This document shows, piece by piece, positions 1-64,000 of a stretch of 64,000 nt of DNA; position 1 is the stretch's first letter, and each line of letters opens with the position of its first letter. The notes below the pieces were generated by a model. The model did not search any database. It saw only the letters and a program-made list of their open reading frames with translations, and was not told where the DNA came from. Where the stretch lies: assembly GCA_964016885.1 (NCBI GenBank), contig OZ024742.1, positions 59,520,001 through 59,584,000 on the forward strand, read 5' to 3'. The position numbers were made by a program, and so were the translations under genes. The stretch is from Eledone cirrhosa (Eukaryota).

Positions 1-9
1 CTATGCACC

Positions 10-1109
10 GTGTCTTATCGAACAATTAATATAAAATGGCGCCGAGTGGGACGGGCATCCGAGTCCCAAATCCAAAAAGCTTGGGGACATGTGTGGGCAA
101 AAAAAACCCACATTGGACGTGGGCAGAAGTATGGAACCGTGGACGTGTTCTTTGAAAGACCACAGGAGGCCAGAGAACACTCCATGGGCCCATTAAGAAG
201 TTACGACTTCACACTCGTCCCAAGCGATTGTGGCCAGAGACTCGTAAAGATCCGGGTCACCGACGTTCCACCGGCCATCGAAATTCCCTGGCTAATAGCT
301 GCCGTCCTCGCCGGTATCGAAGCGAACACCAAGATAATCGGAATAGCGAAATAAAAGCAGAAGAACTGGTCTGGATCTGGGATGGAGCTCCTGATCCTAG
401 CGGACCAAAAAAGCATTGAGGAGATCCAAGAGGTAATAGACCTCATTGACGGCAGAAATCTCACCGTAATTGTCGAGGGCAGAAGGCCTAGGTGTGTCGT
501 TTGTGGTGAAGGAACCCACCTAAGGGCTTTCTGCCCTCAGGGTAAAAGGTTGAGGTCACATCTCCTACCCACCCTAGTGACTCAACCATCAACACCACCA
601 GCAACAAAGATGGCAGCAACAACAGAAGCAACTGTAACAGCAACAACCCCAGCAACAGTAGCAAAACCAACACCACCACGACCCAACGCACCAGAACTAG
701 CACCAGCGCCTACACCATCCACCACGCCACAAACAAAACTAACGCCTGTGGAGGATTTTCCACTCCCCGACCTATCACAACTGGAGACAGATTGTGACGA
801 CTAGGAGTGGGAAACGGTATCAGGAAAAAAGAAAAAAAGAACCCCAAAAAGAAAAAAATTCTCTTCCTTCCCCCTCCAAAAACAAAATACAGAGGGAAAC
901 AAATAAACTATCAAACAAAAAAGTTAGGACAGATATGCCACCATCCTCACCAGCATCACAGAAAAAGACTACACAACAACCCAAAAGTTCGCACCACCTC
1001 CACACATACAAATCACTCGCATCACACAGAAAACGTACATGACACTAAAACAAAAATTCCCCAAAGACATCGGAGACTTCCGACAAACACTCTCCAGGAG
1101 GATTTATAA
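10..1109 (+). pseudogene. LINE ORF1 (gag-like CCHC knuckle, Pro/Thr-rich linker, basic tail)
   Basis: ORFs 10..354 and 382..804 share a frame, split by TAA; CVVCGEGTHLRAFC fits CX2CX4HX4C; the frame continues past TAG 802 as EWETVSGKRKKE. Confidence 0.8.
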
Positions 1110-1189
1110 GGACATCCTTCCTGAGGAGGCCACAAACAGTGAAAAGGATGGAGAAACCGTCCTTCCTCTACGAGAAGTAAGGTAAGTGG

Positions 1190-4100
1190 TCTTTGTGGCT
1201 TGGGGTCGTCATGGAAGCAGGGCCACCTGCTCAATGACCCCAGGTCACTAGACATAGATGTAGTGGCCATCAGCGAGACCAGAATCTCCGAAGCACGGGC
1301 CTTCGCACCGATCTTCGGCGGCTACGATGTCTACGCATCACCCAGCCGTCCGGGATCGGGCGGGGGGGGGAGTGAGTTGCTGTGCTTTTTCGAAGAGCTT
1401 TGGATCTCGCCATACGGGCCATCTTCCTGGAGCCAGAAGGTAAGTTGGTCGTGCTGGACGGGCAAGCTTTCAGGCTAGTGGCCGTCTATGCCCCGACAGG
1501 AGCAGGGCGGCCTGATTTCTTCCGGCATCTGAAGACCTTTCTTGGAACGTGCCGCTCTTTAGTGTTAGTGGGCGACTGGAACGGGATCTTAGATGCACGC
1601 TGGGACTGTGTGGGATTAGTGGATAGGGGAGGAGGGTGCAAGAGTCTCACCAACCTGCTCAGGCGTTTTGACCTGTCTGACAGGTACCGATTGGATTTCC
1701 CGAATGTGCCAATGTGGACAAATCTCATAGGCTCATCCAGATCATATCTAGATAGAGTATTTTGTAGGGAAATAGATAGTCTAGTCTAGGCTGTCTATAA
1801 TTCAATATAGTCAGCTACACGGACCACAAATTCGTGATCTGTGTGCTTGACTTAGATAGGCTTCATAGACGAGGACCCGGCTACTGGAAGCTAAACGCGT
1901 CCTTACCAGCGCGTAAGGCTTACAGAGACCGGATTAGCGAACTAGTTAAGCGAGCGTTGACGGGGCCGTGGTGGTTTGCTCTGAAAAGAACAATTAGAAT
2001 AGAGTCCATTAGGTTTAGTAAGGCTTTAGCAATAGAGAAAAATAGAACAGAGGGAGAAATAGTTAAACAATTAGACGAGGCGCTTAGCAAAGGCATGGCG
2101 ACCGACGTACTTGCGGCTAAATTGGCCCTTGACCAATTTTTCAATGCAAAGCACGAAGGCTGCTTTGTCAGAGCTAGGGTGCGTGCTCTCAGACACGAGG
2201 GGACGAAAGCCGTTCAATGGGCCCGAGTGGCGGCGGCGCGTCGTGGCATCAAAGCCACGATCCGGTCTTTGGTGGACCACGACAGGCGCATTCTACTCGA
2301 TCTCGGGTAAATGTGTGAAGCTTTTCAGCGACACTTCGCACAGCTGTTCGGGGGCAGCGGCGGGCCGTTTCGAGGGATTGACTTTAGTGTCTACCACGAC
2401 GGACTGCTGCGGCTCTCGGCCACTGAGGCGGTGTGTTGCGAAAAGCCGATAACAGCCGCTGAAGTACGGGTGGCAATGACTGGCTGCACAAGGGGTAAAT
2501 CGCTTGGTTTGGATGGTCTGCCATATGAACTTTACGTACAGATGCCAGACTTGTTCGGAGGCCTCTTGGCGGACGTCTACTGCAACTGGCAACAGAACGG
2601 GAGAATTCCCAGCTCTGAAAGCCGAGAAGCTGTGGCGCTGCTGAGAAAGGATCCAAATAAGTAGGATAACATAGATAATTTCAGGCCCATAACTCTGCTA
2701 AACACAGAGTTCAAGATTTTGGCCAAGGTGCTTGCAAAGAGGTTGGCGCTTGTCGTTGGTGGTCTGGTGGTAGAGGCGCAGACGTGCGCCATTCCCGACA
2801 GATCCATCCACGACAACCTCCACCTCATGCGATACATCGTAGAGAGGGTAGCTAGGGAACCTGGCACTGGTGGGTGCTTGATCAATTTAGATCAGTCGAA
2901 AGCTTTCGATAGGGTCGACCATCGTTACCTAGCGGCAGTCCTGAGGGCGGCTGGCTTTGGGCCCGTCTTCAGAGGCTAGATTGCTACCATGCACAGCGAC
3001 ATCTGCTCTGTGGTGAGAGTGAACGGTCACCTTTCGGAACCGTTCAACATCATGCGCTCGGTCCGCCAAGGATGTCCCCTCTCGTCCCTCTTGTACGTAT
3101 TGACTCCCGAGCCATTACTGCACAAACTGGAGACGTTGAGGGGTGTCCAGCGCGAACTAGGATGCGGAAGATCCGTGTCAGCATATGCAGACGATGTCAC
3201 CGTAGTAGTGTCGAACGCCAAACACATCGAGGCGATCGGCACTACACTAAGAGCATACGAAGCGGTGACAGGAGCAATGATCAACCAGGAAAAGTCAGTG
3301 GGTCTGCAGCTCGGCACCTGGAGAGGCAGGTCCATGCTGTCCAACAGCGTCGTCGGGCGCTGGACTGACGGACCGGTTAAATTGCTAGGGATCTGGTTCG
3401 GTCCGGACCTCCAGACGGACAAAAACTGGGACAAGGTGACGAGCAGGGTGGCTTCTTTCACCCAGAAATGGGCGGAGAGGAAGCTATCCCTGAAAGGTCG
3501 AGCGGAGGTGGCTAACGCGTACATCGCGTCCGTCATCTACTACCGCCTGACCGTCGTACCTTGTCCTAAGCCCCGCCTGACTGCGCTGGAGCGTTTGCTC
3601 TTTTGCTTTTTGTTGAAGGGACGCGCTCCGATGGTCAGGCCGTCCATCTGCTCTCAACACCCGCTACGTGGAGGGCTGGGCATGCCGTGGCTGATGATGC
3701 GCAGACACGCACTCAGGCTACGACATCTCCACCTCTTCCTCGACGGTGATCAGGTGTGGTCGCCGTTTGCTATACACGTCTTTCCCCAGCTCGTTTCCTT
3801 GACGGAGCTGCAGTCCTGGGTCAAGCGAAGACCGAGAGGGAGCGCTTGGAGACTGGAATGTCTTCAGGCGCTCACAGCCCTCGACCAATCGGCAATGTGA
3901 TCGGTGGAAACTCCACCTTGGCGTTCTATAGAGCATTAGTGACTTGTGGGTTTATGTCGAACACCTGCTGTCACGTGTAGGACGGATCCAGCTATCAGCT
4001 GAGTCAATCGTGACGATTTCCCCGCCCTCTTCCTTTAGCCGGGAAGGGCAGGCAGTTTTTATCTGTCTGGTGGCCATGGCGAAAGAGATAGTATGGTGGA

Positions 4101-4291
4101 CACGTTTGAAAGGGCTGAAGACGAGCACTTACCTCTTCGGTGATGCCCTGATTAACTTTTTCAAATTTCATTTGAAAAGGAAAATCAGGGTAGAGAGGGA
4201 AGTGCTCTCTTCCCAGCATTTTGTTGAAAGATGGGTGAAAGAAACAAGTATGGCCCGTGTGAATGGGCCTTCTCTGAGTATGTGTCTGTAA
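1190..4291 (+). pseudogene. LINE ORF2: APE endonuclease + reverse transcriptase, disrupted
   Basis: APE motifs VVAISETR, VAVYAP, LVGDWN, YLDRVF, YTDHK, GYWKLN; RT motifs NFRPITLLNTEFKILAK, LDQSKAFDRVDH, SVRQGCPLS, YADD; stops at 2308, 2662, 2977. Confidence 0.93.
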
Positions 4292-4524
4292 ATTAAAGGT
4301 GGAAAACTGGGAGAGGGCACTTGCCCTGGTGGTCAGGTTCACTGGCCTTTTAATTGGCTTTCTCCACAAATGTCCCTCGGAAGTCTCCACCCTATTTTTC
4401 ATTGTTATTCTTTTACATCCTCTGTTTTTTTTATACGCAGAAATGCCCATTTGTACCGTCCTGTATTGTCTTGTACTGTCCTTAATGTCTACTTTATGTA
4501 AACCCTTGTGGTTAATAAAGAAAG

Positions 4525-4525
<1 letters not shown>

Positions 4526-4587
<62 letters not shown>
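4526..4587 (+). repeat. (TTA)n microsatellite at LINE 3' end
   Basis: About 20 perfect ATT/TTA units directly after AATAAAGAAAGC. Confidence 0.95.
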
Positions 4588-4593
<6 letters not shown>

Positions 4594-5025
4594 TCTATTC
4601 TAGGGCGGGTAAAATTCCCGAGATCCATGGACGAGTTCTGTCCAGCGGTCTCTGTCCCTCATTATCGCTGGCATGTCCTGCGTCTCCAACAGACCAGTGC
4701 CTGTCCTTAGGGCATCAATATACGTTAACCTTGGTCTTCCGCTTCCAGTGTGTCCATGTAGGGGCTCCTACAGGAGCACTAAGTGCAATGTCACCTCTGG
4801 ATGTCAGTGAGCATGTCCAGCTAACCTCGGTCTTCTCTGTGTCACCTTTGAGCTGACTTTTGGGAGGCTCCCATACACACACACTATATTCTATATATAC
4901 ATACACACACATATGTGTGTGTGTGTATGTATATATAGAATATAGAATTTTGTGTTGGCGCTCCGAAATAGCGATGTATATATGAATGTATGTATTGTAT
5001 ATTCGAAAGGATGAATGGTAGAGTT

Positions 5026-5124
5026 GCCTCAGGCGGGATTTGAACTCCGAAAGCAGAGAGCCGGAACCAATACCACAAACCATTTAATCCTGCGTTATAA
5101 CGACTCTGTCAATTCATCGCCTTC
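5026..5124 (-). mobile_element. tRNA-derived SINE head (family A)
   Basis: Reverse complement has an A-box-like TGACAGAGTCGTTA and B box GAGTTCAAATCC; many related copies in the window. Confidence 0.7.
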
Positions 5125-6327
5125 ATACATATACATACTTATACATAGATGCATACATACATAGACATACATACTTATATATACATACACATACATACTT
5201 ATACATACATACAGATATGTATACATACATACATATACATACATACCTATACGTACATACATATCCATATATACATATATATATACATACATAGATGTAG
5301 ATAGATAGATAGAGAGATTTGGCCCGAAATGGTGCTGATGTTAATTTTTTAAATATGTATTTTTTAAAAGCTTCGTACGATTTTAAAAGCTTACTTCTCG
5401 ATAGCGTGGAAAGTCCATAAGTTTGGTTGTGGATCAAACCACAGATTACGCAGCACCAGCCTGAAATGCCTCATGCTGGAAAACTCCTGCACAGCATTGG
5501 ACTTGACGACCCAATACGTGTGTGGTACTATATTGTATCGACCCCCAGAAGGAGAAAGTTGAAACTGTAAACCTTTAAGAAATATTACAAATCCTTTTCT
5601 TCGCTATTTAATGATTCTATCAATCTTAACCCACTCTTACACTTACACTAACAAAGACAATTCACTAATTTGTGGATATTTACTTTGTATGTACACTTCT
5701 CTGCTTAGCTTCACGCCAAAAGTTTTAAATGTATTTAACGACAAAAGAAAGCTGAAGTCGATTGTACAATTCATTCAATCACTATAACAGTCATTACTCT
5801 GACAAGATGTCCACTATTTTCATTTAATTACACTTATTATGGAAGTTTAATGCCATACTATCGACAAGCACAGTCTAATTAAGCGAGGTATATTGGAAAA
5901 ACAGTTAACTACAATAAAAATACCAATATATTGCTGTTTGATTTTTTGTGTTTGTTCTTTGATCTTAATCTACAACTGGACGAGTGTTTGCTAATTGAAG
6001 AGGTGGAGAAATAGATTTTAAAGATATTATACGTTGATAGCTAAAAGGAATTTCGTGATAAATTATGTATGTATGCATAATAATGAATAAGGAAATATTT
6101 TATTTATTTTTTGCTGTTGTTTGAAATATTCAAAGAGATTTATAATCATGCCGATGTTATTAAACATTGTAAAATATTGTTTTTGGTTAACATGAAAGAA
6201 TATTATAATCGATGATGTGTGAATGATGAAAAGCATGTGTTAAATGGGTCGCAATTTGGATTGATATTAGAGATAAGATATATAGATTATTTTGTTGGTG
6301 CTAGCTTCCACTATACATACATCGTTT

Positions 6328-6406
<79 letters not shown>

Positions 6407-6810
6407 AGATTTTACGATGGATCATCACTTTTTTCGACGATTAACATTCAATTGCTTAATCATATTGAAGGTCCAATACTTCGATTAACTAGGAAGCGGT
6501 TGAGTATTCCACAAATCTCGTCTGCTATGAGAATAGATGTGAAAAGGCTGGATCATTGCATTACCCGCACAACATGTCCAAATTGGTTCCACTCATTTTC
6601 CACCTACCCAATTATTACACTGGTCAGCCCAAGAATATATTAAAGTCACTTTGCAAAATGAACTGCTTAATTACCCATTATAGAATGCTTCCCCATCAGG
6701 GACTCTCAAGATGCCGAAAAGATAACGACAGCATTTCTATGTAGGATTCATCATAATAAATATCCAACAATGGTGTACGCGTCTCCGGCAAGCCGAAACT
6801 GTTAGTGTAG

Positions 6811-6842
<32 letters not shown>

Positions 6843-6859
6843 CTACACTAACAGTTCGA

Positions 6860-6975
6860 TTGACGCAACCTCAAGCGATTAGCGAACTCTAGACACACCT
6901 AATCAACGAGTCAATTGTCAGTACTTTAAATAAATTGTACAGCCAACCACGTTACTCTTCTTCCTTTAACTTTTA
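6860..6975 (+). mobile_element. 5'-truncated PLE terminal-repeat module with 3' half of a decayed HHR
   Basis: Aligns by eye to 14747-14865; GAAAC mutated to GAGTC, followed by AATTGTCAGTAC. Confidence 0.7.
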
Positions 6976-7109
6976 CACACACACACACACATACATGTAT
7001 ATATATATATATATAAGGAACGATCGACTTTCGTCAAATCGGACCGAGGGAACAATGTTTCCGTTGGTCTTTCCAATTGCTAATACTATCTATCGGTCGC
7101 AACTCCAGG

Positions 7110-7391
<282 letters not shown>

Positions 7392-7400
7392 ATGTATATA

Positions 7401-7442
<42 letters not shown>

Positions 7443-7488
7443 TAAACAAATAATGAACAAACAATTCCTTATATTAAACAAAAAAAGT

Positions 7489-7640
7489 TCATTATTTAAC
7501 GATCGTTTCTAGGATATATATGTGTTAGAATTGGTATGCATATTCAACAGATCTATGTACAAAATTATACAAAATTATACAAATTATCAAGATTAAATAT
7601 ACATACCAACACATATATACGCCGTCTTCAGAAATAATGA
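7489..7640 (-). ncRNA. Type I hammerhead ribozyme with ~115-nt stem-II domain
   Basis: Minus strand: tcattattt-CTGAAGA-[long hairpin]-GAAAC-gatc-GTT-aaataatga; 9-bp perfect stem I, palindromic stem III. Confidence 0.8.
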
Positions 7641-8289
7641 AGTATATTTATTGATAATAACAACAATTCAAAATTTCAGGTCCGTTTGGGAACAAAATTG
7701 ACCAATGAAAACACAAAGGGTTAAATGCAGTTCGGTGTGTGTATATACATGTAAAACCCTTACACATATTTTACAAAAATGTATGTATAATTTGTATACG
7801 CATACTAAAAGGATGGATGCAAATACAAAATTTCAAGGTTAATGTCTCTGTAAGTTTATAATGCACAGATAAGATGCGTATTGACACAAGTATGAAATTA
7901 AGTATATAAATATATCTTTTCATACTCACACATATCCGTACAATCACACATACACGCGCGTATATGCATAAATATACACATAACCACGAACATACAAACA
8001 CACACACACCCCCACTCACATTTATATATGTGGATATAAAATCATAAGCACATGGATATTAATTCACTCACATAAAACACTGGCACACACATTTTTAGAT
8101 CAAGATACAGAAATTAGGTGGGAGGGGGGGGGGGGAGAGGTCAGTATTCAACGGTCTGAGCAGACTGCCTAATATAGATGTATCTATAAGCTAAGAAAAT
8201 AAAAAATAATAAATAAACATTAAAGAGGAAAGAATAGAAAGAAAAAAGAAAAAAGAAAAAAGAAAAAAGAAAAAAGAAAAAAGAAATAT

Positions 8290-8552
8290 ATCAAGAAAAT
8301 ATATATATATATATATATATACATATATATACACATACATATATATATATATATATACACACACATATATATATAATATACATATATATACATATAGACA
8401 CACACATACACATACATAAATATACACACATATACAAACACATACATACATATACACACATCCACACTAAGAACATACATACACACACATATATAAACAT
8501 ATACATATACACACATACATACATATACACATATACATACAAATACACATAC

Positions 8553-8595
<43 letters not shown>

Positions 8596-8911
8596 TATGT
8601 ATATACACGTACATATACACACACATATACATATAATCACACATACTATATAGACACACATATATATAACCACACACATACATGCACATATACAACACTT
8701 ACATACTAATATACATACAGATATACACATACATAGCTATATATACACACAAATATATACAGACTTACATATATACATACAGACAAATACTTACGCATCT
8801 ATATATCGGTATATACATACAAACACCACTACACTATCACACAACTTAGAAATACAAAGAGAAAGGTATATAACTATACACACATACATATACAAATAGA
8901 AAAACATATAG

Positions 8912-8942
<31 letters not shown>

Positions 8943-9225
8943 TATATATATACATATATATATATAACATATATATATATATATATATACACATACATAT
9001 AGACATACACACACATACACATACACACACATACATACATGTACACACACATAGAAATATATACGCATACACACATACACACATACATATAAAGTCATAC
9101 ACACACAAACACCTACACGAACATACACATACACATATATAAAGATATATATACACACACACACACACACAACACATACACACATACACATATATATATA
9201 AAAAATAAATAATAAAGATATATAC

Positions 9226-9320
<95 letters not shown>

Positions 9321-9683
9321 CATATATATATACATACACATACATACACACATACATAGACATACATGTACATACATACACGTACATCGATATACATACA
9401 TATATATATATACACACATAGACATATACATACATACACACACAACTTACATACACACATATATATACACATGTATATTCATACATAGAATTAGATATAT
9501 AATCATACATACATATGCACTTACTTATACTCATATATACAAATACATACGCATCCATATATGCGTATATACATAAAAACACCACTACAACCTCACCTAA
9601 CTCAGACATACAAATAAAAATAAAAAGGCATATGTATATACATATATACACGCATTAATAGAGACATATATATACACATACAT

Positions 9684-9738
<55 letters not shown>

Positions 9739-9980
9739 CATACACTCATATATATATATATATAGATACCCACACACACATACCACCATAAATACACATA
9801 CAAACACCCACATATATATATATATACACACGTATATATATATATATATATACACACACATAAAAAACAGACATGCACATATATTTATATTTTTTTACAC
9901 TTATATATACACATATTATATACACATACACAACCTCACATATACACACATACACATAAGTTATATTATAATAATAAAAA

Positions 9981-10017
<37 letters not shown>

Positions 10018-10106
10018 CATATATATATATATATATATACATATAAACATACATATACATATATACACACATACGAATATAGACATATAATCACACATAG
10101 ACACCC

Positions 10107-10141
<35 letters not shown>

Positions 10142-10404
10142 TACATATACACAGACACATATACACACTCACATATATATGTGTGTGCACACACACATAT
10201 ATACACACATACACATATATACACATAAACACATATATGTGCATACATGCACACACACACACATATATCACATAGATACGAAGATAGACATATAAATAGA
10301 GAGACATACATATATATACAACACACATACACACACATACATACACACACATATACATATACATATATATATATATATATATATTTCTATATATACATAT
10401 ATAC

Positions 10405-10435
<31 letters not shown>

Positions 10436-10625
10436 CATACACATATACATACACACATTCACATACACATACATATATACATGCATATATACACATATAT
10501 ACATACATACACACACTCATATATACACTACAATCTTACATTCATATTTGCATGCGCATATATGTATTTTTATATTCAGATATAAATACCCAAACCTATA
10601 TAGACACCTACCTACATATATATTC
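8290..10625. repeat. Long compound (CA)/(TA) low-complexity tract
   Basis: About 2.3 kb of interrupted CA/TA dinucleotides; source of many spurious YI/CV ORFs. Confidence 0.95.
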
Positions 10626-11583
10626 ATACATACACGCTTACAAATACAGATGATAATAGTATGGGGGAAAGGGGGGGTTTGGAGAAGGGGATCATAGTAA
10701 ATATATGTTTCAAGAAACATAGAATATTTTCCGTATCTTGATCCAATGTATGTTTTTACATAGTTTCAGTGTTAGGAAATACAATAAACAAGAACTAAGG
10801 CAAAATCTATGCATCTCAAAATAAACAAGTATACCATTAATTATATGTTAACTAAACCAAAGATAGTTAACATATTGATTTCTAAGGTGTAAATTAGTTA
10901 GGTTTATAATATTTGAAGCAGAATTTTGAAGTTAAATAGTAGTAGAGTATTAATTATAGTATAACTAAATTAAAGTTAATAACGTTATGGTATCAATATT
11001 AGGAAATGAATTTAGTAATAGGGAAAAAACAAATAAAATAAAGTATTACATCGGTAGTAGAATATAAATTATAGGTTAACTAAATTAAAAATGATATATT
11101 TATTTCTATAGTATATGTTAATTAGGTATATAATACATAAAACAGATATTGTATTTTATCAATAGCATAATATAATTATATGCAAATAGACATCAAAATT
11201 AATACATATACATATACATATACATACACATACATATATACATATATATACACATATATATATATATATACATATATACACACATATATACACACACACA
11301 TACACATACACATATACATATACATATCTTTTTCAAAAAATTGCATAGAATATATTAACTAGGTATATATCCAAAACACATCCCATTCCATGATTACATG
11401 ACTTTCTGCAATTCGTCTGTATAAGGATACTAATTTTAAGCAAATTAAAATTAAATTTTTAGGTTGATTAAAATTAAAACCAAATTATAAATATATTTCT
11501 AAAATGTATATTAATTAGGTCTATAATACTAAAAATTATTTCTCTGTCATTGGATACACGATATTATTTTGCTATATTTTATC

Positions 11584-11616
<33 letters not shown>

Positions 11617-11798
11617 TTTAAATAAATTAAAATTAATCTATAAATTAAATTACTAAGTATATATTAGTAATATTTAAAGGTTTTTCACAATTTATGATTA
11701 CATAATAATTTATATTCTCATCTGTAATAAAATTTTAATTAAATTAAATTTATAGGTTAAATAACATTTAAATTAAATTAATTTCTAAAATAATGTTA

Positions 11799-13560
11799 TT
11801 AATTAGGTTTATAATATTTAAATGTTTTTTTTAGTTTATGATTACACGATATAATTAATTCCTGTCGTTTATTTAATAAGATATCCTTAGACTTCATTAT
11901 TTCAAATAGTTCTTGGGAACATAATCTACATTCATTTCTATTATTTTGATAAGGGGTGGCTCTTTTGAGCACACTCCAGGTCAAATCATATTCTATATTC
12001 TTATTTTTATAACTATTGATTTTTTCTGCTAGAGATGTTGTATTAGCCAGTGCGGCATTTTTAAAACTATGCTTGTGGGTATTAAACCTTGTCTTAAAAT
12101 TGTTAGAGGTAGCTCCTATATATGAGCAAATAGAATCTTTAGTTTTAACATTACATTTATAGACTATGTTGTTAACAAGACAATTCCCTTTTAATGGGCA
12201 GTTTGCTTTGTTTCTACAGTTACATCCTTTCGTTAATTCTGTATTTGAGGAGATATTATGGTTAATTTGATGTACTGGTGGTATACTTATGGTTTTCTTA
12301 CATTTATATGCATTATAGGCACTTATATTTTGTTTTATGTTATTTGTTGTAGAGTATGAGAATTTAACTGTAGACCTATTTAAGATTTGATGGTATTTGT
12401 GGTTTGGCGGGAAGTTTTTCTCAAGGATATAAAAAAATTTTTTAGCAATATTATCCTTAACTTGTAAATTAAAAGGAGCATTATACCAAGTAACCCGTCT
12501 ATTACGGTTTCTATGTTGTTTATTATTTTTATTATTTTTATAGGTTGTATCGTGATTTTTACTAGGAGGATTAATGTTAATGATCTCACCACAACTATTT
12601 TTAGTTATATTTGTAGATTTAGGAGTTTTATCCTTTTTATTAGGAGTTTTATTATTAATATTTATTAGAGTTGTATGATGAGTAGTTTTTTGAGAGTTAC
12701 TATACTTTATATTAGAAGGTTTGGTATTTTGGGGTATAGTGTGGGTGGCATTTAGGTGTGTACTTTTCATTTGGTGTTTGTTGGTAATATTATGTTGTAT
12801 GCTTTCAGTATTTTTAGTAGAAGGTATATACTCTAATCTATTTTTGTGGCCACTTCTATCCAGAGCTTCGTTATAGAAGGTCGCATTTTTATCAAATACA
12901 TCTTGGTTAGAAGAAAGGTTAGAAATTCTAAGTGATATATTATATGCAAGGTTTTTAAGGATAGATTTAGGGTGATTAGATTGTGAGTGTATGTAATGTA
13001 AGTTTTGGTTAGGTTTATGGTAAGGTTGGTATATACCCGTAGCTAAATCTAAAGTTATATCTAGGAAATTTACTACTTTACTTGTTTTTTCAAAAGTAAT
13101 ATTAAGATTATAATAGTCTTTAAGGAAAGTTCTAATATGTTTTTTGTTTTTTTTAATTTCTGAAAGGCTAAGTTTGTTAGAAAGAAGAAGACAGTCATCA
13201 CGATATAAACCACCTTTGAGGTGGGGAAAAGAGGCATTTATGTTGAAAAGGAGAAAGAGGCCCACACGATCAGTAATTTGGGCGGAATCGCTTGAACCCA
13301 TAGTAATATCAAAAAGATTACTATATGTGTTTCTGGTCCAGTATTCATTCTGAAATTCAATAAGTGTTAGTCTAGCATGTGTAATAATATTAATGTCATC
13401 CAAAGTTAAGTTAGATCTATTTTTAGCAAATATCAATGCTTTGTTCAGGAGTATAGGTGATATAGAAGAATAGTAATTATCTATATCAAATTGTAGGAAT
13501 GAAGCAGAAGATTTACACCTAATATTTTTAAACCAGTTAATTACCTGGGAGGTGTTTTCC

Positions 13561-13562
<2 letters not shown>
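11799..13562 (-). mobile_element. Penelope-like element ORF (RT + thumb + Cys linker + GIY-YIG), Naiad-like, 5'-truncated at (TA)n
   Basis: Frame stays open upstream of the called start: [24 protein letters not shown]; then FDITMGSSDSA, GLYRDDCL, VNFLDITLDL, CNCRNKANCPLKGNC, VYKC..YIGATSNNFKTRFNTH, CRLC. Clade assignment is from motif recall. Confidence 0.9.
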
Positions 13563-13623
<61 letters not shown>

Positions 13624-13632
13624 TATATACAT

Positions 13633-13743
<111 letters not shown>

Positions 13744-13805
13744 CTTATATATATAAAATAAAGTTAAATAAAAAGTCAAATGATTAACATTTAGCTTCGT
13801 TTATT

Positions 13806-13860
13806 ACTGCTATATACATTTCAGTGACAGCCATCTTTGGCTGTGACCTCTTCAGGCAGT
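13806..13860 (-). ncRNA. Type I hammerhead ribozyme in a PLE terminal-repeat module (13757-13978)
   Basis: Minus strand: actgc-CTGAAGA-ggtcacagcca aaga tggctgtcact-GAAA-tgtat-ATA-gcagt; intact core, perfect stem I. Confidence 0.85.
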
Positions 13861-13975
13861 TTGAATTAGTATGGTATAGACAAGTACATATGTTGTTGAG
13901 GTGTATAATATTGTCAATACTCTGATATGCCCAGTTCCTGGTTGGGTTGTTATTTCACTGAGGAACTGGAATCTA

Positions 13976-14105
<130 letters not shown>

Positions 14106-14115
14106 CATACTTATA

Positions 14116-14152
<37 letters not shown>

Positions 14153-14156
14153 ACTT

Positions 14157-14217
<61 letters not shown>

Positions 14218-14244
14218 CTTATACATATATATATTTATATATAT

Positions 14245-14865
14245 GGTGGCTGCCAACTCGTTTTCGAGTACGGCCACTACTTTATATCCATGTAGGAGAA
14301 CTCATACCGATGCGCTGAACGAGTGTGACTTTTTAGTCCAGCCAGCGACTTGAAAACTCTGGTACAAACACTACTCTTGATACAATTATGGACACATAGT
14401 GCTGGGCCCATGGTACCATGTGATGACAAGTGCGGAGAGATCTCCAGATACAAAGCAATGCCTGCGCCGTGAAGCTTTTATAGTGAGCAAAAGCACTGCA
14501 CAAAGCCAGTCCCACTCTCTTAACCAAGATGATATTTACCAAAAAGAAGAACAAGTCAACATCATTGGATACCATCAGGGTTGCATCTGTAACTTCTCTA
14601 GCGATTTACCATATATGTTTTATTATTGATGTTATAGTTTTGATTATACGTTATTTTTCTATATATGTCTTTCTTCGAGTGAATTATTTTCATATGTACG
14701 TACTCTGATGTGTTGACCAGAGGTAAATAATGTATTGGAGATCGAGTGACGCCACTTCAAGCGATTAGCGAACTCTAGACTCACCTGATCAACGAAACAA
14801 TTGTCAGTACTTTAAATAAAGCCTCTTATTGTACAGCCAACCATGTTACTCTTCATTCTTTAACT
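14245..14865 (+). mobile_element. Decayed PLE 3' end (possible GIY-YIG tail + terminal repeat) between (TA)n tracts
   Basis: QCLRREAFIV...LNQDD resembles the RxxxEAxxI...LNRD end of PLE endonucleases; HHR follows downstream. Confidence 0.55.
14700..14810 (+). ncRNA. Type I hammerhead ribozyme with 82-nt stem-II domain (one core substitution)
   Basis: gtact-CTGATGt-gttgaccag...ctgatcaac-GAAAC-aatt-GTC-agtac. Confidence 0.75.
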
Positions 14866-14889
14866 ATATATACATACATATATACATAT

Positions 14890-15000
<111 letters not shown>

Positions 15001-15037
15001 ATATGTATATATGTATATATGTATGTATATATATATG

Positions 15038-15190
15038 TCAGGTCGCTCCTGAGTGTTACTGGTAACATGTGACCCAGTACAACTGTCTCATTGTCGGGTC
15101 GTCGGCGTATAAACCGGCAACCTCACCAAGCTTCAAAGCACAGTCTTTGCTTGTTCAGGATCTGTTACAGGTGCGGATGGCTGGCCGTAT
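15038..15190 (+). repeat. Dispersed GC-richer repeat, possibly a LINE (RTE-like) 5' leader
   Basis: Reverse-complement homology to 34500-34640 (GTCAGGT..GAGTG.TACTGGT.ACATGT.ACCCAGTACAAC..AAACCGGCAACC.CACCAAGCTT). Confidence 0.55.
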
Positions 15191-15726
15191 CCTAAAAGTA
15201 CACCATTTTCTGTAATCTGACAAGTGATTGCAATACTCTTAGCAGAGTTTGCAGCCATCATATGTATATATATATATATATATAAAGATTTACATATACA
15301 TAAAGTCATAGATATATATGTTGCAACCGGTCACGTTGTGGCTCAATGAAGAATTAATAAATTAAATAATCAGAGCAATATATCGTAAATCATGTCCTTA
15401 GAATTATTAGATAAAATATATACCATTTCCTCTCCCAATTAGCATAATTAACCATATAAAAAATCAATTAGACCAGGCTATAAGAATAAAGGCTCCTATG
15501 AAGAAATTTCCGACAAATAACCGAAAGCGGCCTCTTTGCGGTGGCCCCAATAGAGTATTAACCAACATTTCAACAGTATGTAGAAACTGACTAAATATAT
15601 CGTCAACCATACACAATTAGGTGTAAATTCAAACTTAGAAGAAATGTGTACATACTGTAATTATATCTCTACCATGGTTTCGTCCGTATTTTTAGACATC
15701 CAATTATCAGGGTATCCAGGGTATCG

Positions 15727-15811
<85 letters not shown>

Positions 15812-16614
15812 TGGGTTTTGAAACTGTTTGTATACATATGCGTGCAGCATGTTTACTGTATTAAATTTAGATAAACAAAATGGTTTGTCTTTGTAATTAT
15901 ATCATCAATGTAATTTATATGAAGGTAACGCTATCTGAAGCAATCATTGAAGCACATCATTTTCTGTTGCTGATAATTATTTAAAATTCCACTGCATATA
16001 TTCTCTTGAAATTCCTACACTACAACTCATAAGTTTTATTGTAAAATCCACCATAACGCAAGTCATACCAACTACATTCATCATCATTCCTCATACAAAG
16101 TCACACCGAGTAATCCAACTAAATACACTCATTTAGAAGCGCCTACACTTAATGTATTCTGTCACGTACATAAATGTTTCCTAGTGAAGGATAACCAAAG
16201 TAAACAGACAATTACAACTAGACACTCAATATTTGACATAAACACGCACGCACACCCAACTCAAACACATAATGCAATCCAGAATAGCTAAAATATCGAA
16301 ATGATTACAACTCGATACATATTAGCCATCGAAAAGATTTGACATAAAAACAAAGAAAAGCACAAAATATTTGCCAGAAAAAACTTAATCACAGAATATT
16401 ATACACAGGACAGTTCACATCCAACGTCAACTCCCACTACTTCCGGTAGTTATAAATAGATACAATAAGATAGGAAAAACTATACACAATCCCCAGCCGA
16501 CCTTAGGTTCCACTCAGTCCCCAAATCATACTGGGTGTATTCCACATATGCAAGGTACATACATTCAAACCAGACTATCATCATAATATGAAGACACTAT
16601 CGTATATTATAGGC

Positions 16615-16740
16615 CCATGCCATTCTGAGTTCGAATCCCGGCGAGGTTAACTTTCATTTCATCCTTACGGGTTTGATAAAATAAAGTACCAGTAATGCAC
16701 TGGGCAATTGCTGGCCTTGTGCCAAAAAGTAGAAACAATT
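16615..16740 (+). mobile_element. SINE family A
   Basis: GAGTTCGAATCCCGGCGAGGTTAACTTT..CATCCTT..GATAAAATAAAGTACCAGT. Confidence 0.75.
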
Positions 16741-17529
16741 ATATAGCGATTGTATCCCAAGGGGGAGGTGGGACAATCAGTCAGACAAAAACATACCTTA
16801 CTAGTATCGTAATTTAATATAATATAACATTGAACTATGAGGGGAATCCGAAGTAGAGAGCAACCGAGCTTAGCTTAACTAACAATGTGTTATTTGTCTT
16901 ATTAGGTCCCTAAATTACACAATTCTATATTTGGAATCATTAACGGTCTACTTATTTAACCACTCAGTCTTAATCTTCAATTCCTAAAATTAACCCTAAC
17001 TCTTACTTATATACATTTCTAACTGGAAATTTTCTCTATATGATATGATCCCGTGTCAGACCATATGTTGTATGCTTTCCGTGAGTGCATAGACCTTACT
17101 TGACCCAGGCGAATTACCATTCTCTGTAACTCGATATTCTCCCTCTTTCTGGTCTGCTGTCTGAAGGCTGCTAGAGTTGAAGGGTAGCATTAATTCGCCA
17201 AGTAAACTATACATCCTCCTATCCGCTAGCAAACTAGCAGGAAATATTTGTTTAAAATAAACTCCCTCAGAGGCGGGCGAACAATGTGGCAGCATGCTAC
17301 TACGTCCGTCTCTGGGTCAAAAGCATAGCACACACTTTTTCCTCTTTGTTTTTCTTTGCTTGTTTCCTTAAAGCTTACCATCATTCTGTTGGTATGCATC
17401 TATTGTGCAATTTACACCTGATCAGGTCAGCGGGTTCTTACGCAACCTGGTCACTGAAATGTGCATAATATTTACAGCAATAAAAAATATTAAGGAAATT
17501 CAACATATCTGGCCTCCTGTCATTTCACT

Positions 17530-17583
<54 letters not shown>

Positions 17584-17662
17584 AGTTATTCCGGGTTCAA
17601 TCGGAGGTAGCCACAGTAAAAGGTACTCAATACATAGCAGATTATAAAAGTTTTAATATAGA

Positions 17663-17760
17663 TGAGATTCTACACGACTAGAACTGTTTCATTCTTGAGA
17701 AATCATCATATTCCTGATGATTTCTCAAGAATGAAACAGTTCTAGTCCTGTAGAATCTCA
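17663..17760. ncRNA. Palindrome of two opposed hammerhead copies
   Basis: 46-bp arms with one mismatch around TATTCC; + strand attc-CTGATGA-tttctcaagaat-GAAAC-ag ttctagtc ct-GTA-gaat; same family as 28785-28835. Confidence 0.8.
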
Positions 17761-17835
<75 letters not shown>

Positions 17836-17837
<2 letters not shown>

Positions 17838-18206
17838 GAAGAGAGATGAAACATTAGATATAATTAAAAAGATATACCATACCCAAATTCCCTTATTACT
17901 CCTCGACTACGTAGTTTCGTGGCATATTATGCAAAAACATGGTTGTAAGAGGCTTAGCTCTGTTTCTTGACCATTGTATCACGTGATTGACTCCCTTCGG
18001 GAATCTATCTCGCGTCCTACGGATGTGTTTTGAAACTCTTAATAAGGTATCCTCTTGATAAGTCGGCAGACCTCACAAAAATTCTATATCTCTGTGATGT
18101 AGTGTTTTTGCATAATATACCACGAAACTACGTAGTCGAGGAGTAAAGAAGGAATTTGGGTATGGTATATCTTATTAATTATATCTAATGTTTCTTCTCT
18201 CTTTAT
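17836..18206. repeat. Inverted repeat (~100-bp arms) containing HHR 3' halves
   Basis: 17836-17939 is the reverse complement of 18103-18206; arms carry GAAAC-TACGTA-GTC. Confidence 0.8.
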
Positions 18207-18373
18207 AATGTATTATATAGCTCTGATACTGAATCAATCTAATCCATTCGGATTATTTTGTCCCAGTTATTCATAGAGCAGCACCGGTTGAGGTTGGCAC
18301 CACTAATTCAAGGATATATGTGGATATATTCATGTATATGTATGTGTCCGCATGTATCTGTATGTTTCTGTAT

Positions 18374-18411
<38 letters not shown>

Positions 18412-18975
18412 CTCTACGGTTCTTATATATTTGATATATATTTATCCTTATCGAGCCCTATTTGGATTTTAGTCTTCAAATTTATTATTATTACTATATA
18501 TATATATATATACTGTTATACTTTGGGAGCGTCACGCTGCCAATAACAACGCACGCACCTGTTGGTTTTCACTTCAATTTATTATAAATTCCTGGATGGT
18601 TGGTTCGATAACCGTATGGTTGTTTATATATTGTCAAAGATCTTTCGTCACACATTCTGTGACCTTCTTAGTGACTAGGTTTTTATTTTGTGTCTCTCCT
18701 TTGTTCTGTCCATCTTGTTTTTGTGAGCTAACCTCGACAGGATTTGAACTCAGCACGTAAAGGGTCATAACTCTATGCTGCAAAGCATCATGTCTGAGGC
18801 TCAGCCGATACTGCCAATCCACTAAATGAAATAACGTTCAGATATTTTCTTTGCTGAAATCCATTAACCAGTTTTTACCTGAGAACTGCTTTTACTTTAT
18901 CTTTTGCTGAACACTAACACGTCGTTTTCGACAGGAGACTCCATCATATGTAGGTTTATGTATATATATATATAT

Positions 18976-20774
18976 AAGAGAGTATTGAAGTTTGCTTGAA
19001 GCATTGTGGAACAATAAGTAAATATCTTTAAGTCGTTTGGAAGCCTCGACAATGCAAATGGGTAAATCTCCGGGTAACAAGGTCCGGTGGTGGAGAGAGA
19101 GATGTAAATGGGTGTACGTTGAGATGCGTGGTGTGTATAAGATGTGTGAGATGTGTAGAATGAAGGGAAGAGTATAAAGGATAAAATTAAAATAACAACA
19201 CAAGAGAGAGTTACCTTGGGAGAGATTTAATAGTCCCTATATATATTTCGGATTCACATCCATCAACTGGGGTTTTTTTCCGGGGTGGGGGGAAAAGGTT
19301 GTCTGTCGGACAAGTCCGGAACGCGTCCTTCGCTGTTTGTTGTTTTGAATATCTGAGGTATTCGGCAGAGCGCGCGTGCGCGTGAAATGGGGTCGGTCGT
19401 ACAGAGGTCAGCGGCCGAATGAGGGAGTGGGATGGCGCTAGCTGTCAGTCCATTCTCTGCCTGTTTGTTAAATGTTACTGTGTGTGTGTGTGTGCGTGTG
19501 TTGTCTCGCTTGAGTGTGTGTGTGTGTGTGTGTGCGTGTGTTGTTGCCTTGTTCCTCTGTATTGGCAGTGTAGTATGTTCGTATGGTGGAATGCTACTGT
19601 GTGTGCGTGCGTGTGTGTGTGTAGTTGTCTCGTTTGCGTATGTGTGTGTGTGCGTGTGTTGTGTGTTGTTGCATCGCTTGTTAACTTAAACCAGCCATTT
19701 CATTTCGCTTCTCTCTGATCGGTTGTTTATTTGCGGTTGCAGTCGTTTGATAAAAAGCGCTTCCTTGAAACGTAACGTGCCGACGTTTCTTTCAGTCGCT
19801 AGAATTGTGACAATGGGCCTTCCGTCTTTGTTTCCGCATTTGTCTATGTGTTTCCGGAAAGACGAGGCCCTGGTTTTAATGTGTTCCTTGATCCGGATGT
19901 GCAAAGGTTGAATTGTGCTACCTATGTAGTATTGGTTGCACCTGTCACATTCTATCTTATACACGACGTATGTGCGTAGGCAACAGTTAGCATGGCGTAT
20001 CGGGCAGTCTCTGAGGGAGCATGCGTCAGTAGATTTTTCGGGTTTCCTGGAGAGGCATCTTCGTAGGGAGGGGCCCGAGTGGGCCAGGTGGATGTCGAGG
20101 CCCTCCCTCCGTATAGCCTTGCGGATAGCGTTGGTGGTTTTCTCGCCCAGGTGTGGCATTTTAAGGAAGCACTTGCCTTGGGTGCTTCTCTGTCTCTTGC
20201 GTCTGGTGTCTCCTATTCTGTCTGTGATCGAGGTAGGGTACCCGTTCGTCTCCAGCACCTCGAGGAATCGCTTGGTATGAGTGACAGCACTCGCGGGATC
20301 GCGGCATCTGTTTTTGATTCGCGCGATCTCGTTCGTGAAGTATCCTCTTTTGGCACTGTTAGGGAGGACGGACTTGTAGTGAACGAATAGGTCCCTGCAG
20401 GCTGCCTTTCGGTAGAAGTTGCAGTGGACCCTTCCCTGTTCCGTGATGTTGATTCGGAAGTCGAGGAGGGCAAGTGACCCGTCTTCGTTGGGGTGTTCAA
20501 CACTGAAGTCAATGTTCTCGTCCGTGTTGTTGAACGTCTCATAGATTCTGTTCGCCGTGTCTTGGGAAGATGTGAGGATGAGGATATCGTCCACGTACCT
20601 TGAGAAAAAGGCTACGGCGTTGGGGTGGCAGGCGTTGAGTGCCTTGCGTTCGAGGTTGTCCATGTAAGAGATCGCTAGCACACCTGATACGCTTGATCCC
20701 ATTGGCAATCCCGAGGTTTGTTGGTATATTTGGTCAAGGAATCCGAAATAGGTGTTGTCGACGACGATGGATAG

Positions 20775-20775
<1 letters not shown>
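18976..20775 (-). mobile_element. Penelope-like element 2, 5'-truncated (RT C-half + GIY-YIG ORF 20775->19686, 3'UTR)
   Basis: YQQTSGLPMGSSVSGVLA, RYVDDI, LLDFRI, FYRK, CSLRDCPIRHANCC, VVYKIECDRCNQYYIGST, RIKEH, KEALFIKRLQPQIN; ends at (TA)n. The N-terminal third of the called ORF is microsatellite. Confidence 0.92.
19235..19271 (-). ncRNA. Decayed minimal hammerhead in PLE-2 3' region
   Basis: Minus strand: ccc-CaGtTGA-t-ggat gtga atcc-GAAA-tatat-ATA-ggg; stems intact, two core substitutions. Confidence 0.5.
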
Positions 20776-21204
<429 letters not shown>

Positions 21205-21333
21205 TGTAAAAACATATAATACGTATGACTATAGGTGAATGTGCGTATGTATATATATATGTACATGTACGTATATATCTATATCTATGTATGTATATGT
21301 ATAAGTGTACATGAACATGTTTATATATGTGTG

Positions 21334-21396
<63 letters not shown>

Positions 21397-22272
21397 GTGT
21401 GTGTGTCTACAGATAATCTCTAAAAGAACTAGACAACTAATCAAGTTATATCTATGATATTTGAGATGGAACTATATACCGGTATGGTTGTAACCTGCAC
21501 ATCTGCTATGGTCGAGCTGTTTGCAAACACCACCAATACTACTACTATTACTAATTCTACTACATTTTTCATCACCAATCGTGATCTTTTTCTTCTTTCT
21601 CATCATCGCATTCTCCGTTATCGTCTCCATCGTCATCTCCATCGACGTTTCATTCGTCATCGTCTCCTGCGCTGTCGTCTTTTTCTTCGTTTTTTTTTCC
21701 TTCTTACTCTTCTTCTTTATTTCTATCATGGCCGTCTGTTTTACCTCATAATACTATTTTCATTATTATTGTCTGTTACCATTAATTTCTAATTCATCTC
21801 ATCCTTACGAAATTCATAAACTAAGTACCAGTAACGCTCTGGTATAGATTTAATTGCATTCCTCCTTCCCTTCAAATTGCTGGCCTTGTGCTAAAAGTTT
21901 AAAAAAATTGTTATTATTACTACTTTGATTCTGACTTTTCTCTTTTCTTCTATTCCTTTCCCTCTCATTGCTATAATCACGCTTAAAGGAAATATTTCTC
22001 CAAATTTAATCGACAAATAACAGAAAAATAACACCCAGACAAACACATATAGATTTCACTATTATTGAATTAAAAACTTTGGAAATGCTCAACTTGCTAT
22101 GTACATTTAATTTAGATTAGATCTTTCGAAGGCGTATAAAGTTCCATTGCATGCATCGCCTGCTTAGTGCGCACAAGCAGAACTGACTAACTCTAAACAC
22201 TAACAAAAGAAATATATGATGTACTCCTCCAAGTTTCTCTGCTGATTATATATAGTTATATTCTCATATCAG

Positions 22273-22600
22273 TGAAAGCGCGTGGTTTAGACGTTGAGGC
22301 GTTTGGTTTATTATTGTAAGATTGTAAATTCAATATCCGTTGGCGCACTGTGTCCGTGAACAAGATTCTATATTTCTCGTTACTCAAATCTACTCAGTTC
22401 GGAGAAAATGAGTTGTACCTGTAATTTAAAGCGCTAGGTTTATCATACTGTATTATGCTGAATCTTCCAGCAAATTGCGTTATATGCACAGGTGTCTGTG
22501 GGATTATCAGCCACTTGCATGGTCATTTCACGAGCTTAATTGTTGCTCCAACAACTGGAAAACTTGTCGCTGGAACTGACGAAGAGCTATTTGGCTGCTG
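22273..22600 (+). mobile_element. Diverged SINE family B
   Basis: GCGCGTGGTTTAG head, TGTGTCCGTGAACAAGATTCTATATTTCTCGTTACTC core. Confidence 0.6.
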
Positions 22601-23420
22601 GTTCCAGCAGATCAAGAATATGTGCAGAGTTCACTTTAAATAGCACCTTGTGATGCTATTGAAAGTTATGATGAATTTGTAAGTTATTAGAAGGCTATGA
22701 TAATGCAATACGGGCGGTAAATTTTGAAAAGATTGAAAGCAACGAAGATATTTGATTGCTTCCTGTTATTTTATTTATCTGTCCTAATATTTCGGAATTA
22801 AATCCTTTCACCAGAAGATTACAATGAGAAACTGATTCGGGGCTCTGTGCTTTTTCGTTATAGATTCACCATCCTACTTTATTTGGTTCTTCTTTTCAGG
22901 TTATAGCTACTGTCACTCAGAGAGTGGGATTGGCTCAGTGCACAGTCTTTCCTCAGTTTTAAAAAATCTTCACGCAGAGGCATTGCACGATAGCATTAAT
23001 TGATAATTATTAATAATGTTATATCGTGCAATGGCCATACTCGATAACGAGGGGGCAGCCATCACACACACACACATATATATATATATGTAAACGCCAG
23101 TAACCATCTGTACGAGGCAGAATTGTTACTGTAGTGACCTTGCCTATGTGTATGCGTTTTGCAAACACAGACGAGTTAGGGAAGAAAACTCTGAAAAGCC
23201 TGTTCGCTTGCTTGTTGTGTCTTGGACTGCTTCAGCTTCGCATATAAAAAGAAGTTAGTGGCCCTGAAATATCATGCTAAAATACACTAAGTAAATCATT
23301 ACTTTGTTTTGTTTTGTTTCACTTGCTATCATTTGCCCCTCGTAATTTTGTACCGATTTAAAAAAAAATAATTATCGGTCTTTTACTACATATCTCACAA
23401 TGCTTTGTATTAACTACACT

Positions 23421-23496
<76 letters not shown>

Positions 23497-23502
23497 TCTC
23501 TT

Positions 23503-23573
<71 letters not shown>

Positions 23574-24895
23574 AAGTATAAAGAGTGGTTTGTTAAAAGA
23601 CGGTAAAATTGGCTATGGATAAACATATTTATTTAAATATATTTTTGCGTTTATATTTTTGCGTTCAAGGTGACGCGCAAAGAAAGCCGTTATACGGCGC
23701 TGAGTTGGAAATGTCTGTCATGGCGTGTTAATGTAAAGTAAGGTAATTGTTTCCTTTGAGCCATCAATCCATTTCATCCTATGTCACATTCTAACATTTT
23801 GGCCAGGAATAGTTGCTGTTCGATTGTCAATCTTGTAAATTTTTCGAACCATGGTACAATCTGTTATTGTATTTTACGACACATTGATCCCCGCCCACCA
23901 CGATTTCCTTAATCTTGGCTTCTCTGATCCGATCTCGTTTGATCCCGTTAACAGCGCTTCTCAGGTTTAGTCAGGGTGCGTGTTTTCCATAGGTAAGTGA
24001 GTGTTTGTGGAATGCAAAATTCAGATGTTCATATATTTACAAAGTAAATTAAATATAATTTTACATTTATATCTTCGTTAACAAATTAAAATTTGACAGT
24101 TTCCAAAAGTGTATAGACATTAATTATGTATCTCATTGTTGACTTGATTAAACAACTAGGTGATCAGGTGTATTCTATTTAAACCATTGTTATTTTTAAT
24201 TCGGTTTTAAATAATGAAATTATCAAATACAGGAAAAGATATATATATATTTTATTTTCAGTGTGTAAATATTTAAATATCCTCCAATGAAGTAAATTAT
24301 TGTTGAAACTAAAATTCAAGACTTTGAATCTAAATTCGTGTATATAGATAGAATTAAAACTGTGAGAGATCTTTAAGTGTATTCACAAACAGTATCCCTA
24401 TTAAACATCTACATTCATTCAGACTGACATATGTAAATAGAATACTTTCTTTTATATAATTTTATCTTTGTGTCGCCGTTATAAATGCTGATATTTGGTC
24501 TAGAGTTCTGTGCTGAAAACCTGCTAATGACCACTTTGCCTCATATTAGTTCGTAGTCGATAAATAAATTATCAGTCTAATACTACAGCAGTCTTCATTC
24601 CTTCCTGTATGCTTCGCTGGATCAGGGGTGAAAGCGTCGGGCAGATGTCTGTGTTGCTTACGACTGTATGCACACTGCGAGTAAAGACCGTAGTTTTAGG
24701 AGATTCCTTAAATATTTAAAACAACATATATTTATGATATTACAGCTAATGCATAGGTGGTGAATTGGCAGTAATTAGACCGTCGGATAGAATGGAATGC
24801 TTCGCGGTATTTGTTCCGTATTTTTTTCTTTTGATTCATTCCACGCTATAACTGATCGTTGTCGAAAATGAATAGAAAATAAAAAGTAGATAGAT

Positions 24896-24943
<48 letters not shown>

Positions 24944-25049
24944 GGGAATGACTATCATGAAATTTATTCGATTTTATTTAACTTTGTTTTATTAATCTCA
25001 TCTTAGTGATCCTGAACTATAAATGATATATATTTAACATCTCACTGTT

Positions 25050-25200
25050 TAAGGGTTAGTCTGCCTTGTGGTCCCAGCGGACAGGATGCAAAAGGCGTTA
25101 CCCTGAAGAATGGCGAGGGTGACGCGCTGGAGCAGGCAAACTAAGTAGTGAGTAGGGATGTGCAGCGTCGAAACCTTCGACAGTTTGTCCTCTTCAGCCG
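25050..25200 (-). mobile_element. 3' fragment of RLE-type (CRE/NeSL-like) non-LTR element
   Basis: AEEDKLSK...LLQRVTLAILQGNAFCILSAG; related to 27828-28040. Confidence 0.6.
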
Positions 25201-25509
25201 GACAAGCAAGGAAGTTTCGGCCAGTCACCGAATGCACCAGATTGCCGCAAAATGTGACGAATGCCATATCGTCTGGACATTTCCCACCTCCTAGTGCCAG
25301 GCTGGCTAGATCGAGCTTGAAAAAGAAATCTGTGACTTCCAGGCCATGCTTTACGATGCCGTTGTGAGCAGCATGACGTTTAAATATTTGTGGATTGGCA
25401 GATTCTGTAGAACATCATCAAAAAGCCTTTCTACTTTCTGAGTCCAAATCCCGCCGAATTCAACTTCCTTCAAGGGTGTCCCTATCAAGCTCCCCTTGGT
25501 TGTGAAATA

Positions 25510-25591
<82 letters not shown>

Positions 25592-25735
25592 AAGACCTCC
25601 CTTTACTCTTTTGGGGACAGCGAGTAATTTTTCTTTGGCTGGATTCTAATCTACCAGTCTCTTCTTAACGCTGAGGGAGACCATCACCATTTTATTAATG
25701 TCAATATAATTCTTATATCGATATTAATTTGGGCA

Positions 25736-25859
25736 TCCACTGATGAGTTTATAAGAGCCCGCTTGTGTATAAAACTACGGATTATATACAAGTTTCTACA
25801 TAATCTGGAAATTATTTATCCCAAATTGTAGACAGCCTATAACGAAACGGCCGTCTGGA
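25736..25859 (+). ncRNA. Type I hammerhead ribozyme with 97-nt stem-II domain
   Basis: tcca-CTGATGA-gtttata...tataac-GAAAC-ggcc-GTC-tgga; intact core; within module ~25600-26042 ending in (TA)n. Confidence 0.82.
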
Positions 25860-26037
25860 AGGAAAGAGATATTTATTTAATAATGTCTCATATAAAATAA
25901 TACGACCAACTATCCACGAAATACTGATTAGTTAGCACCCCAAACACTGAATTGGAATAATACTTAAGTATATCCTAATGTTTGTTGAGTGAGATGGAGT
26001 TGGTCGGAGTATCGCTTAAGGCTTTCTCTGTTTATGT

Positions 26038-26075
<38 letters not shown>

Positions 26076-26147
26076 CAGGAACAAAAAACAGAGAGGCAGT
26101 ACAAATGGTGGTTTATTAGGTTCACGCTTTTGAGAGTGGGAGCAGAG

Positions 26148-26180
26148 GACGACGTTTCGGGCATAATCCCTTCATCAGTA
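26148..26180 (-). ncRNA. Minimal PLE-type hammerhead
   Basis: Minus strand: CTGATGA-agggattatgccc-GAAAC-GTC; stem I weak. The module end 26077-26140 recurs at 40603-40665. Confidence 0.65.
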
Positions 26181-26977
26181 GAAAAGTGGGTAGGAAAAAA
26201 TTCCGAGGGTGTGTGGGAGAGTAGTGGAAAGACGTTTAAAAAAAGGAGGAAAAAACGATTTTTTAGGAGTACAAATAAAAATAAGAATAAACATAAAAAT
26301 AAACAAGTGGTAGAAGGGTGTGAGGCATGTTGGGGTGATGGCGGGTGGTGGTGGAGGGGGGAGAGGGAGGGGCTACGAGCGGGGGAGGTCTGAAGGTGGT
26401 GTTTGTGTATGTGTGTAGGTGTACGTGTGGTTGTGTGTGTGTGTCTGTATGTGAATGTGAGAGTTGGGGGAAGAACGAGGTTCCATGTTCAGGAAAAGAG
26501 GAACCTGTGTGTACATGGGGTGGGGTGTAAGTTGGTGTGTGCGTGCGTGTGGATGGAGAGGGGTTAGCGGTGGGGCGTGTGGATTCCGGGGGCTGAGTGT
26601 GTGTATGTGGGGATACGCACGTGTGTGTTTGTGTTTATACGTGGTGTGGGTGTAGATGGCATGGTTCGAAAAAAATGTGAGTGTTTGTTCGTGGGTATGT
26701 TCCTAAAGTAGTTCCGTGGAGTGTGAGATATTTCTCATGTTATAGAGTGGATAGCTGGAATGATGATCGGTGGTGTGAAATCCTGTTGTGATAGTGCGGA
26801 ATTGGAGAGATGTGGGGTGCGCGCGCAACAGGAAGTGGTCACAGGGTCAAGAGATATATATCAAGGCAGGGTGAAGATATATATATATATAAGTGCGGTA
26901 AGGAACCAGGTGGACCATAACACACCAGATTACTCGATACTTAGGGTAGTAGAGTGAGTAATAGGAAAAGAGTCAGG

Positions 26978-27045
26978 ACCCCGACGGCTGAGCTCCGGCC
27001 GTTTCTACAGCTAGGTCTGAACTAACGCAGTAGTGTCAGGACGGT
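26978..27045 (-). ncRNA. Decayed hammerhead with extended stem III
   Basis: Minus strand: CTGAcac-tactgc..gctgta-GAAAC-ggc cggagctca gcc-GTC; module 26891-27000 is homologous to 40840-40952 (+). Confidence 0.5.
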
Positions 27046-27827
27046 AGTAGTCAAGCTAAACTTATCAAGGGGTAATTCCATATATAGGCATGTAATGAGA
27101 GCGTAGAAATGTTCTATCAAAACATTCTTAAAGTTGTTTTTCATTTCTATCACTGGGAGTGTTAAACGTTTTGTAAACGCAGTTACATTCCGTCATAGCG
27201 GCGGGTGGGGGTGGGGGTGGCTGAACTTGACTGTAGAACAAGGGGAGGGAGTAAGATGACAATCTGGCCTGTGGATGCAGGCCAGTCATGCATTAAAAGA
27301 AAATTCTATACAGCTATCTAAAGGGGGTGAAGAACCTATGACAAACAAGGAATATCGTAGAATTAATAGGTCAAGCGTTGACTAGGAAGCAAAGCATATA
27401 GAATTTAATACAAAATTCCAAATTAATAAGGATTTAGCTATTAGTTCGTCCAATACACTGACTCAGCATCTCAAGGTACTAATTTATCAAAATTATCGTC
27501 CGTAGTGATGCACGCCCCCAAAAGAGAAAACACTGGCTATATGTTCGGCCGGTGCTATATATATTTAACTGGAGTGGAAATACTAGGGTTATATATATAC
27601 ACAGTGGCGGACCGGCCAAGAAGCCAGGTTCCACAATGGCAAGTGGGCCCCAGAGGGACAGCGGTTGCATTGCAGGGCCCACTGTAGTATTTTAGGGGTC
27701 AGTGCTTTGCTTTCAAAAAATACCTGAAGTCTAAGAGAAACAATAAACTTAAAAAAAAGAAAATAAAGCAATCAAGCAAAGCATTCGCTCAACCAATTCC
27801 CCAGGGAATTAATAGAAACCAAAATAT

Positions 27828-28040
27828 ATGTTTGTGGTCGTACCGTTGGCAGTGGAGACTTCTGGTGTTCTAGGCCCCAGAGCTACCTCCCTACTCACCA
27901 CCATAGGCGCTGAGCTGGCCAGCCACAGGTGTGAGCCTCGCGAGTTGGAATGGCTTTTCCAGTGCGTCTCTCTTGCCGTCTTCTGGGGAAACGCCTTCTC
28001 CAGTCTGTCCGCCGGGGCTATTAGGAGTCCACCAAAGTGA
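27828..28040 (+). mobile_element. 3' fragment of RLE-type (CRE/NeSL-like) non-LTR element
   Basis: VPLAVETSGVLGPRA...WLFQCVSLAVFWGNA matches the PxAVETxGxxG...FQRxSxAxxRGNA endonuclease tail. Confidence 0.75.
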
Positions 28041-28264
28041 TTGATTGACTTGTCATTTTATCAGTCATTTTATCAACTGTTGCTGTCGTTAACAAATTAA
28101 CGTACCTGCCAGTATCAAGGACCTGACCATTCAGTAAACAGGGATTCATCGATTGTGATAGTACAAATAGCTGGAATCAGTGATTATACATTCTGCTGAA
28201 TCTAAAGCTTAGTGTATTAATTCATGCATGCAAACAAACATATGTAGACACACACACAATCATA

Positions 28265-28339
<75 letters not shown>

Positions 28340-28747
28340 AGAAACACAGTAAACCGTGTGTCTAATATTACGAGGGTTGAAAGACCACATTTGTTTGAAA
28401 AATTTAACCATGAAGCAGACAGAATGATAAAATAAAATAAAATTATATTATACAAACCGCCTCAATAACAATTATATCTCTCGAACAGATATTATAAGCG
28501 CGCGACGTTATATCTATGTATCTATCTAAAAATACAGAGTAAGAAAGAGAGAGCAATGTCGTATTATATATATTATATATAATAAAGTACCAGTAATGTA
28601 CTGGGATAATTGCTGGCCTTGTGCCAAAAGTAGAAACAATTATACTTCTTTTTTATACAACTGTAAATAACATATTTATGTATGTATATATACGTATAAA
28701 GGAATGCTGTAATAAAATGTATAAATTAAACTGCCTCTTATTTATGA

Positions 28748-28782
<35 letters not shown>

Positions 28783-28784
28783 TG

Positions 28785-28835
28785 AGATTCTACAGGACTA
28801 GAACTGTTTCATTCTTTAGAAATCATCAGGAATCT
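28785..28835 (-). ncRNA. Solo type I hammerhead within (TA)n
   Basis: Minus strand: agattc-CTGATGA-tttctaaagaat-GAAAC-ag ttctagtc ct-GTA-gaatct; intact core, 6-bp stem I. Confidence 0.85.
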
Positions 28836-28899
28836 ATATATATATACACACACAGATAACGAAGTCAATGTACAGAATGGTTTTCATAATGCAGACAGC

Positions 28900-29510
28900 T
28901 AGTCATACAGAGACATATTATAAGGGCGCGACGTTATAGCTATGTATCTATCTAAAAAGACAGAATAAGAAAGAGGGAGGAATATCGTATAACAGGAAGT
29001 GTTGACATTTGAAAATTTAAAAAAAAGTAAAAGTGAATATTTAAATAATATCTTTAATCTTTTAACAAAATTCAGTAGACAAAAATACCCTCACTTTCTT
29101 ACTTGGAAAAAGTTACACCTATGGTGCAAATTTGGTGCCGTTTGGTTCAGCCGTTTGGCGAAAAGTTTGTTACATACATATGGCCGTCAGCTTTATTAGC
29201 ATAGATTATAATAACAGATTAAAGTTTAAGCAAAGAATCGCTGCTTTCACCCTTAACGGGATCTTCTGAAACTAAGAAAATCAATCTGTGAACTCAGAAG
29301 TAAATATTTAGAAAAACGTTGCAACCGAAGGAAAATAGGAAGACGGTACTTTGGTTCGTGAAGACGTTCCCTGGCAAAGAACGGAAAAAAGCGAAGATAA
29401 TACGGCGTTATGTGGAACAACGAGAACAAATACACGCAAAGACAAAACCGCGTTTATGGTATGAATGGAGACGTATTCTGTTTAGAAAACCGAATGATTC
29501 TCGGCGTCGG
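28900..29510 (-). mobile_element. Non-autonomous Helitron-like segments (5' terminus near 29205)
   Basis: Minus strand begins a-TCTATGCTAATAAAGCTGACGGCC; blocks 28980-29206 and 29210-29368 recur at 34015-34232 and 33855-34012. Confidence 0.6.
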
Positions 29511-29925
29511 TGTTAAGATTAATTATTTCTACTTTTGGCACAAGGCCAGCAATTACCCAGTACTTTATTTTATCGGAGTTAAGAATAATGTAAATAAATT
29601 AGTAGGACGAAAATGACAGGTTTTTAATATCATAAAAGTAATAATAATAAATATATCCATACACACATCTATATACGTACATACACGTGCATACCCGAAA
29701 ATACCCGCCATGCATGCATATACATACACGTACACATAAACATGCGCCATAACAAAGGAGATTAATAATCTTTAAAAGGTATCTATATTTGAAGTTCTCG
29801 TTAAATTTTAATTAGTTACCTACCTAGCTGTGTGTGCTTACACTCTTTACAAACTATCCCTTGTGATTGTTTCATGTTTATTTTATATATATATATATAT
29901 ATAAAATAAACATGAAACAATCACA

Positions 29926-30786
29926 GAAGGGATATATTCGATATGTCTCATATGAAATAATACAGCCAATTTTCCACGCAATACTTTTAGTTAGCACTCC
30001 CGAACGCATAATTGGGAATATAATCACTTATTTCCTAATGTTTGTTGAGTGAGTTGGAATTTGGCCGGAGTATCGCTAAAAAGCTTTCTCCGATATTGTA
30101 TTTATTTATTTACTCTTGGCGCAGCAGATTTGAAATTTTCCCGGTATAAGGTTAGAATATCTTTGTTTATTTTTTATATATGAATATTGATTGTTCCTTG
30201 TATCTCATTCTGTTATTTTGCCCGAGAAAATATCTGTGTGTGTCATCAAATGTTGTACACACATAGATATTTTTTCAATTTCCAATTGAGTTCTTAGCAC
30301 GTGGCCTGAATTCCTTTTAGAGTTCATTGTCATGCGAATGTATTGTTTTTTTGGCGGTAATTTACTTCCTCATTTTTGAATCAGTTTGAGCATTTCTTTA
30401 GAACTGCTGGACTGGCAACCTGACAGATACCTCAGGTACAGATGATGATTATCGCTAAATACTGATGTTTTGTTAGATTATCAATATTAGTATTATGGAG
30501 CACCCACTGATGAATTATAGGAGCCCACTTGAATATATATCTATTGATGGTATACAAGCTCCTACATAAATTAGTATAATTTAACCCAAATTGAAGGAAT
30601 CCTATAATGAAACGAGATCGTCCGTCTGGGAAGAGATATATTCGATATGTCTCATATGAAATAATACAGCTAATCTTCCACGCAATACTTTTAGTTAGCA
30701 CCCCGAACGCATAATTGGGAATATAATCACTTATTTCCTAATGTTTGTTGAGTGAGTTGGAATTTGGCCGGAGTATCGCTAAAAAG
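29926..30786 (+). mobile_element. Non-coding mini-PLE/retrozyme-like element with partial direct terminal repeats
   Basis: 29926-30083 is nearly identical to 30630-30786; HHR lies just upstream of the second repeat; (TA)n on both sides. Confidence 0.75.
30503..30630 (+). ncRNA. Type I hammerhead ribozyme with 95-nt stem-II domain
   Basis: ccca-CTGATGA-attatagga...tcctataat-GAAAC-g agatcgtc c-GTC-tggg; intact core. Confidence 0.85.
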
Positions 30787-30854
<68 letters not shown>

Positions 30855-31016
30855 GGTATCCACTGTAAGTTGTGGGGTCTATTCTGTATGAAGAACTCAA
30901 TGTAATCCATATGTTGAAAATGTTGTAGATTAAGATAAATCTCAGAAAACAATAAAACATTAAAAGGAAAACAGAGTCATGATATAAGTTAAAACAATGA
31001 AATAAAAATTCAAGTC

Positions 31017-31049
<33 letters not shown>

Positions 31050-32289
31050 TATATATATATATACATACATATATATATATATACATATATATATATACAT
31101 ATATATATATATACATATATATATATATTTATGGTTGTAAGTATATTTTATCTTATTACATTACAATAGGTTATAAGTATATAAATATCTATATAGATTA
31201 ATAGTTGTGCATGTATAAGTATTATAGAAATAGAAATAAAGCACAATTATTAGTTGTTTACATTTCTAATATGAGTTACGAAGGATGTTGCTTTTGCATT
31301 TTACATCAAAAACAGTTGGTTTAAGTTGTAAGAGAAGAACAATTTGTAGATTCGAATATTGAAAATGTTTTCAGAATATTGTTAATTTAGCAAAGTTATA
31401 TAGTTTATCATACATATTATATTATAATATCATGTTTATGTTTGCACGATTGAAAAGGGAAAGATAACTCCAATCTTGTTTTGTTAACCGTTAAATTTGA
31501 TGAATAATTTACTCAGAAAATATATAGAGAAAATTATATATTATTTTGTGTGAGATTAATTATTTTAGTCGAAAGATGTGTGAAAGTTTGAAGATCAAAA
31601 GGAGAGGAAAAACGTAATGTGCATTTCGAAGAGCTATCGTAAAGAGGATAAATTTTCAGAATGTCAATTAAAGATTATCAATCTACATCTAAAAAAAATA
31701 TATTTAGAGGGGTTTCATTAGGAAAATAATGTCAGAAGTAAAAAATATAAAAAAATATATATTAAAAAAATAAAAAAATTAATATCAAAAGGTGAAAATA
31801 CTAGAAATATTAAAAAGTTAAGAAGTAAAATCATTTAAAAAAATTTACATTTACATTTTTAAAGAAAACAGCATCATTTTGAAGGTGTATAAGATATAGT
31901 CAAGTGAAATAAATATCATGAATTAAAAATACTTCTGTGGTTTTTATAAAAAATAAGACTCCAGTTGCATTTTCGATTTCATCTTTTTTTCTTTATATAT
32001 ATATATATAATGCCAATCACTGCAAGCTTGAAACTGACATGCAAAAACATATATAAATGAATAAGGTAAGCCCATATCATAGTAGATTCAAATATCACAG
32101 AGAGACTGGCTTTCCTAGAGCTATTAGTCATATTTAAGATCGGCTTGTCCATCTTCCGGCTGTTTGGTAACAACCTCATTATTCCTATCTGTGTTTAACT
32201 GTAGAATTAATTTAATTTGATTATATATATATGTATATATATATAATAATCAAATTAAATTAATATATATATATATATATATATATATA

Positions 32290-32845
32290 CTAGCTGAGGT
32301 ACGCAGCTTCGCCAAGGTTAACAGATGATAAGAGAAGACCGACAGAAGAGAAGACCGACAGAAGAGAAAACGTCTGTATTGAATACATTGTCTTGTTTAC
32401 AGTGTGTGTGTATTGTGTGTGTGTGTGTGTGTTTGTGTGTGTTTGTGTTTATATATATATATATGTGTGTGAGTGTTCGTGTGTGTGTATGTATATATAT
32501 GTGTGTGTATATATATATGTGTGTGTGTGCCTGCGTGAGTGTACGTGCGTGTGCGTGTGCGTGTGTGTGTAAACCACCGTTGGAATCGGAGACATAGGCC
32601 GCGAAACATGATCATCACTGACAACGAACTCGCAGAGAGAATCCCTTATGGTTGATTCCCAACCTGCTAGAAATAGCAGTCAGGCTGGTTAGCATACGTG
32701 GTATCTGTTTCTTCTTCTTCTTTGGTGTTATAAAATTAGTATCAATAAACCTTCCTGGATACTCTTATCCCAATCCTGTACATACTTTCCGATTGTCACT
32801 TTTCATTTAACCAACAAACAGCTCTCCTTTATATTATGTATAGGT
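32290..32845 (-). mobile_element. Non-autonomous Helitron-like element
   Basis: CTAG 3' terminus at 32290 with decayed subterminal hairpin region (CTAGCTGAGGTACGCAGCTTCGCCAAGGT); Helitron-like 5' end CCTTTATATTATGTATAGGT near 32845. Confidence 0.55.
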
Positions 32846-33250
32846 TACTATATCTCTTTTATTTGTTCATTCAAAATATTTTTCAGCTAATTCTGTCATA
32901 CAATATACATCAGCAATCGTTATCTAATGTTTAAAACATATGAATAGCTGCATTATATGCACAATATCAATCAAAAACGATATGAGAATTGAATACCATA
33001 CTAAAGTGCCAGTAAGCTTGCTAAGAACCTGCAGATAGAAATGTTAATAAATACAACATTTGGCTTGGGTAAACTTTAAGATGTTCTTTCATTGTAGGTT
33101 TCTTTTCTCCTTCCCTCCTTCCTCTCCTCTTCCTTCTTTATTCCCCCCTCTCTCTCTCTCTATATATATATATACGGCTAGGTTTACCGGCATTTTATCT
33201 TTTCAGGAATCCCCCCTCCACTCTAGTGCAAAGATACCGTGTGTGTGTGT

Positions 33251-33284
<34 letters not shown>

Positions 33285-33460
33285 TGGGGTGGGGGGTAAT
33301 ATGCTCTGACGTTGGGTTTGAATAGGTTTCAGCAGCCAGTGCGTTAAAGAAAATTGATAGTTACAACAATAAAGGTTGAACAGAGAACACATTTTTTAAC
33401 AAATTTTACAATAATTTGTACAACGATAAACGAAATTCCAAGTAACAGAAAATACATAAA

Positions 33461-33644
33461 TTACATTGTTAGAGCATTAGAGTATACACTATTTTTTGTT
33501 CGGCCCTCGGGAGCAAAGATGAAGAGATTGTTTGGCGAGCTCACCCTAGGGCATCCTACATACAATTGACCATGGTTTTCCCAGATGAAGGCCAGCCACT
33601 TTTAGGGTTTGACCCTGAGCTTTGTTGATGGTAATCGCGAAGCT
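33461..33644 (-). pseudogene. Helitron RepHel Pif1-helicase C-terminus
   Basis: Manual translation: SFAITINKAQGQTLKVAGLHLGK /frameshift/ HGQLYVGCPRVSSPNNLFIFAPEGRTKNSVYSNAL*; helicase motifs V and VI. Confidence 0.88.
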
Positions 33645-33854
33645 TATTCTCTCTGTTGCTCTAGTAAAATATTTTCGTCTGGAAAATCTGATCTTGCGGC
33701 CAGGCTAGGACTTTTTGGGTGGCATATCGGCAGTAACAATGACGATAAGCAGTCTGTGCTTTCGTGAAATAAATACGTTTGTTTATATTTTGTTTTTGTG
33801 TATGCAAAAATATCTGTACACGAATATATAATTATATATATATATATATATTAA

Positions 33855-34232
33855 AATAACAGATTAAAGTTTAAGCAAAGAATCGCTGCTTTCACCCTTA
33901 ACGGGATCTTCTGAAACTAAAAAACCAATCTGTGAACGCAGAATTAAATATTTAGAAACACCTTGCAACCGAAAGAAAACAGGAAGATGATACTTTGGTT
34001 CGTGAAGACGTTAGGAATGTCGTATAACCGGAAGTGTTGACATTTGAAATTTTAAAGAAGTGAATATTTAAATAATGTCTTTAATCTTTTAACAAAATTC
34101 AGTAGACGAAAATACCTTCACTTTTTTACTTGGAAAAAGTTACATCTATGGTGAAAATTTAGTGCTGTTTGGTCCAGCCGTTTGGCGGAAAGTTTGTTAC
34201 CTACATACGGCCGTCAGCTTTATAGTATAGAT
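33855..34232 (-). mobile_element. Helitron 5' region
   Basis: Minus strand starts a-TCTATACTATAAAGCTGACGGCC, upstream of and on the same strand as the Pif1 fragment. Confidence 0.65.
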
Positions 34233-34334
34233 ATATATGATAAACTCTTCCTGAGAATGTGAACTGATGTTGAACTACCCACACAAAGTCTTGTTTTAAG
34301 TTGTGAAGGCTTGTGTAGGATCAACCACACTTTC

Positions 34335-34639
34335 TGGAACTGACGACACATATCGTTGGTGCAAATGATTGTCACGGAAAATACAACGACATCCTTCAGC
34401 TTTTTACGCCTTGGAGTTTAACCTCTCCGTATGAAAAGAAAATACCATATGGATGGCCGTTGACTCTGCCGAGTTCTCCGCTCTTTGTTGGGTCTTATAT
34501 TTCATCCCGCAGGCTGTCCAAATATCACCCTCCTCACCAAGCAAGCTTGGTGGGGTTGCCGGTTTAGTCACCGACGACCGGATCATGTGGCAGGTTGTAC
34601 TGGGTTACATGTCACCAGTAGCACTCAAGCGCTACCTGA

Positions 34640-34692
<53 letters not shown>

Positions 34693-34960
34693 CCAATAAT
34701 TTTAACTGACAACACCTATCGTCGGTGCAAATTATTGTCATGGAAAATCAACGACAGCCCTCAGCTTTTTATGCCTCGGAGTTTAACCTCTCCGAATGAA
34801 AAAAAACTATTTGTATGGCCGTTGACTCTGCCGAGTTCCTCCGCCCTTTGTCAGATTTATTAGTCATATTTAGCGTCGACTTGTCAATCTTCTGGCGCTT
34901 TGGTTACAACCTTATTATTCCTGTGTGTTTAACTGTTGAACTAGTTGAATTTGATTATAT
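34335..34960. repeat. Locally duplicated unclassified repeat
   Basis: 34338-34488 resembles 34704-34850; 34858-34960 resembles 32123-32225. Confidence 0.6.
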
Positions 34961-35081
34961 TAACAAATAAATAATAAATATATTTACACACACACACACA
35001 CATACACACATACACACACACACATGCACACACACACACAGACACACACACACACATATATATATATAGATATATATATAT

Positions 35082-35120
<39 letters not shown>

Positions 35121-35152
35121 TACACGGGTGTGGATGATTGTGTATAGAAGAT

Positions 35153-35289
35153 TATATTAATAAGAGGAATTCCAACTTTGTCTGATTTACTCGTTTTATT
35201 TACAATCCTTTAAACTTTATAATGGTATTATAAATTTTAAAGGATTGTAAATAAAGCGAGTAAATCAGACAAAGTTGGAATTCCTCTTA

Positions 35290-35298
<9 letters not shown>
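35153..35298. repeat. Near-perfect palindrome (~70-bp arms) abutting (TA)n
   Basis: TATATTAATAAGAGGAATTCCAACTTTGTCTG...CAGACAAAGTTGGAATTCCTCTTATTAATATA, two mismatches. Confidence 0.92.
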
Positions 35299-35344
<46 letters not shown>

Positions 35345-35349
<5 letters not shown>

Positions 35350-37390
35350 AAAGATTATGTTGGAAATAGAACGGGAGATATGTTTAGGGGTCTGTTTTTC
35401 TTTTTTGATTCGTCAAAGTGACATTATTGAAAAGAGAGTGTTATTAAAAATATACTGTTATTAAGAAAAAGAGGGACAATTCTGTTTTGAAAAATTTTTT
35501 ATGAAGTATATAAAGTGTATGAAACAATTTCCGGTTTCGATGTATTAAAATCCATCTTGTCAAATTCAGTGAAAAAAGTTAATTAAAAAGAAAGTATAAA
35601 AAGAGGTTTAAAATTAAAATTAAAATCAAAAACGAATGTTTGAGCAAAATTTCTTTCATCATGCTTTCTGAAAAGTTGGCATGGAATGAGGCCAAGTTAT
35701 TTTGTTTAATCTAGTGGTCAATAGTTCAAAATGGGGTAGGGGGTTGTAGGAGCTGACTACTGTGGTAGGTTGGTATGTGTCCATACCCCCCCCCCACACA
35801 CACACACAAGAGTACACACATGTGAGTGTGCGTATATCTATGCATAAATATGTGTGCGTATATATGTGTGGGATTGTTGTGTGTGTGGTTTTACAGTTTG
35901 TCTGTTAAAGTTACTTTTGTAGAGGGGAATTAAGAAAAAGTTCTTTTCTCTCAGAAAATTGGCAAAAGTTAAGAGCTGAAATCCAAAGAGCTGAAATCGA
36001 AAGGAAAAACTATTTATTAATAAATTTAAACCAAAATTAAATATGTAATCACCCCCATTAGTTCCCTCCCCCACACATGCGCACTGAATTTTTTTCTAAT
36101 TTTTAAACTTTTGGATTCTGAGAACCCTTTGACTTTTGGCAATTTTCGGAATTTTGGGGAAAAAAATGTTACTTAATTCCCTCTGTATGTATATATTTAT
36201 CTATTTACTCATTCACTGTGTCACAATTTTGGAAAGATATTTTAGGATCTTTTTAAAATTTCTCTTTAAGAATGATTTTTTGGAGAGAGAGTTTCTTTAA
36301 GGCTCCTTTTGAAAGGTATGTTTTGAAATTTTTTGGAAGAGTTCTTTTAACTCTCTTAACTTCTTTAATTTTAAAATTTTGGGTTTCTGCGAATCCTTCG
36401 GGTTTCAGCTTTTACCTTTTGCCAATTTTCTGAATTTTGGAAAGAGAAGATTTTTTTCTTTGTTCCCCTCTACAAAAGTAACTTTAACAGACAAACTGTA
36501 AAAACATATACACACAATTTTCGGAATTTTGTAGGAAAAAATGTTACTTAATTCCCTTTGTGTATATATTTATTTATTTACTCATTCATTTTTATATATA
36601 CACGCACTGTGTCTCGCTTTTTGAAAAGATTTTTTAAGATCTTTTAAAAATTTCTTCTAAAGAATGATTATTTGGAGAGAAAGACTTCTTAAGGTATTTT
36701 TTGAAAGAGTTCTCTTGACTCTCTTAACTTCTCTAATTTTTAATTTAAAAATTTTTGGATTCTGGGAATCCTTTGGATTTCAGCTCTTAACTTTTGCCAA
36801 TTTTCTGAATTTTGGAGAGAAAAGAACTTTTTCTTATTTCCCCTCTACAAAAGTAACTTTAACAGACAAACTGTAAAAACGCACACGCATATATACGCAC
36901 ACATATTTATGCATACATATACGCACACACTCACATGTGTGTACTCTTGTGTGTGTGTTGGGGGGTATGTACACATCCCAACCTACCACAGTAGTCAGCT
37001 CCTACAACCCCCTACCCCATTTTGAACTATTGACCACTAGATTAAAGAAAACAATTTGGCCTCATTCCATGCCAACTTTTCAGAAAGCATGGTGGAAGAA
37101 ATTTTGCTCAAACATTCGTTTTTGATTTTAATTTTAATTTTAAACCTTTTTTTTTTACTCCCTTTTAAATTAACTTTTTTCACTGAATTTGACAAGATGG
37201 ATTTTAATACATCGAAACCGGTAGTTTTTTCATACACTTTATATACTTCACAAAAAAATTTTCACAAAAGAATTGTCCCTCTTTTTTTTAATAACACTCT
37301 CTTTTCAATAATGTCACTTTGACGAATCAAAAAAGAAAAACAGACCCTTAAACATATCTCCCGTGCTATTTCCAACTTCATCTTTTCTCT
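35345..37390. repeat. 2-kb inverted-repeat element (~630-bp arms) with internal ~375-bp tandem duplication
   Basis: 35345-35992 is the reverse complement of ~36773-37390; 36141 and 36516 start duplicated blocks; microsatellites on both sides. Confidence 0.85.
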
Positions 37391-37495
37391 ATACCCACTG
37401 TTTTGTATAGAAACTCACTTCCCTTTTCTAATATATATATATATATATATATCATCATCATTTAACGTCCATCTTCCACGATATATATATATATG

Positions 37496-37627
37496 ATCAT
37501 TTCTGAAGACAGCATATATATGTGAAAGTATGTATATTTCCTCTGATAGTTTGTAATATGTTTACATAGATCTATATGATATATATACCATCGCACATAT
37601 ATTTCCTAGAAACGATTGTAAAATGAT
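37496..37627 (+). ncRNA. Type I hammerhead ribozyme with ~100-nt stem-II domain
   Basis: atcattt-CTGAAGA-cagcatatatatgtg...cacatatatttccta-GAAAC-gatt-GTA-aaatgat; same family as 7489-7640. Confidence 0.8.
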
Positions 37628-37922
37628 GAATTTTTTAATATATGGAACTTGTTCTTTGTATTTATTCATTGTTTTTATTAATTTATATATAAATGTATGT
37701 ATATATATGTATATATATATACATACATATGTATAAACATATATATATGTATATATATACATATGTATATACATATATATATATGTATATATATAAATAC
37801 ATATGTATATACATATATATATATACATAGATATGTATATACATATATATATATACATACATATGTATATATATATATATGTATGTATATATATGTGTGT
37901 CTATGTTTGTGTATACACACAT

Positions 37923-37968
<46 letters not shown>

Positions 37969-38164
37969 TCTACTAGATCGCTCGGTATTTTGTACAACTT
38001 ATGTATACGTATATATATCTATAGATACACATGTACATGCACCCATGTGCACGCACTCCCATATATTTATATACATATACGTATATATTTACATAGATAA
38101 GGGAAAATTAGGCAGATAGGCATACCTTTCGTAGCTTGTATTCCCGTGTTGTTGTTTTTACCTT

Positions 38165-38212
<48 letters not shown>

Positions 38213-38232
38213 GTATATATATATATATATAA

Positions 38233-38265
<33 letters not shown>

Positions 38266-38324
38266 CGTATATATATATGTATATATATATATACGTATAT
38301 ATATATGTATATATATATATATAC

Positions 38325-38383
<59 letters not shown>

Positions 38384-38403
38384 CGTATCTATATATATAT
38401 ACG

Positions 38404-38434
<31 letters not shown>

Positions 38435-38448
38435 GTATATATATATAC

Positions 38449-38529
<81 letters not shown>

Positions 38530-38560
38530 TATATACGTATATATATATATATATATATAT

Positions 38561-40145
38561 AAAAGTAATATATATGAGTAATATATATGTTGAAACAGAT
38601 ACCAACATATCTGTATTTATATTGCAAAAGAAAGTTAGCCAGACTGAAGAATATTAATTATTATACCACAGTTCGTCCACATCGATTTAAAATAATAATA
38701 ATAATAAATCGACAAAAACTAGTTGTGCTGCCAAATGGCAATGATGTTTATACATATTTAAATTTCAAAGTCAAACCTGTTCAGTAGATAAGTTTAAACC
38801 TCAAAATCCAAACATGTTTCGAGATGGATATAAGTGTAGGAATATCATGCCACTGCTCTCCTCAGTAAACATCCAGAGACAATTGATAAGCTTCACTTCT
38901 AAATAATTTAAAAGACTGTGTGACGCACATGGGTTCACAGATTCAGGCTAGTCTCATAACCGTACTGCTAGAAATAACAGTCGTATATATGAGGCGAATT
39001 TTAGCTCGACGAAGAGCCGTTATATTAAGTGTAAGGAATTCTTTTACAATGGAATTAGCTCGAAAGGAAATATTCCTGAGCCGTGTATAAAAGTAATATA
39101 TATGAGTAATATATATGTTGAAACAGATACCAACATATCTGTATTTATATTGCAAAAGAAAGTTAGCCAGACTGAAGAATATTAATTATTATACCACAGT
39201 TCGTCCACTTCGATTAAAATAATAATAATAATAATAAATCGACAAAAACTAGTTGTGCTGCCAAATGGCAATGATGTTTATACATATTTAAATTTCAAAG
39301 TCAAACCTGTTCAGTAGATAAGTTTAAACCTCAAAATCCAAACATGTTTCGAGATGGATATAAGTGTAGGAATATCATGCCACTGCTCTCCTCAGTAAAC
39401 ATCCAGAGACAATTGATAAGCTTCACTTCTAAATAATTTAAAAGACTGTGTGACGCACATGGGTTCACAGATTCAGGCTAGTCTCATAACCGTACTGCTA
39501 GAAATAACAGTCGTATATATGAGGCGAATTTTAGCTCGACGAAGAGCCGTTATATTAAGTGTAAGGAATTCTTTTACAATGGAATTAGCTCGAAAGGAAA
39601 TATTCCTGAGCCGTGTATAAAAGTAATATATATGAGTAATATATATGTTGAAACAGATACCAACATATCTGTATTTATATTGCAAAAGAAAGTTAGCCAG
39701 ACTGAAGAATATTAATTATTATACCACAGTTCGTCCACTTTATTTAGAAGTGAAGCTTATCAATTGTCTCTGGATGTTTACTGAGGAGAGCAGTGGCATG
39801 ATATTCCTACACTTATATCCATCTCGAAACATGTTTGGATTTTGAGGTTTAAACTTATCTACTGAACAGGTTTGACTTTGAAATTTAAATATGTATAAAC
39901 ATCATTGCCATTTGGCAGCACAACTAGTTTTTGTCGATTTATTATTATTATTATTTTAAATCGATGTGGACGAACTGTGGTATAATAATTAATATTCTTC
40001 AGTCTGGCTAACTTTCTTTTGCAATATAAATACAGATATGTTGGTATCTGTTTCAACATATATATTACTCATATATATTACTTTTATACACGGCTCAGGA
40101 ATATTTCCTTTCGAGCTAATTCCATTGTAAAAGAATTCCTTACAC

Positions 40146-40150
<5 letters not shown>
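38561..40150. repeat. 530-bp head-to-tail repeat (~2.2 copies) plus ~410-bp inverted copy, HHR-containing
   Basis: Period 530 (38761 = 39291); inversion starts at 39739; (TA)n tracts with interspersed CG on both flanks. Confidence 0.93.
38806..38870 (-). ncRNA. Hammerhead in the 530-bp unit (also 39336-39400 minus, 39776-39840 plus)
   Basis: gttta-CTGAGGA-gag cag tgg...cca t ctc-GAAAC-at-GTT-tggat; canonical core, stem I relies on G-U pairs. Confidence 0.72.
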
Positions 40151-40236
<86 letters not shown>

Positions 40237-40268
40237 ACGTATATATATATACGTATATATATATATAC

Positions 40269-40300
<32 letters not shown>

Positions 40301-40475
40301 GTATATATATATATATATATACGTATATATATATATATTTATATATAAATATATATATATATATATACGTATATATATATATATTTATATATAAATATAT
40401 ATATATATATACGTATATATATATATATATATATAGGTATATATATATATATATACGTATATATATATATATATT

Positions 40476-40509
<34 letters not shown>

Positions 40510-40522
40510 CGTATATATATAC

Positions 40523-40570
<48 letters not shown>

Positions 40571-40721
40571 GTATATATATATATATAATGGAAAAATTTG
40601 AACAGGAACAAAACAGAGAGGCAGTACAACGAATGTTTATTAATTTCATGCTCTGGAGAGTGGGGTGGTGGTGGGGAACTAATATATATATATACGTATA
40701 TATATATATATTTATATATAA

Positions 40722-40788
<67 letters not shown>

Positions 40789-40802
40789 AAAATGATTGAG
40801 CC

Positions 40803-40866
40803 CGACGGCTATTTCTGGACTCGTCCAGAAATAGCCGTCGATACGGCTTGATCTCTGCCGTCGGAG
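40803..40866 (+). ncRNA. Perfect 18-bp hairpin followed by decayed HHR 3' half
   Basis: CGACGGCTATTTCTGGAC-tc-GTCCAGAAATAGCCGTCG then G-ATAC-ggc..gcc-GTC. Confidence 0.5.
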
Positions 40867-41214
40867 TCAAACAGTTTCGTTTTACCCACTCTACTACCCT
40901 AAATATTGAGTACTCTGGTGCGTTTTGGTCCATATGGTTCCTTACTACACTTAATTCGTTATATATATATATACACACTCCATTTCTCAGAAAATGTTTC
41001 CGTTCCTCCCTCTTCTCCCTATGTGTTGTTCTATTTCTCATAGAAGAACGTTTATTTCTCATCCTATCTTCTGCTGAAGCTCTAGTGTCCGAAACATTAA
41101 GTCTCTTTTCCCCCTATTTCAAGCAGCGTTAAAGAAGTTTATTTCGTCATTGTAAAGTGTCGTTTGCTTTGTTATTTCTGTTTATTTTTGGCATACACAC
41201 ACTCATATACGGGT

Positions 41215-41525
41215 AAGGGATAAAGACCCCCTACGGTCTGAATGACCTTGAGATTGCACCTAGACATTTTCCCACCGAGGCACAAGTCCGGTCAAGGTTG
41301 TTTGTGGAAGACCAGCAGTCACCCATGCATACCAGCCTCCCATCTTCATGCCACAGGTGATATCCGATAGAGCTTGGCACTAGTGACGTCGCAACTCATT
41401 TCTACAGCTGAGTAAACTGGAGCAACGTGAAATAAAGTGTCACTCAAGGACGCAACGCATCACCCAGTCTGAGAATCGAATTCACAACCTCACGATTGCA
41501 AGCCCAACGCTCTAACCACTAAGCG
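41215..41525 (-). mobile_element. SINE family B, near full length
   Basis: Minus strand CTTAGTGGTTAGAGCG (A box), GAATTCGATTCTC (B box), CORE-like CCTTGAG..CACTTTATTTCACGTTGCTCCAG. Confidence 0.8.
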
Positions 41526-43299
41526 AATAAAAATGTTCAACGAGGCGAATGAATCCTGTGCAGAAACCTTTGTGTATGGCAATTACACGTTTACATACAT
41601 TTCAAAATATTTAGATCAGAAAATGTCCGTGGTGCATCTCGTAGCGTTTGTCCTGCACATTTCTGTTTTAACAACCGGTATGTTTATGTTCACACACACA
41701 GACACACGCACGCACACACACACACACATGCACAGACACAGACAACACACACACACACATACACGCACGCACACACACACACACGGGCGCACATAGAGAT
41801 TACATAGTTGTATGACAGGACCTAGACCGAATATTTCTTAGAGGTCCTTATTTATTTATTTATGGTAGCAAATTATTAATTTAGACCCCTTGAAAATTAT
41901 CTGGCTCCTGGCTGTAGAAACTGACGTATCCCTCTTAATCCGTTACTGCATTAGAATGGAGTTTTGTGACTTTGAATATGTATTATTAAGGTCTAGTAAC
42001 GGCAGTTATATGCGTATACAGTTTTAAAGTTATAGAGAATTCTAATTGTCAATAATGTTGTTTCCAGATATGATTTTACAGTGTAAATTCCATAAACTGT
42101 TTATAAATAATTCCTGCCATAACCATTGTTATTTTCAAATAATAAGGAAAGGTTTTGCATACAAACTGTATTTTATTTTACGAAACTAATTCGGTTTCGA
42201 AGACGCTGTTAGAATATTTTTCCCGGTAATTATCAATGTATAGAAAAATTGAATTAGATAATATTAGCCTACAGTCGTATACCTTAGTATTCACAAGGGA
42301 AACAGCATGGAATATACGAGGTATATTTTAATTGAATAAATAGGTTCGCTGTAGTGTCACTGAAAATGAATCTATGAGGATAAACAATGTATTACATGAA
42401 TGGAATATACATTAAAATAAAGAGCATAGTTTTCAAATTTCAATAATATAGGTAAACACAAAAAATATTGAAATAACATGTTTGATGCAATTAAAACTTT
42501 TACGAAGATGTAACTTAAGGTATGACCTGTTGCAATATAAATAAATTCGAACACAGTACTGACGACATGGGTACGTTTCTTACGTAGTTTTCAATAACTA
42601 GGTTTTGAACATACTTGGCTGGAAGTTTAGTTTTAAATTCCAAATAGTTGTGAAGCGATTAATGCACTATTGCACAAGAATGCGTATAGCAACGTAAGGG
42701 AAAACCCAACTCCAAAATCCTATCATTCTTTACCTGAGTATCTCAACGTCCCGATAACCTGACCCTATCCTTCCTTCAAATATTGGCGTACATATGTTGT
42801 TTTTATATAAGAATCTTGAAGATACGGTGTTTTTATGAATAACGTTTGGGTGTTAGGAAACTAGTTGACGAGGAAAAATCCTTTTCTGCACATTTTTAAT
42901 TTACACACAAACATACATTTACTCATCTATTCTATGAAATGGTATTAATCTGAACACGCGATGTGTGTGTGTGAGTGTGTTTATTCATTGAAATGTTTCA
43001 GATTTTACTGATAGACAATGTAAGACAGTCTAAGACATAAGGTATCTTACTTAGAAAGTGAAATGTGTATCGATATTCTGCGTGGAACACTTAAACTCAG
43101 GTGTTTTTCCGGATTGCAGATTTCAGCTAGTCCATGTCATCCTCTCAGGGCTATCTATATGAATAAGACTTACACCGTCGAATTCTTGAAAGTCAGCAGT
43201 TAATGCTGACGTCACGTTTTATAAAGATTTGTGGATATTTAGGTAGTGGACGTAAATCACATACATATGCATATACATATAATTGTTTCAACATTTGAT

Positions 43300-43480
43300 T
43301 CATGGCCAGCAATTTGAAATCGACCACAGTGCGTTACTGGTACTTTATTTTATCAAGCATGTAACGACGAGAGGAAAAGTTAACATCGGATGACTTGAAC
43401 CCAGAACGTAAAGGGGTGTAATTATTTGCCGCAAAACATATTGTCCGACGCTCACAAGATTTTGCCAAGACACCACTCTT
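43300..43480 (-). mobile_element. SINE family A
   Basis: ACTGGTACTTTATTTTATC...GACTTGAACCCAGAACGTAAAG...GTCCGACGCTC..GATTTTGCCA. Confidence 0.7.
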
Positions 43481-44469
43481 GTATATACAAATAATGTTGC
43501 CCGACGCTCTACCGACACTGACAATCGACCGCCTATAATTAATGGTTTCTAATTTAGGCAGAGGGCCGTAACTATATACCGCGATGCAAGTTGTACGAAG
43601 CTCGATCAATACCGCCAATCACCTGCCCTCTTGTATATACAAATAAGGGTTTCTGATTTCTCTTTGGGGGAGAAATCAATTAAATCGACCAGAGAGCGTT
43701 ACTGGTTCTTTATTTCATCGACCGGTAAGTATGAAAAGCAAAGCTAACCACAACGCACGTGGAAAGTGGAATGGGTATAACGTTATCTACAAATCGGTGG
43801 TCTGGTTTAATTGCATGCAGCAGAATGAACTGCACTAAAAGCACGGCGCTGTAGCGTTATTTGAACTCAAAACATTAGATTTCCACGTGGACATTTTAAA
43901 TTCAAAATCGGCTTCAGCCACGTCATTTTTTAATCATTGCTTTGGCTTTACAATATTCATCATTCCTATATTGTGAAGGAATTTATTGTTTTACACATTT
44001 GTGGAATTATAATATAAGAAATATTTTATCGGGCATTTCATGACGAATTTTATATTTTCGTTCACTCTTCAAGTTGTATAATATCTGTTCAAGCTTATGT
44101 GTGCAATTTTAAAAGGTTTCTCATATTTTAATGACTTGTTAAGCTTCCTTTTGCTAATTCATATCTACCAAATCCAGCTTTAAACAGAGTTTACATACAA
44201 TACATCACCAATAGTGTACATAATAAACGTCGCAATAGAGACATCGCAAATTTTAGACATACTATTCTTAAAGAAAAATAAAGAAACAGAATTCTATTGC
44301 CCATATAGAATAATCTCTCAGCTAGTGGTTCCTGGGCATCATTTACTAACATATGCTATGAAATATTATTAATCTGAACACGTGATATACGCAGCAATTA
44401 AGAAATTGATAAGAACAGGAATTTTTGCTCTGCTAACAATGAATGAAGTGATTTAAGTAGCAGTAATGG

Positions 44470-44600
44470 GGACCATTTGGCACAGTCGGTGGAGGAATGC
44501 CGTGCGGTATTTATCCAGCTCCCAGCGTTCTGCTTTTAGATTCCGCCGAGCTTAGCTTTAGCTTTTATCATTCAGGGGTCGTTAAATAAAGTATCAGTGA
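44470..44600 (+). mobile_element. SINE family A
   Basis: TGCCGTGCGGTATTT..TTCCGCCGAG..CATTCAGGGGTCGTTAAATAAAGTATCAGT. Confidence 0.65.
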
Positions 44601-45534
44601 ACTCTCAGAATCATTAAAACGTTTGGCGTATTTGTTCTAGCTCTTCACGTTCTTAGTTCAAACCACACCATAACCTATATAAGATGCTAACAAACCCTCC
44701 TCCGTTTTACTCGCACCACTTGACCGGTGGGTCACTTTAGTGAAGACCACTGTATTTCAAGCAATCGTGATTTATCCCCTGTTTGAGAATAACTTCTTAT
44801 CTACCCCTCATCTTTCTTGCAGCACCTGAAAGGAACCTCATCTTCCTAATGCAATGAAAAATAAACGATAAAATAAAATCAAATAAAAATATTGTCTGCT
44901 TTGAAAGTATCTACTATAGCTGAATAGAGAAGCTGTAAGGACGATGTGATAATAAAACTGTAAAACAGAAAGGAACCTACTATGCAAATACATATGTATA
45001 ATTAATAAAACAACCTGAAATCTAAGAATTTGAGAAAATTAGCAATGCTTGATGGTCTGGATTAACAAAACCGAGTCAAATTTCGTGAAACTAGAAATAA
45101 TCCTCAGCCTCTGGAAATATATATACATTTCGGGAAGAGCCATTTCTCAAAGATAAAATGAACATAATGATTCCGGCAGTGTACTTGCTTTGGGTGATGT
45201 TGCAGTTGTTTCCAGCTTCGCTCTTATTGTATGAATGTTGGTATTTCTGGCAGAGTCATTTATCTGAGAGGAAATAATATTTAATATTTCCGTTAGGGTT
45301 ATTACTCCGAGAAGAAACTAATGTTGATATTTCGGAAAGGATCACTGTTGTGATAGGAAATGAAAGTTGCTGTTTCGTTTAGACACATTATACAGATAGG
45401 AAATGATTATATTTGTTTATTATTCAAAGAATCATTGAGAATACAACCAATGTCTGTAAAATCGATAGAAAACCATAAATTTGTCGAGGGAAGATAGATA
45501 TTATATTCATTTCAGCTTAATATATTATCGGTGA

Positions 45535-46460
45535 ATGTGAATGAATGAATAGCGGATTCTTCGCTTGCGAAGATCAGTGGAAAGACTCATTGTCTTCTTT
45601 CATGCGGTGGCACACCCTGAGGTTGCTGTAAAGGCCTATCCTGGACCTGCAGGCTCTGGTTGAGTTGGGGTTAGTGTACATTTGATCAGTTGCTGGTTGG
45701 GTCGCGGACAGCTTTCTTCTTTGATTTTTGTTTTCAACCGCCGCCTTCCTGCCCTTCTCAAATCTGGCTGCAGCTGTTTTGATGGTCGCTCTCCATTTCT
45801 CTCTGTCCTCTGCCAGGTATTCCCATTCCCTATGATCAATATTCCTCCAGTTTACTCAGCTGTAGAAATGAGATGATATGACTGGGGTCCCTATCATTAA
45901 ATTACCTCCAACAAGATATACCTTGGAGGAGGCAAACTAAACCTGCATAGGTGTGAGCTGTCACACACAATATTGCCTTAGATCAGCTGGCGCTTCAGTT
46001 GGTCCTTGAAGCGTTTTCAGGGGCCCCCTTGGTTTCGATTGCCTTGACGTAGTTCACCGTAGAAAACTGCCATCTTAGAGTCGTTCATGCACGAAACATG
46101 ACTTGCCCAGCGAAGCTGTCTCAGCATCAGCATGCTCTCAATTCTTGTGATATCGGCCCTCTTGAGAACTTCCTCATTTGTGACATAGTCCTGCCAACGG
46201 ATGCCCATGATGGAGCGAAAGCATAGCTAATTGAACCTTTCCAGTAACTTGATTTGCATCCGGTACAGGACCCAGCTTTCAGCTCCGTAGAGGAGGGTAG
46301 TGACTACAACAGCTTTGTAGAGTGTAATCTTTGTGGTGAGGCATAGAGAGGGGTTCTGCCACATACGTTTTTGCAAGCGTCCGAATGAGCAGCTGGCCTT
46401 GGCAATGCGGTTGTCAATATCCTTTGCTGAGGTAGCGTCGTTGGTAATGGCATATAACCT
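45535..46460 (-). mobile_element. RTE-clade LINE 3' fragment (with unrelated insert ~45830-45985)
   Basis: MGIRWQDYVTNEEVLKRA, QLRWASHV, FYGELRQG, KRFKDQLK, RACRSRIGLYSNLRVC; 3' hairpin CTTCGCAAGCGAAG and (ATTC)n tail. Confidence 0.88.
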
Positions 46461-47049
46461 GTATTACAGATCCCAACTCACCTTCTGTCGTGTCACAAAT
46501 TTGCCTAAATCTTTCTCGTGGTTTGTATCGATACAGCAACTGTTTGGTACTTAGAAAAACTCGCCATTCTACAACCTCCTCTCAAAATGCTTATAAAATT
46601 TGACTAAAAGAAAGATTCCCACTTAAAGTCAGTAAATCTACATGCATTTTGTCAATGAATACCGGATCGGCTTTCTGAAAACAATGGTAAAAAAACAGAG
46701 ACGTAGCAACGAGATGGATATGCGGAGATTCACCCTGGGCGCACAATTCTCATTGAATCTTACTTATTTTAATACTCTCACCATTCCTGTCCTTTGTCCT
46801 TTCTCATTCTTTCGCCCCTTCCGTACTTATATATATTTTATCTTTTTCTATTCAGAATTTGGGAAGCAGCGAATGGAAAGCTTTACACAAAAAAGTAAAC
46901 TCGTTATAAACGTTGACGTTCAGAGAGGAAACAAACGATATGATATTGGCCTCTGAATGTGATGCACCTTTAGAAAATAGTGATAATTGCAACCAAACAG
47001 GATACATTTCCATTATGCATCAGGTTTGGGAATTTTGTATATTCTTAGC

Positions 47050-47290
47050 GTGGAGGCGCATAACTTAGGGCTTAGGTTTTTGAACCCACGATCATATGAC
47101 TTTGGTTTCGATTACCACAGCGGGTGACGCTTCGTGATTTTGATCAAACCACTTCATTTCCAGGCTGCTCCCTATTCATTCAGCTGAAAATGAGTATTAG
47201 TGGCAGCTAGGAAATTAGCCCTGCATTGAACTAGCGTCAGGTGCAGGAGCATTTTTGTACTCAATCAGAGAATCTCTTGGCTTTGTTCAA
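47050..47290 (+). mobile_element. Diverged SINE family B
   Basis: GGAGGCGCATAACTTAG head, GTTTCGATT B-box-like, CACTTCATTTCCAGGCTGCTCC..CAGCTG core. Confidence 0.6.
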
Positions 47291-48599
47291 GCCTTGCAAA
47301 CACACCACACAAACATACAGACGTAAAACGAGAACTAACTGAAACTCATACATCCTCAATATGTCCAGATTTTATTGACATATATGTCACGGTCTTTTAA
47401 TAAAACAGATCTGAAAATATTTACGCACAAATGTCATTTATGATGGACTGAAGTATCTCTGTAAACCCAACATGATTCCTAGTTTAAATAACAGACATAA
47501 CTGCATTTCTCGGTAGTACTATCTCAATTCACTCAAATATTTGCTTCTATGCAGCAATCTTGTCATTTCTACATATAAATATCGATTTCGTAAACATAGT
47601 AGGTCAATAGTCACATAATGGTCATCGTATGTTTACATCCGGTCGGTCACTCAACAGACCAAACTGGCATGTTTAGTTTTCTATCGGTATGATTCTGTTT
47701 ATTTATGCTATTTCGATATACTGAAATACAACAGTCGAACATAAAGCAAAATATTCACAAATATTATGGCTATTGATTTTCTTTTTATGTACTTCCCATC
47801 TTTCAAATTCGGCATCATATCACATATTCTGTATTATAAGAAAAACTGGTAATATTGAAGTTTAAATGAAAGGCGAAACTACTATAAATAGTATTATATC
47901 GAAACAATCTGTAAATTAATTTAAGATACCCGAAAATATTATACCGTTATTAAAAATGCATATTCTCTGAGATAAGAAATACAATCCAATTTCGTGGAAC
48001 TATTTTGAGGTAGACTTCGTTTTTATAAAATCATTTAGTAACGTAAAATAAGTGAAATTATAACGAACTGTTGATAATGTTAAGGCGTCAAAAATCGATT
48101 CTTAATGTTATAGTGTTTTGTGTTCATTTAAAACAATCATGACCAAACAATTTTGACGAAGCACGTTCTATCTGGTGTTCAACCTACACCATAAGATAGC
48201 ATGCCTGCCCAAGAGCAAAAGCATTACAATCGCTTTCAACCCGTAATTTCTGTTTTTGTCATTGTGTTTCGTCAAAATTAGCGTTGGTATGTTTGGGTGA
48301 GAGCCAGCTATTTCTATCGTGTCCCGTAAATATATAGAGAGCCATTTCTTTCTTCACCCATCTCGCAATCACCAATATATATTTATTAAGTCTACTTAAG
48401 GGAGGAGGCAATATTTAACATACTGAAAATGGATATATTTTCAGGTGACTTTTAAATATGAGTCTTATAAATATGTGCTCAAACTGAATTTGAAATTCTT
48501 AGTTTCTAACTTTGGAAAATAGCCATACATGTATTTCTAAATTTTCGTTGAAAATGGAATCTGCAATTGTAGGTGTGAAATAATCGTTGCTAGGCTACA

Positions 48600-50250
48600 T
48601 GACATACCACCATGCTGCAAGTGTGATGTAGTTAGGTTCTACCATAAATCTTGTGTGTTTGGAATTAAGAAACAATACTAATCAACTCATTAATTATAAC
48701 AACCGATATTGGAAGAATTATTCCGTCTTGATGAGGAATTCTTTGCAAGTAGAGAAAATATTGAATGGATAGCATATATATCATTTCGTTGCCGAAACAA
48801 CATTGCGTGTCCAACAGCATTTGATTAAAAGTCACATACATTTTGAGTTTGAAAGTTTCTCATGTTTCTTAAAAGTTGCCCAGCCTAAGCCTATTCTGTG
48901 ACGAACTGTAACAGAGCTTGATAGTCTATGGCCTTGATAGACAAATTCTGAAACTTGTATGAGTTTATCATATCTTGTAAGGTTTAGAGGTTGACAAACA
49001 TCTAGTTTTGGAGACGTTTACATAAAACCTAATTTCTGTTGCGTGTCTGGGTACAGCATCAAAATATTTTCGGAGATCTCAACTACAGCTCTTTACCGCA
49101 GCTTTGTCATCGATATAGTAATATTTGACAGTAGTTGACCACCGATAGAGAAACCCGAGTTGTGCTCTGTTTCTGTTTTCCAAATTATTAATGCTATGAC
49201 AATACTGAAGAGTAAAGCTTAAGGGATGTCATATTGTTTCACACCTTTGAGGATTTTGATATACTTGGAGATACCAATGTCTGTTCTTATTGCTACTGTA
49301 GATTTATCATGTTTGCTTTAGGAGATTTATGTATCTCTTGTTGAGGCATGTGTTATCAAGCAGTTTCCAGAGACTACGAAGTTTCACACTATGAAAAGCT
49401 TTCGTGAAATCCATGAAGGCTATATACGTTGGGTTGTTAAATTCTATTGAAGTTTCAAAAATTTGCTTTAATGCAATTATTTGTTCAGCATTACCTCTAC
49501 CAGGTTTATATGCTACTTAAGATGGAGGAAGAGGTGCAAAGAGATCATCTTTAACACGTAAAGTAATTATGCTAATAAATAGTTTATAAACATGATTTGG
49601 GGCGTTGATTTGATGGTAATTGCCACAATCCGGTCGACTATTCTTTTTGAAGATAACCACTTTAAGCACTTCTTTAAAAGCTTAAAGTATTGAGCTTGGG
49701 ATTAGTATTCGATTTAAATAATTGAATAAGGCATTCATTAAGGTTTCTCCATCAGCTATGAGAGTAGATGTTATCTAATCCTGGAATCATACTGATTTTC
49801 AAGTTTTTAATTGCATATTCCACCCCTGGTTTTAGAGTAGATGGAATGGGATCATATAATGTATCATCAATTGTAGTTGCAAGAGAGTAATCAAAGTAGA
49901 GTTCTTCATAAAATTAGGCCCAACCTTCTAAGATATCATCTTTGCTGGTCAATAAATTGTCATCATGGTCTTTTATACCCCAGCTTTTATTCTACTGTTT
50001 TGCTTTTAACTCTTTCGAAGCAGTATAATCGGGCTTGTGGGGTGGTTGAGTGCTAAGGGAGATGACATGCTGCTCTCTCTGATTTAAGCTGTCTTTTCTC
50101 ACCAACTGTGACTACGGGGTACTGCGTTGATGTTGATCCGTTCTCACTCCTGATTTTGTTTGACTGTAATAGCTGTTTGGTTTTCCTGGGACACCAATGT
50201 AGAGTATGTGAGATCATTAGAGATAAGACGTTTCACTATTTCATTTTGAA
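48600..50250 (-). mobile_element. Old, heavily decayed LINE (RTE-like) RT region
   Basis: Manual minus-strand translation: YIAFMDFTKAFHSV (~49425-49385), KGVKQYDIP*ALLFSIV (~49250-49200), GFSIGGQLLSN..IDD (~49155-49105). Outer boundaries are uncertain. Confidence 0.75.
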
Positions 50251-53221
50251 TTGCTGCTGATATGTCTTGATATATTTTCTGGTTGCAACTGTTCTGACTA
50301 ACGAGAAAATTTCATTCGTTGTTAAAAAAGTTCGTTTTGCAAGGTTCTTGGCTTACATTTAACCCTGAAAATATTTATTTCTCCAAAGTCACTCATATAT
50401 ATAATCCTAGATATACCATCTGTACATACATGCTGAACATTTATATAATTATATACTATTCTTTCTTCTAGGTGTCAGTAAACAACAGAAATTATAACGT
50501 TATCTTACGCGCCCACTTAATTCATCAAAACGCAAATTTCTTCGTTAGTATTATTGTTCATATATCCGGTTCTCCTGCTATATATGACATACTAATCCTT
50601 GACGCCAAAAATTAAATATGTTCAAAGCTATGACTGTCATTGTTGACGACATGGATCCATTACTCTAATATATCATGAAGGAGAAAAATATATTAAGTTA
50701 ATTGTAATATAGTATGCATTTTGCAGTGCCACACAATCGTATTATGTTATATAGTATATTAATCACAAACATTATTTATTATATTGCTGAATCATCCATC
50801 TTACTAGCAACAATATCATACAAATATAAAAATGTAATATAGCCACAGCTACAATGTTGTTTGCTGAAGTCATTATTCTGTGGATCATTAACGTTTTATT
50901 CAGACAGGTATGTATATGTCTACAGCGTAATTAGCATTTAGAAACAATCTGATTATTGATTGTCAGAGAAGAAGTAGCAGTGGTATTGAGTTAAAGATAT
51001 TAAAATTGGTTACTTAATCATAATAATCGAGATAAAAAGGAAAATAAAAATATTAGGGATATATTTACAATTAGGTGTCAATATATTGGATATATTTAAG
51101 TGAGAAGAAATAAACTCTATCTCTAAAAACGAGAATGAAAGGAAAGTATACTTACATGAATTATTCTTACTAGTAACGTACTTCGCTCATTCCGTTCTAC
51201 CAATTTAAAAATGATTTATTCAAATCTAATGACGGATAGCAGCATAACTATTTGATCAGGGGTGATGATCTGAGGAAAATAAATATCTTCAATCCAGAGG
51301 CTGGTTCGAACGCTTGTAACCGATCCTTTTTCTGTAACTGGGGATATCCAATGTTAGATATTCTAGTGACGGATATCTACATGAAGCTTAACCTAACTGT
51401 GAATCTTCTAAGTCTAAAGCCTATCTCAAGCCTTGGAAGAGGTTGCCTGTTGTGTTCAATGATTTATGATGGACTGATATATATATGTAAACGCAACATA
51501 GTTTCTAGTTTTGAAATGAAGCGTTTTGCCCAAGAACACAACACCCAACCTGGTTCAGGGATCAGATCCACGATATTATGAATCTTTAGATCTGGATAAA
51601 CCGAGATTGAAAAACGACTATAATTTTAATGAGTATTCGTAGAAACGGGTTGTCGTACGTGGTTGCTGAAATCGCCAAATATGTCACAAACTATCTTTAG
51701 AAAAGAACATATTTGATAAGGTAGTTTGAGGTAAACATTTAATGGAAAAATATACAAAACTGGAATCAATAACCAGAACCATAGCTGTCAGTCACAACAA
51801 CAATCCAAATATAGTTGACGCTTTCAGTCAATACTTATGTTTCGCGATGACGTTATCTTCGTATTTTGATATATTATACATGGTGATCTGTAAACAGAAC
51901 TGTAAAAGAATCATATTAATATATGCATGAACCAAATAGAGGATAGAGAATGGCGTTTAGATCAGGAAAATATAAAAATGTTTTAGTGAATGGAAGTCAA
52001 ATATATTGTCTGTGGTTGGTTTGGTAGAAACGACAGAGCGTCGGATTAAATACGTTTTATTTAGTTACTACGACTGTTTACGTTCTAAGTCCAAACCCAT
52101 CGTGGTGAACTGTATTAGTACTAGTACCAATCAAATATTGGTAGTCAATATGATGGATTAAAAGACTCAAATTAAGTGGAGAGATCAAGAACTTCGTTTT
52201 ATCGAATCCGAAGGAATAAACCCAAATTTGACTGATACATTAAATCCTTTAAATTGAGTTCGATTCGTGTCGGAGGCTTGACCATCTCAATCAATGCCAC
52301 TATTGTATTGACTTTCCTAATATTTAAAATATAAGTTATTGGTGAGCCTAATTACTGGTCACCCTCTTGCGTTTATACAGTTTGAGAATCGAGTTAAGTA
52401 GTAGAGCGCAATACACTTTTAAAATTTCTTAAAATAAAAAGATATTTGCTGTCGTATAATAGTAATAAAAATTAATGATATTGAAGGTTTGGTCATACCT
52501 CTCCCTAAAACTATTTTATTTGCTTTATGTATCTGTTCCTGAGAAATTCAATTTTTTTTTAAATGCTTTATTCACAGTAACACATATGGAAAATTCATTA
52601 ACATACACACACAACTGACATTAAAATTTAATGTGGCTGAGATACACCTACCCATCATACTATATTTAAGTGTATATTTCGAATTTTTTACTTTGTATAA
52701 AAACAATTTAAAAAAGGTAAAACGTCTATGGGAGTTTGGTGGACGTGCATGTGCAAACCTCATGTACGATGCCATATATTAGCAAGTGACATCGATGCAG
52801 AAAATGAAAGGTTACTTCTAATCGAGTTATGTTCCAGCAAACTACGTCTTGTAATGAAATTCTTTACGCATTTAATAGTCTGGACGAAATCGGTGCAGCT
52901 ATTTATTTTCATATTCGTGTGTGAATATGTTTTAATATTCATGTATATATATGTCAACTTTTTTCTATTACCAATATAATTTATACTTGATAAAAACGAA
53001 TGTAAATAAAACAAACTGTTCAATAGAAAATTAAGTGTTGTAAGTGTTAGAACGTAATAAAAAATAATTTAATAAAAAATATATCTCATATTTTTTTAGT
53101 TTAAAATATTTTATTAATATCCAACGTTTGAAAATATAATTAAACATTTTCCACACATTACGCAAGATAAACTAATTTTACCATTTTATATATCATAAAT
53201 AACATAATTTATATATGCAGC

Positions 53222-53360
53222 AAATTGGCAGAGTCGTTGGTAATAGTGTTTTGCGTTATTTGTTTCGGCCGTCTACACTTTCCGATTTCAAATCCTGTCT
53301 AGGTCAACATTGCCTTTTCTCCATTTGAGGTCGAGAAAAAAGCGTGTCAGTAATGGGATC
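53222..53360 (+). mobile_element. SINE family A
   Basis: TTGGCAGAGTCGTTGG...GATTTCAAATCCTG..AGGTCAACATTGCCTTT. Confidence 0.7.
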
Positions 53361-53589
53361 GATTCATACTCTCTTCCATTCTATGAAAGACATGCGTCGT
53401 GTTCTGACAGACTTAAAGCGCGTCTACAATCCAATCAAGAGTTATGGGTTCCTACATTCTTTTATTTGTTTTACTTGTTCATCTGTGGCTAATCCCTACC
53501 TTGATTTAATCGATTATATCTACACCTGTGCTTATTGTTTCTAGATTGGTATTAATTTATCGATATTTTTTGTCGATCTGCTAGGTTAT

Positions 53590-54360
53590 GGTTTCATCGC
53601 CTTGTGTGCATCTTGAACGGGCGCGGCTGACGTCATTTCCATGCCTATAGAGTTTATCGGGAACTGGCAGCGCTTCCTGGTAGCACTGATAGATCAGGAA
53701 TTTCTAGAAAGCCCTCCGGTAATGAATGGCTAATTGATTTTCGTCGATGTCCAGAGTTTCCCTAAGAACGTCATCGCTTTTACCCGCCATTAATAATTAT
53801 AGAACGCTGAAGTGATGTTTGCACCGATCATTTTGCTCGATTGGAAAAGAGCTGTGAGCGCTTGAAGATATTCCATTTTCCAAGCGCTCTCTCTCGGTTT
53901 TCGATTGACACAGTACTTCAGCTTTGTCAGGGAGACAAACTGGGAAAAAACGCGTCTAGAAAAGACCGTCCGAATCTGTTCATTGAAGAAAAGCTGGAAG
54001 ATCAGCCACAACATACCCAGTTCTCTAGGCTACGAGTGTTGACAGCAGATGGATCGCCTAACCATCGGAACGTAACTTTTCCATAAAAACCGGCGGTAGT
54101 AAATGAAGAATGCGATGTACACATTCACCAGCTCTGTTCAATGCTTGAGGGATAGCTTGCTCTCAGGTCATTTCAGGGTAAGAGTGTACACCCTGTTTGT
54201 TACATCGTCCCAGATTTCGATCATTTTGAGGTCTGGACCAAACTAGATCCTAAGTTATTTAACAGGTCCCTCCGTCATGCACCTGGTGAGGCTGTTGGAT
54301 GACATGGAACTACGTCTACATATGTTTTTCTTGTTAATGTTCACTTCTGTCACCACCTTG
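53590..54360 (-). mobile_element. Second, older copy of the Tx1-like LINE (RT C-terminal region)
   Basis: MSSNSLTRCMTEGPVK*LRI*FGPDL matches MLSNSVVGRWTDGPVKLLGIWFGPDL; VFSQFVSLTKL..RKPRESAWKMEYLQAL matches the first copy. Confidence 0.88.
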
Positions 54361-54617
54361 TACTCCCTGTGATATGTATATAAATAATCCTGAGATACTT
54401 CCTGCTTGAGTAAAAAAACCACGTGTGGTCTTAATGCATCCATCCCTCCGTAGTATATCTGAAGTATATTAATCGTATGCGCACCTCTTTAGCCCTTTAA
54501 AGCTTTTGGGATCCATTCTCCTCCATGGCTGATGACATCCGATTTCTTTCAGTGAGAGGTAGAGAGAGAAGGGGAGTGAGAAAGATGAAGTAACAAGAAT
54601 ATATGGAGGAATAAGTG

Positions 54618-54750
54618 ATCCCAGTACTGAACTGGCCTCAATTTATTGACCTCGCAAGGATTAAATCCCAAGCTGATCATGACGATATTTGATCTCAGAA
54701 CAAATGCCGTAAAGTTTATTGTTCGACGTTCTAGGGATTCTGCCACACAA
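54618..54750 (-). mobile_element. SINE family A
   Basis: CCCAGTACTGAACTGG..ATTTATTGACCTC..ATTTGATCTCAGAAC..GATTCTGCCA. Confidence 0.7.
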
Positions 54751-55529
54751 CTGCCCATAGCTTCTTTTATTGGGCGAAATTCCACTTCCTTTTAGAAATA
54801 GCAGCTAAATTCTTTCAAACCTCAATAATTCAGAACTGGATAATATAAACCTAAATTTAAAATACTGTATAATTTCTTACAGAACGCATTTGATAATAAC
54901 TCTATTGGATCAAAGCTAACCTGGAATATTCAACTACATCTTATTACATTACAATTCTGTAACGCTATAATATAAAGAACAAACAATAAGATGACTAAGA
55001 GTTAAACTAAAGTAAAGTTAGAGACTGATATTGAAACCGCATCTACACTTTATTACGTTGAAAATGAACACGTTAAAAATACCGACTTTGCAAAAGAAAA
55101 TTATTCCATAAGAATTTGAACTTATCCGCGTGAAAAGACAATTTTAAACTTGGCTTATAAATAAGGGAGTTTATTCCAGCTTTATTGTAGTATATCACAC
55201 AGCAGAATGGAGAAGGCAACGGCGGATAACGAAACGAGCGCTGGTCGTAGGTTTAGTTTTAATTTTCAACGTTTCTGTGAAGTTTACCGTCGGATAACTT
55301 CGTAGAGTATTTTTATCTATTAATTCATCTTGCGTTTTAAATTGTTAATTATTTTACCAAAGAATTTCTTTTTATTTTATTTTTGGGCATTTTAATATAT
55401 TACATACTTTAAGCATTTAGTTAAATTTTAATACGTTTTAAATTTTGCGCCTGTTTTAATCATTTTAATTAGTCGGTATATATTATTGTTAGTTTATTTG
55501 CAGTGTGATATTTCTGTGATAAGTTGGTT

Positions 55530-56160
55530 TGTTAGTGTACTGTCTCATGTCTTTAGTTGGGAATTATTGGAATTGTATAGAATGTACATAGTTTAACGGG
55601 TATTTTTGTGTAGCCTTTCATGGGATATTTTAGCTTAGTGTTTAGTTGGGGTCATTGTGTGTCGTCTTTAGTCAGAATTCTTGTATCTGGGTAATGTTTC
55701 GTTGGGAATTTGTGTTTAGTGTTTATTCGGGATTGTCTGTGTAGAGCTTAGTTGGGTATTTGTATGAAGTGTTTAGTCAAGTTTACAGCATCTGTGTAGT
55801 GTTTAGTCGGGATAACTATTACGTGTGTGTGTGTATATTATCTAGTTCAGATTGCTGTATTTAATGGGAGATTACTATGATTATATATTGTAGTGTTTAG
55901 TAGGGGATTCCTGTATGTGTAGTGTTTAGTTGGAATTAGTGTTTCTGTATTTAGTAGGATAACGGTTTAGTTGGGATTGCTGTGTTTAGTGGGGGGGTTT
56001 CTATATTTATATTGTTGGGTGTTGTCTGTGTAGTATTTACTTGGGGATTTGTGTGTGATGTTTAATCGGAATTAGTGTTTAGTTGGGATTACTGTGTAGT
56101 TTTTAGTGGGATAACTGTTTAGTTGGGTATTAGTGTGTAGTGTTTAGTCTGGGATTATAT
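55530..56160 (+). repeat. Degenerate GT-rich minisatellite (motif TGTGTAGTGTTTAGTTGGGATT)
   Basis: Many variable copies of GTGTTTAGT(T/C)GGGA(T). Confidence 0.75.
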
Positions 56161-58012
56161 TGTGCATTGAATTTGTCTTGTTTGCGGATTCGTGTGAGGG
56201 ATCTGTCGTACCTCGTGTAGTTTTAATTTGTGTGCCCTGTAATGTTTTAGTCTTTTTTTAATTAAGATTTTAAATATATTTTATCGATTAAGATGCTAGC
56301 ATTTCATTAATTAATAGCGCATCTTTCATTTTGTCTCGTTATTTGCCTTTTTTATTGTGCTGCTATATATGCTACCAGCTGCCTTGTGAGGTATGGGTGT
56401 AGTTTTCTAAACTAATTCCTGCCTCGCCGTGCTATATAAACTCCGTTGTATAATATATAAAATGTCCTTTTTCCTGTGACATTTTTAAATACGCGGTACA
56501 CATTTTTAATTATCAATGATTCAAATTTAAATCTCACAATTGTCTAATAATTCATTTTTTTCTATTGTCGAAGAGCTAAATCTGTGTGTGTGAAAGTGCC
56601 TCTGTAGATCTATATTTCAATGAGAAGGCATTAATAGGCCGGAATCTATTGTAAATGTTCACTCGATGCACAATGCAGTGGGGAAGAATTCACAACCACA
56701 TGGTTTCAAAACAAACACCTTACCCACGAAACCATGCTTATGATTTTATTTTTTCAAAAAACAAAACAAAACAAAACGAGTTATGTAAAGGATATGTCTC
56801 CTGCAACATAGACCAATATGAGAACCTTTTACGATAAAGAAACATCACAACTAAATCTAATTGGAGTCTTTCAGCAAAGTATGCTGGTAGTCAGAGGTGG
56901 AGTCTCTCTGAGGCAGCAATCACTAACATTCGACTTAGAAAGGCGAGTGTAGAAAAAATGACAAAAATAAAAAGTTCTTTATTTACAAAAGAAAAAAGCG
57001 GTTTATCAGCGATACAGGAACTCTTCGGAAAACGAACATTGTATTAACAATCCTACAGGTAAAATATCAGTTTTAAACACTATTCGTTAACCCTTAATTT
57101 CTATCCCAATAATACAGTTTTCAATAACTGTTTCAAAGGGTTGAATAAAATATTAGAAATAAAATCTAAATTAACTGATCAAACTGGACCAAATATATAT
57201 TCGTAATTATTAAATAGTTTTCGAAAACAATGATATTAATACAACTGATATTAGTTCCCATATAATGTATAGCTAAGAGGAAGTGCCTCCTAGGTCAGGT
57301 GGCACGTCCATCGCCAGTTTTTTGTCGTTAGATGGAGACTAATATATTCTTTCGAATAAGCCCCTCTACCTAAAGCCTGAATGCATCCCTCTTTACTTCA
57401 CTCTACAGTCGATGTCGCACGTTTGTTATTATTGAATCTAACCATTACGCACCAGTCACCCATTTGGTGTAGACTTGGCTTTAGAGGAGGCTCTTACTAG
57501 TTTCGTAACTACTTGACTCATTTGCGAGTTTTCTTGAGAGCTAAGTGTTCAGTTATTGCACTACCTCCCCTAGTAGCTTACACTTGTTTGGTCCGTGGTT
57601 GCCTATTTATCCGGCAGAAATCCACTTATAATTAATTCACCATTATGTCTTGTGGCCATGTCGCTATCTGCCACCTGCGGCCTGGCCTGTTCTCTAGCAA
57701 AACGATTTCATATATTATCCATTTAAAAGAAGTCTATTTTGCCTTCCCTTTTAAATTAACTTGAAACACATTAAACACATTAAACACATAGCTAATTTTA
57801 TGCACAATTCTTTAGATGCCAGTATCGAATTTAGTATTTTCTTATCCAGGCTGGGATTACATGGTAATGTTAGCAATCCTCCAAACTATTGTAAAATGTC
57901 AATAACAAATGTATGCATGTATCCGTAACACCTTGTGCCATAGGTGCCTCATTATAATATACGGTGTTTATTGGGCACTGTAAACTTGGAGGACCCATCT
58001 CCACTCCAAGTC

Positions 58013-58059
<47 letters not shown>

Positions 58060-58419
58060 CCCCCAGAGCTGGAAGGATGCTGAAAGAAGTGAGAAATATC
58101 GAGGAATAATCGATCCTGGTACAGAACTGGTACTTTTGTATCCACCTCGAAAGGATGAAAGGTAAATTTGAATTCAGAACGCCGATTAAAGGTTAAAGGG
58201 TATTTAGTTATGAGGTTCAAATCCTACCCGGCTCAACATTGACTTCTTTAGGGCGTCAGACCCTGGACTGGATATACTTTAGTTAGATCCCCGTCACCCA
58301 AATATCCCGTGATTCTGCTTAAATTAGAAAGTTATCTACGCTAGTCGCTTTAACATGATTTGAAACCACTCGAGCATTCTTCATATTACTTTCTAATTTA
58401 GCTAAAATAAATGTTAAAA

Positions 58420-59850
58420 CTTGAAGTTACTCGTACTTCTATAGTATTAAAGACGAGAAGCAAGTTTAGAAGCTTGAAGTTACTCGTACTTCTATAGTAT
58501 TAAAGACGAGAAGCAAGTTTAGAAGCTTGAAATTACTCGTACTTCTATAGTATTAAAGACGAGAAGCAAGTTTAGAAGCTTGAAGTTACTCGTACTTCTA
58601 TAGTATTAAAGACGAGAAGCAAGTTTAGAAGCTTGAAATTACTCTTACTTCTATAGTATTAAAGACGAGAAGCAAGTTTAGAAGCTTGAAGTTACTCGTA
58701 CTTCTATAGTATTAAAGACGAGAAGCAAGTTTAGAAGCTTGAAGTTACTCGTACTTCTATAGTATTAAAGACGAGAAGCAAGTTTAGAAGCTTGAAATTA
58801 CTCGTACTTCTATAGTATTAAAGACGAGAAGCAAGTTTAGAAGCTTGAAGTTACTCGTACTTCTATAGTATTAAAGACGAGAAGCAAGTTTAGAAGCTTG
58901 AAGTTACTCGTACTTCTATAGTATTAAAGACGAGAAGCAAGTTTAGAAGCTTGAAGTTACTCGTACTTCTATAGTATTAAAGACGAGAAGCAAGTTTAGA
59001 AGCTTGAAGTTACTCGTACTTCTATAGTATTAAAGACGAGAAGCAAGTTTAGAAGCTTGAAGTTACTCGTACTTCTATAGTATTAAAGACGAGAAGCAAG
59101 TTTAGAAGCTTGAAGTTACTCGTACTTCTATAGTATTAAAGACGAGAAGCAAGTTTAGAAGCTTGAAGTTACTCGTACTTCTATAGTATTAAAGACGAGA
59201 AGCAAGTTTAGAAGCTTGAAGTTACTCGTACTTCTATAGTATTAAAGACGAGAAGCAAGTTTAGAAGCTTGAAGTTACTCGTACTTCTATAGTATTAAAG
59301 ACGAGAAGCAAGTTTAGAAGCTTGAAGTTACTCGTACTTCTATAGTATTAAAGACGAGAAGCAAGTTTAGAAGCTTGAAGTTACTCGTACTTCTATAGTA
59401 TTAAAGACGAGAAGCAAGTTTAGAAGCTTGAAGTTACTCGTACTTCTATAGTATTAAAGACGAGAAGCAAGTTTAGAAGCTTGAAATTACTCGTACTTCT
59501 ATAGTATTAAAGACGAGAAGCAAGTTTAGAAGCTTGAAGTTACTCGTACTTCTATAGTATTAAAGACGAGAAGCAAGTTTAGAAGCTTGAAATTACTCGT
59601 ACTTCTATAGTATTAAAGACGAGAAGCAAGTTTAGAAGCTTGAAGTTACTCGTACTTCTATAGTATTAAAGACGAGAAGCAAGTTTAGAAGCTTGAAGTT
59701 ACTCGTACTTCTATAGTATTAAAGACGAGAAGCAAGTTTAGAAGCTTGAAATTACTCGTACTTCTATAGTATTAAAGACGAGAAGCAAGTTTAGAAGTTT
59801 GAAATTACTCGTACTTCTATAGTATTAAAGACGAGAAGCAAGTTTAGAAG
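58420..59850 (+). repeat. 53-bp tandem minisatellite, 27 near-identical copies
   Basis: Unit CTTGAAGTTACTCGTACTTCTATAGTATTAAAGACGAGAAGCAAGTTTAGAAG; 1431 bp = 27x53; no spacers. Confidence 0.97.
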
Positions 59851-60269
59851 CTAGTTTGAAAAATGTTTATAAATTATTCACAACGTTGTATTGTCTAAAG
59901 TCCCAATAACATTTATGCTTTAGGAAAGTGTTTATTTTGTATTGTACATCAGGCGTAATATGAAACAAGGTAAGTTTCCATCCAAGCCCCTACCCCCCCC
60001 CCGTTGATTTGAAGTTGATTACAACCTACCCACTGCTACAGTGAACGTTTTCAAGTTACCCACAGTTAAGTTGAAATGTGGGTAAATGAAATCGTTACAG
60101 AGGGAACATTTTTAGATTGAGTTGCTAAGACTTACTTTTACACATTTAATATCAAATCGTTTGAAACCGCTCCTAGATTTACCATGTGTGGATCTGTAAT
60201 TATTAATGGAGTTGTAGAGGCACCGTTGTGACACGCACCGGTGTCTGGGGGAAGGACTCCTGAACTGAA

Positions 60270-60410
60270 CTGCTACTTTTTATCGACCTCAAAAGAATGA
60301 TAGGCAATGTTGACCTCGGCAGGATTTGAACTCGGAGCGGATAGAGCCGGAACAAATATCGCAAAGTATTTTATGCAACATTCTAAAGGTTGTCAACGTG
60401 CCACCTATAT
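60270..60410 (-). mobile_element. SINE family A
   Basis: TTTTATCGACCTC..ATGATAGGCAATGTTGACCTCGGCAGGATTTGAACTCGGAGC..GAGCCGGAACAAATA. Confidence 0.75.
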
Positions 60411-60701
60411 TCATCCAATATGAAGTTATTTTAAAGGGTTGATATTCGTCTAGTCTTTCCCATCTGAATTTTATGTACGTATCTTTGTTTCAAATATTTA
60501 CTTCATAATGGGTTAGTTCTTTTACAAAATATCTTTAAATTCCTGATTAATTCCAAATGTATTTTAACATTATATACAGTACTCTTCAATAGAAATGAGG
60601 TAACAAAAGGATTAACATTTCTAATGAAATAACGGCCTAAAATTAATACATAAAAAAAAGAAATTCAATTGCTTTAAGAATGATACACAAGTTACCAAGT
60701 A

Positions 60702-60999
60702 CAGTGAAACCTCAGTTCATGAACGTCTTTTATCACGAACAAATTGGTTCACAAAAAAGTTTCCGAACATTAAACGTTTCGCTTGACGAACATAATCTCG
60801 AATGACGAATCGCAAGTTGGCAACAGTTGGGCGACAAGCTTGTAATTTCAGCAGTAAAGCATCACTTGCTGTGTAGCTACTATATCTCTATCACACTATT
60901 TCTCTCACATTTCGTATGGGAAAAATTTCCGTTTACGAATATTTCGAGTGACGTCGGCCCCTCAGGAACGAATTGAGTTCGTGCACCGAAGTTCCACTC
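60702..60999. mobile_element. Tigger/pogo-like (Tc1/mariner superfamily) MITE
   Basis: Imperfect TIRs CAGTGAAACCTCAGTTCATGAAC / GTTCGTGCACCGAAGTTCCACTC, flanked by TA on both sides. Confidence 0.72.
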
Positions 61000-61904
61000 T
61001 AGTTAAAAACTTGCTATTATTTGACATGAATTGTCAATCGAAATGAAATCGTGTTGCATATATTCAATTCTCACGCAAATGATATGCCACAATTATCGCA
61101 GTTTTCCAGTTTACTTTGAAGAGAATGTATCTTTCATAACGTTAAATGAGTTGCGAGCAAATTTCAAAGACCTTCTGGCAAGCTGTGTTGTAATTTTAAT
61201 ATATGAATATATATCATTCTTCATAGAATTAGTCGTTATCGCCTGTTATCATTGTAGGTGAGCGTTAACGAAATTACTTCCAAGTAGAAAGTTGGCACGT
61301 ATTAGTATTTTTTAGACAGTTAATTTTCAGGACACATCATGTCATTGTTAACTTGGATGTATAGTAGAAAGGAACTCACATGAACTTAGCGACATTCCTT
61401 TGCACTGAATCGCTTTTAAGTCTTGCACAATCACCAACTTTTGATGTTCCGTCATTAGAACTTGTGTATTCTTTTTTATTGCTACATAAATCTGTTTGTG
61501 CGTGCATATAAGCAACTATTTCAGAGGTATGTATTAGTAAGTAAAAGTATTGATGTCAAGAGTTGCATTAGATTACTAGAAATTTGGGTATTTCATATTT
61601 AAGTCCACTTTAATTAATGTACAGATATACTCATAGTTAGCCATGTAGGATAGGATTGAATTCTAGAGATACATGGTTACAGTCATGATATACTATGAGA
61701 AAGAGAATATAAAGGGCTTCTGAATTGGTTGCTAAAGGCAGTACATTGAGGAGACGACCCAAATTTCAACATTAGTCTTGTTAGTTACGGTATTTGGCAG
61801 GTAATTCAAAGTTCTTCAATCTCTCGATCACCTTTATGAAAATTACTATTTAGTTGCAGCACTTTTGAAGGCTTATAAATTCTTTCATTTATTCTTGTAA
61901 GGCA

Positions 61905-62015
61905 TTCCGCTAACCCACTATATTGGTAATAGTTTTCAACTGGAAAAATATGAAAGGTCAGGGTTATTTCGGTGAAATTTGAACCCTGAGCGCAGAGAGC
62001 CGAAGCAAATACCAT
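61905..62015 (-). mobile_element. SINE family A (diverged)
   Basis: ATGAAAGGTCAGGGTTATTTCGGTGAAATTTGAACCCTGAGCGCAGAGAGCCGAAGCAAATACC. Confidence 0.65.
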
Positions 62016-64000
62016 AAGGTCTGGGTTTAAACCTATGTTTATCCACAGATCAACTGATCAGTTACACTTATTAGCAAATATCTTTTGCTATCTTATATTT
62101 TGTCTTATTTAACAGTGAACTGTGACTATTGTAGCGTATATTAAATTCCTATGCATGTTAATTCACGATTGCAATATTTAATTTTGTTTACTCAATTTGA
62201 TTTTGAGCTCTTATAAGAGCATTATCTTCAATTTCCCGATTCTGTGCCAAAGAAAATAATGAAAATGTCTTAGTTGCCCTATTTTAATGTTTAGCAGGAA
62301 ATACTCAAATTTATTGATAAAGCAATATATCGATTCGAAATTCATTATTCATCTGAAGCTGCTGAATAAAACTAACCAGTTATTTAACACTAAATATTGG
62401 TTAAGTTGTATGATTATCAATATTATCTGAATAGTGGTGGTACAGGCTGAATTTATAAAAAACTGGACAAAAAAAAAAAACGCACGGCATGTATGTACTG
62501 CCTTCTACTCTTGGCATTTTCACGAAATAAGTGAATATAACAGTGTATCTTTAATGTCAGCCATGTCTGAATGGTAAGGTAAATGGTGTTTTAGCTTTCA
62601 ATGATCTGTGAATCAAGTCGAGATCAACTTTGCCGTTCTCCCTGTCGAGTCGATAATAAAGTACCAGTCCAGCACTGGGGTTGCTTGTCTTTCCTATTTC
62701 TCTCACTATCACTTTATGGTATTTCTAGAATTCCATCTGGAAATGTGCGTCTATGCATGCATGTATGTAGACCACAGAAATACAAAAGTGATGGCACTAA
62801 ATGTTTCAATGGTGACCTGCATAAAGAAGAATCGGTTAGTCAATGTTTAATCATCTTCGTTTCCCTGCTGTCATTACTGAAACAATGTCTGCCACCAAAA
62901 GAATTGTCTTCAAGCCATATATTATTGCTTACACAAGACGTTATCGTAGATATACATATCTCATTGAGGTTGAAAAAGTCTTGTGTATATATGTATGTGT
63001 ATATTGTGAGATGTCTTTAAATAAGTTTATACTATCTAAGGTTTCATTGATGTAATACCATGCAGAGTGTCGTTATATAGAGGTTCATAAGACCTATTTC
63101 GTGGCAGCAAATTTATTTGAAATAGTAAATATCATAGAAATGAAACAGCTCAGGGAAGTCTATTCTTTGATCGAATATACATTCCATTATTCATAATCCC
63201 CCCCCCCCCCCGTGTCACTATTAAGTCAATCATAGCGTGCTTTCTCGTTCAAAATATTCAATTAAATTAATATATATATAAATTTACTTTATAAATTACT
63301 TCCCCCTTAAACTAGGAACTCTCCTGTTTTCTCCTACTGGAAGTTCTCTTTTCGTTAAAATACTGCAGGTTGAATAAGAAAAGTTCGTTCAACGAAACGC
63401 GTGATTCTGCGTTTCTCCGTGTTATGTCTTCGTTGTAGTATCGGATTTCATAATATATTGAAAACTCGTCCTGTGGGGTGCTTTACCCATTGGATATCTT
63501 TATCTAACCGTTACTATAAGACTGTTTTCCTGGAAATCGTACTGAAGATTCTTCTCGCATCACACACGCGGGAGTTTGGTAACGCTCTTTAGCCGGTCGA
63601 ACGTTTTTTTTTTTTAATCCATGTAAACTGTGTATCGGGAACCCAACCACCTAAGAGGGCCCTGCGAGAGATTGATTATTCCCTAAAAGACATTCCCACT
63701 CCTTCTAATGAAACTTATTCAAAGCTCCATTTTTAATGGTTTGATGTGGTCTCTGAAATAGTGGGCATCGACTTTCGAAGGGAAATTATCTGGTACTCTT
63801 AATACTTTCAACCTACAACTTAGGAATTATCCGCCCAGGGTAAACAGACGCGTACCCTTCAAAACTCATCTTCTAAATCTAGTAAAAAATATTCCCTTTC
63901 TCAAACATTCTAACCCCTTTCAGAACAAAGTAGGGTCTTTAAAACATTAATCACCTCTAATAAGCACTTCGTCCTATCCGATAATACAAACATACTACGA

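What the first reader, a model, noticed from the sequence alone, without database searches (positions are those of the whole stretch)
25736..30630. Hammerheads with ~95-nt stem-II domain supported by compensatory changes
Seen: two diverged copies (25736-25859, 30503-30630) keep the intact CTGATGA...GAAAC...GTC core around a 95-97-nt stem-II domain. Stem I covaries (tcca/tgga vs ccca/tggg), and so does the first pair of stem II (G-C vs A-T), while the enclosed sequence has drifted. Known: PLE-associated HHRs are mostly minimal, with short stem II and palindromic stem III, and are proposed to cleave as dimers. Inference: an expanded-stem-II HHR class under selection, which length-limited descriptors could miss. 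The insert could carry a protein-binding or regulatory module.
Basis: partly seen in the sequence, partly recalled or inferred. Interest (0 to 1): 0.8.

Follow-up and report, generated by a model that had tools for sequence, protein, structure and literature searches.

The report
Jumping-gene hammerheads with giant branched arm
The two motifs are copies of a self-cutting-RNA (hammerhead) motif carried by thousands of copies of a protein-free repeat, likely a Penelope-type jumping gene, whose second stem ends in a 95-base branched arm that evolution has kept folded and that likely helps the RNA cut or bind its copying protein, a form that the standard short-loop search pattern and Rfam's cut-off miss.

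Summary
Confirmed and wider than reported. Both motifs have an intact type I hammerhead core around a 95-97-nt stem-II domain. They are not drifted duplicates: they belong to two subfamilies of a non-coding repeat (unit 696-1009 nt, at least 2,826 intact cores genome-wide) that inserts into (TA)n like Penelope-like elements. Across 14 subfamily representatives the domain keeps a three-way junction with two hairpins and compensatory changes (tree-aware p about 0.005). The core is invariant except N7 and H17, and stem III swaps between palindromes, so the dimer design is kept. Deleted domains (84 against 3,509 full-length) never founded a subfamily. Copy 5' ends pile up just after the predicted cut, indirect evidence of cleavage. 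Corrections: the first stem-II pair is U·U in 6 of 16 rows, the rest of the RNA covaries too, and both window copies are slightly decayed. An unrelated 99-116-nt domain sits in an autonomous Hydra-clade element (10,006 copies). Rfam and the published descriptor miss them. No RNA data; protein binding untested. The scan had not noted this family; it noted short-stem ones in sharks and one 77-base arm in a bacterium. New variant of a known kind.

The parts
25594..26045 (+). 5'-truncated copy of subfamily A of the non-coding repeat (unit about 760 nt), between a (TC)n and a (TA)n run
25736..25859 (+). Type I hammerhead motif, copy 1; predicted cut after C25855; palindromic stem III at 25847-25854
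25747..25843 (+). 97-nt stem-II domain: stem II closing a three-way junction; three private changes break pairs at the stem II / hairpin B junction in this copy
25762..25792 (+). Hairpin A of the domain (most covarying part)
25794..25833 (+). Hairpin B of the domain with an internal loop that begins with an invariant UAA
29926..30786 (+). Copy of subfamily B, 1.2 units long (29926-30083 repeated at 30630-30786; unit 704 nt); its 5' end lies 3 nt after the position of the predicted cut; ends in (TA)n
30503..30630 (+). Type I hammerhead motif, copy 2; predicted cut after C30626; a private 1-nt insertion weakens the stem III palindrome
30514..30608 (+). 95-nt stem-II domain: 9-bp stem II, hairpin A 30528-30558, hairpin B 30560-30598 (two private changes)

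Best explanation
The motifs are type I hammerheads in the 700-1000-nt unit of a protein-free repeat that is likely a non-autonomous Penelope-like retroelement, and their stem II ends in a conserved three-way-junction domain predicted to stay folded while two hammerheads pair through palindromic stem III and likely cut the tandem transcript. Shown: intact core, thousands of dispersed partial-tandem copies, fixed 3' end in (TA)n, variable 5' ends, palindrome swaps, compensatory changes in stem I, stem II and both hairpins, no amplified deletion of the domain. Inferred: (1) a locus with two units is transcribed; (2) the two hammerheads form a double hammerhead and cut inefficiently, giving unit-length RNA that is probably ligated or template-jumped; (3) the protein of an autonomous element, probably Hydra clade, nicks (TA)n and starts reverse transcription about 185-195 nt after the cut; (4) only source copies with an intact core and a folded domain found new subfamilies, while inserted copies decay. 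The domain most likely works as a structural module of this RNA-protein particle, replacing the usual small loop 2 and offering a docking surface through its invariant unpaired bases (UAA in hairpin B, CCC at the junction); this last step is the least supported.
For: Core: 12 of 13 columns invariant over 14 representatives, only N7 varies; position 17 is C, U or A, never G. Stem III loops AAUU, GAUC, GGCC and a 9-nt near-palindrome self-pair at -6.4 to -14.7 kcal/mol and give no hairpin. RNAalifold finds stems I-III and both hairpins unprompted, 11 of 35 pairs compensatory; named structure 94% paired, 13 of 42 pairs compensatory, 0 of 500 shuffles, slid controls 34-45%; tree-aware null for the insert: 263 of 280 cells paired vs 234±8, compensatory types 7 vs 2.45, p=0.0045. 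Differences from the subfamily type in 45 of 51 unbiased copies: core 0.2%, insert stems 1.7%, unpaired 3.4%. 84 domain-shortened vs 3,509 full-length copies; 30 of the 84 examined, none sharing a breakpoint. 3' ends at +182 to +197 in 81 of 86 copies. 5' ends within -2..+22 of the cut: 22 vs 8.0 expected among 184 copies. Repeats within a locus differ by 2.4% vs 3.9-7.0% between loci and share 90 minor variants vs 28 expected (39 pairs). A young autonomous Hydra-clade element that targets (TA)n is present and carries its own long-domain hammerhead. A Penelope-element hammerhead has been shown to need its protein to cut (PMC11167929, passages).
Against: No cleavage or expression data. Most copies read through the site: only 12 of 76 stop at the first encounter and 10 of 33 at the second, and in the unbiased set only 1 stop lies within -2..+6 (1.5 expected); the excess is at +7..+22, next to a TA-like stretch, and the window was chosen after seeing the data. 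The helices were drawn from the same sequences they were tested on, so p-values are optimistic; hairpin B alone has only 2 compensatory types (p=0.087). No ORF-bearing parent continuous with this unit was found among held loci. In monomer folding an alternative GGGC/GCCC helix outcompetes stems I-II in 8 of the 14 representatives. The 3' region covaries as much, so the domain is not uniquely constrained. In the lizard element ribozyme cleavage was not needed for insertion in vitro.
Confidence: 0.62

Rival explanations
1. The ribozyme is functional but the domain is tolerated filler: loop 2 is a permissive site, and the insert is kept folded only so that stem II closes and the RNA stays compact. 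It has no binding or regulatory role.
For: Stem-II domains in this genome form a continuum (11-14, 20, 26, 36, 47-58, 73, 91, 93-98, 99-116 nt) across unrelated families; the long ones share no sequence and differ in shape (rod vs three-way junction). The whole unit folds strongly (z -5.1 to -6.5 as circles, 3 units) and the 3' region covaries too. Few source lineages exist, so a clean deletion may simply not have arisen in one.
Against: Length held at 93-98 nt while the unit varies from 696 to 1009 nt; 84 shortened copies, none amplified beyond 2-3 look-alikes; invariant unpaired UAA and junction CCC.
Confidence: 0.25
2. The domain is a switch: GGGC just 5' of stem I pairs with GCCC at the junction, either as a pseudoknot docking stems I and II or as a rival helix that holds the ribozyme off until a partner or protein refolds it.
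For: The helix is 93.8% paired in 16 rows and has probability 0.65-0.94 in 7 of 14 representatives, at the cost of stems I and II. Stem I-II pseudoknots are common in natural hammerheads (PMC3088659, passages).
Against: No compensatory change, tree-aware p=0.11; these positions carry the most within-subfamily variants (14% of sites shared variants); window copy 2 has a change in it.
Confidence: 0.08
3. The motif no longer cuts; the core and hairpins are kept as a recognition or reverse-transcriptase pause signal, and tandem copies arise without cleavage.
For: Most copies read through the site and the 5'-end excess is offset by 7-22 nt. Cleavage was dispensable for insertion in vitro in another element.
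Against: Variation follows catalytic rules exactly: only N7 varies, position 17 is never G, stem III changes only from one palindrome to another.
Confidence: 0.05

Closest known systems
Minimal and short-stem-III type I hammerheads of Penelope-like element pseudo-LTRs (Cervera and de la Peña 2014, PMC4209133)
   Same: CUGANGA/GAAA core, short stem I (4-5 bp), long stem II (7-9 bp), palindromic stem III, dispersed truncated copies in subfamilies.
   Different: Loop 2 there is 3-10 nt by descriptor; here stem II closes a 75-80-nt three-way junction.
Hydra-clade Penelope-like elements and their hammerheads (Craig et al. 2021, PMC8557442)
   Same: Insertion into (TA)n; U·U at the base of stem II (14 of 26 Hydra rows in File S2); GUU/GUA/GUC sites; a Hydra-clade element with RWR and DKT motifs is active in this genome.
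   Different: All 26 listed Hydra rows have loop 2 of 3-10 nt; the focal element has no ORF and no parent was found.
Non-LTR retrozymes of animals (Cervera and de la Peña 2020, PMC7229834; Li et al. 2026, 10.64898/2026.07.22.740005)
   Same: Non-coding AT-rich tandem unit with one type I hammerhead, strongly folding as a circle, proposed non-autonomous Penelope derivative.
   Different: Unit 696-1009 nt rather than 150-450; mostly 0.3-1.5-unit insertions with a fixed 3' end; circular RNA not shown here; no canonical loop 1-loop 2 nucleotides seen.
Discontinuous Clec2 hammerhead (as reviewed in PMC6155905) and R2 HDV-like ribozymes with inserted protein-binding sequence (as reviewed in PMC6765202)
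   Same: A small ribozyme core interrupted by a large extra domain; in R2 the extra part binds the element's protein.
   Different: Clec2 is type III with the insertion in helix I of a host mRNA; R2 uses another ribozyme class. Resemblance only, no homology tested.

Membership tests
Hammerhead ribozyme, type I | Core C3-U4-G5-A6-N7-G8-A9, G12-A13-A14, A15.1-U16.1, H17 | tested here: met
Hammerhead ribozyme, type I | Three helices, with the ends in stem I | tested here: met
   stem III stable only as a self-duplex
Hammerhead ribozyme, type I | R10.1-Y11.1 closing pair of stem II | tested here: inconclusive
   G-C 5, A-U 4, G·U 1, U·U 6 of 16 rows; U·U is reported in natural hammerheads
Hammerhead ribozyme, type I | Score above the Rfam RF00163 gathering cut-off | tested here: not met
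   19.6 bits vs 34 for copy 1, with 93 nt skipped; no match for copy 2. Explained by the insert
Hammerhead ribozyme, type I | Self-cleavage 3' of H17 | not testable with these tools
   indirect only: 5'-end excess near the site
Hammerhead ribozyme, type I | Tertiary contact between stems I and II | tested here: inconclusive
   GGGC/GCCC helix possible, no covariation, p=0.11
Penelope-like element (autonomous) | ORF with reverse transcriptase and GIY-YIG endonuclease | tested here: not met
   unit is non-coding; no ORF continuous with it in held loci
Non-autonomous Penelope-like element | Partial head-to-tail tandems, fixed 3' end downstream of the hammerhead, variable 5' truncation, microsatellite target | tested here: met
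Non-autonomous Penelope-like element | Homology of the ends to an autonomous partner | tested here: inconclusive
   no similarity to four other families' ends; genome not searched exhaustively for a parent
Non-LTR retrozyme | Non-coding tandem unit with a type I hammerhead in each repeat | tested here: met
   14 two-hammerhead units, 696-1009 nt
Non-LTR retrozyme | Expressed as monomeric linear and circular RNA | not testable with these tools
   no RNA holder listed; within-locus repeat similarity is only suggestive

The most novel reading that the evidence does not exclude
A previously unlisted class of natural hammerheads, tens of thousands of copies in one animal genome and evolved independently in at least three Penelope-type families, in which loop 2 has grown into a 90-116-nt structured domain that is the docking site through which the element's reverse transcriptase protein switches the ribozyme on, a natural protein-gated hammerhead.
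Probability: 0.25. Interest if true: 0.82.

Novelty: new variant of a known kind. Interest (0 to 1): 0.6.

Why it matters
The role of hammerheads in Penelope-like elements is an open question, and they cut poorly alone. This family gives a natural mutational scan from thousands of copies, genomic hints that cleavage happens, and a large conserved domain at the very position used to build switchable hammerheads (recalled), so protein-assisted cleavage becomes directly testable. It also shows that ribozyme censuses undercount: about 36,000 long-domain cores above control against about 141,000 short ones in this genome, and the published 10-nt loop limit excludes them, which may bear on elements reported to lack canonical hammerheads.

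Tried and rejected
Rfam scan of the whole window listed only microsatellite-driven matches among the 150 rows shown of 309. Six-frame reading of the unit and tblastn with three Penelope-type proteins found no coding part or parent; neighbouring ORF hits were separated by (TA)n runs or had their own short hammerhead (L147, L160; L034 not inspected). No RNA holder listed; the three runs laid are DNA-like contigs of one sample and only show that three changes in copy 2 are private. Metagenome contigs: 0 matches. The GGGC/GCCC pseudoknot was tested and left unsupported. A second 5'-end excess one unit length from the 3' end is weak (18 vs 8.5) and not used. The singleton-versus-shared variant test pointed the right way but counts are small. 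No similarity between the focal domain and other families' domains. Lünse et al. 2017 and Arkhipova et al. 2017 were not held, and could describe long loop 2 variants. The host was not established; a mollusc, possibly an octopus, is a guess from genome size, TA microsatellites.
Full report
Observation. Both motifs are at the stated coordinates. Copy 1 has a 4-bp stem I, CUGAUGA, a 97-nt domain, GAAAC, GGCC, GUC; copy 2 has a 4-bp stem I, CUGAUGA, a 95-nt domain, GAAAC, a 10-nt loop, GUC. The pattern occurs 2 times in the window and in 0 of 100 shuffles. Rfam gives copy 1 19.6 bits for the type I hammerhead family (cut-off 34) by skipping 93 nt, and lists no hammerhead for copy 2.

What carries it. 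Each motif belongs to a high-copy repeat. DNA searches found 1,909 and 2,789 candidates, 40 scored each at 95-98% identity. An exact core pattern with an 88-104-nt spacer matches 2,826 places, reversed control 0, and a 20-mer from the 3' part matches 6,937. Fourteen loci with two hammerheads give cut-to-cut units of 696-1009 nt, two of them interrupted or chimeric. The unit has no ORF. Copies are partial head-to-tail tandems. Of 96 unbiased anchors 86 were terminal, and 81 of these 86 end at +182 to +197 after the predicted cut and run into (TA)n; 5' ends vary. This is how Penelope-like elements insert (PMC8557442, passages and section 11). The window copies are a 5'-truncated subfamily A copy (25594-26045) and a 1.2-unit subfamily B copy (29926-30786); these subfamilies are about 21% apart. 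So they are not a diverged pair but samples of two lineages.

Structure of the domain. I aligned 14 natural representatives of subfamilies plus the two window copies. [quoted passage not shown] For the named 42-pair structure 94% of cells pair, 13 pairs change on both sides, 0 of 500 shuffles reach this, and slid controls give 34-45%. A null that keeps the tree and the number of changes per column gives, for the 20 insert pairs, 263 of 280 cells paired vs 234±8 and 7 compensatory types vs 2.45 (p=0.0045); hairpin A alone p=0.0135, hairpin B alone p=0.087. The helices came from the same sequences, so these values are optimistic. The first stem-II pair is weaker: G-C 5, A-U 4, G·U 1, U·U 6. A U·U there is known in natural hammerheads (PMC3088659 and PMC7229834, passages) and occurs in 14 of 26 Hydra rows of File S2 of PMC8557442.

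Signs of a working ribozyme. Twelve of 13 core columns are invariant; only N7 varies; position 17 is C, U or A. Stem III swaps between AAUU, GAUC, GGCC and a 9-nt near-palindrome; these self-pair at -6.4 to -14.7 kcal/mol and form no hairpin, the dimer design described for such ribozymes (PMC4209133, parts 1-2 of 4 read). In 45 of 51 unbiased copies differences from the subfamily type were 0.2% in the core, 1.7% in insert stems and 3.4% in unpaired sites (not independent counts). Singleton changes are similar in stems and loops (0.65-0.80% per cell) while shared variants are fewer in core, stems and hairpin B (1.8-3.8% of sites) than in loops (10.1%), hairpin A 7%: copies decay after insertion, and selection acts on source lineages. 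The window copies fit this, with 5 and 6 private differences, which remove hairpin B from their predicted folds. Among 184 copies, 22 5' ends lie within -2..+22 of the cut vs 8.0 expected after allowing for TA-likeness (p=3.5e-5; highest of 15 windows; window chosen after looking). Against: only 12 of 76 copies stop at the first encounter, 10 of 33 at the second, and in the unbiased set 1 stop lies within -2..+6 vs 1.5 expected. Repeats within a locus differ by 2.4% vs 3.9-7.0% between loci and share 90 minor variants vs 28 expected (39 pairs). This suggests both repeats came from one monomer template (circle or template jump), but gene conversion and recurrent C-to-T changes are not excluded.

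Is the domain needed? Its length stays at 93-98 nt while the unit varies by 300 nt. Genome-wide 84 copies have a shortened domain against 3,509 full-length. I examined the first 30 of the 84: no two share a breakpoint, and 11 also have a broken 5' core; in the full list a few look-alikes recur 2-3 times. So no deletion founded a subfamily, though source lineages are few. Unpaired UAA in hairpin B and CCC at the junction are invariant or nearly so. A GGGC/GCCC helix between the 5' flank and the junction is possible but shows no covariation (p=0.11) and is variable within subfamilies. The 3' 190 nt covary as well (8 of 48 pairs), and three units fold as circles at z -5.1 to -6.5 (15 shuffles each), so the domain is one part of a folded RNA.

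Context. The genome holds many unrelated hammerhead families with stem-II domains from 11 to 116 nt. Loose cores: 151,513 with 8-30 nt vs control 10,317; 46,912 with 85-120 nt vs 10,768. One family with a 99-116-nt rod-like domain has 10,006 exact matches, control 0, and is the terminal-repeat hammerhead of an autonomous element: it lies upstream of the ORF start in L245 and 705 nt after the endonuclease in L243 with no (TA)n break. That protein has RWR and DKT motifs matching the Hydra-clade description, and 136 of the 150 scored hits to its C-terminal part share the top score with 100% identity shown (one search lists all 150 at that level). Its domain shares no sequence with the focal one. 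No parent for the focal unit was found.

Mechanism. Most likely a two-unit locus is transcribed, the two hammerheads pair through stem III and cut inefficiently, and a Hydra-type protein copies the RNA into (TA)n from about +190. The domain is predicted to act as a structural and docking module. A Poseidon-element hammerhead cut only in the presence of its protein, yet cleavage was not needed for insertion in vitro (PMC11167929, passages). R2 protein binds an extension inside its ribozyme (PMC6765202, passages). Both are analogies, not tests.

Novelty. The published descriptor limits loop 2 to 10 nt (PMC4209133 supplement, passages of one of two files). File S2 of PMC8557442 lists loop 2 of 3-10 nt for Hydra elements and about 30-35 nt at most for two plant elements (part 2 of 59 read). 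Nine full-text searches and passages of PMC7229834, PMC3088659, PMC10085705, PMC6155905, PMC8490949 and preprint 10.64898/2026.07.22.740005 (part 1 of 5 and passages) showed no such domain. Two key papers (Lünse 2017, Arkhipova 2017), the descriptors in Text S1 of PMC3088659 and the preprint's supplements were not seen and could weaken this. Large insertions in helix I are known (Clec2). Earlier notes of this scan hold nothing on this genome or sequence. Verdict: real, under selection, a new variant of a known kind; interest 0.6.

Noticed in passing
window 7485-7645 (-) and 37490-37640 (+); ORF 11799-13562 (-): A second, unrelated long-domain hammerhead family (99-116-nt rod-like stem II), 10,006 exact copies, belonging to a young autonomous Hydra-clade Penelope-like element with an 830-aa frame and about 6.6-kb tandem spacing.
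   Followed up: partly
G000:C1, list (for example 26896608-26896891, 43217573-43217858): 24 of the 100 listed copies of that family form 12 head-to-head inverted pairs that meet within 1-47 nt just 5' of stem I, a pile-up of inversion points at the ribozyme edge.
   Followed up: no
window 17700-17760 (+), 28785-28845 (-), 26135-26195 (-): Three ordinary short-stem hammerhead-like motifs (12-13-nt stem II domain); the last lies in a Penelope-like fragment and its stem I does not pair well.
   Followed up: partly
L263:1500, L262:1500, L109:9360, L069:2592, L082, L098, L145: Further hammerhead families with stem-II domains of 47-58, 73 and 91-92 nt; several have a palindromic stem III.
   Followed up: partly
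L042 upstream of the focal copy; L267, L179, L036: Short hammerheads with the U3-A8 variant core, one directly after a Hydra-like endonuclease frame.
   Followed up: no
window 25856-26045 and 30627-30786 (+): The 190 nt after the cut fold into a multibranch structure with 8 compensatory pairs that closes right at the fixed 3' end, a candidate recognition site for reverse transcription.
   Followed up: partly
window 19686-20780 (-): Penelope-type reverse transcriptase plus GIY-YIG fragment (Pfam RVT_1 and GIY-YIG) beside a 430-nt microsatellite palindrome at 20775-21204.
   Followed up: partly
window 58420-59852: Very homogeneous tandem array, 27 copies of a 53-nt unit at 98% match.
   Followed up: no
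window 38168-40521: Nested direct (about 528-nt period) and inverted repeats at 99-100% identity flanked by TA runs, possibly another Penelope-like partial tandem.
   Followed up: no
window 1801-3900 (+): Broken LINE-like reverse transcriptase frames in a GC-rich stretch, with a diverged inverted match near 53798-54320.
   Followed up: no
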